Both the position numbers and the translations under genes were made by a program. A stretch of DNA of 64,000 nt from IMG/VR virus record IMGVR_UViG_3300005683_000073, positions 531 to 64,530 of that record, one strand, 5' to 3'. Under the pieces are notes generated by a model. That model was not told where the DNA came from. It made no database searches and saw only the letters and a program-made list of their open reading frames with translations. Shown piece by piece: positions 1 to 64,000 of this stretch (position 1 is its first letter; the number at the start of each line of letters is the position of its first letter). This DNA is from a virus (taxonomy: Duplodnaviria; Caudoviricetes).

Positions 1-1
1 C

Positions 2-196
2 CACGAGGACATCCTCCTGTACGGCGTGGAGCGTGATGTCGTTCCGGACGCGAACACCGATCTGCCGCGCAAGGTTGGCGAGTTCGGCGACAAGTACCGG
101 CGGATCTTCGACCACAAGCGACGCACGGGCGACGAACGATCGAAGAACCCTATCCGATTCGGTTGGGAGGAAGTCGATCTGAAGGAGGACGTATGA
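2..196 (+). CDS. 3' fragment of a CDS truncated by the window start, possibly a glycosyltransferase C-terminus
   Basis: Open frame from nt 2 (HEDILLYGVERDVVPDANTDLPRK...RFGWEEVDLKEDV*). TGA 194-196 overlaps the next ATG. The GT guess rests on context and recalled similarity only. Confidence 0.5.
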   Translation, partial: HEDILLYGVERDVVPDANTDLPRKVGEFGDKYRRIFDHKRRTGDERSKNPIRFGWEEVDLKEDV

Positions 197-459
197 GCGA
201 GACCCAGAAGCACATGGGGAGGAAGAGCCTCGTCAAGCGGCTCACTGCCCAGACTGGATCCAAGAGCATGGCTATCGCACTGCTCAAAAAGCGTGGGCAC
301 ATGAACGATGACGGGTCGCTGACTGCTGAAGGCAAGAAGCGCGACAGCATGACTGCTGCCGAGCGCGCGAAGGACCGCGCCGCCAAGAAAGATGGGCGGA
401 AGCCGTCCGACTACAGCTACAACCCTAAGACGAACACCGCAAAGGTGAAGCGTGACTGA
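193..459 (+). CDS. small basic hypothetical protein (88 aa)
   Basis: ATG 193 follows RBS AGGAGG (183-188) and overlaps the upstream stop; K/R-rich MSETQKHMGRK... Confidence 0.75.
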   Translation: MSETQKHMGRKSLVKRLTAQTGSKSMAIALLKKRGHMNDDGSLTAEGKKRDSMTAAERAKDRAAKKDGRKPSDYSYNPKTNTAKVKRD

Positions 460-1174
460 CCTGAAAGTCGTCTGCTGGAAGTGGGCACCGCCCGTCGGCT
501 ATCGCTCGGCGTTTACTCACCTGCAGGTCAACAACCTGCTCAACATGATCGGGCGAAACTACCACAAGCCGTTCGAGCTGGTGTGTATCACCGACAACCC
601 GAAGCACATCAGCTCCGAGGTCCGCATCATCCCGCTGGCGGAGATCGAGCAGTTCGCGCACCTTTCTTCACCTCATGGCGGGCTGAACCCTGCCTGCTAC
701 CGTCGCCTGTGGATGTACGGCGACCACGCTCGCGACTACATCGGGGAACGCTTCGTGAGCATTGACCTCGATGTGGTACTGGTCGATGACGTGACGCCTG
801 TCTGGGACCGCCCCGAGGATTTCATGATCTGGGGGGAGACGCTCCGCAGGACACCGTACAACGGCTCGATGCAGCTCATGACCGCTGGCGCGAGACGCCA
901 AGTGTACGACGACTTCGACCCTGACAACAGCCCGCGCGACGCGCGCAGGGCGGGCTTCGACGGGTCGGATCAGGCGTGGATCAGCTACAAGCTCGGCCCG
1001 CACGAGAAGCGGTGGACGAAGGAGGACGGAGTGTTCTCTTTCCGCTTGCATGTGAAGCCCAACGGCGGCAGGATGCCGAAGGGGGCACGGGTCATCTTCT
1101 TCGAAGGTCAGGTCGATCCTTGGTCCCCGTTCGCACAGAAGCTGTGCCCGTGGATCAAGGAGCATTGGAGATGA
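452..1174 (+). CDS. GT-A fold glycosyltransferase
   Basis: N-terminal VVCWKW, ELVCITD, DxD-type motif SIDLDVVLV, GSDQAWISY, C-terminal VIFFEGQVDPW. Confidence 0.8.
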   Translation: MTDLKVVCWKWAPPVGYRSAFTHLQVNNLLNMIGRNYHKPFELVCITDNPKHISSEVRIIPLAEIEQFAHLSSPHGGLNPACYRRLWMYGDHARDYIGERFVSIDLDVVLVDDVTPVWDRPEDFMIWGETLRRTPYNGSMQLMTAGARRQVYDDFDPDNSPRDARRAGFDGSDQAWISYKLGPHEKRWTKEDGVFSFRLHVKPNGGRMPKGARVIFFEGQVDPWSPFAQKLCPWIKEHWR

Positions 1175-1359
1175 CGGCAGACGTAATCCGCATCGAGCGC
1201 GTCCCTCGAAGGATGGAGTGCTGCGAGTGCGATGGGGACGAGTTCTCACTTCACTTCGACGGCACGATTCGATGCTGGAATTGCGATGGCGTGATCAACG
1301 CCAAGTGGGTTAAGTCCAGCTCGCAACCGACGGACGGGGTCCCCTCGGACGCGGCGTAG
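1171..1359 (+). CDS. small zinc-ribbon protein (62 aa)
   Basis: ATGA overlap with upstream gene; CCECD...CWNCD CxxC pairs. Confidence 0.6.
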   Translation: MTADVIRIERVPRRMECCECDGDEFSLHFDGTIRCWNCDGVINAKWVKSSSQPTDGVPSDAA

Positions 1360-2707
1360 AGTCGGCGATCACCTGTGCGGTGTAGTCGCCCGTGGCACCA
1401 AGTGCGGCGTACTGGAAACAGTCGCCAAGGTCGGACCACGGGTGCGTCTTTTCCGGCTTGTCGTCAAGCTCCTTCGTCTGCTTTGACCGCTTGTAGCGGT
1501 AGTACGACTTCAGAGCCTGCACCAGCAGCGGACAGTTGTTCCCGTCGATCAGCACCCCGTCGCGCCTGAGCAGCATCTGCTCGGCGGCGCGGATGCGCGG
1601 GTCGAGGTCGTTGGTCGGCGCGGGGTAGACGCGGAACCCGAGGCGCTTCAGCGCGTCAAAGGGCGACTCTTCGCCCACCTGTGACTTCTGGCGTCCCGCC
1701 GGGTCGGCGATCATGAAGATCTTCGCACCGGGGTAGTGTTCCGTGACCAGCGGGCGAATGAGCGTCGTCGCGAACTGCTCGATGCCCATGCCGTTCGAGA
1801 TGGCCTCGCGGTAGATCACCAGCCTGCCGATCGCATCCACCTGACAGAACAGGCAGGCGGGCGTGCGCCCGAAGTCCTGCGCGATCATCATCGGCTTCAG
1901 CGAGTTGACGTGCAGCGTCGAGTAGGTGACGTGGATGTCCGGCTTGAAGCTGGTGCGGAATACCGCCTGCCCCGCGAGGCTTTTGCCGTACTTGGCGTGG
2001 ACGTGGACATCGACCCAGTCCTCGGTGTTCGACTCGACCAGCGACTCGTAGTAGCCGTCCGGAAGGTTCTCGCGGTTCTCCGCCGTCGGCTCCATGCCAC
2101 CCGGCTGCTTGAACACCGCCCAGTTGTTGGGGGTGTCCACCTCCATCTTGATATACCACTCGGAGTCCTCGTCGGGCGGGTTCGACTCGCCGATGATCCC
2201 GTACCATGCGTTCTTGGCGACGCCAAGCGGGCGGAAGCGACCTACGCGACCGAGTAGGGCTTCCACAACCGAGATAGGAATCTCGCGGTACTCCGACACC
2301 CATCCGCCCGTGATGTTCAGCGACAGTAGGCGCTGCTGGTCCTCGGGCTTGTCGAGGGGGATGAGCATCCACTCGCTGTGGATTTTCCCCTGCGTGGGGT
2401 GAACGAAGTCGAACACCACCGTCGAGTCCGTGACCTTGTACTGCATGACCGGCTGCAGCCACTTCCGGATGTCCTCCAGAATCGTCTGGCGAAGCTGCTG
2501 CGCGGTGTTGCGGACGATCACGAAGCGGGTGCGGCGGACGCCGGTCGCGTCCGGGTGTTCCTCCAGCATTCGCTTGGCCAGCTCCATGATGCACCCGGTG
2601 GTCTTTCCTGAGCCGTAGGGGCCGAGCAGGAGCCGGACCTGATGGTTGTCCAGCATGAACCGGGAAACGGTCGGAGGCGCGTTGTAGCGCAGGACAGGGC
2701 TATTCAT
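1310..2707 (-). CDS. terL: terminase large subunit
   Basis: Walker A GPYGSGKT, RFVIVRNTAQQL, Walker B-like GGWVSE, GESNPP coupling motif, RNase H-like AQDFGRTPA and HPWSDLGDCFQY. Confidence 0.93.
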   Translation of the reverse strand: MNSPVLRYNAPPTVSRFMLDNHQVRLLLGPYGSGKTTGCIMELAKRMLEEHPDATGVRRTRFVIVRNTAQQLRQTILEDIRKWLQPVMQYKVTDSTVVFDFVHPTQGKIHSEWMLIPLDKPEDQQRLLSLNITGGWVSEYREIPISVVEALLGRVGRFRPLGVAKNAWYGIIGESNPPDEDSEWYIKMEVDTPNNWAVFKQPGGMEPTAENRENLPDGYYESLVESNTEDWVDVHVHAKYGKSLAGQAVFRTSFKPDIHVTYSTLHVNSLKPMMIAQDFGRTPACLFCQVDAIGRLVIYREAISNGMGIEQFATTLIRPLVTEHYPGAKIFMIADPAGRQKSQVGEESPFDALKRLGFRVYPAPTNDLDPRIRAAEQMLLRRDGVLIDGNNCPLLVQALKSYYRYKRSKQTKELDDKPEKTHPWSDLGDCFQYAALGATGDYTAQVIADSTPRPRGPRPSVASWT

Positions 2708-3203
2708 CCGACTGATGCTCTAGCGGAGGCCGGGAAGGCGTCCCGGTGACGTTCACGGCCTGCTCGCCGATGACGATCTGCAGGTTGAACGCTCCGGCCC
2801 CGCCGCCCTGCGTGGCTTCCTTCTGAGTTCGACCGGCGAGCTGCGCCATCGTCTTGACGGCCTCGATGCGGGCCTGCGATTGGGCGTCCCGGTCGTTGGC
2901 GATCTCGTCGAGTACGCCGAGGTTGTCCTCCAGCAGGACATCCGCCTTTAACTTAATCCGCGCTCCGGCATTCGTGTCGCCACCGAGCTTCTCGATGGCT
3001 TCCTTGAGCATGTTGCGAAACAGGGGCGTCCGTCGAAGGATTGCCCACTGCGCTTCAGAAATGCCGTATCGCTCGCGAACGCCTTCTGCGTTGGTCAGGC
3101 CAGCGGCCAGTTCCATCGCGATCGTGGCCTTCAGCGAGTCGAGCGGGAGGGAGGTTTCCGTCCCCGGAAACACGACTTCGGTATTCGCCGTAGGGCGAGC
3201 CAT
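2700..3203 (-). CDS. putative terminase small subunit
   Basis: 167 aa helical protein immediately upstream of and overlapping terL; HTH-like N-terminus, ARIEAVKTMAQLAG, C-terminal FNLQIVI strand. Confidence 0.65.
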   Translation of the reverse strand: MARPTANTEVVFPGTETSLPLDSLKATIAMELAAGLTNAEGVRERYGISEAQWAILRRTPLFRNMLKEAIEKLGGDTNAGARIKLKADVLLEDNLGVLDEIANDRDAQSQARIEAVKTMAQLAGRTQKEATQGGGAGAFNLQIVIGEQAVNVTGTPSRPPLEHQSDE

Positions 3204-3232
3204 TGCAAACTCCTGCAGAATTTGGCCTATAC
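3203..3232 (+). promoter_or_regulatory. sigma70-like promoter for the late operon
   Basis: TTGCAA (3203-3208) - 18 nt - TATACT (3227-3232) in the divergent gap between terS and the protease gene. Confidence 0.55.
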
Positions 3233-3268
3233 TACAACAAGATAGCCCATCTTTCGCAAGGAAACCCG

Positions 3269-3757
3269 ATGACGACGATCGCTTACCGGGATGGGATCCT
3301 CGCAGCCGACTCCCGGCTCACTGTGGATCATGGGAGCGGCGCACGCAAGCACACCTGCAGGAAACTTTTCCGCAAGCGTGTGGGTGAAGGCAAGAAGGCG
3401 CACGACGTGATCATCGCGACCGCTGGCGAATCCTCACCCGGCATGGTGTTCGTCGATTGGTATGGCAGTGGCAAGCCTGTGCCGGACCTATTCCTTCACC
3501 TCGGCGGAGACTTTCTTTGTCTCGTCCTCACGCCGCACGGCCTCTACGAGTACGACGTGTACTGCAGAGGCGAACTGATCGAAGAGGAGTTCTATGCAGT
3601 TGGGAGCGGCTCGATGGCCGCTCTCGCTGCAATGCACTGTGGAAAGTCTGCGATCGAAGCCGTGCGCGTCGCCGCTCGGATCGACTCATACACCGGAGGT
3701 CGAATCGTCCATGAGTCACTCAACAAGGAGCCGCCCCGTGGCAAAGCCCGCAGGTAA
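3269..3757 (+). CDS. HslV/proteasome beta-like Ntn-hydrolase peptidase
   Basis: M-TTIAYRDGILAADSRLT gives an N-terminal Thr after Met removal; AGE and YAVGSGSMAALAAM motifs, DSYTGG near the C-terminus; RBS AAGGA. Confidence 0.8.
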   Translation: MTTIAYRDGILAADSRLTVDHGSGARKHTCRKLFRKRVGEGKKAHDVIIATAGESSPGMVFVDWYGSGKPVPDLFLHLGGDFLCLVLTPHGLYEYDVYCRGELIEEEFYAVGSGSMAALAAMHCGKSAIEAVRVAARIDSYTGGRIVHESLNKEPPRGKARR

Positions 3758-4022
3758 AGACATCGAAGCGTTCCGTCAGCTTCACGACAAGAACTTCAAG
3801 ATCCCTCGGAAAATCAAGGCCGCGCTCGCCGAACTCGGCGATGCGTGGGAGTACGAGGCAGACTTCATCAAGCGCGCTGGAGTCTCGAACACCGACTTCG
3901 CGCTGTTCCGCGACAACTTCGCCGAACATTGGCTAGAGGCCAAGGCCGACAACCGCAACGCCAAGCGCGTGTGGTGCGGCACGGTGAAGCTCGCCAACAA
4001 GCTCCGGGAGTACGCATCATGA
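3738..4022 (+). CDS. hypothetical protein (94 aa)
   Basis: GTG 3738 after AAGGAG; ATGA overlap with the next gene. Confidence 0.7.
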   Translation: MAKPAGKDIEAFRQLHDKNFKIPRKIKAALAELGDAWEYEADFIKRAGVSNTDFALFRDNFAEHWLEAKADNRNAKRVWCGTVKLANKLREYAS

Positions 4023-5089
4023 CCAAGGGCAGAGGTGTCGAGGAGTTCCGGAAGGCGCACGACGCGACCGTCAAGCTCGCCGCCGCGAACGAGAAGATCC
4101 GCTCGCTGGAGGAACAGATCCTCACCGACGCGATCGTCAAGCACAAGATCCTCGGGTTGGCCTCCGAGGAGGTGGCTGTTCCGCAGTGGACGTGCAAGCC
4201 GCCGTCCAAGGTTTCCGACCTGACCGGTGTCCCGACGCTCTTCGCGAGCGACTGGCACTGGGGTGAGGTCGTGCGACCGAGCGAGATCGGCGGCGTGAAT
4301 GAGTACAACCTCGACATCGCTCACAAGCGCGCCGAGACCATGCTGTCGGTGACGATCGAGCTGCTCACGAAGCACCTGTCGTCCTCACGCTACCCCGGTA
4401 TCTGCCTCGTCCTCGGCGGCGACATGATCTCCGGCGACATCCACGACGAGCTGAAGGAGACCAACGAGGAGCCGACCTCCGTCGTGTGGCTCGACCTGCT
4501 CGGGGTGCTGACCAAGGTCATCACCGACCTCCAGAAGCAGTTCGGGAACGTGTTCGTCGTCGGCGTCACCGGCAACCACGGGCGTATGACGCATAAGCCG
4601 CGCGCCAAGCGGCGCAACCACTCGAACTGGGACTGGCTGCTGTACCAGCTTCTGCGGCGCAACCTGCAGAGCGACAAGATCAGCTTCCTGATCCCGGACG
4701 GCCCGGACGCCCTCTACAAGCTGTACCACCACCGCTACATGCTGACCCACGGCGACCAGTTCCGGGGCGGTGACGGCATCATCGGCCCGCTCGGACCGAT
4801 CACCCGTGGCGACGTGAAGAAGCGGTCCCGGCAGGCGCAGGTCAACGCCGGGTACGACACGATCCTGATGGGGCACTTCCACCAGCTCATCCAGCTCGAT
4901 TCCCTGATCGTGAACGGAAGCCTCAAGGGGTACGACGAGTACGCGGCGGCGAACAACTTCAAGTTCGAGTCGCCCCGGCAGGCACTGTGGATCACCCATC
5001 CGGAGCATGGCATCACGTTCTCGATGCCGGTCTACGTCGATCGGCGGACTCGGGACACGAAGGCGGAGTGGGCTGCGGTCCCGGCTTGA
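4019..5089 (+). CDS. calcineurin-like metallophosphoesterase with N-terminal coiled coil
   Basis: All five motifs present: SDWH, GGDMISGD, GNHGR, THGD, GHFH. Confidence 0.9.
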   Translation: MTKGRGVEEFRKAHDATVKLAAANEKIRSLEEQILTDAIVKHKILGLASEEVAVPQWTCKPPSKVSDLTGVPTLFASDWHWGEVVRPSEIGGVNEYNLDIAHKRAETMLSVTIELLTKHLSSSRYPGICLVLGGDMISGDIHDELKETNEEPTSVVWLDLLGVLTKVITDLQKQFGNVFVVGVTGNHGRMTHKPRAKRRNHSNWDWLLYQLLRRNLQSDKISFLIPDGPDALYKLYHHRYMLTHGDQFRGGDGIIGPLGPITRGDVKKRSRQAQVNAGYDTILMGHFHQLIQLDSLIVNGSLKGYDEYAAANNFKFESPRQALWITHPEHGITFSMPVYVDRRTRDTKAEWAAVPA

Positions 5090-5140
5090 CACACGTCGGC
5101 CATACCACGAGACTATTCGGTACGCAACTGAGGAGCTGAC

Positions 5141-7297
5141 GTGGCCGCAATCCCCATGCAACCGAATGGTCTCGGCGGGGTCGATACCGGGGCACCCGGT
5201 CGCGGCCTCCTGCGCGTCGTCTCCCCGCAGGAGTTGCAGACGCAGGACCGGCTCGCAGCCGAGGCCGCTGCGCGCAAGACCACGGACGACGCCGTCACCA
5301 CGCAGCTCGCGTCGCACATCCGTACTCGCCTCACGGAGATGCGGAATTTCCGCAACACCGAGGGCATTGCTCAGCGGCTGATCGACGCGCTCCGGGTCTA
5401 CCGGGGCCAGTACGACCCGACGAAGCTGCAGGAGATCCGCAAGTTCGGCGGCTCCGAGGTCTACGCCCGAGTGACCGGCACGAAGTGTCGCGCTGCCACG
5501 GCGCTGCTCAGGGACGTGTTCCTTGGCGGCGAACGCCCGTGGGAGATTGCCCCCACTCCTGTCCCGACGGTTCCCGACGACATCACGGCCTCGATCGACC
5601 AGCTCGTGCTGACCGAAGTGGTCGCGATGGTGCAGATGGGTGGGCAGCCGCCGGACGAGGGTATGATCGACGCCCGCCGCCGCCAGCTCCGCCAGCAGGC
5701 TGAGAAGGCCGCGAAGAAGCAGGCCAAGGACGAGGCGGTGCGGTCCACCGACAAGATGGACGACATGCTCCGCGAGGGCAACTTCTACGAGGCGTTCGCG
5801 GAGTTCCTGATCGACCTGCCGATCTTCCCCTATGCCTGCCTCAAGGGACCCGAGGTCCGCCGTGTCTCCCGACTCAAGTGGGTGAACGGCCAGCCTCAGC
5901 TCTCACAGATCCCGCAGATGTTCTGGCGACGTGTGTCGCCGTTCGACCTGTACTTCAGCCCCGGCGCGAGCGGCCCGCACGAGTCGGAGTTCGTCGAGCG
6001 CATCCGCCTGACGCGCGCCGACCTGCTCGGCGTCAAGGGCCTCCCCGGCTACCGGGACGACCAGATTGATCAGGTGCTGGAACGCTTCGGTGACACCGGC
6101 TTCCGCGAGTGGTGGGACGTGACGGACGCAGAGCGCGCCCGCATGGAGGACCGCGAGCGGTGGCCGCGCTTCCAGCAGGGCCTCATCGACACGGCGGAAT
6201 TCCACGGCTCGGTGCAGGGCAGTACGCTGCTCGACTGGGGAATGGAGCAGAAGGACGTTCCCGACCCGCTGCAGGAATACCGAGTCACCGCGTGGCTCAT
6301 CGACCGTTTCGTCATCAAGTCCCAGATCAACCCGAACCCGCGCCAGCGGCATCCGTACTACCTCACGTCGTACGAGAAGGTCCCCGGCGCGATGGTGGGC
6401 GAGGGGCTGCCGGACATCCTCGACGACGTGCAGCAGGTGACGAACGCCACCCTACGCTCACTGGTGAACAACCTGTCGATCGCCTCTGGTCCGCAGGTGG
6501 TGATCAACGATCAGGTACTGGTTGTCGGCGAGACCGACGACCTCTATCCGTGGAAGCGGTGGCACGTCAAGTTCGACCCGATGATCACGGGCGCGGCGAA
6601 GCCGATCGACTTCTACCAGCCGAACTCCAACGCGGATGTCCTGCTCGGCGTGTTCGAGAAGTTCAACGCGCTCGCGGACGATGTCAGCTCGATCCCTCGT
6701 TACATGATGGGTAACGAGAAGGTTGGCGGCGCAGGTCGGACTGCTTCCGGCTTGGCCATGCTCATGGGCAACGCTGCGAAAACTCTGCAGAACGTCGCCG
6801 CCACCGTGGATCGCGACGTGATGGAGCCGCTGCTCACGGACCTGTTCGACATGGTCATGCTGACCAACCCGACGATGTTCAAGGGCGACGAGCAGATCGT
6901 CGTCAAGGGCGTGAACTACGCCCAGAAGCGCGAGCAGGATCGAATGCGGCAGCTCGAATTCCTGCAGCTCACGGGCAACCCGGTGGACCTCAACATCATC
7001 GGCATCCCCGGTCGCGCCAACGTCCTCCGCTCGGTGGCGAACAACCTCGGCCTCGATCACGAGCGTGTGGTGCCGAGCGACGACGACCTGCAGCAGATGA
7101 TGGGTATGGGCGCTCCGGGGGCGATCCCCGGCGCGGCCCCTCCCGGCGGCGCACCGCAAGGTTCAGCTCCGCCCGGACAGACGCCTGCGCCGAAGGACCA
7201 GCGTGCTGGCCCCGAGCAGCAGCGGAAGGAACAAGGCTCGGAACAGATGTTCGCGGGCAACGGACAAGCGGGCGGCGGAACGCCTGCAGGAGGCTGA
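5141..7297 (+). CDS. portal protein
   Basis: 718 aa after RBS GAGGAG; RVSPFDLYFSPGA, YEKVPGAMVGEGLPDIL, NNLSIASGPQV, RTASGLAMLMGNA; Pro/Gly-rich tail; position near terminase and scaffold. Confidence 0.85.
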   Translation: MAAIPMQPNGLGGVDTGAPGRGLLRVVSPQELQTQDRLAAEAAARKTTDDAVTTQLASHIRTRLTEMRNFRNTEGIAQRLIDALRVYRGQYDPTKLQEIRKFGGSEVYARVTGTKCRAATALLRDVFLGGERPWEIAPTPVPTVPDDITASIDQLVLTEVVAMVQMGGQPPDEGMIDARRRQLRQQAEKAAKKQAKDEAVRSTDKMDDMLREGNFYEAFAEFLIDLPIFPYACLKGPEVRRVSRLKWVNGQPQLSQIPQMFWRRVSPFDLYFSPGASGPHESEFVERIRLTRADLLGVKGLPGYRDDQIDQVLERFGDTGFREWWDVTDAERARMEDRERWPRFQQGLIDTAEFHGSVQGSTLLDWGMEQKDVPDPLQEYRVTAWLIDRFVIKSQINPNPRQRHPYYLTSYEKVPGAMVGEGLPDILDDVQQVTNATLRSLVNNLSIASGPQVVINDQVLVVGETDDLYPWKRWHVKFDPMITGAAKPIDFYQPNSNADVLLGVFEKFNALADDVSSIPRYMMGNEKVGGAGRTASGLAMLMGNAAKTLQNVAATVDRDVMEPLLTDLFDMVMLTNPTMFKGDEQIVVKGVNYAQKREQDRMRQLEFLQLTGNPVDLNIIGIPGRANVLRSVANNLGLDHERVVPSDDDLQQMMGMGAPGAIPGAAPPGGAPQGSAPPGQTPAPKDQRAGPEQQRKEQGSEQMFAGNGQAGGGTPAGG

Positions 7298-7298
7298 G

Positions 7299-7538
7299 AT
7301 GGGGTGCAAGACGCGGAAGTTCTCGGACGGCGGAAAGGTGCTGGAGCGCGAGTACGGCGGCAAGCCGACCTTCATGAAGGCGGTTGCGTCCAATTTCGGT
7401 GTCGGCGACGGCTACAGCTATCGGCCCAAGAAGGAGCCGAAGGTGGCCAAGAAGGAGCCGCGCAAGATCAACGTGGGCAACGCAGCGGCTGAGTTTGGCA
7501 ACGTGGTTGCCAAGCGTAAAGAGATGCTGGATCCCTGA
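7299..7538 (+). CDS. small basic protein (79 aa)
   Basis: ATG 7299 directly after the portal stop; KFSDGGKV motif, K-rich. Confidence 0.65.
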   Translation: MGCKTRKFSDGGKVLEREYGGKPTFMKAVASNFGVGDGYSYRPKKEPKVAKKEPRKINVGNAAAEFGNVVAKRKEMLDP

Positions 7539-7813
7539 TGCGGACCCGCACTCCCACCATCGTCACTGGGTTCCCGTCGCTCGCCAAGGCAATCACGCCG
7601 AGCGATTCGGAGCCGTTGCGTGATTATGAAGGGAACTTGCGGGCGATGACGATCTACGTCGGTACTGGGGGCACCGTATCGGTTGTCCCGATCGGCGGCG
7701 ATACGTCGCAGTTCGTTACCTTTGTCGTCCCCGATGGCGGGCTGGTGCCGGTAGAGTGTAGGTACGTCCGCTCTACCGGAACGGACGCTACGAACATGGT
7801 AGGGCTGTTCTGA
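7538..7813 (+). CDS. head spike base-like protein (RcGTA Rcc01079-like)
   Basis: AKAITPSDSEPL...AMTIYVGTGGTVSV...VTFVVPDGGLVPVECRYVRSTGTDATNMVGL matches the recalled family pattern AITPSD..RALYVG.GG..V..LP..V.RV.ATGTTA. Confidence 0.65.
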   Translation: MRTRTPTIVTGFPSLAKAITPSDSEPLRDYEGNLRAMTIYVGTGGTVSVVPIGGDTSQFVTFVVPDGGLVPVECRYVRSTGTDATNMVGLF

Positions 7814-8145
7814 TGGGCTGGTTCAAGAATCCGTTCAAGCGCGAGCCGCTGCCGGACCATCCGCTGGCGATCTCGACGTTCGACAAGACCCAAGGTGCGC
7901 TGCACTCGCTGCGCCGGGGCATGTGGGTGTCCCTGCGCGGGCCGTCCGCCAAGCGGGGCATCCTCACCGCACTGTCGCCCGAGGGGATGGCTCGTGTCAT
8001 GCTTGTTCACCCCGTGTCTGGGGAGAACGAGATCGAGCTTGACGTGCCTGCTTCGGCAGTACGGCAGGCCAAGCACGCCGAGATTCCGCAGGACCGACGT
8101 CCGTCCAAGGGACAGGCCGTGAACCTCGGCTACGCGGTCGAATGA
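7813..8145 (+). CDS. hypothetical protein (110 aa)
   Basis: TGATG-coupled ORF with phage-like codon usage. Confidence 0.7.
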   Translation: MGWFKNPFKREPLPDHPLAISTFDKTQGALHSLRRGMWVSLRGPSAKRGILTALSPEGMARVMLVHPVSGENEIELDVPASAVRQAKHAEIPQDRRPSKGQAVNLGYAVE

Positions 8146-8146
8146 C

Positions 8147-8554
8147 ATGACCATCCTGTTCTGCAACAATGGCGAAGCTCAGGCGCTTCGGTATCTCGTC
8201 AACAAGGACGGGCTGACCGAGAACCTCGTCTACAAGCTGTTCACCAACAACATCACGCCTGCCGAGACGGATGTTGCCGGGAGCTATACGGAAGCCGCAG
8301 GCGGCGGCTACGGGGACATTGAATTGACGGGGGCCTCATGGACCGTCACCCCCGGTGCGCCGTCCAGCGCGGCTTATGCGCAGCAGCAGTGGGATTTCAC
8401 GGGGCCGCTCACTGGCAGCGCCTCGATCTACGGATATTTCGTGGTCCGGGCGGTCACGGGGGATTTGATATTCTCCGACAGGTTCGCGACCGCGCGCACG
8501 CCGGCTAACCCCGGCGATGCACTTCGCCTGACCCCCCAGATTACGGCTGATTAA
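8147..8554 (+). CDS. putative structural protein (135 aa)
   Basis: KLFTNNITPAE...EAAGGGY...SW...YAQQQWDF...IYGYFV; resembles the adjacent 8565 protein. Confidence 0.7.
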   Translation: MTILFCNNGEAQALRYLVNKDGLTENLVYKLFTNNITPAETDVAGSYTEAAGGGYGDIELTGASWTVTPGAPSSAAYAQQQWDFTGPLTGSASIYGYFVVRAVTGDLIFSDRFATARTPANPGDALRLTPQITAD

Positions 8555-8564
8555 GGAGCCTCAG

Positions 8565-8999
8565 ATGCCCAAGAGTACGGCGACCTGCAATTCCCTCGTC
8601 AACCTGATGTATCGGGCGACGGCGTGGGCGAACGTGGCGGATAACGCTGCCGCGTCCCCGCTTACCAACACCTACGTCGGGCTGCACACCGCTGATCTCA
8701 CTCCTGCGACGAATTCGCAGGCTGAGAACGAAACGGCCTACACCAACTACGCCCGTCAGGCGGTTGCTCGCTCGACTGGGTGGGATGCCGCTTCAGGCGG
8801 GGCTACGGCGAACGCGGCGACGATTTCGTTCCCGCAATGCGGCGTGACCGGCGCGACCCTGACGCACGTCTCGACCGGGACGACTGTCTCCGGCGCGACC
8901 CCCGTATGGCACTACGGCGCGTTGAATTCTTCGCTCATCGTGTCGTCGGGCATCACTCCGCAGTTCGCTGCGGGCGCACTGACGGTGACTGAGTCGTGA
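8565..8999 (+). CDS. putative structural (fibre/appendage) protein (144 aa)
   Basis: RBS AAGGAG; YVGLHTAD...ETAYTNYARQAV...NAATISFPQ...ITPQFAAGAL pattern typical of small virion proteins. Confidence 0.75.
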   Translation: MPKSTATCNSLVNLMYRATAWANVADNAAASPLTNTYVGLHTADLTPATNSQAENETAYTNYARQAVARSTGWDAASGGATANAATISFPQCGVTGATLTHVSTGTTVSGATPVWHYGALNSSLIVSSGITPQFAAGALTVTES

Positions 9000-9262
9000 A
9001 CGACCAGCGCAGTGGGATCGAGAAGGTCCTCTGGGACAAGGTGGGTCCTCCGCTGTACTACTGTTCGGAGTGTCTCCGAGCAGTGAAGGTCACGGCAGTG
9101 GAGGGCGCAGAGCCGGTCATCGAACGCCCCTGCGGGTGCAATGCGCAGATCTACGCTCCGCGCAAGGCGATCGCCGCTGGCGAGGGCGGGCTGAACTGGA
9201 AGGACAGCGCCAAGGTCAAGTACTGGCAGGTGGCCGCTGCCCTGACGGGGCGGTGTGTGTAA
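8996..9262 (+). CDS. small Cys-containing protein (88 aa)
   Basis: GTGA overlap; CSEC and CGC motifs. Confidence 0.7.
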   Translation: MNDQRSGIEKVLWDKVGPPLYYCSECLRAVKVTAVEGAEPVIERPCGCNAQIYAPRKAIAAGEGGLNWKDSAKVKYWQVAAALTGRCV

Positions 9263-10158
9263 TGGGTTTCGGCGCGATCAGCGAGATTCCTGCGGCGGAC
9301 GACGCAGGACAAACGTGGACGACCTCGTTCCGTAAAGCTGTCGCGTCTGCTGCTTCGGTGACGAATGGGTGGCTGGACTACAGCTACTTCGCAGGGTCTC
9401 CCCCGGCCAACTTCTACGCCTCGACTCCGCTTGTCGCGGCGGCGCTGGATCCGTCGCGCGGTATCTACCTGCCGGCGGTGGCTCCCGCTACGCAGCACCT
9501 GAACAACCTACGGGTGATGTCGGCTGCGAACGCTGCCGCGTCCACGGCGAACGGTCGGCAGCAGCTGGCACTGTGCGACTACCTGATGTACTACCCGTTC
9601 ATCGACACGGATGCGGTCGGCGAGCAGCAAGATCTCGACAACACGCTGACGCTCCCCCGCTACAGTGCAGGGCAGGTCGTGTGCGTGGCGCAGTCCGCGT
9701 CGTCGGCGGTCGGGCAGTTCACGATGACGTACACCAATCAGGACGGTGTCGCTGGCCGGGTGTCGCAGAATACCTACACGTTCGTGGTCGCTGGCGGCGG
9801 GCAGGTGGTCGGAGCCAGTGGTGCGGGTGCTTCCTACAGTCCATTCGTCTACCTGCAGGCAGGTGACTCGGGCGTTCGATCGATCGAGTCCGTGACGTTC
9901 ACGGCGGCAGGCGGTGGACTGATGGCGCTCGTCATCGTCAAGCCGCTGCTCAAGCATTTCCTCGCGCAGGAGTGCCGTCGTACGACTTCTGGTAACTTGG
10001 AGTCTTACGGATCGTGTGCGGAGTTCCAGTCGGTCATTCACGCCGCTGGTGCGCCCCGCATTGTCGATGGCGCGGTACTGGGGCTGCTCGCCGCCGGATA
10101 CGCAGGGTCGCTCGCCACTTCCATCCTCGCGGGCATCATCGAAACTTACTGGAATTGA
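9262..10158 (+). CDS. putative virion protein (298 aa), paralogue of 10166-11065
   Basis: TAATG-coupled start; shares AG.PPA, Y...DG.AG, PF..L.AGD.G, KPL and I.DGA with the next gene. Confidence 0.8.
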   Translation: MGFGAISEIPAADDAGQTWTTSFRKAVASAASVTNGWLDYSYFAGSPPANFYASTPLVAAALDPSRGIYLPAVAPATQHLNNLRVMSAANAAASTANGRQQLALCDYLMYYPFIDTDAVGEQQDLDNTLTLPRYSAGQVVCVAQSASSAVGQFTMTYTNQDGVAGRVSQNTYTFVVAGGGQVVGASGAGASYSPFVYLQAGDSGVRSIESVTFTAAGGGLMALVIVKPLLKHFLAQECRRTTSGNLESYGSCAEFQSVIHAAGAPRIVDGAVLGLLAAGYAGSLATSILAGIIETYWN

Positions 10159-10165
10159 GGTACAT

Positions 10166-11065
10166 ATGGGCTTTACTTCACAAGACGACCTGATCACCCA
10201 GCTCACCGTCAACGGTAAGGGCGACACGGTCGTGACGACCAAAACCCTTGCTGCTGCACAGGTGGCCGGCACTTGGACTCTTCTCGCCGGCCATGCGGGC
10301 TATCCGCCTGCGGCAGTGTTCACGGGGTCGGACCTGACCTACGTCCCCACCGATGACACTTGGAGTGAGGGCACGATCTACACCGGGGGCGACGTATCCC
10401 CTGCTACCAAACACTTTCTGTCGGCGGGCGCTGCGTGTGTCGCTGCAGCCGGTGCGCCGTGGTACCTGATGGCGATCGACCTTGTGGGGTTCGTCCCGCT
10501 GTCCGGCACTAACGTCTCGACCACCGGCACTAAGACCATCACCATGACCGCCATCGGCTCTGGCGGCGGCAAGGGTGATCGCTACCCGAACGGGCAGGGG
10601 CTGCGCGCATTCGTTGCGGCGGACACTGCACTCGGTGCCAACGCTCCGACCTGCATCCTCAACTACCTCGACACGGATGGTGCGGCGGGCGCGACTACGA
10701 CGTTCACTTCGACGGCCTCGCTCCCTGTCGGCGCACTGCTCAATACGGGCGCGGCGGCGAACAAGTACAACCCGTTCCTCCCGCTCGCGGCGGGCGACAC
10801 CGGCATCAGTGACCTCGTGTCGCTGGTGTGGGCGGGTACGGCACACGCCTCTGGAACGGTCATTGTCGGCCTCTGCAAGCCGCTGTGGACGATCCCCGTT
10901 CCGGCGACCGGCCTGTACAACAAGGTCGACTTCGTCAATGCCCTGCCCTCTCTGCGCAAGATCCCCGACGGTGCGAACATCCAGTTCCTGCTGTTCCAGA
11001 CTGGCGCGACGACTTCGGCGGGCACGGTCAACGTGGACTTCGACTACGGGTACGGCGGTAGCTGA
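10166..11065 (+). CDS. putative virion protein (299 aa), paralogue of 9262-10158
   Basis: RBS GAGG; A/G/T-rich, beta-rich composition; shared motifs with the upstream gene. Confidence 0.8.
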   Translation: MGFTSQDDLITQLTVNGKGDTVVTTKTLAAAQVAGTWTLLAGHAGYPPAAVFTGSDLTYVPTDDTWSEGTIYTGGDVSPATKHFLSAGAACVAAAGAPWYLMAIDLVGFVPLSGTNVSTTGTKTITMTAIGSGGGKGDRYPNGQGLRAFVAADTALGANAPTCILNYLDTDGAAGATTTFTSTASLPVGALLNTGAAANKYNPFLPLAAGDTGISDLVSLVWAGTAHASGTVIVGLCKPLWTIPVPATGLYNKVDFVNALPSLRKIPDGANIQFLLFQTGATTSAGTVNVDFDYGYGGS

Positions 11066-11868
11066 TGGGTCTGCTCGCGAATAACTTTCGCGACACTCTG
11101 GGGGCGTTTCAGACCTTCGGGGCGACGGCGTCGAACAACGCCTATCCGTCGGTTACGCGGCAGAACTACGCCCGCACGGCGGCGATGCGCAACATCACTG
11201 CTGGAGAAGGCATTACGAGTGAGCTGGTCGCCGTTCCGTCGGGCAACCGGCACCCGAATGCGTGGATCATGCCGCAGCAGGCGGGGGCCTTGGCGGCACG
11301 GAATACGCTCACGGGCGAGGGTGGGATCACCGACGCCGATCGCTGGGCGGTGAAGCTCGCAGAAGCGGCCCTGACCGGCGACGGTACCCTGACTGCCGTC
11401 GGCAGTCTGGTAGTCCAGCTCATCGCCGCTATCACCGGCAGCGGGACGATCTCGGCGGCGAACCTGCAGGCGTTCCTCGCGGCAGTGGCGAACCTGACCG
11501 GCTCAGGCGGCGTGACGGATGCGGACCTTGAAGGGTTCGGAGCGATGCTCGCCGCGCTGGCAGGCGACGGTACGCTCGATGCGTCTGTTCTGACCGGCAT
11601 TGGTGAGTTGGACGCGGGTCTCATCGTGACCGGAACCGGCTTGTCTACGGCGAATGTTGGGCAGGCTGTATGGTCTGCGCTACTCGAAGCGGGCTTCACG
11701 GCGGAGGACCTGCTGCGACTGGCAGCGGCGGGCGCGGCGGGTAAGCTTTCAGGCGCGGCGGGTACGACTGTCACGGTGCGAGACGTCTCTGATCTGCACG
11801 ACATCATCGTGGCGACGGTGGACGGTGACGGCAACCGCTCGGCGATTGTCCTCGACCTTGACCAGTAA
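11065..11868 (+). CDS. Ala/Gly/Thr-rich putative virion fibre protein (267 aa)
   Basis: Quasi-repeats of L.G.G.L/I.A; TGATG coupling. Confidence 0.75.
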   Translation: MGLLANNFRDTLGAFQTFGATASNNAYPSVTRQNYARTAAMRNITAGEGITSELVAVPSGNRHPNAWIMPQQAGALAARNTLTGEGGITDADRWAVKLAEAALTGDGTLTAVGSLVVQLIAAITGSGTISAANLQAFLAAVANLTGSGGVTDADLEGFGAMLAALAGDGTLDASVLTGIGELDAGLIVTGTGLSTANVGQAVWSALLEAGFTAEDLLRLAAAGAAGKLSGAAGTTVTVRDVSDLHDIIVATVDGDGNRSAIVLDLDQ

Positions 11869-12185
11869 TGTACGCCGCACGGTATTTCCCGAAGCGGTAC
11901 TTCGCGGGGCGGTACTTCCCTCCGCCGACAGGCGACTTCGCCGGGTGGACCGAGACGACCAGCGGCGGCATCAGCTTCAGCGGCGTCGCGGCCCTATCCA
12001 ACACGTTCGCAGAAGCCGTCAGCGGCGGGCTGCTGTTCGGAGGCGAGGCAGCGGTCTCCCACACCTACTCGGAACAGACCGACGGGGGGGTGGTGTTCGG
12101 CGGCAACGCTGTTGTGCAGTGGATCACTGGATCGGGTGGTGGATTTGTCCGTCGCCTGTGGTATAGACTCGGCCTTGGAGTGTGA
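11868..12185 (+). CDS. small repeat protein (105 aa)
   Basis: TAATG coupling; three RYF repeats then three GG[ILV]xF[SG]GxA repeats. Confidence 0.7.
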   Translation: MYAARYFPKRYFAGRYFPPPTGDFAGWTETTSGGISFSGVAALSNTFAEAVSGGLLFGGEAAVSHTYSEQTDGGVVFGGNAVVQWITGSGGGFVRRLWYRLGLGV

Positions 12186-12219
12186 TATACACTTTGGCCA
12201 CCGTGTGAGGAGTAAGCAC

Positions 12220-12399
12220 ATGCAAGGTAAGTTTCTCGGTGACACGAAGGGCAACCGCGACCTGAACACCAACCGCTCGGCGGGCGGTGGCGGCAGCGGC
12301 GAGTCCCATTCGAAGGGCGCTGGCGGCGGCAAGTTCGTCGGCGAGACCAAGGGCAATCGCGACCTGCCGATCAACCGTTCGGCGGGCGGCGGGAAGTAA
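12220..12399 (+). CDS. 59-aa peptide with an internal 22-aa duplication
   Basis: RBS GAGGAG; GKFLGDTKGNRDLNTNRSAGGG and GKFVGETKGNRDLPINRSAGGG. Confidence 0.75.
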   Translation: MQGKFLGDTKGNRDLNTNRSAGGGGSGESHSKGAGGGKFVGETKGNRDLPINRSAGGGK

Positions 12400-12401
12400 C
12401 C

Positions 12402-12596
12402 ATGAAGCAGTCGAAGGGTTCGAAGCAGCTCAAGTCGCTCTCGCTGTCGCGTCTCGACGGCGTGCGCGAGGTGGCGCTCGGCCACAAGGCGACTGCTGAT
12501 CGTCCGACGCGCAACTACTCGAAGTCCGACTACGTTCGGACCCACGAGGAGCATGCAGACGTGCGGGCACGGAACAAGCGATGGGGGTTGGCCTGA
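12402..12596 (+). CDS. small basic hypothetical protein (64 aa)
   Basis: ORF starts 2 nt after the previous stop. Confidence 0.6.
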   Translation: MKQSKGSKQLKSLSLSRLDGVREVALGHKATADRPTRNYSKSDYVRTHEEHADVRARNKRWGLA

Positions 12597-12826
12597 AGCC
12601 GACCAACCAGCAGCTTGAGAGTCTGTCGAGGCTGCGCGGAAGCGTTGACTTCGAGAGGCACCAAGAGGTCTCGCGGGAATACGAGCGGGAACTCACGGAG
12701 CGACTGGTGAAGGCGACGGATTCCGTCACCGTTCACCGAACGCAGGGGGCGATCGAAGCTCTCCGCACGCTCAGGGAGTTCTACGAGTCAGCTCCCGCGA
12801 GCTTGACGAAGATCTCGGGTAAATAG
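12581..12826 (+). CDS. small helical protein upstream of scaffold (81 aa)
   Basis: Helical, HRTQGAIEAL motif, position immediately before the scaffold gene. Confidence 0.7.
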   Translation: MGVGLKPTNQQLESLSRLRGSVDFERHQEVSREYERELTERLVKATDSVTVHRTQGAIEALRTLREFYESAPASLTKISGK

Positions 12827-12837
12827 AGGAACACGCC

Positions 12838-13914
12838 ATGAGTGCGCTCCCCAAGGCAGTGCAGAAGCAGGTCGAAGAAGCGAATCGTTTGGCCGAGCAG
12901 CTCGCCAAGGAGCGGCTCCAGCCGACCCCGCCCCCGGAGGGACAGCCTCCGGCCTCCGATCCGGGCACCACGCCCGCCGCTGCCGCCCCCGATGCTGGTC
13001 AGCCGCCCGCCGACGGTGGCCAGCCTGCAGGATCGGCGACTCCGCCCTCCCCGGCTGCTGAGGGGTGGGAGCAAAAATACAGGGTGCTGCAGGGCAAGTA
13101 CAACGCGGAAGTTCCGCGTCTGCAGCGCCAAGTGCAGGAGCAGAACTCCACGTTGGAGCAGCTCAAGTCGCAACTCACTGCGACCCAAGGGATGCTCTCC
13201 GCGCTTGCCCAAGGCCGGGTCGCTGCACCCGGTGGCCAGAGTCCCACGCCTGCGGCTCCGGTCAAGTTGGTCAAAGACGAGGAAGTGAAGGAGTTCGGCG
13301 AGGACCTGACGGACTTCATCAAGCGAGTGGCGCAGGAGGCAATCCTGCCCGCCGTTGACCAGAGGCTCCAGCCGGTCCAGCAGCAGGTCGCCGAAGTGCG
13401 GCAGACGGCCACCAAGGTGGTCGAGCGGTCCGTACAGAGTGACCACGAAAGGCTTCTCGCGACCCTCGATCAGCAGATCGCAGGGTGGCGTCAGCAGAAC
13501 AACGATCCGGGCTTTCTGGATTGGCTGGCGCAGCCTGACCCGTACTCGGGCGTGGCTCGCGGGGACCTGCTACGGCAGGCGTATGAGGGCTTCGATGTAC
13601 CGCGCATTGTGGCTTTCTTCAAGGGCTATCGGAACGAACACGCAGTCGTTACGCCGCCCGCTGCCGCTGCTCCCGCTGCCACGCAGCAGGGATCACAGCG
13701 GAAGCTGGACGAGTTTGTGGCTCCCGGCACCCCCAAGGCCGGGACGACTGGCGCTCAGGAAGGAGCCGGAAAGCGGATTTGGACGCAGGCCGAGATCAAG
13801 CGGTTCTACGACGACTGCACCGCTGGCAAGTACCGGACCACCGATGGTCAGGCACGTCGCCGGGAACTGGAGCAGGACATCATCGCCGCCGCGAGAGAAG
13901 GCCGGGTTCGCTGA
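12838..13914 (+). CDS. capsid scaffolding protein
   Basis: RBS GAGGA; Pro-rich linker, WEQKYRVLQGKY coiled coil, C-terminal helix ELEQDIIAAAREGRVR; directly before the major capsid gene. Confidence 0.8.
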   Translation: MSALPKAVQKQVEEANRLAEQLAKERLQPTPPPEGQPPASDPGTTPAAAAPDAGQPPADGGQPAGSATPPSPAAEGWEQKYRVLQGKYNAEVPRLQRQVQEQNSTLEQLKSQLTATQGMLSALAQGRVAAPGGQSPTPAAPVKLVKDEEVKEFGEDLTDFIKRVAQEAILPAVDQRLQPVQQQVAEVRQTATKVVERSVQSDHERLLATLDQQIAGWRQQNNDPGFLDWLAQPDPYSGVARGDLLRQAYEGFDVPRIVAFFKGYRNEHAVVTPPAAAAPAATQQGSQRKLDEFVAPGTPKAGTTGAQEGAGKRIWTQAEIKRFYDDCTAGKYRTTDGQARRRELEQDIIAAAREGRVR

Positions 13915-13951
13915 CCAGTTTCCAATTCACACTCCAAAGGAGTAGAGCGTC

Positions 13952-14932
13952 ATGGCATATCCTATCGGCACCGCCTACAGCGGTTCGAATCCCTCCCCGG
14001 CGTACGCGGGCATTTTCATCCCGACCCTGTGGAGCGGCAAGCTCGTCGAGAAGTTCTACGCGGCCACCGTCCTCGGTGCGATCGCGAACACGGACTACGA
14101 AGGCGAGATCCGCAATCAGGGCGACACGGTGAAGATCCGCACGCGCCCGACGATTAGCATCGCCGACTACGAGGCGAATCAGGCGCTGACCATTCAGCGT
14201 CCGTCGAGCAACCTCGTGGAACTCACGATCGACAAGGGCAAGTACTTCAACCTCGCCCTCGACGACGTGATGGAGGTGCAGGCCGACCTCGACATGCTCA
14301 GCATCTGGGCGGAGGACGCGGCTGAGCAGATGAAGATCGCGATCGACACCGAGGTGCTGACGTACCTCGAAACCGAGACGCTGGCGACGGGCATGTTCGG
14401 CAACACGGGCGGCGTCCTGTCGGGCGACATCCGTCTGGGCCTTCCGGGCAACCCGCTGTACCTCGGCAAGGTTGCCGCCGGTACGGGCGCTGGCACCGAC
14501 GCCTCGAACGAGCGACTGATCACCGACGCCATCGTCGATTTCGGTCAGGTCCTCGACGAGAACAACATCCCGGAGACGGGGCGTTGGCTGGTGATCCCGG
14601 CGTGGATGGCCGCGATGATCAAGAAGTCCGACCTGAAGGACGCCTCGATCTCGGGTGACGGCACCTCGATCCTGCGCAACGGGCGGCTCGGCATGATCGA
14701 CCGTTTCACGATCTACATGTCGAACCTGCTGCCGACGGCTGACGGCTACAGCTCCCAGACCTATGTGTTCTTCGGCACGAACGCCGCTCTGACGTTCGCC
14801 GCCCAGTTCACGAAGATGGAGACGCTGCGGTCGGAGTCGAGCTTCTCCACGCTGGTCCGTGGCCTGCAGGTCTACGGTCGCAAGCTGGTGAACACGGCTG
14901 CGTTCGGTCGCGCGGTGGTCGCGAAGGGCTGA
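13952..14932 (+). CDS. major capsid protein (HK97 fold)
   Basis: RBS AAGGAG; FIPTLWSGKLVEKFY, NTDYEGEIRNQGDTVKI, LTIDKGKYF, VRGLQVYGRKLV; followed by a terminator. Confidence 0.9.
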   Translation: MAYPIGTAYSGSNPSPAYAGIFIPTLWSGKLVEKFYAATVLGAIANTDYEGEIRNQGDTVKIRTRPTISIADYEANQALTIQRPSSNLVELTIDKGKYFNLALDDVMEVQADLDMLSIWAEDAAEQMKIAIDTEVLTYLETETLATGMFGNTGGVLSGDIRLGLPGNPLYLGKVAAGTGAGTDASNERLITDAIVDFGQVLDENNIPETGRWLVIPAWMAAMIKKSDLKDASISGDGTSILRNGRLGMIDRFTIYMSNLLPTADGYSSQTYVFFGTNAALTFAAQFTKMETLRSESSFSTLVRGLQVYGRKLVNTAAFGRAVVAKG

Positions 14933-14956
14933 TCCCTGAGCGGTCTGTAGTGGACC

Positions 14957-14992
14957 AGCCCCCCGGTGGAGTAACATCTGCCGGGGGCTTTT
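14957..14992 (+). terminator. intrinsic terminator after the major capsid gene
   Basis: CCCCCGG / CCGGGGG stem followed by CTTTT. Confidence 0.7.
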
Positions 14993-15004
14993 CAGGAGCA
15001 GCCA

Positions 15005-15361
15005 GTGGCCAAGACGTACCAGACTGCAATCGACGAAGCGCGTGAGATCCTTCAGGACACTGATTCGGACGGGTATCGCTACTCCGATGCGACCCTCCTC
15101 AACATTCTGAACCGCGCTCTGCAGGAGCTTGGCCGCATCCGACCGGATGCGTTCTGGACGACTTTCTCCACGGACGACATCGTCGTCCCCGAGGTCGCAA
15201 CGGTTGACCTCAGCACCACGTTCCCCCTCCCGATGCAGTTCTACCTCCCTGTGGTGAGCTTCCTCGTCTCGTGGTCGGAAGTTCTCGACGACGAGTTCAC
15301 GCAGGACGGTAGGGCGGGCATGTTGCTCACCCAGTTCAAGACGCAGGTCATGGGTCTATGA
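15005..15361 (+). CDS. head-tail adaptor/connector-like protein
   Basis: GTG after AGGAG; AREILQD...RYSDATLLNILNRAL pattern; position after the capsid gene. Confidence 0.7.
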   Translation: MAKTYQTAIDEAREILQDTDSDGYRYSDATLLNILNRALQELGRIRPDAFWTTFSTDDIVVPEVATVDLSTTFPLPMQFYLPVVSFLVSWSEVLDDEFTQDGRAGMLLTQFKTQVMGL

Positions 15362-15978
15362 GCGCCTCGATCGCAATCTGGCTCAAGGACATCCTCCCTC
15401 GCACTCCCGGCATCGTCCGGGCGGTCGCGAAGCGCGAGTTCCAGAACACCGCACGGGAGTTCTATCGGCAGTCCGGCGCATGGCGCGAGGTGATCGAAAG
15501 CACCTTCTTTGCCGACGGGGACTACCAGTACACCGTGCTGCCCGAGGCCGACGAGGGCGAGGTGATTCAGGTCACGTCGGTGGAAGTGAACGGGATTCCG
15601 CTGACGGCCAAGACGGAACGTCCGCTCGGCGATCGCGGAGACGGCACCCCCACCATCTGGTTCCCCACGGGACTGAACACCATCGAGATCTGGCCGACGC
15701 CGGAGCAGTACGATGACGAGGTTCGCATCCGCGCGATCCTCATCCCGACGGAGACCTTCACCACGCTGCCTGACTTCGCCTATGCGAAGCACTATGATGC
15801 CCTGCTCGACGGCGTCCTCGGGCGCCTGTATGGGCATCCGGCAAAGCCGTACAGCAATCCCACGCTGGCGACGTACCATCTCAACCGCTTCCGCAACGCC
15901 ATCGGTGAGGCCGCAGCAGAGCAGAAGCAGGGCGGGTTCGCCGGACAGAACTGGCAGTACCCGCGCTTCGGAAAGTAG
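15358..15978 (+). CDS. tail adaptor / tail tubular protein A-like
   Basis: ATGA overlap; AREFYRQSGAWRE, IWPTP, DALLDGVLGRLY..P.KPYSNP. Confidence 0.7.
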   Translation: MSASIAIWLKDILPRTPGIVRAVAKREFQNTAREFYRQSGAWREVIESTFFADGDYQYTVLPEADEGEVIQVTSVEVNGIPLTAKTERPLGDRGDGTPTIWFPTGLNTIEIWPTPEQYDDEVRIRAILIPTETFTTLPDFAYAKHYDALLDGVLGRLYGHPAKPYSNPTLATYHLNRFRNAIGEAAAEQKQGGFAGQNWQYPRFGK

Positions 15979-15987
15979 GAGTAGACC

Positions 15988-17451
15988 GTGGCCGCACAGA
16001 AGTTCGCCAACAACGCAAGCTCGCTTCTCGCAGCGTCGATTACCGACATCGAGACGACCGTCCAGCTCGATTCCGGGTACGGCGCATTGTTCCCCAGTCC
16101 CGGTGCGAGCGAGTACTTCGTCATTGCGCTGGAGAACAGCGCGGGCGACATCGAGATCTGTAAGGTCACGGCTCGTGCCACCGACCTGCTGACTGTTGTC
16201 CGTGGATGGGAGGACACCACTGCGCAGGCGTGGACGAATGGCGTGACCCGCGTCGAGTTGCGCAATACCGCTGGCAGCATGCGCCAGATGATTCAGCGGT
16301 CCGGCGATGTCATGGAAGGTGATCTTGACATGGACGGCAACAACATTGTCGATGCCGTGCTGAGCGGCGAGACGTTGATTTTGCCGGGGGCCGTCATTCA
16401 GGGTGCGACGTATCAGAATTCCAACGGCGATACGACCAATCAGTTCTTCATCCCGGAAGATGGCATGTCTCCGCCTACGGTTGGCGGATCACCCGTCCTC
16501 ACGCAGTCGTCGTTCGATCCCCAGTCGGTGTTCGCCGCTGGCATGATCATGATGTGGTACGGCGACGTGAATGAAATCCCGGACGGGTGGGCACTGTGCG
16601 ATGGCAACAACGGTCGCCCGGACCTCCGCAACCGCTTCGTTGTTGGTGTCGGGTCTGATTACGTCGTTGGTGACGTTGGTGGGGAGGGTATTCATTCCGG
16701 TCTGGCTACGTCGGCGAGCGGCGCACATAGCCACGGTGGCGGTAACACTGGGGTTACAGTCCTTACTGAGGACATGATTCCGCCGCACTACCACTGGATT
16801 TCCACTCGCGGATCGAATGCTAGTTCACAGGGCAATACGCAGCGTGACTTTCCCCGTAGCTATGGAGAAGGCGACTCGACGGTTACGGATAGTGTTCAGA
16901 CCAGCACCGCCGGCACTGGCACTGATGGGCATTCGCACTCGGTCTCTGATTCCGCCGATCACACGCACACGGTCGGGTTCGACAACCGTCCGCCATACTA
17001 TGCGCTGTACTTCATCATCAAGACCGATCCCGCTGGCGACTATGGCGGCGTGGGTGGCGGTGGCGGTGGCGACGGCTCGATGTATGACATGTACAACGAG
17101 AGCGGATGCACGACATTCATCGGTGGGCAGGCCACGTTGATGGAGGATGTTGCAGCTACCGCTTCGCAGGTCCAGATTAACTGCTGTGCATCGAACGTAT
17201 TCAGGCATGTCTTGACCGGTAATGTTACGGTACTGAGCCCCAATAACCCGCTCTCAGGGCAGGTCATCAACATCATTTTGAAGCAGGGCGGTTCCGGTAG
17301 CTACACCGTGACATGGAGTTCAGCATTTAAGTTCCCCGGTGGTACACCACCTGCACTCAGCACTGGTGTTGGCGAAGTAGACATGGTGACATGCCAGTTC
17401 GACTCCGCCGACAACGTGTGGTACTGCACTTCGCTCGCTGCCTTCGCGTAA
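15988..17451 (+). CDS. tail fibre protein with tail-collar domain
   Basis: N-terminal KFANNASSLL anchor; collar motif GMIMMWYG..IPDGWALCDG.NGRPDLRNRFVVG; HSH/HTH repeats; C-terminal NP.SGQ..ILKQGGSGSYTVTW domain. Confidence 0.85.
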   Translation: MAAQKFANNASSLLAASITDIETTVQLDSGYGALFPSPGASEYFVIALENSAGDIEICKVTARATDLLTVVRGWEDTTAQAWTNGVTRVELRNTAGSMRQMIQRSGDVMEGDLDMDGNNIVDAVLSGETLILPGAVIQGATYQNSNGDTTNQFFIPEDGMSPPTVGGSPVLTQSSFDPQSVFAAGMIMMWYGDVNEIPDGWALCDGNNGRPDLRNRFVVGVGSDYVVGDVGGEGIHSGLATSASGAHSHGGGNTGVTVLTEDMIPPHYHWISTRGSNASSQGNTQRDFPRSYGEGDSTVTDSVQTSTAGTGTDGHSHSVSDSADHTHTVGFDNRPPYYALYFIIKTDPAGDYGGVGGGGGGDGSMYDMYNESGCTTFIGGQATLMEDVAATASQVQINCCASNVFRHVLTGNVTVLSPNNPLSGQVINIILKQGGSGSYTVTWSSAFKFPGGTPPALSTGVGEVDMVTCQFDSADNVWYCTSLAAFA

Positions 17452-17460
17452 GGAGTAGCT

Positions 17461-19353
17461 GTGGGGCAGGTCATCAAGCTGGAAGCATTCGGGGGGATGG
17501 TCCCCCGTATGTCGCCGCGCCTGATCCCTCCGCAGGCGGCGACGCTCGCCCGCAATACGAAGATGCTCAACGGCGAGTTGCGCGGGTTTCGTGCGCCTCG
17601 CGAGTTGGCGGACCTGACCTACGAGTCGTTCACCGTCCGAAGGGCGTACCGGATCGAGTACAACGACCAGTATTATGGTGCTGGTGAGCATTGGCTCGCG
17701 TTTGATTCCAAGAATGTCGATGTTGTGCGCTCGCCGATCGTCAATGATCGGTTCGACCGTTACTACTGGGCCGGTGATGGGCGTCCCAAGTACAACCCGC
17801 TGAATCGGATCCTCCACGGACTCGATCCGTACTACCTTGGCGTGCCCGCACCGCAGACTGCGCCGACCGTGACGCCACCTGCTGGTAGCGCCGAGACGCG
17901 CACATACCTCGTGACGTTTGTCTCCGCGTATGGAGAAGAGGGCGCGCCGTCACCGTACAAGGTTGCCACGGGCGACGCCGGGACGTGGGCGCTCACTTCC
18001 TTGCCGACGACCGTCACCGAATCCACGTACCGTTATATTACGCATAAGCGGATTTATCGTACGGTCGTGGGGAACAACTCCGCGCTGTACTACCGTGTGG
18101 CGACCATTGCGCTGAGCGACACATCGTACGACGATACTTCGAACGACGACGAAGTCGTTCTCAACGAAGTGTTGGAGTCCACGACGTGGGCTCTGCCGCC
18201 GGATGATCTTGAAGGATGGGTGTTGATGCCCAACGGCTACCTCGTCGGATGGGAGGGTCGGCGGCTGTGCTTCAGCGAGCCGTATCGCCCGTGGGCGTGG
18301 CCCGCCGAGTACGAGCTGTCTACTGAGTTCGAGATCGTAGGGCTTTGCGTGTGGGGTTCCACACTCGTCATTGGAACAAAGAGCCAGCCTTATCTTGGGC
18401 AGGGTGTAACGCCAGCCTCGTTCACGATGCAGAAGATGGACGCGGTTGAGCCGTGCCTGTCCCGCAAAGGTATGGTGGCTACCGTCGCTGGCGCGTACTA
18501 CCCGTCGATCAACGGTCTCGCGTTGCTGAATTCGTCAGGCGTGCAGATTGTCACGCAGGACATTCTCACGAAGGAGGAATGGGCGCAGTACAACCCCGCG
18601 AACATTTTCGCGGCGTCGCTCGGCCTGCAGTATCTCGCGTTCAATTCGACCAGCTTCGGGTTCCTGTTCAACCCGACGGAACCCAGCACTAAACTCGTGG
18701 AGCTGGATCGGTTCCAGCAGGTGAACGGGCTTGAGACTGACCGCTACACCGGCAACATCAACCTGATTATCTCGGACCGTGTCTACGACTGGGATCCTGA
18801 AGATGTTGAGCGGCTGTGGTGGCGATGGCGATCGAAGGAGTTCCATCTGCCCAAGCAGATCAATTTCGGCGCGGTGAAGATCAAGTTCAACATGTCCGAC
18901 TATGATATTGGGGAGGACATCACTGCAACTTACGGCGCGTACAACGATGCGCGTTTCGGGGATGGCGAGCTGAATACTCTGGCGGGGCATCTGCTGAACG
19001 ACAATCAGGTTGTCTATGAGGACGATCAGTACGTCGATGGAGAGTTTGTTGCCGAAATGAATTCGGAGCGTGTGTACGACCCGCTGATCCCGCAGTGGCG
19101 AACGCCGCTTGGCGGTGGTCCGATGTACCCCCTCACGTCGATGTCCACGCAGGTGGCTGGAGTGCGGTTCATCGCGTACATCGTGCGCGGGTCGGAGCGG
19201 ATCAAGAAGTTCGACCGGGTGTTCTACGATGAGGACATGATCCGGATGCCCACGGGGTTCAAGCACGACGTGTGGCAGTTCGAAGTGTTTGGCAACACTC
19301 ACGTGTACTCCATTCAGATTGGTGAGACGGGTAAGGACCTTGACAAGGCATGA
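17461..19353 (+). CDS. tail tubular protein B / head-stabilisation (nozzle)-like protein
   Basis: 630 aa, beta-propeller-like; MPNGYLVG, LCFSEPYRPWAWP, WRWRSKEF motifs; position in a podovirus tail module. Confidence 0.75.
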   Translation: MGQVIKLEAFGGMVPRMSPRLIPPQAATLARNTKMLNGELRGFRAPRELADLTYESFTVRRAYRIEYNDQYYGAGEHWLAFDSKNVDVVRSPIVNDRFDRYYWAGDGRPKYNPLNRILHGLDPYYLGVPAPQTAPTVTPPAGSAETRTYLVTFVSAYGEEGAPSPYKVATGDAGTWALTSLPTTVTESTYRYITHKRIYRTVVGNNSALYYRVATIALSDTSYDDTSNDDEVVLNEVLESTTWALPPDDLEGWVLMPNGYLVGWEGRRLCFSEPYRPWAWPAEYELSTEFEIVGLCVWGSTLVIGTKSQPYLGQGVTPASFTMQKMDAVEPCLSRKGMVATVAGAYYPSINGLALLNSSGVQIVTQDILTKEEWAQYNPANIFAASLGLQYLAFNSTSFGFLFNPTEPSTKLVELDRFQQVNGLETDRYTGNINLIISDRVYDWDPEDVERLWWRWRSKEFHLPKQINFGAVKIKFNMSDYDIGEDITATYGAYNDARFGDGELNTLAGHLLNDNQVVYEDDQYVDGEFVAEMNSERVYDPLIPQWRTPLGGGPMYPLTSMSTQVAGVRFIAYIVRGSERIKKFDRVFYDEDMIRMPTGFKHDVWQFEVFGNTHVYSIQIGETGKDLDKA

Positions 19354-20024
19354 CGACGTTCAAGGCTAACCGGAAGTTTCCGAATCCGATCACGGTAACG
19401 GATGATCCGAAGTCGCACACGCTTGCGCTTCAGCAGATCATCGAGGCGCTGAGCATTGGCCAGCGTCGGACGAAGGAGATCAACAGTAGCTACGTTCGCG
19501 TCCACGAACTGGTGGATGCTGGGCTGATCGAAGTCGTTGGTAGCCAGCTCAAGCTGACCAACACTGGAGCGGCGGCGGCTTCTACTCCACAGGCTAATGG
19601 GGCCTCCATTTCGCGGGCTGGGTCTGCGCAGAGCGTCAGTAATGCCACGTTCACTGCACTGCAATTTGACACTGAAGATCGTGATGACGGAGGCTTTGCG
19701 GACCTCGTAACGTACAACACCCGTCTGACCATCCCGACGACTGGGTGGTATGCAGTACAGTACACCGTCGCGATTGCTGCCAACGCAAGTGGGCTGCGAG
19801 AATTTTCGATCCAGATGAATGGGAGTACTTCTCTACAGTATGGATTACAGCGAGTCCTTCCGGCCAGCGGAAGTGGCGCAAGTATCGTGTCAGGGTCGGC
19901 CATACTTTATCTATCTGCAGCGGACTACATCGAGCTTGTGGCCTACCAGTCGTCGGGGGGTGCGCTTGACGCTTCCGTTGCTGCAGGCTTGTATCCCCGG
20001 CTTGCAATTCATTCTTTCGGGTGA
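19350..20024 (+). CDS. tail-associated protein with C-terminal C1q/jelly-roll-like domain
   Basis: ATGA overlap; TIPTTGWYAV...IQMNG...ILYLSAADYIELVAYQ; 3' half has lower GC. Confidence 0.7.
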   Translation: MTTFKANRKFPNPITVTDDPKSHTLALQQIIEALSIGQRRTKEINSSYVRVHELVDAGLIEVVGSQLKLTNTGAAAASTPQANGASISRAGSAQSVSNATFTALQFDTEDRDDGGFADLVTYNTRLTIPTTGWYAVQYTVAIAANASGLREFSIQMNGSTSLQYGLQRVLPASGSGASIVSGSAILYLSAADYIELVAYQSSGGALDASVAAGLYPRLAIHSFG

Positions 20025-20587
20025 AACAGATGACCCCTTTTGAAAAAGCTCTGAAGCACACCCTTGGCATCGAGGGAGACTACAGCGACCACCCGGCGGA
20101 CTCCGGTGGCCGGACCCGCTACGGCATCACGGAAGCGAAGGCCCGTGCCTTCGGCTATACAGGCCCCATGACGGCCCTCCCGATCGAGCTGGCGAAGCAG
20201 ATTTACAAGGAGGACTTCTGGGACATCATCCGGCTGGATCAGGTCGCTGAGCTGAGTGAGGAAGTTGCGCTGGAGATGTTCGATACCAGCGTGAACTGCG
20301 GCCCCGGAGTCCCGGTCAAGTTCCTGCAACGGCTGCTGAACGCCTTTAACCGGCAGCAGACGGATTACGCGGATATCGCCGTGGATGGGGCGATGGGGCG
20401 GAATACCCTTGCTGCGCTGCGTGCGTTCCTCACTCGTCGTGGTAAACTGGGGGCACAGGTGCTGGTCGAGGCCCTGAATTCCCTGCAAGGGGCGTTCTAC
20501 ACCGATCTGGCAGAACGGCGTCCGAAGGACGAAGCATTCATGTTTGGTTGGTTCGCAAGCCGTGTTCTGAAGAGGGCGCAACCTTGA
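20021..20587 (+). CDS. endolysin, glycoside hydrolase family 108 with PG-binding domain
   Basis: EGDYSDHPADSGGRTRYGIT, FDTSVNCG, FLQRLLN, VDGAMGRNT, EAFMFGWFASRV. Confidence 0.92.
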   Translation: MKQMTPFEKALKHTLGIEGDYSDHPADSGGRTRYGITEAKARAFGYTGPMTALPIELAKQIYKEDFWDIIRLDQVAELSEEVALEMFDTSVNCGPGVPVKFLQRLLNAFNRQQTDYADIAVDGAMGRNTLAALRAFLTRRGKLGAQVLVEALNSLQGAFYTDLAERRPKDEAFMFGWFASRVLKRAQP

Positions 20588-21000
20588 CTCCTATCGTAGG
20601 CGGACTCATCACTGCGGCACTGGAAATCATCGACAAGGTGATCCCGGATCCGCAGGCCAAAGCAGCGGCCAAGCTCGAAGTCCTGAAGCTCGAACAGCAA
20701 GGGCAGTTCAAGCAGCTCGACGCCGATCTTCAGGTCATGCTCGCGCAGGCGCGCATCAACGAAGAGGAGGCCAAGTCGCCGGACAACTTCCGTGGCGGCT
20801 GGCGTCCTGCGGTCGGTTGGATCTGCGCAGCGGGCTTGGCATGGACCTACCTGCTCTCCCCCTTGCTCGGGTGGATTGGCGCAGCGCAAGGCTGGCCCCC
20901 TCCTCCGGCGATCGACACGTTCGATCTTCTCATCATGTTGGGCGGCATGCTCGGCTTCGGCGGCATGCGGTCCTTCGAGCGCATCCGTGGGAAGGCGTAA
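20584..21000 (+). CDS. holin (3TM, GTA-holin-like)
   Basis: TTG overlaps the endolysin stop; WRPAVGWIC, hydrophobic segments, MLGFGGMRSFER.RG C-terminus. Confidence 0.8.
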   Translation: MTPIVGGLITAALEIIDKVIPDPQAKAAAKLEVLKLEQQGQFKQLDADLQVMLAQARINEEEAKSPDNFRGGWRPAVGWICAAGLAWTYLLSPLLGWIGAAQGWPPPPAIDTFDLLIMLGGMLGFGGMRSFERIRGKA

Positions 21001-21002
21001 TC

Positions 21003-21326
21003 ATGGGCGACAGGATCATCGACTGGGGATGGAGTGTCGTCCTCCTCGTTCTCGGCGCTGTAGGCACCCTCGTTTCGAGGTGGCTGTCCATGATTCACAA
21101 GCACGAAAAGCAGCTCATCCTGCTTGAGGCTGAGCAAGCAACCCGCCTCGCTGCGAACGAAGCGATGGTCAAGAATCTGGCGGACTTGAACGCCCGACTC
21201 GACCTGCATCGGCAGGAGTCGATGGGGCGGATGGACTCGTTGCGGCGCGAGCTGCGGGAGGACTTCAAGACGCTGATCGAGTATCACAGCCGCATTGAGG
21301 AGAGGGAACGCTCCCGTGGCGGGTGA
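21003..21326 (+). CDS. membrane-anchored coiled-coil protein (possible lysis accessory)
   Basis: N-terminal TM WGWSVVLLVLGAVGTLV followed by a heptad-rich helix. Confidence 0.65.
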   Translation: MGDRIIDWGWSVVLLVLGAVGTLVSRWLSMIHKHEKQLILLEAEQATRLAANEAMVKNLADLNARLDLHRQESMGRMDSLRRELREDFKTLIEYHSRIEERERSRGG

Positions 21327-21762
21327 TCTCACCACCGCCAACCAGACTGTCCTGTGGGAGTTCCTGCAGGAGCGCATCGGGATTCCGTGGAGTACCGACT
21401 TCATCGCCCTCGGGCGGGTCGCGGAGGGCAAGCTCATCGGGGTCGTCGGCTACAACAACTTCACCGGGACCTCGTGTCACATGCACATGGCCGGGGACGG
21501 GGGCCGGTGGATGAGCCGGGAGTTCCTGAAAGAGGCTTTCCGATACCCGTTCGGAACGCTAGACTTGACAATGGTGTTCGGAATCGTTCCTTCTGGTAAC
21601 ATCCGGGCACTTGGGATAGACCGCAAACTGGGGTTCCGTGAATTGATCTTCATCCCCGGCGCACATCCCGATGGTGGAATCCACATCCTTCAGATGACGC
21701 GCGACGAATGTCGCTGGTTGAGGAAACCCGATGGGAAAGAAGTCAACTCCGAAGTCGCCTGA
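21316..21762 (+). CDS. GNAT-fold acetyltransferase-like protein
   Basis: GKLIGVVGYNN, WMSREFL..AFRYPF, NIRAL..DRKLGF; precedes the ejection-protein genes. Confidence 0.8.
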   Translation: MAGDLTTANQTVLWEFLQERIGIPWSTDFIALGRVAEGKLIGVVGYNNFTGTSCHMHMAGDGGRWMSREFLKEAFRYPFGTLDLTMVFGIVPSGNIRALGIDRKLGFRELIFIPGAHPDGGIHILQMTRDECRWLRKPDGKEVNSEVA

Positions 21763-22765
21763 CCTGACTCCGTATGCCAATGCAATGGAGCAGCAGGGCG
21801 AGTGGGCGTTCCTGACCTCGCAGGAGCAGCTCGGATGGGCGCGAGAGCAGGATGCCAAGAACCGGGAGCTTCTCCAGCAAGTCCTCGGTCCGCAGCTTCA
21901 GGCTCAGGCTGACCAGCAGGAATGGGCGAAGAAGGACCGCGCTCGCTACGAGGGCGTGTACCAGCCCATCGAGGATCAGCTCATTCAGGACTTCCAGTCC
22001 TACAACACGCCCGAGCGGCAGGCTCAGGAGCGTGGGCGGGCGATGGCCGACGTGGCGTCGAGCTTCGATGCACAGCGGAGGAACGCTCTGCAGCGGCTGG
22101 AGTCCTTCGGCGTGGACCCGTCCCAGACTCGCAATGCGGCGCTCGACGTGGCCATGCGGACGCAGCAGGGCGCGTCAATGGCCGCTGCCGCTACCAATGC
22201 GCAGCGTGTCACCGAGGACAAGTCCCGCGCAATGCGCGCGGACGCCATCAACATCGGTCGTGGCATGCCCTCGCAGGTTGCCCAGTCGTATGGACAGTCC
22301 GTTGCCGCTGGCTCGCAGGCGATGGGTGGTGCTAACTCGACCTTCGGCACCTCCGCTGGCGCGATGGGCAACCCCACCGCGTGGGGCGGCATGGGTATGC
22401 AGGGTGTGCAGGGTGCGGCGGGGATCACCAACTCCGGATTCCAGAACCAGATGGCTGCGCAATCCATGCAGAACCAGCAGAATTCCAACCTGTGGAGCGG
22501 TATCGGGTCGGCTGTCGGTATGGCGTCAATGCTCGCCGATGGCGGTCAGCCGCTGCAGGCCATCCCGGACCAGCCGCCGGGGCCGGTCGCCAACGGCCCG
22601 ACGGACGGCAGCGGCATCGACGATCAGGTCCACGCTCGCCTCTCGGTTGGGGAGTACGTCATCCCCGCCGACGTGGTGCAGAAGAAGGGCGTGGAGTTCT
22701 TCGACAAGCTGCTCGAAAAGTACCACACGCCCGCCGCTCAGCAGCGCGGCGCGATTCCGGCGTAA
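21731..22765 (+). CDS. internal virion / DNA ejection protein (344 aa)
   Basis: MGKK start, Q/A-rich coiled coil, Gly/Met-rich segment, C-terminal LADGG...DDQVHARLSVGEYVIPADVV. Confidence 0.75.
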   Translation: MGKKSTPKSPDLTPYANAMEQQGEWAFLTSQEQLGWAREQDAKNRELLQQVLGPQLQAQADQQEWAKKDRARYEGVYQPIEDQLIQDFQSYNTPERQAQERGRAMADVASSFDAQRRNALQRLESFGVDPSQTRNAALDVAMRTQQGASMAAAATNAQRVTEDKSRAMRADAINIGRGMPSQVAQSYGQSVAAGSQAMGGANSTFGTSAGAMGNPTAWGGMGMQGVQGAAGITNSGFQNQMAAQSMQNQQNSNLWSGIGSAVGMASMLADGGQPLQAIPDQPPGPVANGPTDGSGIDDQVHARLSVGEYVIPADVVQKKGVEFFDKLLEKYHTPAAQQRGAIPA

Positions 22766-22777
22766 GGGGAGACCACG

Positions 22778-24694
22778 ATGGGCTTCGGCGATTTCATGAG
22801 TGGTATGCAGGGCGGTATGTCCGCGATGGACGACCTGAAGAACTCGCGCCTCCGGCGCAAGCTCTACGATCAGGCGCTCACCGAGGGGAACATCGAGCTG
22901 GACGCGAAGGACTTCGACCGCGAGAAGCAGGGCCTACCTAAGTTGCGCCGGTTCGACACCAGCGACACCTTCGTCGGCAAGCTCGGCGACAAGCTCGATC
23001 CGGTCCTCTCCCGCTTCATGGAGAAGCTCGGTCGCGGGACGGGCGCGACCGAGTCGCCCGTTGCGGACACTCTCCCCACGGCGGCGGAAGTCAACCCCGA
23101 GGCAGTACCGCTGTCCGCAGAGGACTTCGGTGCAGCTTACGACGAGGGCATCGCGCTCGCCGACGGCAAGCGGCCCATCGACGAACTCGGTGGATGGGCA
23201 GACGACGAGGTCGCCGGGAAGCCGAAGAAGGAGCGGTACAACGCCGACTCCCCCGACGAGATCGCCAAGCGGGCCGAGCGTGCCCGCGCTGGCGGCGCTG
23301 GCCCCGCGCGGGAGGCGATCCCCACTCAGGTGGAGGGCGACCCGAGCAAGTACCGACCCGCCGAGAAGGGGCAGGTCGGCAATGCGGCGCGCAGAGGCAG
23401 GCCGGAGTTCACGAAGTACAAGGGCGTCGGCGGGCCGAGCATGACGGCGGCTGAGGGCGCTGGTGCGCTCCGCACTGGTGCCCGGAAGGTCGTCGGCGGT
23501 CTCGGTCGCGGCGCGATCATCGGCTCCATCCTCGCTGCCGGGTCCGGCGGCATCCGGGGCGCTGTGCAGGCTGACCAGCCGGGGGACTCCATTCTCGGCG
23601 ACACTTGGGAGCGCGCGAAGGGCGCGGGCAAGGGCATCGTCACGGGGCTTCTGGATCCGCTCGGGGAACCGGGCAGGTGGGCAGGTAACGACGAGGAGGC
23701 TCCGGCCCCCGACGCTGCGCCGCAGGAGGCGATTCCGACCGCGCCGGGACAGCCCACGGGTCCGCGCTCGCGCCGGTATCGGGGGCAGGGCGCGGCCCGC
23801 CGCGCGGCTCCCGCCGCCGAAGCAGTACCCACCGCACCCACCGAAGTCGATCCGCTTGCCGGGTTCGACGTGACGCAGGTCAACGCGGCGGACATCCCGA
23901 ACTTCTCGAACAACGACTGGGTCCAGCACCGCAAGGACATGATGGACTCCCTGATCATGCACGGAATGAGCTACGCCGAAGCGTGGGACAAGGTTGACCA
24001 GCAGGTCATCGCCACGCAGCAGCGCGGCTTCATGCATTTCGGCAATCAGGCCCGCGCCCTGCTGGCCAACGGCGACCTCAAGGGCGCTGCGACGGCGGTG
24101 CGCGCCGCGTTCCAGTACTTCCCGTCCACGACCGACCTGCAGGTCGGCGAGTACAACGGCCACCTCGTGGCCTTCGGCGTGGACGAGGATACCGGAGAGC
24201 AGGTGGGAACTCCGATGGTCGTCACGCCGGAGTTCCTCGACAGCGCGCTGATGAACTTCAGCGACCGCAAGGCGTGGACCGAGTTCGCGCAGGACAACCG
24301 GCGCATGGATCAGGCCGACACCGAGCTGGAGCAGGGTTCGCGCAGGCTCAACCTGATGGAGGAGGGCCTCGGCATCGAGCGTGAGAACGCCCTCACTCGT
24401 CGCCTCGACGCGATCGGCGGCGGACTGGGCGGGGGCGGCTCTGCGCTCAAGCAGAGCGACATCGCTGCCGCAGGCAAGCTAATCGACGACTGGGCTTCCC
24501 AGTTCGGCGGCGAGGACGCGGACCCGGCACTGGCGTCGGCACTCGCGGCACTCGCCGAGGCTGAGTTCGCACGCAAGGGCGGCGGGGAGTACCAGCTCCG
24601 TACGATCACGATGCGCCTCGAAGAGATGTTGAAGTCTCCGGGCGGAGCTGAGACGATCATCGCCGCCGCACGTCGCTTGGCCTCTGGGCAGTAA
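22778..24694 (+). CDS. internal virion / ejection protein (638 aa)
   Basis: Between two ejection-type genes; low-complexity linkers and a hydrophobic segment GAIIGSILAAGSGG. Confidence 0.7.
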   Translation: MGFGDFMSGMQGGMSAMDDLKNSRLRRKLYDQALTEGNIELDAKDFDREKQGLPKLRRFDTSDTFVGKLGDKLDPVLSRFMEKLGRGTGATESPVADTLPTAAEVNPEAVPLSAEDFGAAYDEGIALADGKRPIDELGGWADDEVAGKPKKERYNADSPDEIAKRAERARAGGAGPAREAIPTQVEGDPSKYRPAEKGQVGNAARRGRPEFTKYKGVGGPSMTAAEGAGALRTGARKVVGGLGRGAIIGSILAAGSGGIRGAVQADQPGDSILGDTWERAKGAGKGIVTGLLDPLGEPGRWAGNDEEAPAPDAAPQEAIPTAPGQPTGPRSRRYRGQGAARRAAPAAEAVPTAPTEVDPLAGFDVTQVNAADIPNFSNNDWVQHRKDMMDSLIMHGMSYAEAWDKVDQQVIATQQRGFMHFGNQARALLANGDLKGAATAVRAAFQYFPSTTDLQVGEYNGHLVAFGVDEDTGEQVGTPMVVTPEFLDSALMNFSDRKAWTEFAQDNRRMDQADTELEQGSRRLNLMEEGLGIERENALTRRLDAIGGGLGGGGSALKQSDIAAAGKLIDDWASQFGGEDADPALASALAALAEAEFARKGGGEYQLRTITMRLEEMLKSPGGAETIIAAARRLASGQ

Positions 24695-24697
24695 ACA

Positions 24698-27600
24698 ATG
24701 TCGGTACTCGACGAAATCTTTGGTCCCGCTTCTGCGGGCCGTTCCGCCGTTCCGACTGAAGCCGACCTCGGCACCGTGCGCCGCGCCGCGCTGCCGCAGG
24801 CGGGCGGTGTGGGGTCGAACGAGGCCATCGAGCGGCTGCTGGCACGCGAGGGCGGGTACTCGGACAACGCCGCCGACCGTGGCGGCAAGACCAACTTCGG
24901 CATCAGCTCGAAGGCGTACCCGAACCTCGACGTTTCCAAGCTGACGCGGGAACAGGCGGCGGACATCTACAAGCGCGACTACTGGGATGCAATCGGGGCC
25001 GACCAGCTCGACCCGGCTGTCCGGGAGATCGCCTTCGACGCCGCCGTCAACCACGGCGTCGGCACCGCCCGCAAGATGCTGGCGGAGTCCGGCGGCGATC
25101 CGCAGAAGATGCTGGCCCTGCGTCAGCGGCTGTACGACAACCTCGCAGCCAACGACCCCTCGCAACGGCAGTTCAGCGCAGGATGGCGGAACCGTCTCGC
25201 GGTCCTCAGCCCGATCGGCACCGCGCAGGCCGAGGAAGCTCCGTGGCAGACCTCGATGCCCATGCCGACGGCGCGCGGCGAATCTTCGAACGAGGTGCTG
25301 GATTCGATCTTCGGCGGCGACCTCCCGGAGCGGACCGCGCCCGAGCGTAGCGTAACCGGCGGCGACTTCGGCAGGGCGCTCGCTATCACGGCGGGCGACT
25401 TCGCCAAAGCCCCTGTGGCCGCGCTGGAGAACGTCCTTGGCCAGTTGAGTGGCGAGGGCAAGACTGCCGACGATCAGGCTCTGGCGGAGCGCCAGCGCGA
25501 CCTCGGGGGCATTCGGCGCAGCATCAGCGAATGGCAGAAGGGCTTTTTCGCGTCCATGTCCCCGGAGGCGCTCGATCGCGCCAACCGCGAACTGCTGACG
25601 CTCGACCCGAACAAGACCATCTGGCAGGGCGGCGTCGGCGAGTTCATGTCCTCGATCGCGCTCAAGGGTACGATGTCCCTCGGCCCGACCATCGGCCCGA
25701 TGATCACCACGGCACTGCTCGCCCGCCTCGGCGTCGGTGCGGCTGCGTCAACGCTGTACGGAACGCAGGAAGGTCTGATGTCGGCGGGCCTCACCGCTGC
25801 GCAGATCGCCGACGAAATCGAGCAGACCCCCATCGAGGAGCTGCGCAAAGTCGATCGGTTCCGCGCGCTGGAGTCGCAGGCGGGAGAGGCCGAAGCCCGT
25901 CGGCAGTTCACCAACGAGGTGCAGGGTATTGTCCCGGCGGTGACGGGCATTCTCGTCGGCTCGATCGCCAAGGCTGTCGGCAAGCCGCTCGACAAGATCT
26001 TCGGCACTGAGGGTGGCCTCCCGCTGCTCCAGCGCATCGGCGCAGGCGCAACGGTCGAGGCCGCTCAGGAAGCTCCGCAGTCGTTTACGGAACAGGTGAC
26101 GCAGAACTACGCCAAGATGGCGTATGACGCGAACGTCAACCTGCTCGACGGTGCTGCGGAGCAGACCGTGCAGGGCATACTGCTCGGCGGCATCATGGGC
26201 GGCACCTTCGCGGGTGCGTTCGGCAATCGTCCCCAGAACAATCCGATGTCCTCGGACCCGGTTCCGGCGGACGTGCGCGCGGCGATTGGCGGCGCGGCGA
26301 TCCCTACTACGCCCCCCGCAGGAACCCCGCCTCCGGCAAGTGGCGGCGGTCCGGCGACCGGCGGCGAGCCGCCCGGTGGCCCCCCGGCCCCTCCGGCCAG
26401 CACTACCCCGACGCTCGATGCGTTTGCAGCAGAAGGGCAGAAGTGGGACCCGAACGCGCCTGCGCCGTCACAGCCCCTGCCGGAGATGTTCGGCAGCAAC
26501 GTCGGTGCGGAAGAGGTTGCCATCCCCGAGGTGGCCCCCGATCGTTCCCCCCTTGAGCGAGCAATGGCCAACCCGAAGAAGAAGCGGGTCAAGGAAGCCA
26601 TCCCGTTGCTTCCGGCCACGGACGCCGTGGACGACTTCGCTGCCGAGCAGGACGCGCAGGCGGCGGCTCGCGGCATCCAGCTCACCCCCGAGGGGTTCCA
26701 GAATCCTATCCCGAGTGACATCGAGGCGGCACTGGGCGCAGTCGAGTCGCCGAAGTGGGACCCGAATGCACCGGATACGACCCCGGCTCCTGAGCTGGCC
26801 GATGTTCCGGACACCCGTCCGGACTTCGAAGTCAACCAGACCCGCGAGCCGAAGCACGGGCGGCGTACCCGCACCGAGCAGCTCGGCTACCGCGTCCGTC
26901 TCCGTGGGCCGAACGGCGAGATCCTGCAGAGCCAGCTCTTCGACACCGGCACGCAGGCCCGTCTGAAGGCGCACCAAATGGAGCGCGGCCTGCGCGGCAC
27001 CAACGACGGCAGCTACGTCGAGGTGCTGCCTGCGCGCCGCACGTTCCTGAATGACCAGACCCCGACGGCGGAGCCGGTCAGCGACGTGATGGCCCAGATC
27101 CGCGACATGAACTCGCGGGACGCTCTGGACATGCGTATGGACAGCGAGGCCCGCCGGGGCGTGTACCTCACCCGAGAGACGCTCGACAACCTGCGCGAGG
27201 CCGGTCAGCTCGATCAGGCGCTGCGCGGCGGCGTGCCGATCCGCAACTTCGACACCTATGGCGGCATCCTGCTGGCGAAGGACGAAGAGATCGCGCAGGA
27301 GCTGATGCAGCTCATCGAGAACCCGAGGTCGAACATCGACGAAGTTATCGGCTACGCCACTGGCGCAGGCGACGGCAAGCCCGGTGGCACCAACCCGGTC
27401 GTGCAACTCCTCGATGGTGATGGGAACGTCATCCGCGAGCGGCAGGTCACGCCGGAGGAAGCCGAGCCGACCAAGGCTGCATGGGGGCCGATGGCTCGCG
27501 TCATGTCGCTGGAGCAGGCGCTGGCCATTCGCCAGAACCGCATGCAGCGGGAGAAGGCGGAGCGCAACGCCGCTGCCGAGCAGGAGGCGTTCACCGCCAC

Positions 27601-30600
27601 CCGTCCGGACGAGCAGGTCGATGCGCTGTTCAACGAGAACCCGATCACCCGGCCCTTCGCTGAGAAGGCGATCGAGGCCGCGCAGCAGGGTGGGTTCGAG
27701 GAGGACATCGGTGGTCGCCTGACCGACCTCGCCGTCGAGCAGCGCGAGCAGGAACTGAAGCGCCGCAAGCTCGACAAGCGCATCCCGGCCCCCGAGGACG
27801 TGAAGTTCCGGGGCCGCGAAGTTGTCGAGAAGGGGCGCGAGGAAACTCGCCTGCGCCGGGAAGGCAAGACCGAGGAGGCGGACAAAGTCCGCAGCTCCAT
27901 CGGCGGCGACAAGTCCACCCGCGAGAAGCTCGGCGAAGCCTACAAGGAGCTGTACGGTCGTGCGACCGATGCAGCCCTGAAGCTCATGGAGGCCCGGATC
28001 TCCGGCTCCGTGCAGAGCGTTACCGACGCCGAGGCAGAGTACGAGACCCTGCTCGGCGAGCTGAAGGCGTTCTACGACATGGAGGGCGGCTACACCAAGG
28101 CCGAGGCTATCCAGCGCGCCGCGAATCGTTACTCGCCGAAGGGCACGAAGGAGACCATCCGCGCGCTGGCCCGCGCTCGTCAGGAGCGCCGGGAGCGGGC
28201 GGAGCGGAAGGAAGAGGAAGAGCTGGAGCCGATTCGCGCTGAGCGTGAGCGCCGCTACAAGGCGGGCGAGACGCGCGGCGACGAGACGATTACTTCCCGT
28301 GGCGATACGCCCCGCGAAGAGCGGAAGCTCCGCAACATCGCCGAAGCCGAGAAGGTCTCGGTCGAAACGATGGCAGCGAAGCTCAAGCGCATCCGCAAGC
28401 ACACCCAGTCGGCGGAAGGCCAGCGGCTGGTGGAGAACCTGTTCATGGTCCTGTCGCCCTCCGTGGGCCGGGATCTCGATCAGGTGGCTGATCACTTCGA
28501 CGCCAGCGCCGAGATCGCGAAGCTCGACAAGATGCGCGCGGCGGGCAGGCTGAGCGACAAGCGGTACGAGTGGCGCAAGAAGCTCGCGACTCGCCGCGCT
28601 GAGGTGAAGAGCGAGAAGCACCGCGCCGCGCTGGCGAACGCGCTGCTGGAGACCAACCAGCTCCTGCGCCAGTGGCTGACGGACTACCGCACCGCACTGC
28701 GGTATGCCACGCCTGCTGGAGACAAGGAAGCGAGCAAGCGCAACTGGCTGCTCGCGCAACGCGCGGGCGAACTGACCGAGATGCTCGGCCAGCTCAAGGC
28801 ATGGCATCAGGGCGACATCAGCATCTCCGACGACGCGGCGCGCTACCTCGCGCATCGCATCTCGCGCATGGTGGTCATCGGCAAGCGCGTGGGCGTCGGC
28901 ACCGAGCTGGACATCGACGGGTTCTGGGAAGCATCGGCGAAGGGGCCGATGGCCTTCCGTGACTACCTCGCCGACACCGTGCAGAGCCGCGAGGACCTGC
29001 CGTTTCCGACCGACCTGACGGAAGAGAAGCTGCAGGGCGTCACGCTCGGCACGCTGAACGCGCTCTACGTCAAGGCCCTCGAACACCTCGACGGTAGCCG
29101 CGAGTCCGACGGCCAGCGCCGCGAGATGGTGAAGGCCCTCAAGAACGCAATCACCGAGCGCGTAGGGAACCTGAGCGACAAGCCTGAGACGATTACCGTC
29201 GAGCTGTGGGACCGCAAGAAGCACGAGTACGTCAAGATCAAGCGCGAGATCTCCCCGCGCAAGCTCATGGCCGAGACGTTCCGCCGCAGCTACGGGCTGC
29301 GCGGCGCGGACAGCCGCATGAGCATGGAGCAGCTCAAGGAGCTGTACCTCAAGGGTGGCACGCTCACCGTCTGGGACAACGGGTGGGTGGAGTTCGCTGA
29401 CTCGTCGGCGAAGGACAAGCGCCACTGGCGGATGAAGGAAGGCTCGTTCAAGGGGAAGGGCAAGGCCAAGACCGTCAAGATCCCCCCGATCAGTGACAAG
29501 CTGCCCGAGCCGCTGCCGCTGAACGTCCTCGCGCGGCGTGTCACGCCCGAGAAGAAGCGCAAGATCATCCTCCGTGCTGTGCGGAACATGGACCGCAAGC
29601 AGTACGGCGGCAAGTCCCGCTCCACTGGCCTGACCCGCACTTCCACGTCGGCCACCGAGCGCGCACGCGCCGAGTCGAAGTACAGCCCGAGCGTCCTGCT
29701 GGAGGACGTGCGCCCGCGTGAAATGTCCTCTGAGCAGGAGACCGCATGGAACGAGCGGCGCAAGGAAGTCGTCGGCGACTTGGAGGAAATGCTGTCGCAT
29801 GGCGCGACCTACCTCGCACAGACCGAGACGGCCAAATTCAAGAAGGCGTCGGGGGACCCGCAGGGGTTCATCCTTGCGCGGGCGTACTTCCGCTGGCTGG
29901 TCGAGTATGGCCAGACGCTGGTCAACGCCAACCTCAAGAGTTACGCCGCGTTCGACGAGATGAACCGCGTCGCGGTCGGCATCAAGGACATCGTCTCCTA
30001 CTCCGCTGAGGAGTTCGTGGCGAACGTCGAGAAGCTGTTCCGCGCCGAGATGAACGAGCAGGTGTTCCGTGCTGTCTCGCTCGACCCCGTGAACCTGAAG
30101 GGCCTGAGCGATCCGAAGCGCCGCGCGGCGATCACTGCCGAGTCGCACGACCGTCTGCGCAAGCACCTGATGTTCCACAAGCGGCTGACGGAGATCTGGC
30201 CGCAGCACCCGCTGTTCCAGCAGCACATCGCCACGGTTCTGAACAAGATTGCCGAGTCGATCGCTGTCCGCCACCGGGGCGACTATCAGGAGAGCCGTGG
30301 CTGGCCGATTGCCCAGTTCACTCAGGAAGAGCGGGATCGCGTCATGGCGATCCTCAACGACTGGAAAACCGCCAAGGACGAGCGCAACTACGTCAAGGCC
30401 CAGAAGGTGTTCCGTGAGTGGGGCATCCCGCTCAACACGCTGTACGACGACTTCTACCTGCCGTTGTACGAGATGCTGCGCAACGCCGGGTTCATCGACC
30501 CCGATGTGGCACTACTCAAGCAGTACAACCGCCGGTTCTCCAGCTTCGAGGACCAATCCACTGGGCCGATCACGGTCGAATATGCGGCGGAGAGCGAGGA

Positions 30601-33600
30601 CGACCGCCTCAAGCGGCTGTACGCAGGCGACGACAGCAAGGGGCCGACGCGCACTCGGTTCGTCTCGGTCGCTGAGAGCGACCCCGTCGCGCTGGCGACG
30701 GCTGAACTCGACCGCCGCAAGCAGGAGATGCGCGACCGTGAGCTGGTTGCGATGGATGACGATGAAGCCTCCGAGCTGAACAAGGCCGAGCAGGACCGTC
30801 GCAAGAAGTTGATCGCGTCGCCCATCGGCAAGACGGCAACGTCTGCGCGCAAGCTCCTCCGTGGCAACGAGATCATCTCGCAGTTTGCCAAGACGCTGGA
30901 CAACCCCAACGCGAGTGTCCGCAGCATCGAGCTGGCGGAGAAGCGCATGCTGAGCCAGCTTGCGGAAATCGGACTGTACCGTCCGACCGGCGGAGACCTC
31001 GGCACCATCGGCCTGCCTGACGCCGCTCCGATCCTCGCAGACATCGAGCGCGAGCAGGAAGAACTCCAGACTGCTATGGAGAAGGTCAAGCGCGACGAGG
31101 AAAGCCCGACTCCTCTTCAGGACGACAAGAAGGCCAAGGAGATCGAGCGTCTCGCTGGTGAGCTGCAGGCGTCTCGCGAAGCTCTCGCCGAAGTCCGTGC
31201 GCTACAGCTCGGCAACAAGAAGGCTCGGACGATCGCGTACCGCAGCGTCGGCCAGCGCCTCGTTGCCGGTGAGTTGACCAAGGAGCAGGCGAAGCGCCTC
31301 GCTGGCGAAAAGCTGACGGGCTTCTGGATTCGTGCTGACAAGGCCAAGCGCCTCGGCATGACGGAGGCCAAGACGAAGGGCGACGCTCTGAAGGAGCGCG
31401 CGAAGCTGGAGGCATCCGGATACCGACCCGAGGAGGCCACGCTCCAGTTCGACATCTCGACGATGGAGAGCGACTACGGCAAGGCCAGCCCTGCCGAGTA
31501 CGAGGCGTTCTTTGCGCTCCGTGATCGACTGGCGAACAACAGCAGCACGCTCGGTGAGGTTCTGGCCTCGCTCCGGGACAACCTCCCGGCGGACCACAAG
31601 TACCGCCCGCTTATCAACCGGCTGCTCGTTCACGCCGCGCACCGCCGCGTGCCGATCCGGTTCTCGCCGGGACTCGACGCAGAGACCACTGGCCAGCTCG
31701 CACTGGAAGGCGGCTCGCCGGTCATCCTGCTGAACGAGGACGCCTTCATGCAGACGGGCTTCAACCCGCTGCGCGCAATGCACGTCGTCCTTCACGAGAC
31801 GGTCCACGCCGCCACGGTGCGCGCGATGGCCGAGAATCCGGCGGCGACCAGCGCCCTGAACATGCTCCGCCAGATCGCCAAGGATCGTCTGGGGAACGCT
31901 CACGCCTACGCGACGAGCAACGTGTTCGAGTTCGTGGCGGAGGCGTACACCAACTCCCAGTTCCAGAGTGCGCTGAAGAACATCCGCGTGGACAACTCCC
32001 CGCTCTGGACTCGGTTCGTGGAATGGGTGCGGAACCTGCTCGGGTTAAACCCCCAGTACGACAATGTGTTGGAGTACGTCATCGCCCTCGGCGACCAGAC
32101 GTTCGGCCCCGCGCCGTATGACACGGCGTCGAGCCGCAAGGTCGAGCAGATCAAGCGCCAGCAGGAGGCGGACGACAAGCTCTCCGCCGCTGGCAGGGCA
32201 GCGGCAGCGGCGATCGACTTCGACCAGCACATGAAGATGGCAGAAACCATGCGGTCTCACCGCACGGGCACGTTGGACTTCAAGGCGGAACTGCTCACCC
32301 AGAATCAGAACGTGCAGGACCTGATGGCCCGCGCGAAGGCGATGACCGACAGCGGCAAGGAGAGCGGGTCGAGCCTGCTGCTCAAGGCCCTGTCCATGCG
32401 CCAGATCGCGCAGCTTTACAAGCGGCACTTCGGCATCGACAAGGCCAACCCGCTGGCCAAGTACATGGGCGCGTTCGAGGCCCGCAACTCCTACTCGTCC
32501 GAGCTGCTGGAGGACGCCGACAAGCTGTCCCGACGCTGGACGGCGCTGGAGGAGGCGGACGAGAAGAACAAGACCCACCACGCCACCGAGCTGTCGCGCC
32601 TGATGCACGACGCGACGGTGGAAGGTGTCCACGCCGATCAGGTTGGCACGTCGCTTCACGCCCGGTTCCAGTCGCTCAGCCCTGCGGCTCAGCAGCTCTA
32701 CAGGGAAGTGCGCGAGTACTACAAGGCCACGCAGAAGCGCGAGGTCCAGCTCATGCTGGCGAACGCCCTGCGGGCCTCGAAGCTCTGGCCCGGTGGCGAG
32801 ATCGACCACGAGACGATCGACCTCGACGGCATCACCAAGGGCGACTGGCTGCAGAAGAAGCTCGGCATCGACGTGAAGGCCGAGGAAGCCAAGCTCAAGG
32901 CCGATGCCAAGACGCTGGACAAGAAGGCGTACCGGGCGCGCGAGGCCGACATCGAGAACACGAAGGAGGAGCTGAAGCTCATCGCCCGGATGGCGAGCAT
33001 CCCCTCGATACAGGAAGGCCCGTACTTCCCGCTGATGCGCTTCGGTGACTATGCTGTGAACGCCGAGCGGACGCTCAAGACCGAGGTGTATGCCACCCGG
33101 AAGGAGCGCACCGAGGCGATGGATGCGTGGCACGCGAAAGACCCGACGCTCCAGTTCAGCTTCCCGGAGACGGACGACGGCACCTTCCCGCTGACGGTGA
33201 AGGAGGTGGAGTTCCGCCTTGCCGAGACGCGCACGGAAGCCGAGGCCGCGCGGGCGGAACTGCAGCAGCTCTATCCGGATGGCACGGTGTCGCCTGTCCA
33301 GCTCAAGCAGTCGCTGATGTCCAGCTCCCCGACGATCGAGAGCAACAGCGCCCTGCAGACCCTGCTTGGCAGGTTGCAGGGGAACGCCGCTGCTCAGGCC
33401 GCGATCCGGGAGTTCTACATCAAGTCGCTGAGCGACCGCTCGTTCCGCAAGCGTGAGGCCCGCCGCAAGAAAATCCGTGGTGCCGACCCGACGAAGCAGC
33501 ACCGGACGTTCGGCGCGTACTCGAAGTCGGCCTCGTACTACACGGCGCAGCTCCGCTACGGCCATGTCATGGCGGAGGCCAAGGCCGAGATGCGGAAGGC

Positions 33601-35350
33601 CGTGAAGGGCCACACCGACGAGAGCCAGATCTCGGCGGTACGGATGAACCAGATCGTGCAGGAGATCGAGAAGCGAGATGATCAGGCGGCGAAACTGACC
33701 GACACCCCGGCCTTTGTCCGCACGGCGGTGGAGACCGGCCAGCTCTGGCTGCTGCTCTCTCCGTCGTACTGGATGATCAACGCCACGCAGCCGTACATGG
33801 TCACGATCCCGTGGCTGGCGGCGCGTAGCAGCCTCCCCACTGCAATGGCAGAGATGGCCAAGGCCCAGTCCCTGATCCTCGACCCGCTGGTGAAGCAGGG
33901 CATCGAGTCGTGGGGTGGCCTGAAGGCCCTGAAGTCCCGCCTTGCTGCTGAGAAGGCGTTCTCGGTGCTGGAGAACGTCACTGGCTCGATCGAGAAGCGC
34001 ATGCGCGACGCAGGGCAGGATCCGAAGCCTGTTCTGGACATGCTCACTGCACTGAAGCGCGAGTCGATCATCGACCTGTCGTTCGTGGCGGAGCTGCGAG
34101 ACATCGCCGAGGGGCAGGAGCAGGGCGCGTGGAACAAGGTCATGGACGCCTCGCGGGTGCTGGCGCACCTGACCGAAGTGAACAACCGCATCACCACCGC
34201 CATCGCTGCCTTCAACGTGGCGAAGAATCAAGGGCTGGACGACAGCGCCGCGACGGCCTTTGCCAAGAACGCCGTGGCTGAGACCCAGTTCGACTATTCT
34301 GCTGCAAACAAGCCCCGGCTGTTCAGCGGCAACGATGCGTGGTGGAATCCCATCGTGTTCCAGTTCATGCAATACGTTCAGCACATGTACGTGCTGTTCA
34401 TCCGGCACTTCGCCATGATGCTGCACGACCCGTTCGCCAAGGTGGGCGAAGCCGCAATCGGTCGGCGCGTTGTCCTCGGCCTGCTGGCCACGCACATGGC
34501 GGCGGGTGGCCTCCTCGGCGCGACGCCGCAGCTCGCGAAATGGGCGGTCGGTTTGGTCATGATGCTGCTTGGGGCCGGGGACGATGAGGACCGCGACTTC
34601 AAGAAGTGGGTCAGCGGCGACTACTACGACCGCACGATGGCCGACGCCATTGCGTGGCTGCTCGGCGACGGCAAGGCGGGCGAGGCCGCACGCGCGGGCC
34701 TCCCTCGGCTGGCCGGGTTCGATCTCTCCAGCCGCGTGGCGTTCCTGCAGAGCCACTTCGTGGACCTCGACACCAGCTCCAAGCAGACGCTGTACGGCTC
34801 AATCGCCACCAGCTTCGGCGGTCCGATGTTCGGCATCTTCGGCAACGCCTTCGACGCCATCGAGCTGATGGCACAGGGCGACGCCGACAAGGCTGCGGAG
34901 AAGCTCCTGCCGAAGCTCGGCAGGGACGCGGTCCGCGCGTGGCGCTACGCTGGTGAAGGCATGGTGGACAACACCGGCAAGACCATCGTCGGCGCGGACC
35001 AGATGTCCCCGTGGGAGATCTTCCTCACCTCGATGGGCTTCGCGCCCTCGCAGATCGCCGAGGTCTACGCCCGCAACGCCAAGGCGCGGGATGCCGAGTC
35101 CTTCGTTTCCCGCAGGAAGGCGGAGATCAAGGCGGCGTACCGCAAGTCGCGCTCGACTGGCGAGATCAACTCCGTCATGGCAGACTTGCGCGAGTTCAAC
35201 AGGCAGTTCCCGAGGGACCGGATCACGCGGTCCGAGCTGATTCGCTCGATGCGCGAGATGGAAAGGGCAGAGCGCAACATCCGCCGGTTCGGTGTGGATG
35301 CCGGAAAGCGCAGCCGCGAGTTCGACGACGACACCTACAACGTGGAGTGA
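24698..35350 (+). CDS. giant polyvalent ejection protein (3550 aa): GH108 lysozyme, zincin metallopeptidase, PLxRFG domain
   Basis: REGGYSDNAADRGGKTNFGIS...FDAAVNHG near nt 24848; HETVH at 31793-31807 followed by FEFVAEAYTN; YFPLMRFG at 33029-33046; hydrophobic segments near both ends. Confidence 0.88.
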   Translation: MSVLDEIFGPASAGRSAVPTEADLGTVRRAALPQAGGVGSNEAIERLLAREGGYSDNAADRGGKTNFGISSKAYPNLDVSKLTREQAADIYKRDYWDAIGADQLDPAVREIAFDAAVNHGVGTARKMLAESGGDPQKMLALRQRLYDNLAANDPSQRQFSAGWRNRLAVLSPIGTAQAEEAPWQTSMPMPTARGESSNEVLDSIFGGDLPERTAPERSVTGGDFGRALAITAGDFAKAPVAALENVLGQLSGEGKTADDQALAERQRDLGGIRRSISEWQKGFFASMSPEALDRANRELLTLDPNKTIWQGGVGEFMSSIALKGTMSLGPTIGPMITTALLARLGVGAAASTLYGTQEGLMSAGLTAAQIADEIEQTPIEELRKVDRFRALESQAGEAEARRQFTNEVQGIVPAVTGILVGSIAKAVGKPLDKIFGTEGGLPLLQRIGAGATVEAAQEAPQSFTEQVTQNYAKMAYDANVNLLDGAAEQTVQGILLGGIMGGTFAGAFGNRPQNNPMSSDPVPADVRAAIGGAAIPTTPPAGTPPPASGGGPATGGEPPGGPPAPPASTTPTLDAFAAEGQKWDPNAPAPSQPLPEMFGSNVGAEEVAIPEVAPDRSPLERAMANPKKKRVKEAIPLLPATDAVDDFAAEQDAQAAARGIQLTPEGFQNPIPSDIEAALGAVESPKWDPNAPDTTPAPELADVPDTRPDFEVNQTREPKHGRRTRTEQLGYRVRLRGPNGEILQSQLFDTGTQARLKAHQMERGLRGTNDGSYVEVLPARRTFLNDQTPTAEPVSDVMAQIRDMNSRDALDMRMDSEARRGVYLTRETLDNLREAGQLDQALRGGVPIRNFDTYGGILLAKDEEIAQELMQLIENPRSNIDEVIGYATGAGDGKPGGTNPVVQLLDGDGNVIRERQVTPEEAEPTKAAWGPMARVMSLEQALAIRQNRMQREKAERNAAAEQEAFTATRPDEQVDALFNENPITRPFAEKAIEAAQQGGFEEDIGGRLTDLAVEQREQELKRRKLDKRIPAPEDVKFRGREVVEKGREETRLRREGKTEEADKVRSSIGGDKSTREKLGEAYKELYGRATDAALKLMEARISGSVQSVTDAEAEYETLLGELKAFYDMEGGYTKAEAIQRAANRYSPKGTKETIRALARARQERRERAERKEEEELEPIRAERERRYKAGETRGDETITSRGDTPREERKLRNIAEAEKVSVETMAAKLKRIRKHTQSAEGQRLVENLFMVLSPSVGRDLDQVADHFDASAEIAKLDKMRAAGRLSDKRYEWRKKLATRRAEVKSEKHRAALANALLETNQLLRQWLTDYRTALRYATPAGDKEASKRNWLLAQRAGELTEMLGQLKAWHQGDISISDDAARYLAHRISRMVVIGKRVGVGTELDIDGFWEASAKGPMAFRDYLADTVQSREDLPFPTDLTEEKLQGVTLGTLNALYVKALEHLDGSRESDGQRREMVKALKNAITERVGNLSDKPETITVELWDRKKHEYVKIKREISPRKLMAETFRRSYGLRGADSRMSMEQLKELYLKGGTLTVWDNGWVEFADSSAKDKRHWRMKEGSFKGKGKAKTVKIPPISDKLPEPLPLNVLARRVTPEKKRKIILRAVRNMDRKQYGGKSRSTGLTRTSTSATERARAESKYSPSVLLEDVRPREMSSEQETAWNERRKEVVGDLEEMLSHGATYLAQTETAKFKKASGDPQGFILARAYFRWLVEYGQTLVNANLKSYAAFDEMNRVAVGIKDIVSYSAEEFVANVEKLFRAEMNEQVFRAVSLDPVNLKGLSDPKRRAAITAESHDRLRKHLMFHKRLTEIWPQHPLFQQHIATVLNKIAESIAVRHRGDYQESRGWPIAQFTQEERDRVMAILNDWKTAKDERNYVKAQKVFREWGIPLNTLYDDFYLPLYEMLRNAGFIDPDVALLKQYNRRFSSFEDQSTGPITVEYAAESEDDRLKRLYAGDDSKGPTRTRFVSVAESDPVALATAELDRRKQEMRDRELVAMDDDEASELNKAEQDRRKKLIASPIGKTATSARKLLRGNEIISQFAKTLDNPNASVRSIELAEKRMLSQLAEIGLYRPTGGDLGTIGLPDAAPILADIEREQEELQTAMEKVKRDEESPTPLQDDKKAKEIERLAGELQASREALAEVRALQLGNKKARTIAYRSVGQRLVAGELTKEQAKRLAGEKLTGFWIRADKAKRLGMTEAKTKGDALKERAKLEASGYRPEEATLQFDISTMESDYGKASPAEYEAFFALRDRLANNSSTLGEVLASLRDNLPADHKYRPLINRLLVHAAHRRVPIRFSPGLDAETTGQLALEGGSPVILLNEDAFMQTGFNPLRAMHVVLHETVHAATVRAMAENPAATSALNMLRQIAKDRLGNAHAYATSNVFEFVAEAYTNSQFQSALKNIRVDNSPLWTRFVEWVRNLLGLNPQYDNVLEYVIALGDQTFGPAPYDTASSRKVEQIKRQQEADDKLSAAGRAAAAAIDFDQHMKMAETMRSHRTGTLDFKAELLTQNQNVQDLMARAKAMTDSGKESGSSLLLKALSMRQIAQLYKRHFGIDKANPLAKYMGAFEARNSYSSELLEDADKLSRRWTALEEADEKNKTHHATELSRLMHDATVEGVHADQVGTSLHARFQSLSPAAQQLYREVREYYKATQKREVQLMLANALRASKLWPGGEIDHETIDLDGITKGDWLQKKLGIDVKAEEAKLKADAKTLDKKAYRAREADIENTKEELKLIARMASIPSIQEGPYFPLMRFGDYAVNAERTLKTEVYATRKERTEAMDAWHAKDPTLQFSFPETDDGTFPLTVKEVEFRLAETRTEAEAARAELQQLYPDGTVSPVQLKQSLMSSSPTIESNSALQTLLGRLQGNAAAQAAIREFYIKSLSDRSFRKREARRKKIRGADPTKQHRTFGAYSKSASYYTAQLRYGHVMAEAKAEMRKAVKGHTDESQISAVRMNQIVQEIEKRDDQAAKLTDTPAFVRTAVETGQLWLLLSPSYWMINATQPYMVTIPWLAARSSLPTAMAEMAKAQSLILDPLVKQGIESWGGLKALKSRLAAEKAFSVLENVTGSIEKRMRDAGQDPKPVLDMLTALKRESIIDLSFVAELRDIAEGQEQGAWNKVMDASRVLAHLTEVNNRITTAIAAFNVAKNQGLDDSAATAFAKNAVAETQFDYSAANKPRLFSGNDAWWNPIVFQFMQYVQHMYVLFIRHFAMMLHDPFAKVGEAAIGRRVVLGLLATHMAAGGLLGATPQLAKWAVGLVMMLLGAGDDEDRDFKKWVSGDYYDRTMADAIAWLLGDGKAGEAARAGLPRLAGFDLSSRVAFLQSHFVDLDTSSKQTLYGSIATSFGGPMFGIFGNAFDAIELMAQGDADKAAEKLLPKLGRDAVRAWRYAGEGMVDNTGKTIVGADQMSPWEIFLTSMGFAPSQIAEVYARNAKARDAESFVSRRKAEIKAAYRKSRSTGEINSVMADLREFNRQFPRDRITRSELIRSMREMERAERNIRRFGVDAGKRSREFDDDTYNVE

Positions 35351-35352
35351 CC

Positions 35353-36084
35353 ATGTTCCCGACGTTCTTCATCCCCGGCTCTGCAGCCCCTTCGGACGAT
35401 TATTTCGGAGACGTGGTGCTGCTCATCAGAGGAGAAGGGGCAGACGGAAGTACTTCGTTTGTCGATTATTCCAGCTATGGGCACACGGCAACCCCCAATG
35501 GTGGGGTGCAGATGGACACTGCAAAGATGCGGAATGGTCGCCCGTCGATATACTTCGACGCGACGAGCGACTTTATATCGTTCGCGAACCATGCCGGGTT
35601 TCAGTTTGGCGCTGAGGACTTCACCATTGAGGCGTGGGTGTGGAAGGACTCATGGGCAGCGGATTGCGGCCTTATCGACAAGATGTACACGTTTCAGGAC
35701 TACCCTGCAGGCGCATGGGAGATCTACCACAGTAGCATTCTTGGACTCTCATTTGCGGCTTGGTCCAGCTCGGCGGTCGGACTTAATGTGCGGTCTGGTA
35801 TCGGGGCAGGGGTACTGCCGACCGGGGAATGGCTGCATGTAGCGGTCAACCGGACGGGGGGGCTACTTAAAATGTACACTGGAGGGGTGCTTAGAGGTTC
35901 TACGTCTATTGGTGAGGGGGCTGAGTTTAACGCCGGAACTGACCCGGTGCGCGTCGGCGGATTTACGCTCTACAGCGGGACGGAGACGTTCGATGGATGG
36001 GTCTCTGAACTGCGAATCACTAAGGGCTACGGACGGTACCCGGCAGCATTCACGCCACCCTCGGAAGATTTCCCGCTTCAGTAA
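35353..36084 (+). CDS. LamG/concanavalin A-like jelly-roll protein (243 aa)
   Basis: DYFGDVVLLIRGEGADGSTSFVD, DFTIEAWVW, EWLHVAV.R, FDGWVSELRITKG; atypical lower-GC codon usage. Confidence 0.85.
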   Translation: MFPTFFIPGSAAPSDDYFGDVVLLIRGEGADGSTSFVDYSSYGHTATPNGGVQMDTAKMRNGRPSIYFDATSDFISFANHAGFQFGAEDFTIEAWVWKDSWAADCGLIDKMYTFQDYPAGAWEIYHSSILGLSFAAWSSSAVGLNVRSGIGAGVLPTGEWLHVAVNRTGGLLKMYTGGVLRGSTSIGEGAEFNAGTDPVRVGGFTLYSGTETFDGWVSELRITKGYGRYPAAFTPPSEDFPLQ

Positions 36085-36093
36085 GGAGAAGCA

Positions 36094-36345
36094 ATGGCAC
36101 GCGACTACAAGAAAGAGTACGCCGAATACCACAGCCGCCCGGAGCAGAAGAAGAACCGGGCCGCGCGGAACGCGGCGCGGCGCGAGATGGAGGAGCGCGG
36201 CCTCGTCCGAAAGGGCGACGGCAAGGATGTGGACCATAAGAAGCCGCTCGACCGTGGCGGCTCGAACGACCCGTCTAACTGGCGAGTGCTGCCGAAGTCG
36301 AAGAATCGGGGCTACCGCCGGGACTCGAAAAACCAACCTCGTTAA
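36094..36345 (+). CDS. small HNH-motif protein (83 aa)
   Basis: RBS AAGGAG; GDGKDVDHKKPLDRGGSNDPSNWRVLPKSKNR. Confidence 0.8.
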   Translation: MARDYKKEYAEYHSRPEQKKNRAARNAARREMEERGLVRKGDGKDVDHKKPLDRGGSNDPSNWRVLPKSKNRGYRRDSKNQPR

Positions 36346-39145
36346 GATCGACTTCGAGGGCGTAGACGCGGGGACCTGCATACGAGGTCCCCACTCCCAA
36401 CACGCACCTGTAACGCTTCGCCTTCAGCTCGGTCTCCATCTTATCGACCGCGCCGTAGGCGGTCAGCTCCCGCTCCGCCAGCCACTGCGTGAAGTCGCGC
36501 GTGGCGAACCGCACCTTCTTGTCGTCGATCGCCACGACCACGACGGGCTTGCCTGACTTCGGGGACTCCTTGATACCGGGCAGGTAGTCCGTCGGGGGCC
36601 TGCCGCCGCACGGCCCGATGTCGGGGAACTTGTCGATGTAGAGCGTGCTGTTACCACGATCGCGGAGGTACTCCGCAAAGATCTCCTGCAAGGTGTGTTC
36701 CTCCGACATGGTGTTGGTGCGTCCCCGCAGCCGGTCGAGGTTCTCCACCAAGAAGCCGTGCAGGGTGCGGAGGTCGATGTCCACCAGCTCCAGCTTCTTG
36801 GCGAGCGAGGCACCGACCAACAGGATCGACATCATGCCATACCAGAACCGCTCGGCAGGCTCCATCGTGTCGCCCGACAGTTTCAGCAGCGTGTCCTTGA
36901 CCTTCTCCTCGACTTCCTTCGCGTGCGTCGCGAGGTACTGCGCGTAGACACGCCCCGCGTGACCGTAATGCTGGCCGAGGGTCTCGAACAGCAACATCAC
37001 TTCAGCGGACGACCTGCTGGTCTTGGGGGCCTCGGTCATCTCAATCTCGAAAGTGCGGACCATGCCAGCGTCAGAGCCGGTGGTCCGGCGGGCCATCGCT
37101 TCGAAAATCGACTCGTTCGACGCGACGATCAGCATGGTCTCCCATGACTGCACCTCGCGCAGGTTCGCTCCCGAATCGAGTCGCGAACGCTCGCGGCCCT
37201 GCGTGATCTGAAAGGCGAGGTTGCAGAAGCCGTCCACTGTCTGCTTGCCACGCAGCTCGTCCCAGAACGCGGGCAGGTTGTTCACGAAGCCGAGCTTCTT
37301 GGCAACCGAGCGGGGAGTGTCGTCAACGCTGTTCATCGCGTGGACAGGTGAACCCCATACGGCCTGCGCCAGCCTCAACACGGATGACTTGCCCACACCG
37401 CTGGCAGTAGACACGAGACTCAGAATGCCGCCCTGAATGCCCGTGAACCTCAGTAACGGCGCTCCAAAAGAAGCTGCAAGGACGGCGGTCAGGGCGGGGC
37501 TGTTCTGCTTGGCGATGAAGTCGGCGACGCGCTTCCATTCTTCGAGACCTCCGCGAGGCTCATACATCTTCGCCAGCGAGGCGAACTCTTTCGACGGACG
37601 CACGTCGTTCCGGATGCGGCCATCGGCGTGGAACACCGTGGGGGAACAGGCGAAGCCCGCCAGCTCCTCCCCGGCCTTGATCCAGCCGAGCTGGTCCGAC
37701 ACGTCGGCGACGCGCCGCGCGCTCTGCAACTTCTTCAGCCAAGTGGACATCAGTTCTCCAAACGGTTGTAGCTCCTTCGCCTTCAGCGGAACGCCGTAGG
37801 TGGCGAGCTGTTCGGACAGCTTGCGCAGGTTGCCCAACATGCCCATCGGCAGGACCACGTCCCACGTCTCGGTGTTCTTCAGCTTCACCGAGAGCAGCAT
37901 GTCGTACATCCCCGTGGAGACCGAGCGCACCGGACGGAAGCCGATGGGAATGTAGCTGAACTGCTTCACCCACTCCTTCGACTTCTGGCCGTCCCCGGCC
38001 TCGATGATCATCAGCCGCTCCACGCCGCCTTCGTCCTCGGCGTAGCGCCAGCCCGTCGGCAGGCCCATCACGTCCTGCATGCCCTCGTAGCCGACCTGCA
38101 GCGGGGTCTTGATGAACCCGGAGTGCGGGCACTTCGCGCACAACTCAGGCCGGTACATCTCGAAGGTCTTGCACAGCGAGGGGCCTGCGCTGTTCGCCAG
38201 CCGCGCCTGCCACTTCGCGTCGGTGGCCGACTCCGAGTAGGTGGGGTGCCCCTTCGAGACCTCGTGGACGTACAGCGCGCCGTCCTCGCAGTGCTTCAGG
38301 AGCTGGAGGGTGGCCATCCACTCCGGCTCAGAGCAGTCTTTGCCCTGCGTGTCCAGAACCAACTTCGAGACGGCGCAGTGGCGGAGGACCTCTTCGAACC
38401 GGGACGGCTTGGCCTCCCTGTTCCCCACACCACCAGTGAGGTCGTCGTTCGGACCGGGCGCGGGGGCCGGGGCCTTCCGGGTCGGTTGCCACGGGGTCAG
38501 GGCCGCTTCGAGCTGGTCCGGGTCGTGGCGCGCGGAGCTGGCGGTCAGCAGGCGCACGTCCTTGGGGTTGGCCGGGTCCTTGAAGTTCTTCGTGCCGGGG
38601 GGCCGCAGGACGCGGCAGGCGTCCGCCGTGCAGACAAGGTCGGCCTTGAGACCGAGGGTCTTGGCCGCTTCCTTGAAGGCGTCTGCGAGCCTCTGCCAGC
38701 GATCCAGCGGCAGGGCGCGATCGAAGGGCCAGTAGACGTGGATCCCGTTCCCTGAGCCAACCACGATTGACGGAGAGGGCATCTGCGTCGATTTCAGGAA
38801 CGCCTTCAGCGCCGTGACGGCGGCGGGGAGGTCGTGGTACTCCCCCTTGAAGTCGATGTCGAGCCAGAGGGCCTTCAGTTCCCGGACGTTCTCGCGAACC
38901 CGGACAACTTTCTTGCCCTTTTCGTTCTGGTGAAAGCCCTGCTTGTACGAAGCAAGGGCAAAGTACACGTCGTGCCCGCCCTCGACCAGCGCCTTGGCGG
39001 TCTCAGCGGCTTCCGTGTTCGTGCTGCAAACGTAATGGGCGAAGGTCTTGAACTTCGTCCCATCTGGCTTCTGCTTCCCCACCATGCGGGCAACGATCAG
39101 CTTGCCCGCCGGTAGAACTGCGTCGAAGAAGTCGGCCAATTCCAT
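36275..39145 (-). CDS. DNA primase-helicase (primase N-terminus, Zn motif, DUF927-like and P-loop domains)
   Basis: LWLDID, VGSGNGIHVYW, CRVLRPPGT.N; C..CPH; P-loop STASGVGKSS; FWDE; QGRERSRL. Confidence 0.85.
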   Translation of the reverse strand: MELADFFDAVLPAGKLIVARMVGKQKPDGTKFKTFAHYVCSTNTEAAETAKALVEGGHDVYFALASYKQGFHQNEKGKKVVRVRENVRELKALWLDIDFKGEYHDLPAAVTALKAFLKSTQMPSPSIVVGSGNGIHVYWPFDRALPLDRWQRLADAFKEAAKTLGLKADLVCTADACRVLRPPGTKNFKDPANPKDVRLLTASSARHDPDQLEAALTPWQPTRKAPAPAPGPNDDLTGGVGNREAKPSRFEEVLRHCAVSKLVLDTQGKDCSEPEWMATLQLLKHCEDGALYVHEVSKGHPTYSESATDAKWQARLANSAGPSLCKTFEMYRPELCAKCPHSGFIKTPLQVGYEGMQDVMGLPTGWRYAEDEGGVERLMIIEAGDGQKSKEWVKQFSYIPIGFRPVRSVSTGMYDMLLSVKLKNTETWDVVLPMGMLGNLRKLSEQLATYGVPLKAKELQPFGELMSTWLKKLQSARRVADVSDQLGWIKAGEELAGFACSPTVFHADGRIRNDVRPSKEFASLAKMYEPRGGLEEWKRVADFIAKQNSPALTAVLAASFGAPLLRFTGIQGGILSLVSTASGVGKSSVLRLAQAVWGSPVHAMNSVDDTPRSVAKKLGFVNNLPAFWDELRGKQTVDGFCNLAFQITQGRERSRLDSGANLREVQSWETMLIVASNESIFEAMARRTTGSDAGMVRTFEIEMTEAPKTSRSSAEVMLLFETLGQHYGHAGRVYAQYLATHAKEVEEKVKDTLLKLSGDTMEPAERFWYGMMSILLVGASLAKKLELVDIDLRTLHGFLVENLDRLRGRTNTMSEEHTLQEIFAEYLRDRGNSTLYIDKFPDIGPCGGRPPTDYLPGIKESPKSGKPVVVVAIDDKKVRFATRDFTQWLAERELTAYGAVDKMETELKAKRYRCVLGVGTSYAGPRVYALEVDLNEVGFSSPGGSPDSSTSAALAS

Positions 39146-39157
39146 CGCGCCCCCGCG

Positions 39158-39192
39158 AAGAAAGAGAGGGGGGAGTAAGGGCCTCCCCCCTC
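39158..39192 (-). terminator. intrinsic terminator between the SSB-like gene and primase
   Basis: 10-bp stem GAGGGGGGAG / CTCCCCCCTC (39166-39192), followed on the minus strand by TCTTTCTT. Confidence 0.65.
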
Positions 39193-39202
39193 ATAGCCAC
39201 GC

Positions 39203-40291
39203 CTACCCGAGCAGGGAGTCGAGGAGGTCGTCGAACCCCTTGGCCGTCGCGGGGGCGGCAGCGGCCTTGGGGGACGGCTCGTCGTCATCTGCCGGAGCAG
39301 GAGCGGAGGGCTTGGTGGCCTTCTTCTTGGCCTTCGGTGCGGGCGGCGCGGTCTCTTCCTCGTCCTCGTCGTCGGTCTGGGCCGCTGCCGGGGCGGTCGT
39401 GACTTCCACGTCCTCCTCGTCGGCGGGGCGGGCCTTGGGCTTGGGCTTGGCAGCGCGGGGAGCCGGGGCCGGAGCCGGGGTTTCTTCAGCCGCCTTGGCG
39501 GTTCCCTCGTCCCCGCCGGTAGTTCCGGCCTCGGCAAACTCAGGCGCTTCGCTCAGGATGCGGTGGGCATCCTCGCTATCACGCAGCTCGCAGACGGCCT
39601 CGTACTCCTCCTCCGAGAGGAAGCGGGGAGCGCCGTTCTCCGTAGCAACACGGAACGTGAGCTTCGGGTGCGACGCCGCCGAGTCGAAGCCGACGCGGGT
39701 GGCGACGGCGAAGTACTCGACGCCCGCAGGGCCGAGGACCTTCTCGGCGTAGTCCTTGAGCGGATTCAGCGACGCGGGCGGCACACGCATCAGGAACAGG
39801 TGCGAGTCGGTGCCCTTGCGACGCAGCTCGTCGGCGAACACCACTGCCATGCGGCGCACATCGGAGCAGGCACGCCCCTTCTTGCCGTCCTCGGAGATGC
39901 GGCTCCCCCACTGGTTGTGCGGGCAAGTGGCGCACGCAGCGTGCTGCGGCTCCTTCACGCCAGCGTCGGGCTTGATGCCGTCGCTCGACCAGCAGGTCGG
40001 CGGGGAGTTGTCGCCCTCCTTGAACTTGCTCTTGTAGAACGTCTTGGACGGCATCTTGTTCGACTTGACCAGCACCAGCTCGATGGACTGGATCGGGTCG
40101 CCGTTCTGATCGACGTAGTTGATCTCCTCGCCGGACTTGCGGATGCGCCACACCTTGCCACGGTACGAGATGATCGGGAAACCAGCGGTGACGCCAGCGG
40201 ACAGCTCGGTGCTGACGGCGCGAGCGGTATCGGCACCACGGCGCAGGTGCGCGGGGAGCTGGTTCTTGTTCAGCGGGACGAGGTTGCTCAT
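39203..40291 (-). CDS. putative ssDNA-binding/annealing protein
   Basis: FPIISYRGK.WRI, PTCWSSDGIKP, CATCPHNQWGS, KACSDVRR, RVPPASL; long acidic/Pro tail ending FDDLLDSLLG. Confidence 0.7.
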   Translation of the reverse strand: MSNLVPLNKNQLPAHLRRGADTARAVSTELSAGVTAGFPIISYRGKVWRIRKSGEEINYVDQNGDPIQSIELVLVKSNKMPSKTFYKSKFKEGDNSPPTCWSSDGIKPDAGVKEPQHAACATCPHNQWGSRISEDGKKGRACSDVRRMAVVFADELRRKGTDSHLFLMRVPPASLNPLKDYAEKVLGPAGVEYFAVATRVGFDSAASHPKLTFRVATENGAPRFLSEEEYEAVCELRDSEDAHRILSEAPEFAEAGTTGGDEGTAKAAEETPAPAPAPRAAKPKPKARPADEEDVEVTTAPAAAQTDDEDEEETAPPAPKAKKKATKPSAPAPADDDEPSPKAAAAPATAKGFDDLLDSLLG

Positions 40292-40692
40292 TAGGATCTC
40301 CGGATTCCGACGGTGATGATGGACGAGAACTTCACGCCGGGGAGCGGCGTGCCCGAGTTCGCACGATCACGCGCGACGGTCTTGTTGGCCTTCAGGTCAA
40401 CGGCGTCCCAGTCGTTCGTGGATTCGAGGTACTCACGGAACTCCGCCTTGTTCTCGACGGTGGCGGAGTCCTTGTGGTTGCGGTAGACGGTGCCCACACC
40501 CTTCGCGGTGAGGGAGTCCATGCCAAGCTCGTCGAGCTTCTGCAGGAGGATCGACTCCAGCATCTCCATGAGCTTGTTGGTCTGCTCCAGCGACTTCTTG
40601 AACTCGTCCTGTGCGGCTTCCTTCTTGTCGCGGAGCTTGATGTACGCCTCCACCAATTCGGCGGGCGTCCTAGTCGTCACGGGTTGTGACAT
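40291..40692 (-). CDS. coiled-coil phage protein (133 aa)
   Basis: ELVEAYIKLRDKK coiled coil, GVGTVY, LPGVKF; TAATG coupling. Confidence 0.75.
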   Translation of the reverse strand: MSQPVTTRTPAELVEAYIKLRDKKEAAQDEFKKSLEQTNKLMEMLESILLQKLDELGMDSLTAKGVGTVYRNHKDSATVENKAEFREYLESTNDWDAVDLKANKTVARDRANSGTPLPGVKFSSIITVGIRRS

Positions 40693-40718
40693 GCGATGCT
40701 CTCCTTGTGGCTCTATCG

Positions 40719-42251
40719 TTATTCGAACATTTCCAGCAGAGCGCCCTGAAGCGACGACTTCTGCTGCAGGCGTCGGTACAGCTTGCTCTCGACCGCAGTC
40801 CCAGTCAAGTGCATTATGAGCTGTTTCCTAGTCTGTCCGGGCCGGGTGATTCTAGCACACGCTTGCTCATAAGTTTCAAGCGAAGTCGAGGGCGAGAACC
40901 AGATGATGACGTTGGCAGAGGTCAGGGTCAGGCCGTGAGCCATGCACTTGGGGTGGGCGACCAGCACCCGTGGCAGCTCGGCGGACTGGAACTCCGTGAA
41001 GATCCTGTCGCGGGCCTGCTTGGGGGTTTCGCCTGACACCTGCTCCACACTGTAGCCGAGGGCCTTGAGCCGTTCGGCAAGCATCTTCGATGCGTGGATG
41101 AAATCGACGAAAACAATTACTTTCCCCTCAGCCTCGTCCAGCAGCTCGGTCAGAGCATCCATCCGGGGGGAGTTGTCCAGCTCGACGGGCGTCCCGGTCT
41201 TGGTGTAGACGAAGCCGGTGGTGATCTGCAGCAGCTTCGACATGAGGACGCCTTCGTTGGCGGCGTTTACCTCACCACTGGCAAACCCGACCTTCATGTG
41301 GCGAACCATCTCGTCGTAGATCCGCTTCTGCTCCTTCGTGAGGGGAGCCTCGCGCGTGTCGTAGACTACGGGAGGCAGCTCCACGCAGTCGTCGCGCTTG
41401 AAACGCACGGCGGGCTGGAGCATCTCGTACACCGTCTCCTTGGCGTCCTCGCGCGGGATCCAGCGGAAGGTCGAGACCTGCCGCATGGTGGCTTCCTTGA
41501 AGTGCTTGAAGTACTTCGGCGCTCGCTCGGGAGTCAGGAGCTTCGCTTGCCCCCACGCATCGGGAGGCTCGTTCGGGGTCGGGCTACCAGTGAGGCCCCA
41601 AGCGAAAGCGCGGCCCGACACCAGCGCAGCAAGAGCCTTCCAACGATCAGTACGGGCATTGCGAAAAGAAGCAAGCTCGTCAACAACCACACACTGAATA
41701 TCGCTGCGTAGGCGAAGCTCAGCGCCGACAGTCTTAATGCCGTCGTGGTTAATGACGTAGATATGGTGGTCTTGCGCGAGGATCTCTCGCCGCCGCTTCC
41801 GGTCGCCATGTACTACCCCCACGCTCAGGTGATTGAAGTGACGAAAGACCTCTCTGTACCACACCGTTGTCAGGGTGGAAAGAGGTGCCACGACAATCGC
41901 CCGCTCGATCACACCGCAGCGGATCAGGAAGTCGATGGCGTAGAGCGCGGACCGGGTCTTGCCGGTGCCCATCTCCGACAGGACGTAGGCCCGTCGGTTC
42001 ATCGTGAGCATGGCAGCGGTGATCTTCTGGGTCTTGAACGGAGAGTCGCCGTTCCAGTCGTACTGCGCCATGATGGGCGCAGGGGCCTTGAGGCCGAGGT
42101 TGCGCGCGAGGCGCACCACGTCGTGCGTGTGCGGCAGGACCAGCCGCTCGCCTTCGACGCGATGCTCCGGGATCAGGTTTGCCAGCGCCGCGTTGAAGGG
42201 CAACGTCAGCGTCTTGGCATGCCTGTCTACCGCGACAGCTTGCTCAGCCAA
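40719..42251 (-). CDS. SNF2-like superfamily 2 helicase
   Basis: SEMGTGKT, VVAPLS, VVVDE, LTGSPTPN, AHGLTLT, EQACARITRPGQ. Confidence 0.92.
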   Translation of the reverse strand: MAEQAVAVDRHAKTLTLPFNAALANLIPEHRVEGERLVLPHTHDVVRLARNLGLKAPAPIMAQYDWNGDSPFKTQKITAAMLTMNRRAYVLSEMGTGKTRSALYAIDFLIRCGVIERAIVVAPLSTLTTVWYREVFRHFNHLSVGVVHGDRKRRREILAQDHHIYVINHDGIKTVGAELRLRSDIQCVVVDELASFRNARTDRWKALAALVSGRAFAWGLTGSPTPNEPPDAWGQAKLLTPERAPKYFKHFKEATMRQVSTFRWIPREDAKETVYEMLQPAVRFKRDDCVELPPVVYDTREAPLTKEQKRIYDEMVRHMKVGFASGEVNAANEGVLMSKLLQITTGFVYTKTGTPVELDNSPRMDALTELLDEAEGKVIVFVDFIHASKMLAERLKALGYSVEQVSGETPKQARDRIFTEFQSAELPRVLVAHPKCMAHGLTLTSANVIIWFSPSTSLETYEQACARITRPGQTRKQLIMHLTGTAVESKLYRRLQQKSSLQGALLEMFE

Positions 42252-42535
42252 TCAGAAAACTCCGCCGTGTTGGTTCCGTCGTACACGAACACCTTCGCGC
42301 CTGCACGCTCCATGTCGGCAATGGTGGTGAGCTGGCGCTCGGTCGGCTTCTTGCCGGGGGCCTTCGTCTCAATGGCGAAGAACTGCCCACGGAAGCAGCC
42401 GATGAAGTCGAGCGTCGGTGCGCCCATGCCGTTCTGCACAGGCATGTGGTAGTAGATCTCGTACCCCTCGTGGCGCAGGTACTCGAAGGCTTTCTTGACC
42501 TTCGCCTTCACCTTGCCCTCGGGGGTACTAGCCAT
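42227..42535 (-). CDS. VRR-NUC domain nuclease
   Basis: PEGKVK, GMGAPTLDFIGC, FAIETKAPGKKPT.RQ. Confidence 0.88.
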   Translation of the reverse strand: MASTPEGKVKAKVKKAFEYLRHEGYEIYYHMPVQNGMGAPTLDFIGCFRGQFFAIETKAPGKKPTERQLTTIADMERAGAKVFVYDGTNTAEFSDWLSKLSR

Positions 42536-42800
42536 TGTGGCACCGGAAGCAGGCCGTGGTGATCAGGAGCGCCATCTCGTCGATCGTCCCGACCTCCTGC
42601 GCATTGCCGCAATAGACCTCGACCTTGCCGTCCTCGATATCCAGCTCGACCTTCTTCCCTTCCTTGGCGGACTTCGCCAGCAGGACCATCGCTGCGCCGA
42701 CGGAGGTGGTGTACCACTCGGTGTCGATGGCATCGGGGATCAGGTCGTCGTCCTCCCCGATATAGCGCGCAGCCCATTCGTTCAGCTTCGACTTGTTCAT
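42528..42800 (-). CDS. hypothetical protein (90 aa)
   Basis: ATG at 42800 after GGAGG; acidic. Confidence 0.65.
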   Translation of the reverse strand: MNKSKLNEWAARYIGEDDDLIPDAIDTEWYTTSVGAAMVLLAKSAKEGKKVELDIEDGKVEVYCGNAQEVGTIDEMALLITTACFRCHNG

Positions 42801-42808
42801 TGACCCTC

Positions 42809-43285
42809 CTACAGGTCGTAGACCATTCCACACGTTGCCAGAAACTCCACCGAGTCTAGGTTCTGCGCATCGACGGACAGCTCTCTGCCGTTCTTGAACA
42901 TCACATGGACCTGTCCGTTCTGCTCGCAGCGAACCTTCTCGATGCGGTTGGGGAAGTGCTTGTGGAGCTTGAAAAAGAACAGCTCCCCTCGCAGGTTGAT
43001 GCTGTCAATGCTCACAAGGATGTCCCTCTGCAGGCGGTCCCGATCTTTCGAGTCCCAATCATCGAGGAGCAGCTCGAAGCCCCGCACCAGCGAACCGTCG
43101 AACGGGTCCTTCCACCGGCAGCGCAGAGCGTAGCCCATGCGCTGCATGTCGCGGTGGCAGTCCACGCGGAACTGCATCGCTTTCACCAGACGCGGGGGGA
43201 CGTTGTCCCGCTTGGTGACGTACTCGATAGCAGACATCGCCATCTGCACGATCGCGTTGTCGTCGATGCGGGATGTCAGCGCCAT
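42809..43285 (-). CDS. hypothetical protein (158 aa)
   Basis: TGATG-coupled ORF. Confidence 0.7.
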   Translation of the reverse strand: MALTSRIDDNAIVQMAMSAIEYVTKRDNVPPRLVKAMQFRVDCHRDMQRMGYALRCRWKDPFDGSLVRGFELLLDDWDSKDRDRLQRDILVSIDSINLRGELFFFKLHKHFPNRIEKVRCEQNGQVHVMFKNGRELSVDAQNLDSVEFLATCGMVYDL

Positions 43286-43956
43286 CAGCTACGCGCCTCC
43301 CAGTTCGGGCACTGCTTGACAGGGCAGTAGCCCCTGCACAGGCCGGACTTCTTCGCAGGGAAGTCGGTCGTCTTGAGCGCCAGCTCGACGCGCTGCGCGC
43401 GGGGGATGAGGTCCGCCCAGATGGCCTTCAGGTCATGCTTGGTGTACGACTTCCGGGAGATGTTCTTGTGCTTCAGCCAGACGAATGCGATGTCGAACGT
43501 CTCCAGCTCGGGCATGTACTGGCCAAGCACCGCAGCCGACATGGCGAGCTGCGTGAAGTCGTCCTTGATCTTGCCCGTTTTCCAGTCCACCACGATGGCG
43601 TGCGTACCACGCACGATGGCGAGGTCGATGATCGACCGCAGGTACACGTCGCTGGCGAAGAAATCGGTCGGCTCGAAGGCGCGGTTCAGCGCGAGCTTGA
43701 GTTCCCCGTGCTTATCACCGGGGGCACTTGCAAAACGCGCCGCCAGTGATTCGTAATGCCGTAGCGGCAGAGGGAGCGGATCTCCCTTCGTAACACGCTT
43801 GAAGAGCGCGGCGTGGATTGCGTTGCCTTCGGCTCCTGCTTCGGAGTCTCCGTATTCATCTTTGACATCCTTTGCGACGTTGATGTGGTAGTACTGCTTG
43901 GGACAGGACTCGTAACGCCCAAGGGCCGAGTAGCTCCATGCGAAAGGCTTAGACAT
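43285..43956 (-). CDS. PD-(D/E)XK (RecB/Cas4-like) exonuclease
   Basis: WSYSAL..YESCPKQY, GNAIH, IIDL, VVDWKTGK, C-terminal SGLCRGYCPVKQCP (four Cys). Confidence 0.9.
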   Translation of the reverse strand: MSKPFAWSYSALGRYESCPKQYYHINVAKDVKDEYGDSEAGAEGNAIHAALFKRVTKGDPLPLPLRHYESLAARFASAPGDKHGELKLALNRAFEPTDFFASDVYLRSIIDLAIVRGTHAIVVDWKTGKIKDDFTQLAMSAAVLGQYMPELETFDIAFVWLKHKNISRKSYTKHDLKAIWADLIPRAQRVELALKTTDFPAKKSGLCRGYCPVKQCPNWEARS

Positions 43957-44158
43957 CGGTGAAGATCTCGCAGAGTTTTGCACGGTAGCCCATGCGGTAC
44001 GCGGCGGTGCGGTCCACGCCAGTGCCAAGTGGCTCGTGCGCCTTACTGAAGTTGGACCATGCCTCGGCTGCGGTCGCGCCGTGGGGGGTGTAGACGATCC
44101 CCTTCTTGCCGGGGGCGACGATGAACCATCGCCGGTCTAAGGTTACGAACCCGCTCAT
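43949..44158 (-). CDS. hypothetical protein (69 aa)
   Basis: Start overlaps the TGA of the 45-aa mini-ORF (ATGA). Confidence 0.6.
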   Translation of the reverse strand: MSGFVTLDRRWFIVAPGKKGIVYTPHGATAAEAWSNFSKAHEPLGTGVDRTAAYRMGYRAKLCEIFTDV

Positions 44159-44208
44159 TTGCAGTCTCCAAAGGTCGGCCCGTACGCCACTTCGACCGCA
44201 ACAGGCAG
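44155..44208. repeat. imperfect direct repeat, copy 1 (polymerase 3' end duplicate)
   Basis: 44 of 54 nt identical to 44756-44809 by manual alignment. Confidence 0.9.
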
Positions 44209-44292
44209 GTCACGTTCCACGGGGACAAGACCCCGCAAGCGGGCAACCTCGGCGTCCTGAATCATTTGCAGCTTGCCGCTATTGGGGTCCAT
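44155..44292 (-). CDS. 45-aa mini-ORF ending in a copy of the DNA polymerase C-terminus
   Basis: GAGGT RBS; MDPNSGKLQMIQDAEVARLRGLVPVERDLPVAVEVAYGPTFGDCK; too short for the supplied ORF track. Confidence 0.65.
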   Translation of the reverse strand: MDPNSGKLQMIQDAEVARLRGLVPVERDLPVAVEVAYGPTFGDCK

Positions 44293-44296
44293 GTCG

Positions 44297-44524
44297 TTAC
44301 CTCGTGATGTGCTTGACGGCCCACATGACCGATTCTTCGGCCTTCGTCTTGGCGAGTGACAACTCTCGGCTCTCGCCCACGGAACCGATCAGGTTCCACA
44401 GCTCCAGACCCTTGTCCTTGATCGCCTGCATCTGCGCCTTCTCGTCGTCCGACAGGACGCGATAGGCGTGCCGCATCACGTTGTTGATCGTGCGGGCGTC
44501 GCTCGTTGAGTCTACGGTCGGCAT
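44297..44524 (-). CDS. acb2: Acb2/Tad1-family cyclic-nucleotide sponge (anti-CBASS-like)
   Basis: YRVLSDDEKAQMQAIKDKG and RELSLAKTKAEESVMWAVKHI helical hairpin; Y-x14-K and R-x6-T spacing matches Acb2 as recalled. Confidence 0.8.
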   Translation of the reverse strand: MPTVDSTSDARTINNVMRHAYRVLSDDEKAQMQAIKDKGLELWNLIGSVGESRELSLAKTKAEESVMWAVKHITR

Positions 44525-44525
44525 T

Positions 44526-44759
44526 TCAGCCTCCTTTGGCTATTGGTGAATCGACAGTCAGTTCCGGTTGATCCGCCGTGGTCGGCGCGACATAAAGCGG
44601 TCGAATCTGCGGCCCGACAGGAGCGTTGTTGCAGGCGTCACAGCACGACGGCGACCTGAGATTCATTGAAAAATCATCACACTGTCGCCAGAGCGCGCCG
44701 CAGACGATGCAGGCGTGTGTCGGGGCGAGCATGGGGTGTTGCGATGCAAATTCACTCAT
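44526..44759 (-). CDS. Cys-rich hypothetical protein (77 aa)
   Basis: ATGA overlap with the polymerase stop; CIVC and CCDAC motifs. Confidence 0.65.
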   Translation of the reverse strand: MSEFASQHPMLAPTHACIVCGALWRQCDDFSMNLRSPSCCDACNNAPVGPQIRPLYVAPTTADQPELTVDSPIAKGG

Positions 44760-44809
44760 TTGCAATCTCCAAAGGTCGGACCGTAATTGACTTCTGCCGC
44801 AACGGGGAG
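44756..44809. repeat. imperfect direct repeat, copy 2 (true polymerase 3' end)
   Basis: Encodes LPVAAEVNYGPTFGDCK*; 601 bp from copy 1. Confidence 0.9.
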
Positions 44810-46600
44810 TCCTGCTGCCCACGTCGGCGGGACCGCCATGATCTCTCCGATCGCAGCGGCGTATCGGTCAGCCTGCGCCTCGGGGACCACATAGTCAAGC
44901 TCGTCGTGGACCTGCAGGACAGGCTGTAAACCAAGCTCTTTCCGGATCGTCAGCATGTTCTCCATGACGACGATGCGGGCCAGCGCCTGCACGATGTTCT
45001 CGGTGAGCTTGCCGCCGAACAGCTTTCTCCACTCGTTCCCGAAACGGTACCACCACTCGTCGTTCTCGTGAGTGAGGTCGTTGTAGTACATCGGCATGCC
45101 GTTGGGCAGGATCACCATGCCCTTGGTCAGGGCGACGGGGCCGATCTCAGCCTTGCCACCCGTCCCGGCGAGGATCCTGATCTTGCGGTCCAGCGACCAC
45201 CACAGCTCGGGGATCTCCCGGTAGGTGTCTCGGTACACGCTCACGAAACGCTGTGCCTCGGTGAGCGGCACCTTGACCCCATCCTTGTTCAGGGTGGTCT
45301 TGAGCTTGTCGGCCCCCATGCCGTAGCCGAGGCCGAGGATGCAGGTCTTGCCGACGAAGCGGCGAGCGTCGTCCTCCGCGCTGCGCCCCTTGACCACCTC
45401 GACCTTGTACGCACGAGTGGCGAACGCCGAGTACACGTCTGCCTTGGCAGCGAACAGGTCTACGAGGATCTTGCACTCGGCCAGCCACGACACGATGCGC
45501 GCCTCGATCTGCGAGAGGTCAGCGGCCATCACGACGTGGCCCTTCGGGGCCTTCATGGCGTAGCGGATCTGCGCCCTACCGAGTTTCTTCACCACGCGCG
45601 GCGGGTTCTGCATGTTGATCTTCTGCGTGCCGCCATACCGACCCGTGTGAGCGGCGTAGTAGTTGAGCGGCACGCGGAGCTTCCCGAACTTCAGGGCGAT
45701 GTCCAGCAGCCTGCCAGCGCGCGTCTCCTGAATCGTGGACTTCACACCGATCCGTGCCTCCAGCAGGAGGGAGACCAGCGGGTCGTCCTCGTACTCCTCA
45801 CGCATCGCCTTGAACTCGGGGTCGCCCTTGGCAAAGGCGTAGGTCGGCTTGCCAGTGGTGAGGGAAATCTTCATCGGGGGATCGACCCCGACGCCCCGCA
45901 GCAGGTCGGCGAACTTGTCGTTCGACATCAGCACGTCCTTCGTGGCGATGCCCGACAGCTTCTGCAACAGCTCGGCCTTCTTGTTGATCTCGACCTGCTT
46001 GGCCTCGGCGAGCAGCTTGGCGTCCAGCTCCAGCTTCGGTTCCAGATACATGCGGTGAGTCATGTCCATGATCTGGAACTCGGAGCGGGGGAACAGCGGC
46101 TTCAGGTGCTTGAACAGCCGGTAGGTTCCTTCCACGTCGGTGCAGCAGTACTCGGCGTAGCGTTCCAGCTCCTGCCGGGACAGCGAGGCGTAGCTCCTGC
46201 CAAGCATGTTGTGAACTTCCTCGCCCTTGCGAAGCCCGTCGAAGTCGCAGTACTCAAGGCAGTACTTGAGGCCGATGCGAGGGATGAAGGGCCGCAGGTG
46301 CGCCTGCGCCATGCTGATCGTGTCGAAGATCACACCGGGCCGCAGGCCGTAGCGTTCCTGCAGGATCGTGGCGTCGAACATGGCGTTGTGGCACACGATG
46401 CCGGAGTTGGGGATGTCCAGCCCTTCGAGGAACGGCTTCACCGCCTTGCCATGCACCCAATTCACCGGGCCATCGTTCACCTTCGCTGCCACGAGGATGA
46501 CGTGGAAGCGAGGGTCCGCGATGTACTCCTCGGTGGACATCTTCGACAGGGAGAACTCCCGGTCGTAGTACGTCTCAAAGTCGAGCGTGACGATCTTCAA
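44756..46600 (-). CDS. family A DNA polymerase with 3'-5' exonuclease
   Basis: ExoI DFET, ExoII HNAMFD, ExoIII YCCTD; HTGRYGG; motif A ADLSQIEARI; motif B RFVGKTCILGLGYG; motif C VHDEL; TTG start. Confidence 0.95.
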   Translation of the reverse strand: MKIVTLDFETYYDREFSLSKMSTEEYIADPRFHVILVAAKVNDGPVNWVHGKAVKPFLEGLDIPNSGIVCHNAMFDATILQERYGLRPGVIFDTISMAQAHLRPFIPRIGLKYCLEYCDFDGLRKGEEVHNMLGRSYASLSRQELERYAEYCCTDVEGTYRLFKHLKPLFPRSEFQIMDMTHRMYLEPKLELDAKLLAEAKQVEINKKAELLQKLSGIATKDVLMSNDKFADLLRGVGVDPPMKISLTTGKPTYAFAKGDPEFKAMREEYEDDPLVSLLLEARIGVKSTIQETRAGRLLDIALKFGKLRVPLNYYAAHTGRYGGTQKINMQNPPRVVKKLGRAQIRYAMKAPKGHVVMAADLSQIEARIVSWLAECKILVDLFAAKADVYSAFATRAYKVEVVKGRSAEDDARRFVGKTCILGLGYGMGADKLKTTLNKDGVKVPLTEAQRFVSVYRDTYREIPELWWSLDRKIRILAGTGGKAEIGPVALTKGMVILPNGMPMYYNDLTHENDEWWYRFGNEWRKLFGGKLTENIVQALARIVVMENMLTIRKELGLQPVLQVHDELDYVVPEAQADRYAAAIGEIMAVPPTWAAGLPVAAEVNYGPTFGDCK

Positions 46601-47466
46601 CGGAAGTACCCCTTGAGCTTCTCCATGAGCGAGGGCCGAACCTCGGCAGGTGCCGCCACGATCGCGTCGCGCAGCTCCTCGGGCGTCGGGCCACCGGGGA
46701 GTACCGGAGGCGGCGGGGCCGTAACACGCACCCTGTGAGCATCGACGAACGAGCGCGCCTGCTTGGCCTCCTCGCGCATCTTGTCAAGTTCGGCGTAGTC
46801 GCTCCAGACATGATCAGCCAGCGCCTGACCGTGGGTCGGAGTGCGAGTGTCGAGCCTGATGTTCATGCCGCTAAGGGTGGCCATCCTTCCGGTCACAAGA
46901 GACTTCATGACCTGCGGGCCAGCGCCGTACATCTGGGCCAGAGACGCCTGCTTCATCAACTGGCGCTGAGCGGCAGCGGAGGCGGAAGCGTTCATGAGCT
47001 GCGACTGCTGGCCAAGGCCGAGAGCGGAGTTGTACACGCCCATCTGGGCACGCATTTGCTCCATCTTGTCCTGCGCCTCGTACTTCGACTTCTCGCGCAG
47101 CACAGCCAGCTCGTCCTCGGTCAGCGCCTCGGGCGCAGAGACAGGGATGATCTCGCTCCAGCCGCAGCCCTTGCAGGCCACCGTGACCAGCGCGCGATAG
47201 TTGCGCAGCGGGTCCTCGCTGTACGAGACGTGAAGTTTCCGTGCCGCAACCAGCTCATCGTCCTCCTGCTCCTGACAGGCAGGGCAGAACATCACCTGCT
47301 GGTTTTCCTCGACCTCGGGCATGCACTCCCGCCGCACAATGTGGAAGTCGCGGTACTCCCGCTTGAACACTTCCTTGGGGTACAAGTCGTCGGCGGCGCG
47401 GGGACGGATCCGGGTCAGCCGTGCGCGGCGGAGTTCCCGCCCTTGCTCACTGTCGTAGTCATTCAT
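46597..47466 (-). CDS. hypothetical protein with zinc ribbon (289 aa)
   Basis: CPAC and CKGC motifs, Q/A-rich middle. Confidence 0.7.
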   Translation of the reverse strand: MNDYDSEQGRELRRARLTRIRPRAADDLYPKEVFKREYRDFHIVRRECMPEVEENQQVMFCPACQEQEDDELVAARKLHVSYSEDPLRNYRALVTVACKGCGWSEIIPVSAPEALTEDELAVLREKSKYEAQDKMEQMRAQMGVYNSALGLGQQSQLMNASASAAAQRQLMKQASLAQMYGAGPQVMKSLVTGRMATLSGMNIRLDTRTPTHGQALADHVWSDYAELDKMREEAKQARSFVDAHRVRVTAPPPPVLPGGPTPEELRDAIVAAPAEVRPSLMEKLKGYFR

Positions 47467-47647
47467 GGAATCCTGCCCTCCTCAGTCGTGACATTGTGTT
47501 GCGAAGCGCCCGATGGTCCGACTCTGTACACCCGCACACAATCAGGTGCCTGCCGTCTGGGGAGTACATCTTGATATGCTTGTGCTTCTCGATTCTCCAC
47601 CCCTGCTGACGCAGCCGTGGCAGCAGCTCACGCAGTGCGGTGCTCAC
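47459..47647 (-). CDS. HicA-like dsRBD-fold protein (62 aa)
   Basis: LRQQGWRIE...KHIKMYSPDG...ESDHRALRNTMSRLRRAG. Confidence 0.6.
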   Translation of the reverse strand: MSTALRELLPRLRQQGWRIEKHKHIKMYSPDGRHLIVCGCTESDHRALRNTMSRLRRAGFHE

Positions 47648-48204
47648 TTGGCGTACCTCTTCATCAGGAAGCTAACCCACTGGATGGTGCTGACTTCCAG
47701 CTCGTCGAGAGAACCGTAGTTCTTCACCACGCCAGTGATGAGGTTGCGGGAGACGCCCGCCTCGGACGAGTGCGCAGCAACGGGAGCCACGCCCTCGCGG
47801 TCGATGCGCCACACGGTACCGCCTGCCTCGATGATAGCGGCGGCTTCGTTGTCGAAGCGCACGTCGGTCACGACCATGCGCGGCGATAGCGAGTGCCGCA
47901 CCTCGTCCCATTTGCGCAGCATGAGCTTCACCCAGAGATCCGGGTGAACTAGCTGCCGCCCCCACTCTGTGCCAAGGGTCTGGGCAACCTGCCGGGGGGA
48001 TTTACCAAGCCAAGGGATAACCGCTTCCTTACGCTGGCGGTCGTCCCACACACCGAGGTCGATGCCGAGCATCGCCTCCAGCCCCTTCTTGAGAGGCATG
48101 GCGAGCGTGTAGCGTGTGAAGCCACAGTTCGCCATGTGGCGGGCAACGGTGTCCTTGCCACAGCCTGCTGGACCGCAGAGACCGATCAGGATCTGTTTGC
48201 TCAT
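47644..48204 (-). CDS. deoxynucleoside monophosphate kinase
   Basis: GLCGPAGCGKDT, A.PLK, RQVAQTLGTEWGR, VVTDVRFDNE, HSSE. Confidence 0.92.
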   Translation of the reverse strand: MSKQILIGLCGPAGCGKDTVARHMANCGFTRYTLAMPLKKGLEAMLGIDLGVWDDRQRKEAVIPWLGKSPRQVAQTLGTEWGRQLVHPDLWVKLMLRKWDEVRHSLSPRMVVTDVRFDNEAAAIIEAGGTVWRIDREGVAPVAAHSSEAGVSRNLITGVVKNYGSLDELEVSTIQWVSFLMKRYAK

Positions 48205-48488
48205 CGGGTTGAGTCCTTGCGCAATACGAACTTCTTGTGGAGAAGCATCGCGGCGAGACAGCCGGTGCCGCCGCCGAGGCCGAGTGCTAGTACGAGCCAT
48301 GCGTCCATCCCGTGCTTGGCGATTGTGTACACAACGTAGACCTCGAAGAATGCCATTGCATTGGAGGTCAGCACGACCAACCCGTAGTTGTCGTGGATCA
48401 CGTTGCGCTGCTGAAATGCCTTGAGGCCGATGAACACGAAGTTCGCACCGGCCACGGCGAAGAACCCGATGATAGCGGTCAGCGACAC
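48201..48488 (-). CDS. small multi-pass membrane protein (95 aa)
   Basis: Three hydrophobic segments; LKAFQQRNV and GLGGGTG motifs; GTG start inferred. Confidence 0.7.
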   Translation of the reverse strand: MSLTAIIGFFAVAGANFVFIGLKAFQQRNVIHDNYGLVVLTSNAMAFFEVYVVYTIAKHGMDAWLVLALGLGGGTGCLAAMLLHKKFVLRKDSTR

Positions 48489-48739
48489 GCAGCGACCTTG
48501 GCGACGTGCGAGGTCTTGTCCACCGCACATGCCGCTTCCCACGATGCGTTCCATCGCGTGGTCTCCCAATACTCTTTGGGAGCAGGCGTGTCGCGCGTGT
48601 GCAGGAAAGCGAACTGCATCGACGGGCGCATCGCGTAGTACATCGCGTTGAACACCCGCTGCGCTTCGTTCGACCACTGGCCCCATTGCTTCTTCGGGAC
48701 CTTGTGCTTGTTGGATACCGGACGGCCTTTGCGAGTCAT
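48479..48739 (-). CDS. hypothetical protein (86 aa)
   Basis: ATG after AAGGAG; Trp-rich. Confidence 0.7.
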   Translation of the reverse strand: MTRKGRPVSNKHKVPKKQWGQWSNEAQRVFNAMYYAMRPSMQFAFLHTRDTPAPKEYWETTRWNASWEAACAVDKTSHVAKVAACR

Positions 48740-48800
48740 TGGATCTCCTTGTGTCAGTGTGCCCCGTATCGTGGGTGCTGACGCACCTGACTTGTCGCCT

Positions 48801-48828
48801 AGTATGCCCATCTTTCGGAACAAGTCAA
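48801..48828 (-). promoter_or_regulatory. sigma70-like promoter for the replication genes
   Basis: Minus strand TTGACT - 16 nt - CATACT, just downstream of a terminator. Confidence 0.55.
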
Positions 48829-48843
48829 GTGGGTACAGCAGAC

Positions 48844-48884
48844 AAAAAAGGGGGCGGCAAAGTCTCAGGACTTTGCCGCCCCTT
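48844..48884 (-). terminator. strong intrinsic terminator
   Basis: GGGGCGGCAAAGTC / GACTTTGCCGCCCC 14-bp stem with a 4-nt loop, followed by T6 on the minus strand. Confidence 0.85.
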
Positions 48885-48897
48885 AACAGCCTGTTAA
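48883..48897. promoter_or_regulatory. 15-bp palindromic operator-like site 1
   Basis: TTAACAGCCTGTTAA. Confidence 0.75.
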
Positions 48898-48898
48898 G

Positions 48899-49687
48899 TC
48901 ATCCCATGAAGTTGACTTCCAATGGCCAGCGGTTATGCACTGCGTCCTCCTTGGTGTACACCTCGGGGAGACACAGCGACTCGGTGAGCCGATCGTCGTA
49001 CCACTGCAGCGTCTCGGGCGTCCACTCGTCCTTGAGGCCGAGCAGCTTGTAGTTGCCCTTGGCATCGTCCCAGTCGGAGCTGCGCTCCAGCACTGCCTCC
49101 GGATACGGCGACCTGACTTTCGCCTCCGCGAGCTTCTGCTGCGCCCGCTCCGTCAGCAGCGACTTGACCTGCGGCCACACGCGCACCGCCTGACCAAGGG
49201 TGTTGCAGACATCGAACAGCAGTATGAACTTGGCCAGCACCTCCGCTGTCTCCGACTGGTGCGTGAGCCAGTTCCGCGCCCACTCCACGAGACCGTCCTG
49301 CATGTCCTTCGGCAGGGAAGTCAACTCGAACCGATGTATCGGGACGCCCCGGTAGACCGTCGTGGTCGGCATAGGCTCTGCGTTGGGGAGGTTGAGCGTG
49401 AGGAACTTCGCCTCGTGGATCTGCCCGTTTTTCGTGGTGATAGCGACTGGTCGGTCGAACACCACATTGACCTTGGATGTGCGCTCCAGACACGACGGCA
49501 TGGTCATGTCCAGAAGCTGGATCGCCTTGTGCTGCCCATCTGTGAGCAGCGCATCGCGAATGTCCTTGGGTTCGAAGGGGTGTGGGGCCAGCAAGCGCCA
49601 GCGGTTGTACATCAGCCACGTCCCGTGCTGGAGCAACTGCTCACTGGTGAAGTCCTTGATGTTCTGCAGTCTATGTCCGCGACTCAT
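48899..49687 (-). CDS. hypothetical protein (262 aa), distant paralogue of 49684-50433
   Basis: ATG at 49687 overlaps the upstream stop; shares W-x16-K-x17-WP[EQ]V. Confidence 0.75.
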   Translation of the reverse strand: MSRGHRLQNIKDFTSEQLLQHGTWLMYNRWRLLAPHPFEPKDIRDALLTDGQHKAIQLLDMTMPSCLERTSKVNVVFDRPVAITTKNGQIHEAKFLTLNLPNAEPMPTTTVYRGVPIHRFELTSLPKDMQDGLVEWARNWLTHQSETAEVLAKFILLFDVCNTLGQAVRVWPQVKSLLTERAQQKLAEAKVRSPYPEAVLERSSDWDDAKGNYKLLGLKDEWTPETLQWYDDRLTESLCLPEVYTKEDAVHNRWPLEVNFMG

Positions 49688-50433
49688 GGTAGGTCCTCGT
49701 CGAATGAAGGGTACAGCCCGACCCACTGCATGGGGTAGGGGCCTTTGGGCAGCATGATTGCTGCGGCGAGCATGCTGGTGAACTCGTCCATCTCTCCCCC
49801 CTCGCCTAGAGGGAACGTGGACAGGATCTTCCGCCGGAGCTTGGGGATGCGAGTGCTGCGGGCCGCAGCCCTCACAGCCGCCTTCTCTGGCACGATGCCG
49901 GGGACTGCGCCGACCACCTCGGGCCACGCGAGCGCGAACTCAGAAGGGTTCTGAATGTCGCCCACTGCCTTGTAGACCTTGAGGGTGAAGTGGTCTATGC
50001 GCTCCTCCATCCGGTTCGCTGCGTTGTACCAATCGAGCAGCGGCTTGTTGCAACGCAGGGCCTCGGACAGTTGGAAGGCACCAACCACGTGGAAGGCACC
50101 CCAACCATGTGGGCTTACCACCTGATGGTCGAACCGGATCCAGAAGATCGCCCGGTCCGAGTCGTCTGTCATGGCGTCCAGTTCAGTCTGGGAGTTGAGC
50201 AGGAAATGGACGATAGGTCCCCTGTGTGTGCAGGCAACCATGTTGCGGTAGGCCAGCCCCCGACGTTTGAAGTCCGTCGGGAGCGGATCGAACAGCCAGT
50301 CGGCCAGCTTGGACTCCGGGAACGCCCCCCGATACACCTCCTTCACGTCAAGGGGGAACTCGATTGTGTGCCTCAGCCGTGGCAACAGCCCGGTGAGGGT
50401 CGTCCGTGCATGCTGGCGGAATGCCTCACTCAT
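49684..50433 (-). CDS. hypothetical protein (249 aa), distant paralogue of 48899-49687
   Basis: Coupled ORF; same W-x16-K-x17-WPEV pattern. Confidence 0.75.
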   Translation of the reverse strand: MSEAFRQHARTTLTGLLPRLRHTIEFPLDVKEVYRGAFPESKLADWLFDPLPTDFKRRGLAYRNMVACTHRGPIVHFLLNSQTELDAMTDDSDRAIFWIRFDHQVVSPHGWGAFHVVGAFQLSEALRCNKPLLDWYNAANRMEERIDHFTLKVYKAVGDIQNPSEFALAWPEVVGAVPGIVPEKAAVRAAARSTRIPKLRRKILSTFPLGEGGEMDEFTSMLAAAIMLPKGPYPMQWVGLYPSFDEDLP

Positions 50434-51715
50434 ACTCGGACATCTCCACCTTGACCCTCTCGCCGAAGGGTGGCTCCACGTCCTCCGTCATTACCCAGAT
50501 GACTGGGTAAGGCGGCGGCTCGTCCGGGAAGCTGCCGTAACCGTCGGTGAAGTAGATCAGCAGCACCGGGTTGATCCCCAGTTCCTCGACCTTCTCGAAC
50601 ACCGGCTCGAAGCTCGTGCCGCCACCGCCAGTCATTTCCGGACGCGACTGGTGAATGTCGTGGTAGCTCGGCAGCTCGTGGACGTTGTGGACAGCCGCAT
50701 CGCACGCCATGAGCCACAGTTTCTCGGGCTTGCAGTTCATGATGATGTCCGAGAACTCCGCCCACGAGGCGTCGAACTCCTTCTGCCCCATGCTGCCGGA
50801 GGTGTCCGTGGCGCACACGATCTCGCCCGCCCCGAAGCCCGTGTAGCTCGGCAGGTAGATCTTCTGCGTGACCAGCCTACGACGGTGCGGGGAAGTCCAA
50901 GTCGTGGACTCACGGCTCACAATGCGTGTCACGAGCAGGCGCAGGCGCTCCTTCCAGTTGACCTGCGGGTGCAGGGTCTCCTCCACCCACCGCTCAAGGG
51001 CCGCAGGCATCTTGCCCATCGCCTTCGCTTGGTGAACCGCAGTCGCGATGGCGCGCTTCATCTCGGCCTCCGCGATCTTGGCAGGCTCGTAGACGTGCGT
51101 GTCCATCGGCGTCTTGCCGCCCATTCCCTCCTTGCTTGCGTTACCGTTGGATCCCTCCGGCGGTTGATCGTCGGGCTGGCCTCCACCCTGCCCATCCTTC
51201 GGATCGCCTTCACCCTTGCCCCCGCCGCTGCCTCCTTGCGGAGGCGGAGGTGGCTGCTGCTTCATGAGTTCCCGATACACGTCCTCAACCAGCATGTCGC
51301 CCGTGTACTTCCGATCGAGCAGCCCGTCCTTCGGCATGCGCCCGATGCCCGACTTGGTGAGCATGTCGTTTATGACGTAATCGGCTGCGACGTTGTACAC
51401 GCCACGGTCGAACGGCTGGCCTTCGAAGCCGAGGTCGAGCCACTTCTTGCCCCGGTCCATGTGCATCCACATGCCGTGAGCGATCTCGTGGCAGCAGAGG
51501 AACACGGCCTCCGGCAGATCGAGGCTGGCGAGGAAGTCCTCGTCGAACCAGATCGTCTTGCCGTTGGTCCCTGCTGTGTCGATGCCACGGAACTTGCCGA
51601 CCTTCGTGGTCATCACGTCCAGCAGCAGCGACGCGAAGAATGGGGTGTGCAAGAGCATCCCCGTCCGCATCTCTGTGAATCGCTTCTCAGCGAGTGGGTT
51701 GGTGCATTCGCTCAT
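50426..51715 (-). CDS. metallopeptidase-vWA protein (DUF2201-like)
   Basis: TAGTNG, HEIAH (HExxH), NVAADYVIN, MIDAS DTSGS, GGGGTSF, IYFTDGYG. Confidence 0.9.
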   Translation of the reverse strand: MSECTNPLAEKRFTEMRTGMLLHTPFFASLLLDVMTTKVGKFRGIDTAGTNGKTIWFDEDFLASLDLPEAVFLCCHEIAHGMWMHMDRGKKWLDLGFEGQPFDRGVYNVAADYVINDMLTKSGIGRMPKDGLLDRKYTGDMLVEDVYRELMKQQPPPPPQGGSGGGKGEGDPKDGQGGGQPDDQPPEGSNGNASKEGMGGKTPMDTHVYEPAKIAEAEMKRAIATAVHQAKAMGKMPAALERWVEETLHPQVNWKERLRLLVTRIVSRESTTWTSPHRRRLVTQKIYLPSYTGFGAGEIVCATDTSGSMGQKEFDASWAEFSDIIMNCKPEKLWLMACDAAVHNVHELPSYHDIHQSRPEMTGGGGTSFEPVFEKVEELGINPVLLIYFTDGYGSFPDEPPPYPVIWVMTEDVEPPFGERVKVEMSEYE

Positions 51716-52226
51716 TCTGGATCTCCTTCTTCCTTAGCAGCCTGCTAACTGCGTTGATGTTGGTGGGGTAGACGAACCAGCACTTGTCGGTCTGGAGCGC
51801 CATGATAGTGGCACCCGGAACGACGTTGACGGAGGTGCGTGTTCTCCATACGACGGCCTGACGCTTGTCATCGGCTCCGTACACGATTGACCTGAGCGCC
51901 TTGAGGCCGAGGGCTTCCATGATTGCGCCGAACGACGATGCGGGCGACACAGTGACAGGGTAGCTCACCCCAACCATGCAGAGAGTCCCGATGACTTCCT
52001 CCACATACTCAGGGCGAACCACGAACGCTGCCGCCTTGAACGCCTGCACGTCGCGCCACAGGAAGCGTTCCCACTGGTAGATGGGCTTGAGCGTCCCGTC
52101 GGCGTTGCACATAGCCGTGCCTCGGTACTTCTTCTCGACGTTCTCGGAGATGAACAAGGCGAAGTCATCCTTGGACATCCCCGAGTCGATGCGCTTCAGC
52201 CGATGCTTGAGGCTGACGAGCATCAC
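51687..52226 (-). CDS. hypothetical protein (179 aa)
   Basis: GTGA-coupled ORF. Confidence 0.65.
   Translation of the reverse strand: MMLVSLKHRLKRIDSGMSKDDFALFISENVEKKYRGTAMCNADGTLKPIYQWERFLWRDVQAFKAAAFVVRPEYVEEVIGTLCMVGVSYPVTVSPASSFGAIMEALGLKALRSIVYGADDKRQAVVWRTRTSVNVVPGATIMALQTDKCWFVYPTNINAVSRLLRKKEIQNERMHQPTR
51734..51748. promoter_or_regulatory. 15-bp palindromic operator-like site 2
   Basis: TTAGCAGCCTGCTAA, 18 nt upstream of the vWA gene start. Confidence 0.75.
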
Positions 52227-53542
52227 GGCGTGGCCGTCGCAATGCGCCGCATCTTCTCCAGCGCGTCCTGAGCGTAGGCCCCGACCTGTGCCCTGAGCGT
52301 GGGCTGCTTGCGCAGCTCATCCACCTCGTGCTTGGTGAGGTACTGCTCCACATACTGCTGGAGTTCCCGGATGCGCGGATCGTCCGTCACGTTCAGGTGC
52401 TTGAGTTGGTTGCTCACCTGCCGCACGTTATCCACGAGCGTGTAGTGAAACAGCTTGTCCGGGTGCGACAGCCGCTCCGCCATCCTGCCGATCGCCTCGT
52501 GCGCCCGCACCCACAGATCCTGCATGGCGTTCTCCACCATCTGCCGGGTCTTGCTCTGGAGAGCATTGGCGAGCGCATCGCACTGCTGCTGCGGCAGACC
52601 CTTGAAGTCCATGCCCTGCGGGATGGGCTGGAAGTCGAAGGTCAGGTCGAAGTAGTTGCGGATCGACTCCGCATGCGGGTACTCGGTCGGGTCGAACGAG
52701 CCCTGCAACTTCTTCTGCGCTTCCTGCACGAGGTGCGGGTAGAGCGGGACGAACTTGTCGAGCGCGGCGATCATTTCAGCCTTGCAGTTCCCCATCTCAG
52801 TGACGAACTCGAAGAACTGCGTGTTGGGCATGATGCGAGCGCCCGACCGGCGACCAACGTCCTCCAGTCCGGTCGTCGTCCACGGCAAGGTCATCGCGTA
52901 GTACTTCGCCCTTGCCGTGTCGATCGCCTTGTGGATCGCCTTCAGCTCGGTGTCCGCGCCAGCGAGCAGCCGCTTGCGGGTCTCGAACGCATCCTCATCG
53001 GCACCCGTGGCTGCCGCCGCATTGCGGCTCGCCTGCCGGTCCTTGACCTTCGCGTGCCAACGCTTGGTGTTCAGAGTCACCATCGTGGCGAAGTTGCGAA
53101 GGTCGAGCGCCGCTGCGATCTCGTCCGAGGTGAACGTCGGCATCGGCACAGGCGGTAGCGTGTAGTCCGTGCTGTCCGGAGCCGCTTCGGGCTGCGGGGC
53201 CTCGGGCATCTGAGCAGGAAACGCATCGAGCTGGCCCGACTGCTGCGGCTGGATCTCCAGTGCGTCGGTTAACAGGCTGTTAAGGTCCTTCGGCGCATCG
53301 TCAGCGGACAGGCTGTCGATGTCGGCGTCGATAATGCCTTGGTTCACCTTCTCCTTGTCGGCAGCGGACAGGTCATAGAAGGGTACGCCGCCGTACGTCT
53401 TGGGTTCGTCTGTGATCAGCGGCTCCAGCTCGGATTTCGGCTCCTCGACAGGTGCCGAAATGATAGTTGGTGCAGCAGTGGGGAGCGGCTTGCTGTCGTC
53501 GAGAATGTCGGCGAGCAGATCGTCGAGGTTGAAGTCAGTCAT
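52223..53542 (-). CDS. DUF3150-like protein with acidic disordered N-terminus
   Basis: KRLLAG, YYAMTLPW, GARIMP, F...YP, FDPTEYP..ESIRNYF...F.FQPIP. Confidence 0.7.
   Translation of the reverse strand: MTDFNLDDLLADILDDSKPLPTAAPTIISAPVEEPKSELEPLITDEPKTYGGVPFYDLSAADKEKVNQGIIDADIDSLSADDAPKDLNSLLTDALEIQPQQSGQLDAFPAQMPEAPQPEAAPDSTDYTLPPVPMPTFTSDEIAAALDLRNFATMVTLNTKRWHAKVKDRQASRNAAAATGADEDAFETRKRLLAGADTELKAIHKAIDTARAKYYAMTLPWTTTGLEDVGRRSGARIMPNTQFFEFVTEMGNCKAEMIAALDKFVPLYPHLVQEAQKKLQGSFDPTEYPHAESIRNYFDLTFDFQPIPQGMDFKGLPQQQCDALANALQSKTRQMVENAMQDLWVRAHEAIGRMAERLSHPDKLFHYTLVDNVRQVSNQLKHLNVTDDPRIRELQQYVEQYLTKHEVDELRKQPTLRAQVGAYAQDALEKMRRIATATP
53269..53283. promoter_or_regulatory. 15-bp palindromic operator-like site 3 (intragenic)
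   Basis: TTAACAGGCTGTTAA inside the 52223-53542 CDS. Confidence 0.7.
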
Positions 53543-53693
53543 TGAGTTTCTCCTTCCTTGCCTGTAGGGCCTTGCGGTCTTTCTCGCTCATGAGCCACTC
53601 GCAGAGTATCGTGAGCAAGATGAGTGCCGTGCAGATGATGGCTACGAGGATTTCCCGCACGACGTGGGAAACCGCCATGAACAGCCGGATCAC
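53535..53693 (-). CDS. small membrane peptide (52 aa)
   Basis: GTGA-coupled; ILVAIICTALILLTILCEWL hydrophobic stretch. Confidence 0.6.
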   Translation of the reverse strand: MIRLFMAVSHVVREILVAIICTALILLTILCEWLMSEKDRKALQARKEKLND

Positions 53694-53860
53694 CAGCGGT
53701 TCTCGTTGCGACGCAGCTCGATCTCCTTGCGGAGCCGTTCCAGTTCGCGTTCGGAAGCCCGGTGTTCCGCCGCTGTGCGCCTGAAGCGCCGTTGGGCCTG
53801 CTCCAACTCCATCTCCAAGCGCCAGAGTGGGAGCCTGCGTTCGAGCCGTTGGACGTTCAC
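53690..53860 (-). CDS. small coiled-coil protein (56 aa)
   Basis: GTGA-coupled; MNVQRLERRLPLWRLEMELEQAQRR... Confidence 0.6.
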   Translation of the reverse strand: MNVQRLERRLPLWRLEMELEQAQRRFRRTAAEHRASERELERLRKEIELRRNENRW

Positions 53861-54171
53861 TTGGTCATTACCTCCATTGCCTTCTTGTGGATGTAGGCAT
53901 CCACGGTCTTGTCATCGAGGCGCAGCACTGGGCTGGCCTCACCTTCGACGAAGTGTCCTGTCAGCAGGGGAATATCGTCGAACTTGCTGTTACACCATGG
54001 GACGAGCCGCACCTCGAAGCAATCCTTGCCGTTCCAGTGGCGAAACTCCGTCACGATCGCCCCGGTCTTGGATGCTGCGAAGCAACGCAGTCCCGACTCC
54101 TTGGTGCCACATCGTGCGGCTTCACTGCGCGCACGCCCCTTGACTTCCCCGTAGAACTGGGACCATGCCAT
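53857..54171 (-). CDS. hypothetical protein (104 aa)
   Basis: TAATG-coupled ORF. Confidence 0.7.
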   Translation of the reverse strand: MAWSQFYGEVKGRARSEAARCGTKESGLRCFAASKTGAIVTEFRHWNGKDCFEVRLVPWCNSKFDDIPLLTGHFVEGEASPVLRLDDKTVDAYIHKKAMEVMTK

Positions 54172-55235
54172 TACTTCTTCTCCAAGATGTTCGCCGCGTA
54201 GACCAGCTCCTTGTTCTCACGCAGCCAGTTGGCGAAGTCCGGCGTCTGGATCATCGTCGGGCAACGCTTGAGGACGGACTTGAGTCCCGCCACCTGAAAC
54301 TCCTTGCCCATGCGCTTGAGGTAGGTGAACGCAGGCTTCGCCGTGTGAGCCTCGACCCGCTGCGAGACCATCTGCATGGCAGCATAGGTCGCGTCGGGCC
54401 GGTTCTCCGGCAGCTTCGCCCTGTCGGGCGCGGCCACGATGTCCTCCCACTTGGGGAGAGCATCGACCACGTTCATGTGGGTCATGAACTCCGCCGCCGC
54501 ACCCTCACCGATGTAGCCCGCCGCCGCTTCGAGGAACAGGTCCCTCGGCAGACGATCCACGAGGTGACTGATCTTGACCAACGTGCGGGGAGTGCAGAAC
54601 GGACCGGGCTTCTCCGGCACCTTGTCCTTGAACACCACCGACGGGTGCGACTTGGCGAATGATAGCGCCGCATGGTGGATGCCCTGCCGCTCACCCCAAT
54701 CGAGGAAGGCATCGAGGTCGGGCTTGACCTGAATCTGCATCTTCCTGTTGTCGATGAACGCCAGCGATCGGCCCACGCCCGAGCGATCCGACTCCCGGTT
54801 GCTGGCAGCGATCACCATGTAGGTGATGGGAAGATGCGACTCACCCACCCGTCCACTGTGGAACAACTCCGCAGCGGGCTTCGCCACGTCCGGGTTCGCC
54901 TGCCCGAACTCATCCAAGAACACGATGCCGAACTCCGGGTCCTCCTTGCGAGGCATCCACGGAGCCTTCGTGAACTGCATGATTGGAGAGCCGTCCACGT
55001 CCTTCCCCGGCAGGCCGAAGCCCCGCACGTCCGGCGGCTCCACCGTCGTGAGGAAGAACGGCTTGACGCCGCACTGCTTGCCGAGCCGCTTGGCGATCTT
55101 GTCCGCCGCCTGATACACGGCTGCGGACTTGCCCAACCCCGGACCGCTCACCAGCTCGATGGCGAACCGCTCGCCCGTCTGCTGCTGAATGGAGAAGGTC
55201 TCGACCATGAGGTCGATGGCTTGTGTGATATTCAT
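54171..55235 (-). CDS. MoxR/dynein-related AAA+ ATPase
   Basis: Walker A GPGLGKS, DVRGF, Walker B IVFLDE, sensor AASNR, TPRT; RBS AGGAG. Confidence 0.9.
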   Translation of the reverse strand: MNITQAIDLMVETFSIQQQTGERFAIELVSGPGLGKSAAVYQAADKIAKRLGKQCGVKPFFLTTVEPPDVRGFGLPGKDVDGSPIMQFTKAPWMPRKEDPEFGIVFLDEFGQANPDVAKPAAELFHSGRVGESHLPITYMVIAASNRESDRSGVGRSLAFIDNRKMQIQVKPDLDAFLDWGERQGIHHAALSFAKSHPSVVFKDKVPEKPGPFCTPRTLVKISHLVDRLPRDLFLEAAAGYIGEGAAAEFMTHMNVVDALPKWEDIVAAPDRAKLPENRPDATYAAMQMVSQRVEAHTAKPAFTYLKRMGKEFQVAGLKSVLKRCPTMIQTPDFANWLRENKELVYAANILEKK

Positions 55236-55253
55236 GCTGTGATCTCCTAGCCT

Positions 55254-55268
55254 TTAGCAGGCTGCTAA
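55254..55268. promoter_or_regulatory. 15-bp palindromic operator-like site 4
   Basis: TTAGCAGGCTGCTAA; overlaps the -10 element of the promoter at 55267-55295. Confidence 0.75.
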
Positions 55269-55295
55269 TTTAATACAATCGTGTGACTAAATCAA
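55267..55295 (-). promoter_or_regulatory. sigma70-like promoter upstream of the AAA+ gene
   Basis: Minus strand TTGATT - 17 nt - TAAATT in an AT-rich gap. Confidence 0.55.
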
Positions 55296-55305
55296 ATATA
55301 GATGG

Positions 55306-55506
55306 CTAGTCTATTGGACGCCCTTGCCTCCTCCGCCATGCTCTGGTGATAACCCACCATACCGAGAGTACGTTTTGCCCCTCAAGGTTAAGCTGCTTGG
55401 CCATGTCACTGAGGAACTCGGTCTCCCCCGGCTGTGTGTCGGCGGACTCAATAGTCTTGGTCCCGAAGCGCAGCAGGTATGCGCAAAGCCACTCGTCATC
55501 GTCCAC
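55306..55506 (-). CDS. hypothetical protein (66 aa)
   Basis: ORF fills the gap between neighbours; start uncertain. Confidence 0.5.
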   Translation of the reverse strand: MDDDEWLCAYLLRFGTKTIESADTQPGETEFLSDMAKQLNLEGQNVLSVWWVITRAWRRRQGRPID

Positions 55507-55542
55507 GGCGGTTGACCCGATGGGCCGCGTGATGATAGCGAC

Positions 55543-56121
55543 TCATGTCACTTCCTTGTAGGCACGGTAGGGCTTGTGGTTCCCGTCACGAATGCCAGTG
55601 ATGGCATCGTCCTCCCTGAGCAGCACTGTGCTGCCGCGCGCACAGATGGACCTCACCAGCAGGAACACAGGTTGCCAGCCGGTGGAGATGGACACATACC
55701 CGTACTCGCAGTAGCGGACGTTGACCCCACGCTCGATCTTGATGCGGACGTTCTGCCCTTTCTCCCAGAACCGGATGAACTTCTCCGGGAGGTCGAGCGT
55801 GCTGAACCTCGGGTCCTTCTCCACCTTCCTCCGGACGTAGCTCCGGAACTTGGATGCGATGGGCGGTGCCCAGACGTAGCTGTCGCAGAACGCCGCCATC
55901 GCGTCCGGCTCGAAGCCCTGAACTTCCCGCTGCACGAAGTTCAGGTTCTGCGGCGCGTGCGCGAGCGAGGGGTTGAGTCCCTTCAGGCAGCGTGGAGCGA
56001 ACCCGGTGATGCGGGCTTCCACACTACCCGAGAGGTCTGTCCCTCGATCACCCATTGGCAGGATGTCCAGCCCACGATCCTCGTAGTGGGCACAGTTGAG
56101 GCAAAGCCTAGTCTTGCTCAT
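55543..56121 (-). CDS. hypothetical protein (192 aa)
   Basis: CLNCAHY N-terminus; GYVSISTGWQPVFLL. Confidence 0.7.
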   Translation of the reverse strand: MSKTRLCLNCAHYEDRGLDILPMGDRGTDLSGSVEARITGFAPRCLKGLNPSLAHAPQNLNFVQREVQGFEPDAMAAFCDSYVWAPPIASKFRSYVRRKVEKDPRFSTLDLPEKFIRFWEKGQNVRIKIERGVNVRYCEYGYVSISTGWQPVFLLVRSICARGSTVLLREDDAITGIRDGNHKPYRAYKEVT

Positions 56122-56299
56122 CGTCGTTCTCCATTGGTGTTGCCGTCCCGCCGATGATTACGTACTTCTTGCCGCATCCCTCGGTCTGGCAGGTGTAGAT
56201 CAAGGGAACGCCCCAGTGCGCGTAGACATATGCGGGGTACTTCTCGAAGTTCCCACATGCCTCGCACGTCAGGCCATCAGGCAGTTTTCTCCTCGCCAT
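56108..56299 (-). CDS. small zinc-finger protein (63 aa)
   Basis: CEAC and C....C motifs; GGAGG upstream. Confidence 0.65.
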   Translation of the reverse strand: MARRKLPDGLTCEACGNFEKYPAYVYAHWGVPLIYTCQTEGCGKKYVIIGGTATPMENDDEQD

Positions 56300-56555
56300 T
56301 GGGTGCCTCCATCAGCACGACTTCATAGTCGACTGCCCTTGCCTCGCGCGAACGATGCTCGTCCCACCACATGTCAGCGGCGAGGACGGACTCGAACGGC
56401 CCGATGCACTCGAAGCCCTTGTCCAAGGGGCAGATCAGGACGAACTGGTAGTTCACCTCCTTCGGTTCCCCGAACGGTTTCATCATTGAGCCGCATCCCG
56501 AACACATCTCAGGGACTTGGGCCTCGGTGCCGCAGGCAGCGCAGATCCACATCAC
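56277..56555 (-). CDS. zinc-ribbon protein (92 aa)
   Basis: CAAC and CSGC; GTGA coupling. Confidence 0.65.
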   Translation of the reverse strand: MMWICAACGTEAQVPEMCSGCGSMMKPFGEPKEVNYQFVLICPLDKGFECIGPFESVLAADMWWDEHRSREARAVDYEVVLMEAPNGEEKTA

Positions 56556-56896
56556 CGCGCTTCCCAGTTGTGGTTGCGGATCGCCTCGAACAGCGGTGCC
56601 ACGTCACGGAAGGCTTCTTTCGTGTACGCTTCCTCAAGGTCCTGCAACGTCCTCGGGATGCTGCCACACGTACCTTCTATCGGCCCGTAGCACGAACAGT
56701 GCCCGAGATCCATGTCACACCAGCGCATGCCGTCGGTGCTGCACAGCAGGTGGCCTGCGCCTTCGTAGCTGCCTGCCCCATACCAGTACACAACGAACAT
56801 CACTGCCCCGAGCTTGCGCAGGTCGCCTGCATCGAGCGGCTCCGAGTCGTAGCGACCCTGATACTCCACAGGCATCTCGGTTTGAATTACAAACAT
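56552..56896 (-). CDS. hypothetical protein (114 aa)
   Basis: RBS AGGAG; YWYGAGSYEGAG, LGHCSCYGP. Confidence 0.75.
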   Translation of the reverse strand: MFVIQTEMPVEYQGRYDSEPLDAGDLRKLGAVMFVVYWYGAGSYEGAGHLLCSTDGMRWCDMDLGHCSCYGPIEGTCGSIPRTLQDLEEAYTKEAFRDVAPLFEAIRNHNWEAR

Positions 56897-56912
56897 GATG
56901 AATCTCCTCGGC

Positions 56913-56927
56913 TTAACAGCCTGTTAA
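56913..56927. promoter_or_regulatory. 15-bp palindromic operator-like site 5
   Basis: TTAACAGCCTGTTAA, 16 nt upstream of the start at 56896. Confidence 0.75.
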
Positions 56928-56958
56928 TGAACTGATCATGTCCATCAGGTCGCTGGCG

Positions 56959-57168
56959 TCAGTCATAGCGGCGTCTCTCCTCTTGGTTGGTGAACACCAC
57001 GCACTCGCCAGTGATGGGCGAGAACTCGGTGCAGGTGAAGGACTCCAGAGCGCCCGTACTGCGCGGCGGTTGTGCCGTCAGGCCGAACGTGATAGCGGCC
57101 CCGAGCGCGAGGCCCACAACCAGTGCCAGCAGCACGATGTCGAAACCGAACAATACCCTGTGTTTCAT
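56959..57168 (-). CDS. small membrane protein (69 aa)
   Basis: N-terminal TM IVLLALVVGLALGAAITFGL. Confidence 0.65.
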   Translation of the reverse strand: MKHRVLFGFDIVLLALVVGLALGAAITFGLTAQPPRSTGALESFTCTEFSPITGECVVFTNQEERRRYD

Positions 57169-57175
57169 GGTTGCC

Positions 57176-57373
57176 TTACTCCTTGCTGTCGGGGATGCCG
57201 ATGTGATTGATGACGGCCATGACTTCGGGCGGCACGGTCTTGGTCAGCTCTTCACTGCAACAGCCGCAGCCGCCAGTGACAACCTCCATGCCACCGGAGT
57301 GGAGATAGGCCAGCGCCTCGTTGTGGATGAGGTATGCCAGCGCCGCCATGAGCTGTTCGTTGGTGAATGTCAT
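57176..57373 (-). CDS. hypothetical protein (65 aa)
   Basis: ATG after AAGGAG; GGCGCCSE. Confidence 0.65.
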   Translation of the reverse strand: MTFTNEQLMAALAYLIHNEALAYLHSGGMEVVTGGCGCCSEELTKTVPPEVMAVINHIGIPDSKE

Positions 57374-57378
57374 TTCGA

Positions 57379-57576
57379 TTACTCCTTGGTGTGGGGAATT
57401 GTGAACCTGCCGTGCCGATCGACCCATCGGCTCGCCTCGCGGGAGTCCCAGTCGGGCTTGCGGTCTCTCGGGTGCTTGGCGTCGCGGGCAATGCGCGTTG
57501 CGTGCCGCAGGGCCGAAGGCTTCGCGAGGTGTCCAAGTGGTGTGGTCAGGTGCTTGCGTGTCATCGTCGTCTCCAT
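57379..57576 (-). CDS. small basic hypothetical protein (65 aa)
   Basis: First ORF downstream of the origin-like region; start uncertain. Confidence 0.5.
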   Translation of the reverse strand: METTMTRKHLTTPLGHLAKPSALRHATRIARDAKHPRDRKPDWDSREASRWVDRHGRFTIPHTKE

Positions 57577-57634
57577 TGCCCCGGACGGTTGTGCTATGGG
57601 GCCTTGGGGCTTTCGTGCCCATAGCGTGGGTGTA

Positions 57635-57649
57635 TTAGCAGCCTGCTAA
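57635..57649. promoter_or_regulatory. 15-bp palindromic operator-like site 6
   Basis: TTAGCAGCCTGCTAA at the edge of the origin-like region. Confidence 0.75.
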
Positions 57650-57652
57650 GGG

Positions 57653-57954
57653 AAACCGTCTGGACGGTTTCAGAAAGGCGGACGCTAATTTGGACGGTTT
57701 AATTCTAATGGAATCATGGGGTTAAGTCTAACCGTCTAACTGTCCGCGTATTTTCAACTACTGAGCCTATAAATATTCAGTCCCCCATGCTCCCTCCGGC
57801 CTCTCAAAAAATTTCCCGTGCGTACCTCCTGTTTAAAATAGTTAGACTGTTAGACAGTTAGTAGTAAGTATATGAATCTATTAGGATTAAACCGTCCAAA
57901 GAACCGTCCTGCCTAGCATGCCACAATCGGACGGTTCCAAACTCGTAGACGGTT
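57653..57954. repeat. iteron-like AAC[CT]GTC[CT] repeats and 29-bp inverted repeat (putative replication origin)
   Basis: About 11 copies in both orientations; 57689-57717 and 57872-57900 are inverted repeats with 26/29 matches; AT-rich, no credible ORF. Confidence 0.75.
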
Positions 57955-58066
57955 ACTCCGTGCTGTCCGTGCCGAGATGATAGTGGCCCCCGGCCCGAGG
58001 GCACGTTCCCAACACGGACCGCCAAACCTTCGGCCCTGCGGCTCCCCAGTGCCGTGGGGCCGAGGC

Positions 58067-58082
58067 TTAACAGTCCTGTTAA
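58067..58082. promoter_or_regulatory. palindromic operator-like site 7 (16-bp variant)
   Basis: TTAACAGTCCTGTTAA (2-nt centre). Confidence 0.6.
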
Positions 58083-58113
58083 CCCGACGTGTGCCAAACG
58101 AGGGGTACACGGG

Positions 58114-58148
58114 CAAAAGAAAGGCCGGACCGGGGCGAACCCCGGTCC
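58114..58148 (-). terminator. intrinsic terminator
   Basis: GGACCGGGG-TTCG-CCCCGGTCC on the minus strand, followed by CTTTCTTTT. Confidence 0.8.
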
Positions 58149-58169
58149 AGCAATCGAGGGGCAAAGTAG

Positions 58170-58328
58170 TCAGATCTCCTGCCGAACGACGGCGAAGATC
58201 GGGGCCGGAGTCATCCAAGAGTTCAGCTGCTCCTGAATGCGCTGCGCTTCGAGCGCAGCAGCCTCGGTCTCATACGTGGCGATCACGATGACGTGACCAC
58301 CATTGTGAAGCCGACGAAGTTCGAACAT
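58170..58328 (-). CDS. hypothetical protein (52 aa)
   Basis: MFELRRLHNGGHVIVIATYETEAAALEA..., ends just before the terminator. Confidence 0.6.
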   Translation of the reverse strand: MFELRRLHNGGHVIVIATYETEAAALEAQRIQEQLNSWMTPAPIFAVVRQEI

Positions 58329-58348
58329 GGTGCTTACTCCAGTCACGA

Positions 58349-58882
58349 CTACAGCTCGATGCCGCACGTCGCGGCGGCTTCGACGATCGCACCCTTCTGC
58401 TTGGGAGTGAAGAATTTGCCGTCGTCCATGTTCAGCAGGCTCTTGAAGTGCGACGTCGCCGACTTCTTGTAGTCGGGTGCCGACTTGCGTTTGAACTCCC
58501 GCAGCGACTTGGCAACGTCGCCGTCGTTCTTCTGGAGGCGCGTGCTGAACTTGCACAGCGTGCCCCACGAACCTGCAACCTTACCAGCGTCCTCACCCTT
58601 CATGCGGAGGATCTTCGGCATGCAGCGTGCGACCTTCACCGCATTGGTGACAAGCGGCCCGACGCTATCGGGCTTCACGGTCTTGCGGCTCTCGTATTCT
58701 GCGGTGAACGCATCCACGAGCATTGCCTTTGCCGTGTCGTCGAGCAACTCGTCCGGTGCGCCCTTGTACTGCTGAGCCAACAGGCCGCGCATCGTGAGGA
58801 TCTGCCCGCCGTGGTCCGTAGCGTTCGCGACGATCTTGGCAATCGCCCCTGCAACGCTCTTCGTCAGTGTGAACTTCGCCAT
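58349..58882 (-). CDS. hypothetical early protein (177 aa)
   Basis: RBS GGAG; first gene of the leftward arm; basic and helical. Confidence 0.75.
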   Translation of the reverse strand: MAKFTLTKSVAGAIAKIVANATDHGGQILTMRGLLAQQYKGAPDELLDDTAKAMLVDAFTAEYESRKTVKPDSVGPLVTNAVKVARCMPKILRMKGEDAGKVAGSWGTLCKFSTRLQKNDGDVAKSLREFKRKSAPDYKKSATSHFKSLLNMDDGKFFTPKQKGAIVEAAATCGIEL

Positions 58883-58908
58883 TGCAATCTCCGTGCAGCA
58901 CTGGTGAG

Positions 58909-58923
58909 TTAACAGGCTGTTAA
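58909..58923. promoter_or_regulatory. 15-bp palindromic operator-like site 8
   Basis: TTAACAGGCTGTTAA. Confidence 0.75.
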
Positions 58924-58933
58924 GTGCTGCGGC

Positions 58934-58948
58934 TTAACAGCCTGCTAA
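58934..58948. promoter_or_regulatory. 15-bp operator-like site 9 (hybrid)
   Basis: TTAACAGCCTGCTAA, 10 nt from site 8. Confidence 0.7.
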
Positions 58949-59110
58949 GGCTTTCCCCCTTGTGGGGTAGCCTCACTAAGCCGGTGCAGGGTGCAGGGGG
59001 GGTCGCTTCCAAGCTCGCAGCACGAAGGGCCGACGGGCCACCGGGGTACCGGGACACGGGGCGGGGGGGTGGGGCCGTGTTTAGGTACTTCGGCCCCACA
59101 TCCCACCCGT

Positions 59111-59139
59111 TTGAAAAGCACACATAGATGGTGTATGAT
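59111..59139 (+). promoter_or_regulatory. sigma70-like promoter, probably leaderless
   Basis: TTGAAA - 17 nt - TATGAT, ATG 7 nt downstream (59147), no SD. Confidence 0.65.
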
Positions 59140-59146
59140 TCTCTAC

Positions 59147-59467
59147 ATGGACGCTCCTCCCATCGCTACGTTCCGTTGGCCCGACAGACCTATCGTGCGA
59201 ACTCACAAGAGGTTCGAGGCCCCCCACGCCCCCGGTGTGTACGTTCTCCAGTTCGAAGATGGGTTGTACATCGGCTCATCGAAAGATCTTCGCAAGCGCC
59301 TTCATTGCTGGCAGACCAGACTCGGCATGCTCCCGAAGTTCAGGCTCATCGTCACCGACGACTACAGGTATCAGGAACAGCGGCTGATCGAACGGTGTCA
59401 GCGCCGGGGAATTCCACTGGCGAATAAAAACCGGGCAGTCCAGAAAAAATTATTCCGCCGTGATTGA
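59147..59467 (+). CDS. GIY-YIG family endonuclease-like protein
   Basis: PGVYVL...LYIGSSKDLRKRL...EQRLI...N. Confidence 0.75.
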   Translation: MDAPPIATFRWPDRPIVRTHKRFEAPHAPGVYVLQFEDGLYIGSSKDLRKRLHCWQTRLGMLPKFRLIVTDDYRYQEQRLIERCQRRGIPLANKNRAVQKKLFRRD

Positions 59468-59492
59468 CACCCACAGCATGGGACCCCATAAT
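59464..59492 (+). promoter_or_regulatory. sigma70-like promoter, probably leaderless
   Basis: TTGACA - 17 nt - CATAAT, ATG 6 nt downstream (59499), no SD. Confidence 0.7.
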
Positions 59493-59498
59493 CCCCCC

Positions 59499-59879
59499 AT
59501 GAGTACGCGAACCGACCACCTGATGAAGGCCCTTCGGACCCTGCCCTACGGCGACATGATCAAGGTTGCGCAGGCCCTGTCCGAAGAACTCAAGGGCATC
59601 CACTCCGCTCACCACCTTGCCGATGCGCTGGTGAATGTGCAGGCGAAGTTCGTCGATGGTGACAAGCTCGACGCGCAGGAGGATGAGGCCCTGCGAGAGA
59701 TGGTCGGTACGCGCTCGCGCGGCTTCGACGTGAAGGTCCGCCGAGTCGGCGCGCAGGGCGGGCACTGGACTGCGCACTGTGACCAGTTCAAGGCCCCGCA
59801 CGCCGTTGGCAAGACGGCCCGTGAAGCAATCACGTTGTACCTCGATCAGGCCGTCACCGCCCACATCATGCTGAAGTGA
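59499..59879 (+). CDS. hypothetical protein (126 aa)
   Basis: Start placed at the leaderless ATG; C-terminal WTAHC..F..GKTAREAI resembles a HicB-like/RNase H-like strand-helix. Confidence 0.65.
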   Translation: MSTRTDHLMKALRTLPYGDMIKVAQALSEELKGIHSAHHLADALVNVQAKFVDGDKLDAQEDEALREMVGTRSRGFDVKVRRVGAQGGHWTAHCDQFKAPHAVGKTAREAITLYLDQAVTAHIMLK

Positions 59880-60121
59880 TGGACTACGACTCCCTCGCCA
59901 CCGCATTCGCGCTGCTCCACGGCAACCCGCCGAGGTCGTTGCGGTATAGGGGGCGTTTGTTCTCCGCCACCGATGCGAAGGCGAAGCAGTACCGGGCAGC
60001 AGTCGAGGAGTTCATTCGTGAGCGGCACCCGCACGCGACGCGCACGCGCGAGCTGCTGAATCGCCGACGGAACGATGTTCTCCGTGCAATGTACAAGCAG
60101 ATGGGAGTCGAGCCGAAGTGA
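59876..60121 (+). CDS. hypothetical protein (81 aa)
   Basis: GTGA-coupled ORF. Confidence 0.6.
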   Translation: MMDYDSLATAFALLHGNPPRSLRYRGRLFSATDAKAKQYRAAVEEFIRERHPHATRTRELLNRRRNDVLRAMYKQMGVEPK

Positions 60122-60276
60122 AAAACCTCATCACGCCGATCAAGGATGCCGCCGAGCGCGTGGTCGATTTCATCGTCGAACACGAGTGCGAGGCGTGCAA
60201 GAAGCGTCGCGCCAAGGTGAAGGCGTTTTTCAACCGTGCGAAGCGCGACCTGATGCGCAGGCCGAGGCGCAAGTGA
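60118..60276 (+). CDS. small basic protein (52 aa)
   Basis: GTGA coupling at both ends; CEAC motif. Confidence 0.6.
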   Translation: MKNLITPIKDAAERVVDFIVEHECEACKKRRAKVKAFFNRAKRDLMRRPRRK

Positions 60277-60557
60277 TCAAGCACTATATGCCTAATCATC
60301 ACTCACGCCCGTTCGCCGTCACCGAGGACGAGCTGCGGAAGGTCGAGAAGTTCTGCGCGGACAACGGCCTCGACGAGATTGGCCGGGTGTGTGCGGAGTT
60401 GCGGGTCCTGCGGGCCGAGTTTCTCCAGCTCTCGATCCGCATCGGCAAGCAGCGGGCCATGATCGAGACCCTTGAGCATGATCCGCAGAGGCGGTTCGCC
60501 AAGGAGCTGGATGTCATCGTCAACTACGGAGGGCACGATGCCCCGTCAATCCCTTGA
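60273..60557 (+). CDS. coiled-coil hypothetical protein (94 aa)
   Basis: GTGA-coupled; start may be ATG 60288. Confidence 0.6.
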   Translation: MIKHYMPNHHSRPFAVTEDELRKVEKFCADNGLDEIGRVCAELRVLRAEFLQLSIRIGKQRAMIETLEHDPQRRFAKELDVIVNYGGHDAPSIP

Positions 60558-60720
60558 TGGACGCCGCACGCACCTGATCCTCACGAGGTATCAGGACCGC
60601 GACCTGCGCGTCCTCGCCAAGCAGACCGGCATGAACGTGTCGGAACACATCCGTCGTGCGGTAGACTACTACCTCGCCTCTCTGGCGGACCGTCTCTCAA
60701 CGAAGGGGAAGCCCCAGTGA
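60538..60720 (+). CDS. ribbon-helix-helix (CopG/Arc-like) DNA-binding protein (60 aa)
   Basis: RBS GGAGG; RRTHLIL strand, LRVLAKQTG, NVSEHIRRAVDYYL. Confidence 0.75.
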   Translation: MPRQSLDGRRTHLILTRYQDRDLRVLAKQTGMNVSEHIRRAVDYYLASLADRLSTKGKPQ

Positions 60721-61049
60721 CCCTGATGGCCCCCGTGTTTGAGATCCGCCAGCAGAACATGGACTCTCGCTGGCGGAAACTCCTCACGCACATCGAGATC
60801 CGGCGGGTGCAGAATGGCTTCGTGGTGATGGGGTTCAACGTCGCGCCGCGCGAAGGCGAGATGTACGCTGGCGGCGCGGTACACCTGCGGAGGGCGTGCT
60901 ATGTCTGTGAGTCGGTCGAGTCCCTGCTGGCGACGATCGAGTCGCTGGCGACCGACTCCGGTGACTACGCTTGGGAGGCGAGCATTGACATGCCCATAAC
61001 TGACCTGTACATGGAACGGAAGGTGCGAGATGAAGAAACTAAAGGTTGA
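60717..61049 (+). CDS. hypothetical protein (110 aa)
   Basis: IEIRRVQNGFVV motif; GTGA coupling. Confidence 0.7.
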   Translation: MTLMAPVFEIRQQNMDSRWRKLLTHIEIRRVQNGFVVMGFNVAPREGEMYAGGAVHLRRACYVCESVESLLATIESLATDSGDYAWEASIDMPITDLYMERKVRDEETKG

Positions 61050-61599
61050 TTGGTTCCGCGTAGCGGTGATCCTCGCGCTTGGCGCGGCGGTCGTCTGGGT
61101 GTCGATCACCCTCGGTCGATCGAGCATCGGCTGGATGATTCCGTCGGCCAACGCGCAGACGGTGCCGCCTGCCGAGGTGCGCTTCCCGAAGCCCATCACG
61201 CTGCAGAACCGTAAAACCTACAGCATGGCGATCGACCAGACGCATCAGGTGTGCTGGTCCGATCCCAACTCGCCGCAGGCCAGCAAAATCAAGATCTGGC
61301 GTTACAGGGTTGAAGGCGGCGCGCGGACGCTGTACCTTGATCTGCCGAGATCGGGGTGGGTAGCCGACACGGTCCCCAACAGCTTCTGCAAGCAGGGCAT
61401 CTCAGTTCCGAAGGCAGGACACTGGATCTATGACGCAGCTCTTTGCTGGACGAATAGCGGTGTTGATACCTGCTCTGACGTGGTCACTGCTTCTTGTGCA
61501 GCCGGTGTTACTGGTTGTTCTGGTGCTGTGGGCAGCAGCTCTCGCGGTTGGTGGATCTACGTTTTTCTTCCTGCCCCTTCTGGTCCTGTCGTTAACTGA
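61030..61599 (+). CDS. exported/membrane-anchored beta-rich protein (189 aa)
   Basis: K-rich N-terminus, TM helix, ANA|QT signal-peptidase-like site, six Cys, C-terminal LPAPSGP. Confidence 0.75.
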   Translation: MKKLKVDWFRVAVILALGAAVVWVSITLGRSSIGWMIPSANAQTVPPAEVRFPKPITLQNRKTYSMAIDQTHQVCWSDPNSPQASKIKIWRYRVEGGARTLYLDLPRSGWVADTVPNSFCKQGISVPKAGHWIYDAALCWTNSGVDTCSDVVTASCAAGVTGCSGAVGSSSRGWWIYVFLPAPSGPVVN

Positions 61600-61627
61600 T
61601 CTGTTCATCCTCTGGAGGATTTTCGCA

Positions 61628-61963
61628 ATGGCAAAGATCGTCTCACGCAAGCTCCGTTGGGATCCGGTCGCGGGTTCGAGCGGCTACAAGGTGTACTTCG
61701 AAGCGGCCACGCCGGGTGTCCCGTTCACCTACGAGTCGTCCAACGTCAACGTCGGCAATCCGCCTGTCGATGGCGATGGCAAGGTCGGCATCTTCTTCAA
61801 CGCGGTGCCCGAGCTGGCCACGCTGCCGGAAGGCGTCTACGACTTCGCGGTCACGGCGTATGACGAAGCGGGCAACGAGTCCGACTTCGCCGAGGTCGAG
61901 TCGGTCCCTTTGGACCTGACGGCCCCGAATGCCCCGACGAACGTCGAGGTCGTCGCCGGGTAA
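61628..61963 (+). CDS. fibronectin type III domain protein (111 aa)
   Basis: RBS GGAGG; LRWDPV, GYKVY, YDFAVTAYDEAGNES, APNAPTNV. Confidence 0.85.
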   Translation: MAKIVSRKLRWDPVAGSSGYKVYFEAATPGVPFTYESSNVNVGNPPVDGDGKVGIFFNAVPELATLPEGVYDFAVTAYDEAGNESDFAEVESVPLDLTAPNAPTNVEVVAG

Positions 61964-61970
61964 GGGCCGA

Positions 61971-62075
61971 AGCGTGGCTCAAGGAAGGAGAGATCCTTCA
62001 CGCCACGCTGTCATGGAGCCGGGGGAAGTAATTCCCCCGCGCTTCCAAAAAAGAGGCCCCCGTGTTAGGGGGGCC
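61971..62075 (+). ncRNA. candidate structured RNA with two GNRA-capped hairpins
   Basis: AGCGTGGC/GCCACGCT plus GAAGGA-GAGA-TCCTTC; CGGGGGAA-GTAA-TTCCCCCG; third GC hairpin at 62055-62075. Confidence 0.4.
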
Positions 62076-62116
62076 GAGGTGTCAGTCCAACAAGGAGATC
62101 GCGAGGAGAGTCTAGC

Positions 62117-62338
62117 ATGAAGTTCGTTCGAGGCAAGCGCCAGTTCAAGCAGGAACGCATGTGGGGATTCGTCCTCGTTCACGAGACGTTGGCGGGAGTC
62201 AAGACCTTCGGGTTGATTCTCGGCAGGCACGTCTGGGGGTTCCAGTGGCCGATCACGAAGAAGAGATCAAGCAGCGCATTCGCGAATACTTCACGCGCGT
62301 CAAGCCAGAACACCGCGAACAAGTCCTCGAAGCCCTGA
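62117..62338 (+). CDS. hypothetical protein (73 aa)
   Basis: ATG after GGAG; 3' part overlaps the next ORF. Confidence 0.5.
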   Translation: MKFVRGKRQFKQERMWGFVLVHETLAGVKTFGLILGRHVWGFQWPITKKRSSSAFANTSRASSQNTANKSSKP

Positions 62339-62400
62339 AGCGGCTCCGGACCAACGAAGAGAGAGCGAGCTACCTCCGTGGATGGACTAAACTACCCTGA
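62245..62400 (+). CDS. small helical protein (51 aa)
   Basis: GTG start inferred; MADHEEEIKQRIREYFTRVKPEHREQVLEAL... Confidence 0.5.
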   Translation: MADHEEEIKQRIREYFTRVKPEHREQVLEALKRLRTNEERASYLRGWTKLP

Positions 62401-63073
62401 TGTCGTCGAGGAGTGGGCCACGCTGCTCAAGGTCCTCGACGGTAAGTCGATCGCACGATACGGCGACGGTGAGTTCAATCTTGTCCGTGGCGGCAACTGC
62501 GTGTCGCAGAAGCGGTACCCCGGCCTCCAGACGGAGCTGCAGAACATCCTGCACTCGGCGGACGACAACCTCCTCGTGGCGATCCCGAGGCTCGACAAGC
62601 GTTCGCCGAAGAACGTCAACTGGGAGAGGTGCTGCCAGCACTACGGGCAGTACCTTCGTCATGGCAAGACGTACTACTCGGCGTTCATCACCCGGCCCGA
62701 CAGCGCGCCGTGGATCGCGACGCCGACGTTCTTCGACGGCATCGAGTCGTTGTGGGAAGGCAAGGACATCACGATGGTGTACGGTTCCAAGCGTAGCCTG
62801 AGCGCGGACTTCGGTCCGATGATCTCCGCGAAGTCCATCGAGGTCGTCGAGACCGACTACGCCCACACCTACCACAGGATCAACCAGATCGAGCGGGACA
62901 TCGAGTCGCGCGAGCGCAAGGAAGTGCTGCTCATGTGCGGCCCCACGGCCACCTGCCTCGCCGCCCGCCTGTCGAGAAAGGGCTACCACGCGGTGGACCT
63001 CGGGCACATCGGCATGTGGTGGCGGGCGTATGCCAACCCGAAGCTGGTCTCGCAGTTGAGGATCGTCGAGTGA
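62378..63073 (+). CDS. GT-D fold glycosyltransferase (DUF1792 / GT101-like)
   Basis: SIARYGDGEF, SQK..LQ.EL..IL, NLLVAIP, FITRPD, GPTATCLAARL...GYHAVDLGH. Confidence 0.85.
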   Translation: MDGLNYPDVVEEWATLLKVLDGKSIARYGDGEFNLVRGGNCVSQKRYPGLQTELQNILHSADDNLLVAIPRLDKRSPKNVNWERCCQHYGQYLRHGKTYYSAFITRPDSAPWIATPTFFDGIESLWEGKDITMVYGSKRSLSADFGPMISAKSIEVVETDYAHTYHRINQIERDIESRERKEVLLMCGPTATCLAARLSRKGYHAVDLGHIGMWWRAYANPKLVSQLRIVE

Positions 63074-63666
63074 TTGTCAAGCCCGAGCATTTCCGGTATC
63101 TGTACATCCAGCGGGGGGAGGTGTCGGATGCCTATAATCACGGATTCGATGAGTGGAAGAGGGCCTACGAGGCGTCGCTCGAAGCCGTCGTTCGTTCGAT
63201 GGATCCGGCGCTCCCTGCGGACGCTCGGTCGATACTCGACGTGGGCGGTGGTATGGGTGGTCTTGGGGTTGTACTTGGGCGACGGTATCCGTCCGCTGGC
63301 TATTGGGTTCTTGATGGGGCAAGCGACGATCCCGAAGTGCGAAAGCACGCCGAGACCTTCAGCAACGCCGTCGTTGCGGCAGACTTTCTCCGAAGCAACG
63401 GACTGACGGAGTTCGGCTTCTATGAGCCGTGCGATGGGTTCGACCGCAAGTTCGACCTCGTCGTTTCCACGGCGGCGTGGTGTTTCCACATCGAGCCGTA
63501 CACCTACCTGAACCGCGTCATGGCGGCGCTTGCGCCGAAGGCGACGATCATCCTCGACGTTCGGAAGTCGCGTGAGGATTGGATTGACGATCTGTGCGCT
63601 ACGCTCGGCGACCCCATTCAACTCGAACTCGGCAAGAAACATTTGAGGCTCGCATGGCAAACCTGA
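63070..63666 (+). CDS. class I SAM-dependent methyltransferase
   Basis: ILDVGGGMGG motif I; FDLVVSTAAWCFH. Confidence 0.85.
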   Translation: MIVKPEHFRYLYIQRGEVSDAYNHGFDEWKRAYEASLEAVVRSMDPALPADARSILDVGGGMGGLGVVLGRRYPSAGYWVLDGASDDPEVRKHAETFSNAVVAADFLRSNGLTEFGFYEPCDGFDRKFDLVVSTAAWCFHIEPYTYLNRVMAALAPKATIILDVRKSREDWIDDLCATLGDPIQLELGKKHLRLAWQT

Positions 63667-64000
63667 TCAGCGACGACTACAAGCGCCTGCTCACCTCAAA
63701 GCACGCGGACAAGCCGTGGGGTGGGGCGGGCAAGTCGTGGGTCCCGCACATCCTGCCGTTGCTGAACGGCTTCCCGCCGGGGCCGATTTCGGTCCTCGAT
63801 TTCGGTTGCGGGCGTGGCACGCTGAGGCCCGCACTGGAGGAACTGCACCCCGACGTGACCGTCACCGAGTACGATCCCGGCGTCGCGGGCAAGGACGTTC
63901 TGCCGATGGTGCCGGTGGACTACGTCGTCTGCACCGACGTGATGGAACACGTCGAGGAAAAGTACGTCGTGGACACGCTGCGCACGATCAACTGGCTGGC
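63654..64000 (+). CDS. class I SAM-dependent methyltransferase (truncated by the window end)
   Basis: VLDFGCGRG, EYDPG, DYVVCTDVMEHV; open to nt 64000. Confidence 0.88.
   Translation, partial: MANLISDDYKRLLTSKHADKPWGGAGKSWVPHILPLLNGFPPGPISVLDFGCGRGTLRPALEELHPDVTVTEYDPGVAGKDVLPMVPVDYVVCTDVMEHVEEKYVVDTLRTINWL

Follow-up and report, generated by a model that had tools for sequence, protein, structure and literature searches.

A 45-codon open reading frame that ends in a near-copy of a phage's own DNA polymerase C-terminus is best read as a recombination scar, left where a cassette was joined to the polymerase 3′ end, and not as a dedicated gene; we place the probability of this reading at about 85%. 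The ORF (hereafter the mini-ORF) lies in the window, the 64,000-nucleotide stretch of DNA analysed here, which comes from a complete 64.5-kb uncultivated phage record. It is chimeric, the position of its junction can be located, close relatives carry an empty site, and the cassette recurs nearly unchanged in backbones that have diverged from one another.

The polymerase tail repeat and its neighbourhood

The genes under discussion are all encoded on the minus strand. Their positions, and those of the two repeat copies, are as follows:

43285–43956, minus: PD-(D/E)XK exonuclease, 223 aa (PF12705, E=4e-13; phrog_69)
43949–44158, minus: orf69, a 69-aa ORF
44155–44292, minus: mini-ORF, 45 codons, with the ribosome-binding site (RBS) GAGG and a 6-nt spacer
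44155–44208, minus: relic of the polymerase 3′ end (17 codons and a stop), the in-frame tail of the mini-ORF
44297–44524, minus: Acb2/Tad1-hairpin family gene, 75 aa (PF24729)
44526–44759, minus: Cys-rich ORF, 77 aa
44756–44809, minus: functional repeat copy, the polymerase's last 17 codons plus stop
44756–46600, minus: family-A DNA polymerase, 614 aa (PF00476, E=2e-29; PF01612; phrog_17, E=1e-84)

The polymerase, which also has a 3′-5′ exonuclease domain, terminates in LPVAAEVNYGPTFGDCK before its stop codon, the mini-ORF terminates in LPVAVEVAYGPTFGDCK, and 15 of the 17 residues match. At the nucleotide level the two copies form a direct repeat (44154–44208 and 44755–44809; 55 nt, 82% identity or 45/55, spacing 601) that is by far the longest within 42000–47000; the chance of finding at least 45 matches in 55 nt anywhere in the 64 kb is about 1e-7. 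Both copies finish AAATGA, and in each case the ATG of the next gene overlaps the stop (ATGA). The duplication reported by the first-pass annotation is thus real, and a Cys-rich ORF and an Acb2-like gene do lie between the copies, with the single correction that the Cys-rich ORF starts at 44759 and not at 44762.

The amino acids of the relic are those of the polymerase tail in contig L001, and its nucleotides are identical (56/56) to the real polymerase tail of L027; the real polymerases of relatives end in DLPVAVEVAYGPTFGDCK, the same as the relic. For orf69, the relic also provides a Shine-Dalgarno sequence (GGAG) and an ATGA overlap, with GGAGA placed 6 nt ahead of the orf69 ATG. No family match was obtained for orf69 in Pfam, PHROGs or the Atlas. 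It is missing from L001–L003 (IMG/VR; polymerase about 70% aa identity), in which the exonuclease lies directly 3′ of the polymerase and abuts it, and orf69 is therefore itself accessory. The exonuclease, 80–85% identical at the amino acid level in these three contigs, is the conserved right-hand anchor of a variable site.

The genes of the locus are tightly overlapped. A consensus scan of 43200–47600 returned no promoter-like site and three terminator-like matches against 2.7 expected from shuffles, two of the three inside the Cys-rich ORF; expression of the cassette therefore presumably relies on the replication operon and on overlapping stop and start codons.

A second variable slot is present in the same operon, 3′ of the exonuclease, where gene content is also swapped among close relatives. 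It holds a 158-aa ORF in the window (42809–43285), ORFs of 109 and 69 aa in L024 (1182–1765) and, in further relatives, an ORF of 68 aa (L032, 3977–4183) or 77 aa (L034, 3871–4104). Within the replication module, end-protection proteins of the Mu Gam type (phrog_253, E=2.5e-4) were weakly matched by a 133-aa ORF (40291–40692) that scores best against a PHROG annotated as ‘minor head protein’.

The mosaic make-up of the cassette

The Acb2-like gene matches PF24729 at 70.9 bits (cut-off 27; E=1e-19) over model positions 1–58 of 58, and encodes a putative sponge for cyclic-nucleotide immune signals. A profile search of the PDB placed Vs.4 (7UQ2) and ‘Acb2 homolog 43’ (9PTQ) first, as weak matches, and phmmer with the protein itself returned nothing from the PDB. 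An AF2 model (pLDDT 77.7) has a predicted three-helix fold for which the top Foldseek matches were Vs.4 (7UQ2; prob 0.99, TM 0.60) and Acb2 (8H2J; TM 0.66, rmsd 2.0), with E-values of 0.3–2, as is usual for short helical proteins. Members of the Acb2/Vs.4/Tad1 family act as sponges for signals, among them those of CBASS and Thoeris (PMC10312549; bioRxiv 10.1101/2025.08.24.671296). The window protein resembles them in scoring well above the family threshold; its predicted fold matches Vs.4 and Acb2 first, with weak statistics. It differs in being 75 aa long and only a distant relation of the solved members, with 19–22% identity in structural alignments.

The mini-ORF begins as a different gene. 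In a search of a protein collection its residues 1–29 (to 31) were 83–97% identical to the N-termini of nine longer proteins of 59–88 aa, comprising eight clusters of 59–72 aa and one 88-aa form (P0002–P0009, P0012). We class these as small viral SEC-C-motif proteins (PF02810-like); their own Pfam SEC-C matches are sub-threshold (14.7–18.2 bits against 20.4), and their Atlas neighbours are viral clusters in which 38–96% of members carry PF02810. The N-terminus common to the mini-ORF and these proteins is MDPNSGKLQMIQDAEVARLRGLVPV.RDL, and residues 1–29 are the best-conserved part of the family. Full-length SEC-C proteins then run on as T.KEKADMQIRLYSPCGCGSGKKFKFCC (also given as ...CGCGSGKKFKFCC). 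In the window, the codons CGT GAC CTG are followed by CCT GTT GCG GTC GAA, as in the polymerase tails of relatives (PDL-PVAVEV...); polymerases P0013 and P0014 end in PDLPVAVEVAYGPTFGDCK.

Because SEC-C homology extends up to GACCTG and polymerase-tail sequence follows from there on, the mini-ORF is a chimera of about 29 codons of a truncated Acb2-associated gene fused in frame to the relic polymerase 3′ end. It shares with the SEC-C proteins its first 29 residues, its start codon and its position right after Acb2, and differs as a truncated fusion with a polymerase ending: the C-terminal Cys motif (CxC..SGKKxKxCC) is absent. What it has in common with a family-A polymerase is confined to the last 17–18 residues, and it has no Pfam match and no polymerase domain with catalytic motifs. 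Since the RBS of the mini-ORF is the one native to the SEC-C gene, its peptide is probably translated.

The joins of the cassette, and the SEC-C portion of the mini-ORF, were located at these positions:

44741–44759, minus: left junction J1, the polymerase-overlapping ATG plus about 6 codons (MSEFASQ), then Cys-domain homology (HP.L.PTH)
44565–44583, minus: internal junction J2, a mosaic switch in a stretch of about 12–19 nt, GCGGATCA.CCG (‘ADQP’)
44209–44292, minus: 5′ part of the mini-ORF, with the start codon, RBS context and codons 1–28 of a truncated SEC-C-motif gene
44206–44211, minus: right junction J3, GACCTG microhomology (Asp-Leu), RDL in the SEC-C gene and PDL in the polymerase tails of relatives

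The Cys-rich ORF, whose start codon is the ATG within the polymerase ATGA, corresponds to the C-terminal Cys-rich domain of phage proteins of 134–137 aa, minus their N-terminal domains. It is 80% identical to P0010 (from L030) and 84% identical to P0011 (from L031), two proteins with N-terminal domains unrelated to each other, and its DNA is 89% identical to L030 over 44565–44723. J1 was placed by protein and DNA comparison with these two; the first 13 nt there resemble the start of orf69 (9/13), a likeness we regard as no more than suggestive. The domain has the pattern C..C...C....CC..C, of which the window copy is the bare domain and other copies lie at 1031–1435 of L030 and 509–922 of L031. 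No family was assigned to the ORF in Pfam, PHROGs or the Atlas, the last giving vague zinc-binding leads only. A three-way alignment and blastn limits show the stretch at J2 to be common to the L030-like Cys-domain gene and to an L043-like gene upstream of Acb2, and the last 12 or so codons of the Cys-rich ORF, together with the Acb2 leader, match the L043-like source. J3 was placed by codon-register alignment, and homology to L043 and L044 stops there.

Elsewhere, Acb2 and the SEC-C gene occur as a two-gene module. In five independent contigs (L021, 5765–6180; L022, 2773–3194; L023, 1037–1461; L043, 706–1153; L044, 43–466) the SEC-C-motif gene starts 4–5 nt after an Acb2 gene that is 77–99% identical to that of the window. 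These contigs are otherwise unrelated, with an integrase (L021), RecT (L023) or HNH gene nearby. The DNA of L043 is 97.9% identical to window positions 44583–44206 and diverges right after GACCTG. No contig was found in which the same Cys-rich ORF and Acb2 are followed by a full-length SEC-C gene, with or without the polymerase upstream. Within this Acb2 clade the SEC-C-motif gene is conserved as a neighbour, and it is a possible counter-defence partner.

Empty sites, other cargo and diverged backbones

The segment that is present or absent among close relatives has either of two equivalent limits:

44209–44809 (equivalently 44155–44755), minus: 601 bp comprising one tail copy, the Cys-rich ORF, Acb2 and the SEC-C fragment

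At least nine close-relative contigs (L032–L040) lack precisely this 601-bp segment and read polymerase–GTGA–orf69–exonuclease, the polymerase stop overlapping the start of orf69. Their blastn alignments to the window break at 44755 and resume at 44209, and each copy in the window is matched by their 56-nt tail. Of 22 contigs that were read for the empty-site orf69 allele, about 20 are empty; the window-type allele turned up in the window-like genome alone, and no empty-site twin of the window backbone was found. Three relatives (L006, L011, L015) carry other small ORFs at the polymerase–exonuclease junction, so that both checks proposed by the first-pass annotation, for relatives without the segment and for different cargo at the site, gave positive results. 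Beside this other cargo, local alignment scores for tail relics were no better than those of shuffles; the duplication is therefore not a general mechanism at this site, which counts against our reading.

Small accessory ORFs collect at the junction (43956–44756 in the window), a hot spot where at least five arrangements are seen: an empty site, orf69 by itself, orf69 together with the Acb2 cassette, an MLKAA... ORF alone or accompanied by a second ORF, and, in L011, a different ORF. A scan of metagenomes for the tail pattern returned 11 loci, among which a related polymerase was present only in L011 and L015; the other nine had no tblastn similarity to window proteins at E ≤ 1e-3. Among INPHARED phages, a DNA search with 43200–47500 found no relatives, and a protein search found distant polymerases only, at most 37% identical.

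The exact mini-ORF was recovered on at least eight contigs from different samples and assemblers, and carriers of the cassette come from at least seven samples and four assembly pipelines. Their flanking genes differ by 13–25%. Contig L027, which spans the whole structure, has a single mismatch to the window over the roughly 590 nt that run from the final 8 or so nt of the polymerase to mid-relic, and its polymerase 3′ end, orf69 and exonuclease differ from those of the window by 13–20%. Between 44444 and about 44181, three further carriers (L024, L026, L028) show no difference from the window, after which they diverge by 13–18%. Measured against the empty-site contig L034, right-hand backbone identity is 100% for L027 and L028, 98% for L026, about 90% for L024 and about 84% for the window. 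The boundaries of cassette identity fall inside both tail copies. The first-pass annotation had proposed that recombination with a related phage at the polymerase 3′ end inserted the cassette and left direct repeats permitting its gain or loss. A near-identical cassette in diverged backbones, bounded within the tail copies, supports recombination at this place and such a role for the repeats; the exchange was not a simple homologous one, the right-hand join being illegitimate, mediated by microhomology and made with a foreign SEC-C-motif gene.

The tail of L034 consists of the 5′ part of the left copy of L027 and the 3′ part of its right copy. L034 shares the GTGGCG (Val-Ala) allele with the relic, and the eight other empty sites have GTCAAT (Val-Asn). 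L034 may be either a recipient or precursor, or a deletion product of an L027-like carrier; on either account its alleles place the crossovers in the tail copies. Set against L032, L033 and L035–L040, the GTGGCG allele at 2950–3005 of L034 may be a footprint of cassette loss via the repeats.

Among carriers, four substitutions are seen in the mini-ORF, all synonymous and all in its last 27 nt. The four differences are alleles of the real polymerase tail in L034-type relatives, where the tail is functional, and for that reason carry no information on whether the peptide is under selection. A dN/dS analysis of the mini-ORF, as had been suggested at first pass, is consequently uninformative: the cassette is virtually invariant, and its four synonymous changes come from recombined backbone.

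Logan contigs from five samples (L024, L025, L026, L028 and one other) all end inside Acb2, at 44438–44444. These breaks are probably caused by other Acb2 variants with common k-mers that co-occur in the samples; if so, donors and recipients live together.

Proposed history of the locus and competing readings

We propose that composite foreign phage DNA, consisting of the Cys-rich ORF, the Acb2-family gene and the first 29 SEC-C codons, joined the polymerase 3′ end, and that the right-hand join was illegitimate, at GACCTG between SEC-C codon 28–29 and polymerase codon −18. As a result, two copies exist of 54–56 nt of the polymerase 3′ end. The upstream one leaves the essential polymerase whole and supplies the ATGA start for the Cys-rich ORF; the downstream one preserves for orf69 the Shine-Dalgarno sequence and the overlap of stop and start with which it begins in relatives with an empty site. 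By chance the join maintains the reading frame, so that reading from the SEC-C start continues across the relic as far as the former polymerase stop and yields the 45-aa chimeric ORF. The tail copies and flanking genes may then have served as the homology that spread the cassette among related phages, and may also allow its deletion. Selection would act on the Acb2 gene as counter-defence and, within the relic, would be limited to the last 15–20 or so nt, where the translation start of orf69 is the likeliest reason that part of the relic matters. The peptide itself would be a by-product, probably made but with no maintained function. Counting against this history are the failure to find any contig with the complete donor arrangement, so that the order of events and the left junction can be proposed only tentatively, and the condition of the ORF, which is in frame and intact in all carriers and has a good RBS, as a functional peptide would show.

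The alternatives, all of low probability, are taken in descending order. The relic could have been kept solely as the initiation region of orf69, with the repeats playing no part in spread; the cassette would then have a single origin and vertical descent, with flanking recombination eroding linkage. The position of GGAGA within the relic, just before the orf69 ATG, is consistent with this, and homology in the polymerase and exonuclease alone would be enough for exchange. We nonetheless judge it improbable, as the switch from identity to divergence lies inside the tail copies on both sides, which is expected if crossovers used them. It differs from the scar explanation in emphasis only.

There is a somewhat smaller chance that the 45-aa peptide is a maintained product, either a decoy of the polymerase C-terminus that sequesters a host sensor or a partner in the replisome, as the first-pass annotation had suggested, or a fragment of the SEC-C protein partnering Acb2 that is functional or dominant-negative. 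In all of the carrier contigs (at least eight) the ORF is undamaged, in frame and equipped with its native RBS, every substitution in it is synonymous, and its 29 N-terminal residues are the best-conserved part of SEC-C. However, near-identity of the cassette in all carriers means that there has been no time for decay, and the synonymous changes, being L034-type polymerase alleles, reflect selection on polymerases. The ORF is missing from most close relatives, the zinc-binding SEC-C motif is lost, and two thirds of the peptide is foreign, the truncated N-terminus of an unrelated gene; the decoy proposal thus finds no support. The polymerase aligns colinearly with Klenow fragment up to residue 588, 24–26 residues short of both C-termini. 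In the structure of Pol I, the polymerase tail corresponds, we presume, to the terminal palm strand near the active site; on these grounds the tail would be the last palm strand and not an exposed docking tail, which speaks against a decoy.

Slimmer still is the prospect that the chimeric product is a new small effector, combining the conserved SEC-C N-terminal helix with the terminal strand of the polymerase. Such an effector could disturb the host target of the SEC-C protein, or whatever recognises the polymerase C-terminus, and were this so, a gene born from a recombination scar would have been caught at birth.

A dedicated cassette system, with the polymerase tail as the attachment site of a site-specific or homing-type insertion, would account for a precise 601-bp indel, flanking direct repeats and a site that varies among relatives. 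We think it very unlikely, because neither a recombinase nor a homing endonuclease nor an integrase was found in or beside the cassette, short microhomologies within truncated genes mark the joins, no repeats accompany other cargo at the site, and the repeat is simply coding sequence of the recipient. In the same respects, the want of a dedicated recombinase or endonuclease nearby and of a tail relic beside other cargo, the locus differs from integron-like and homing cassette systems. Finally, although several Logan contigs break inside Acb2, the duplication is almost certainly no assembly or chimeric-contig artefact, which the first-pass annotation had also thought unlikely: the copies differ at 10 of 55 nt, two short contigs (L027 from JGI, L029 from ENA) span both, the structure recurs across samples and pipelines, and the breaks are explained more simply by Acb2 variants that share k-mers.

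The scar explanation places the locus within a familiar process. Under the Hendrix/Hatfull model, phage ‘morons’ and mosaic joints are made by illegitimate recombination and then exchanged between homologous or homeologous sequences. As in that model, accessory genes here lie between two conserved genes of collinear genomes and are present or absent between close relatives, with joins that cut genes at microhomologies of a few bases and spread by recombination in the flanks. A classical moron carries its own promoter and terminator; in 43200–47600 no promoter-like site was found, and terminator-like sites were no more numerous than in shuffles. The scar is unusually legible, the end of an essential gene being duplicated over 54–56 nt and read in one frame with a foreign gene that has been cut short. 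Among the genes covered (39203–47466), none was recognised as a single-strand-annealing recombinase. Elsewhere, lambda Red promotes exchange between diverged sequences (PMC2327257). The locus is a new instance of the mosaic or moron process, and not a new kind.

What it offers is a nucleotide-resolved natural example of a phage acquiring a counter-defence gene, in which donor-like sequence, empty site, three joins and scar are visible together and one and the same cassette recurs in several diverged backbones. Such recurrence is consistent with Acb2 being under selection in a phage population that recombines. The mini-ORF also shows that small in-frame ORFs resembling mimics of protein tails can be by-products of joins, which calls for caution in annotation and in searches for decoy peptides.
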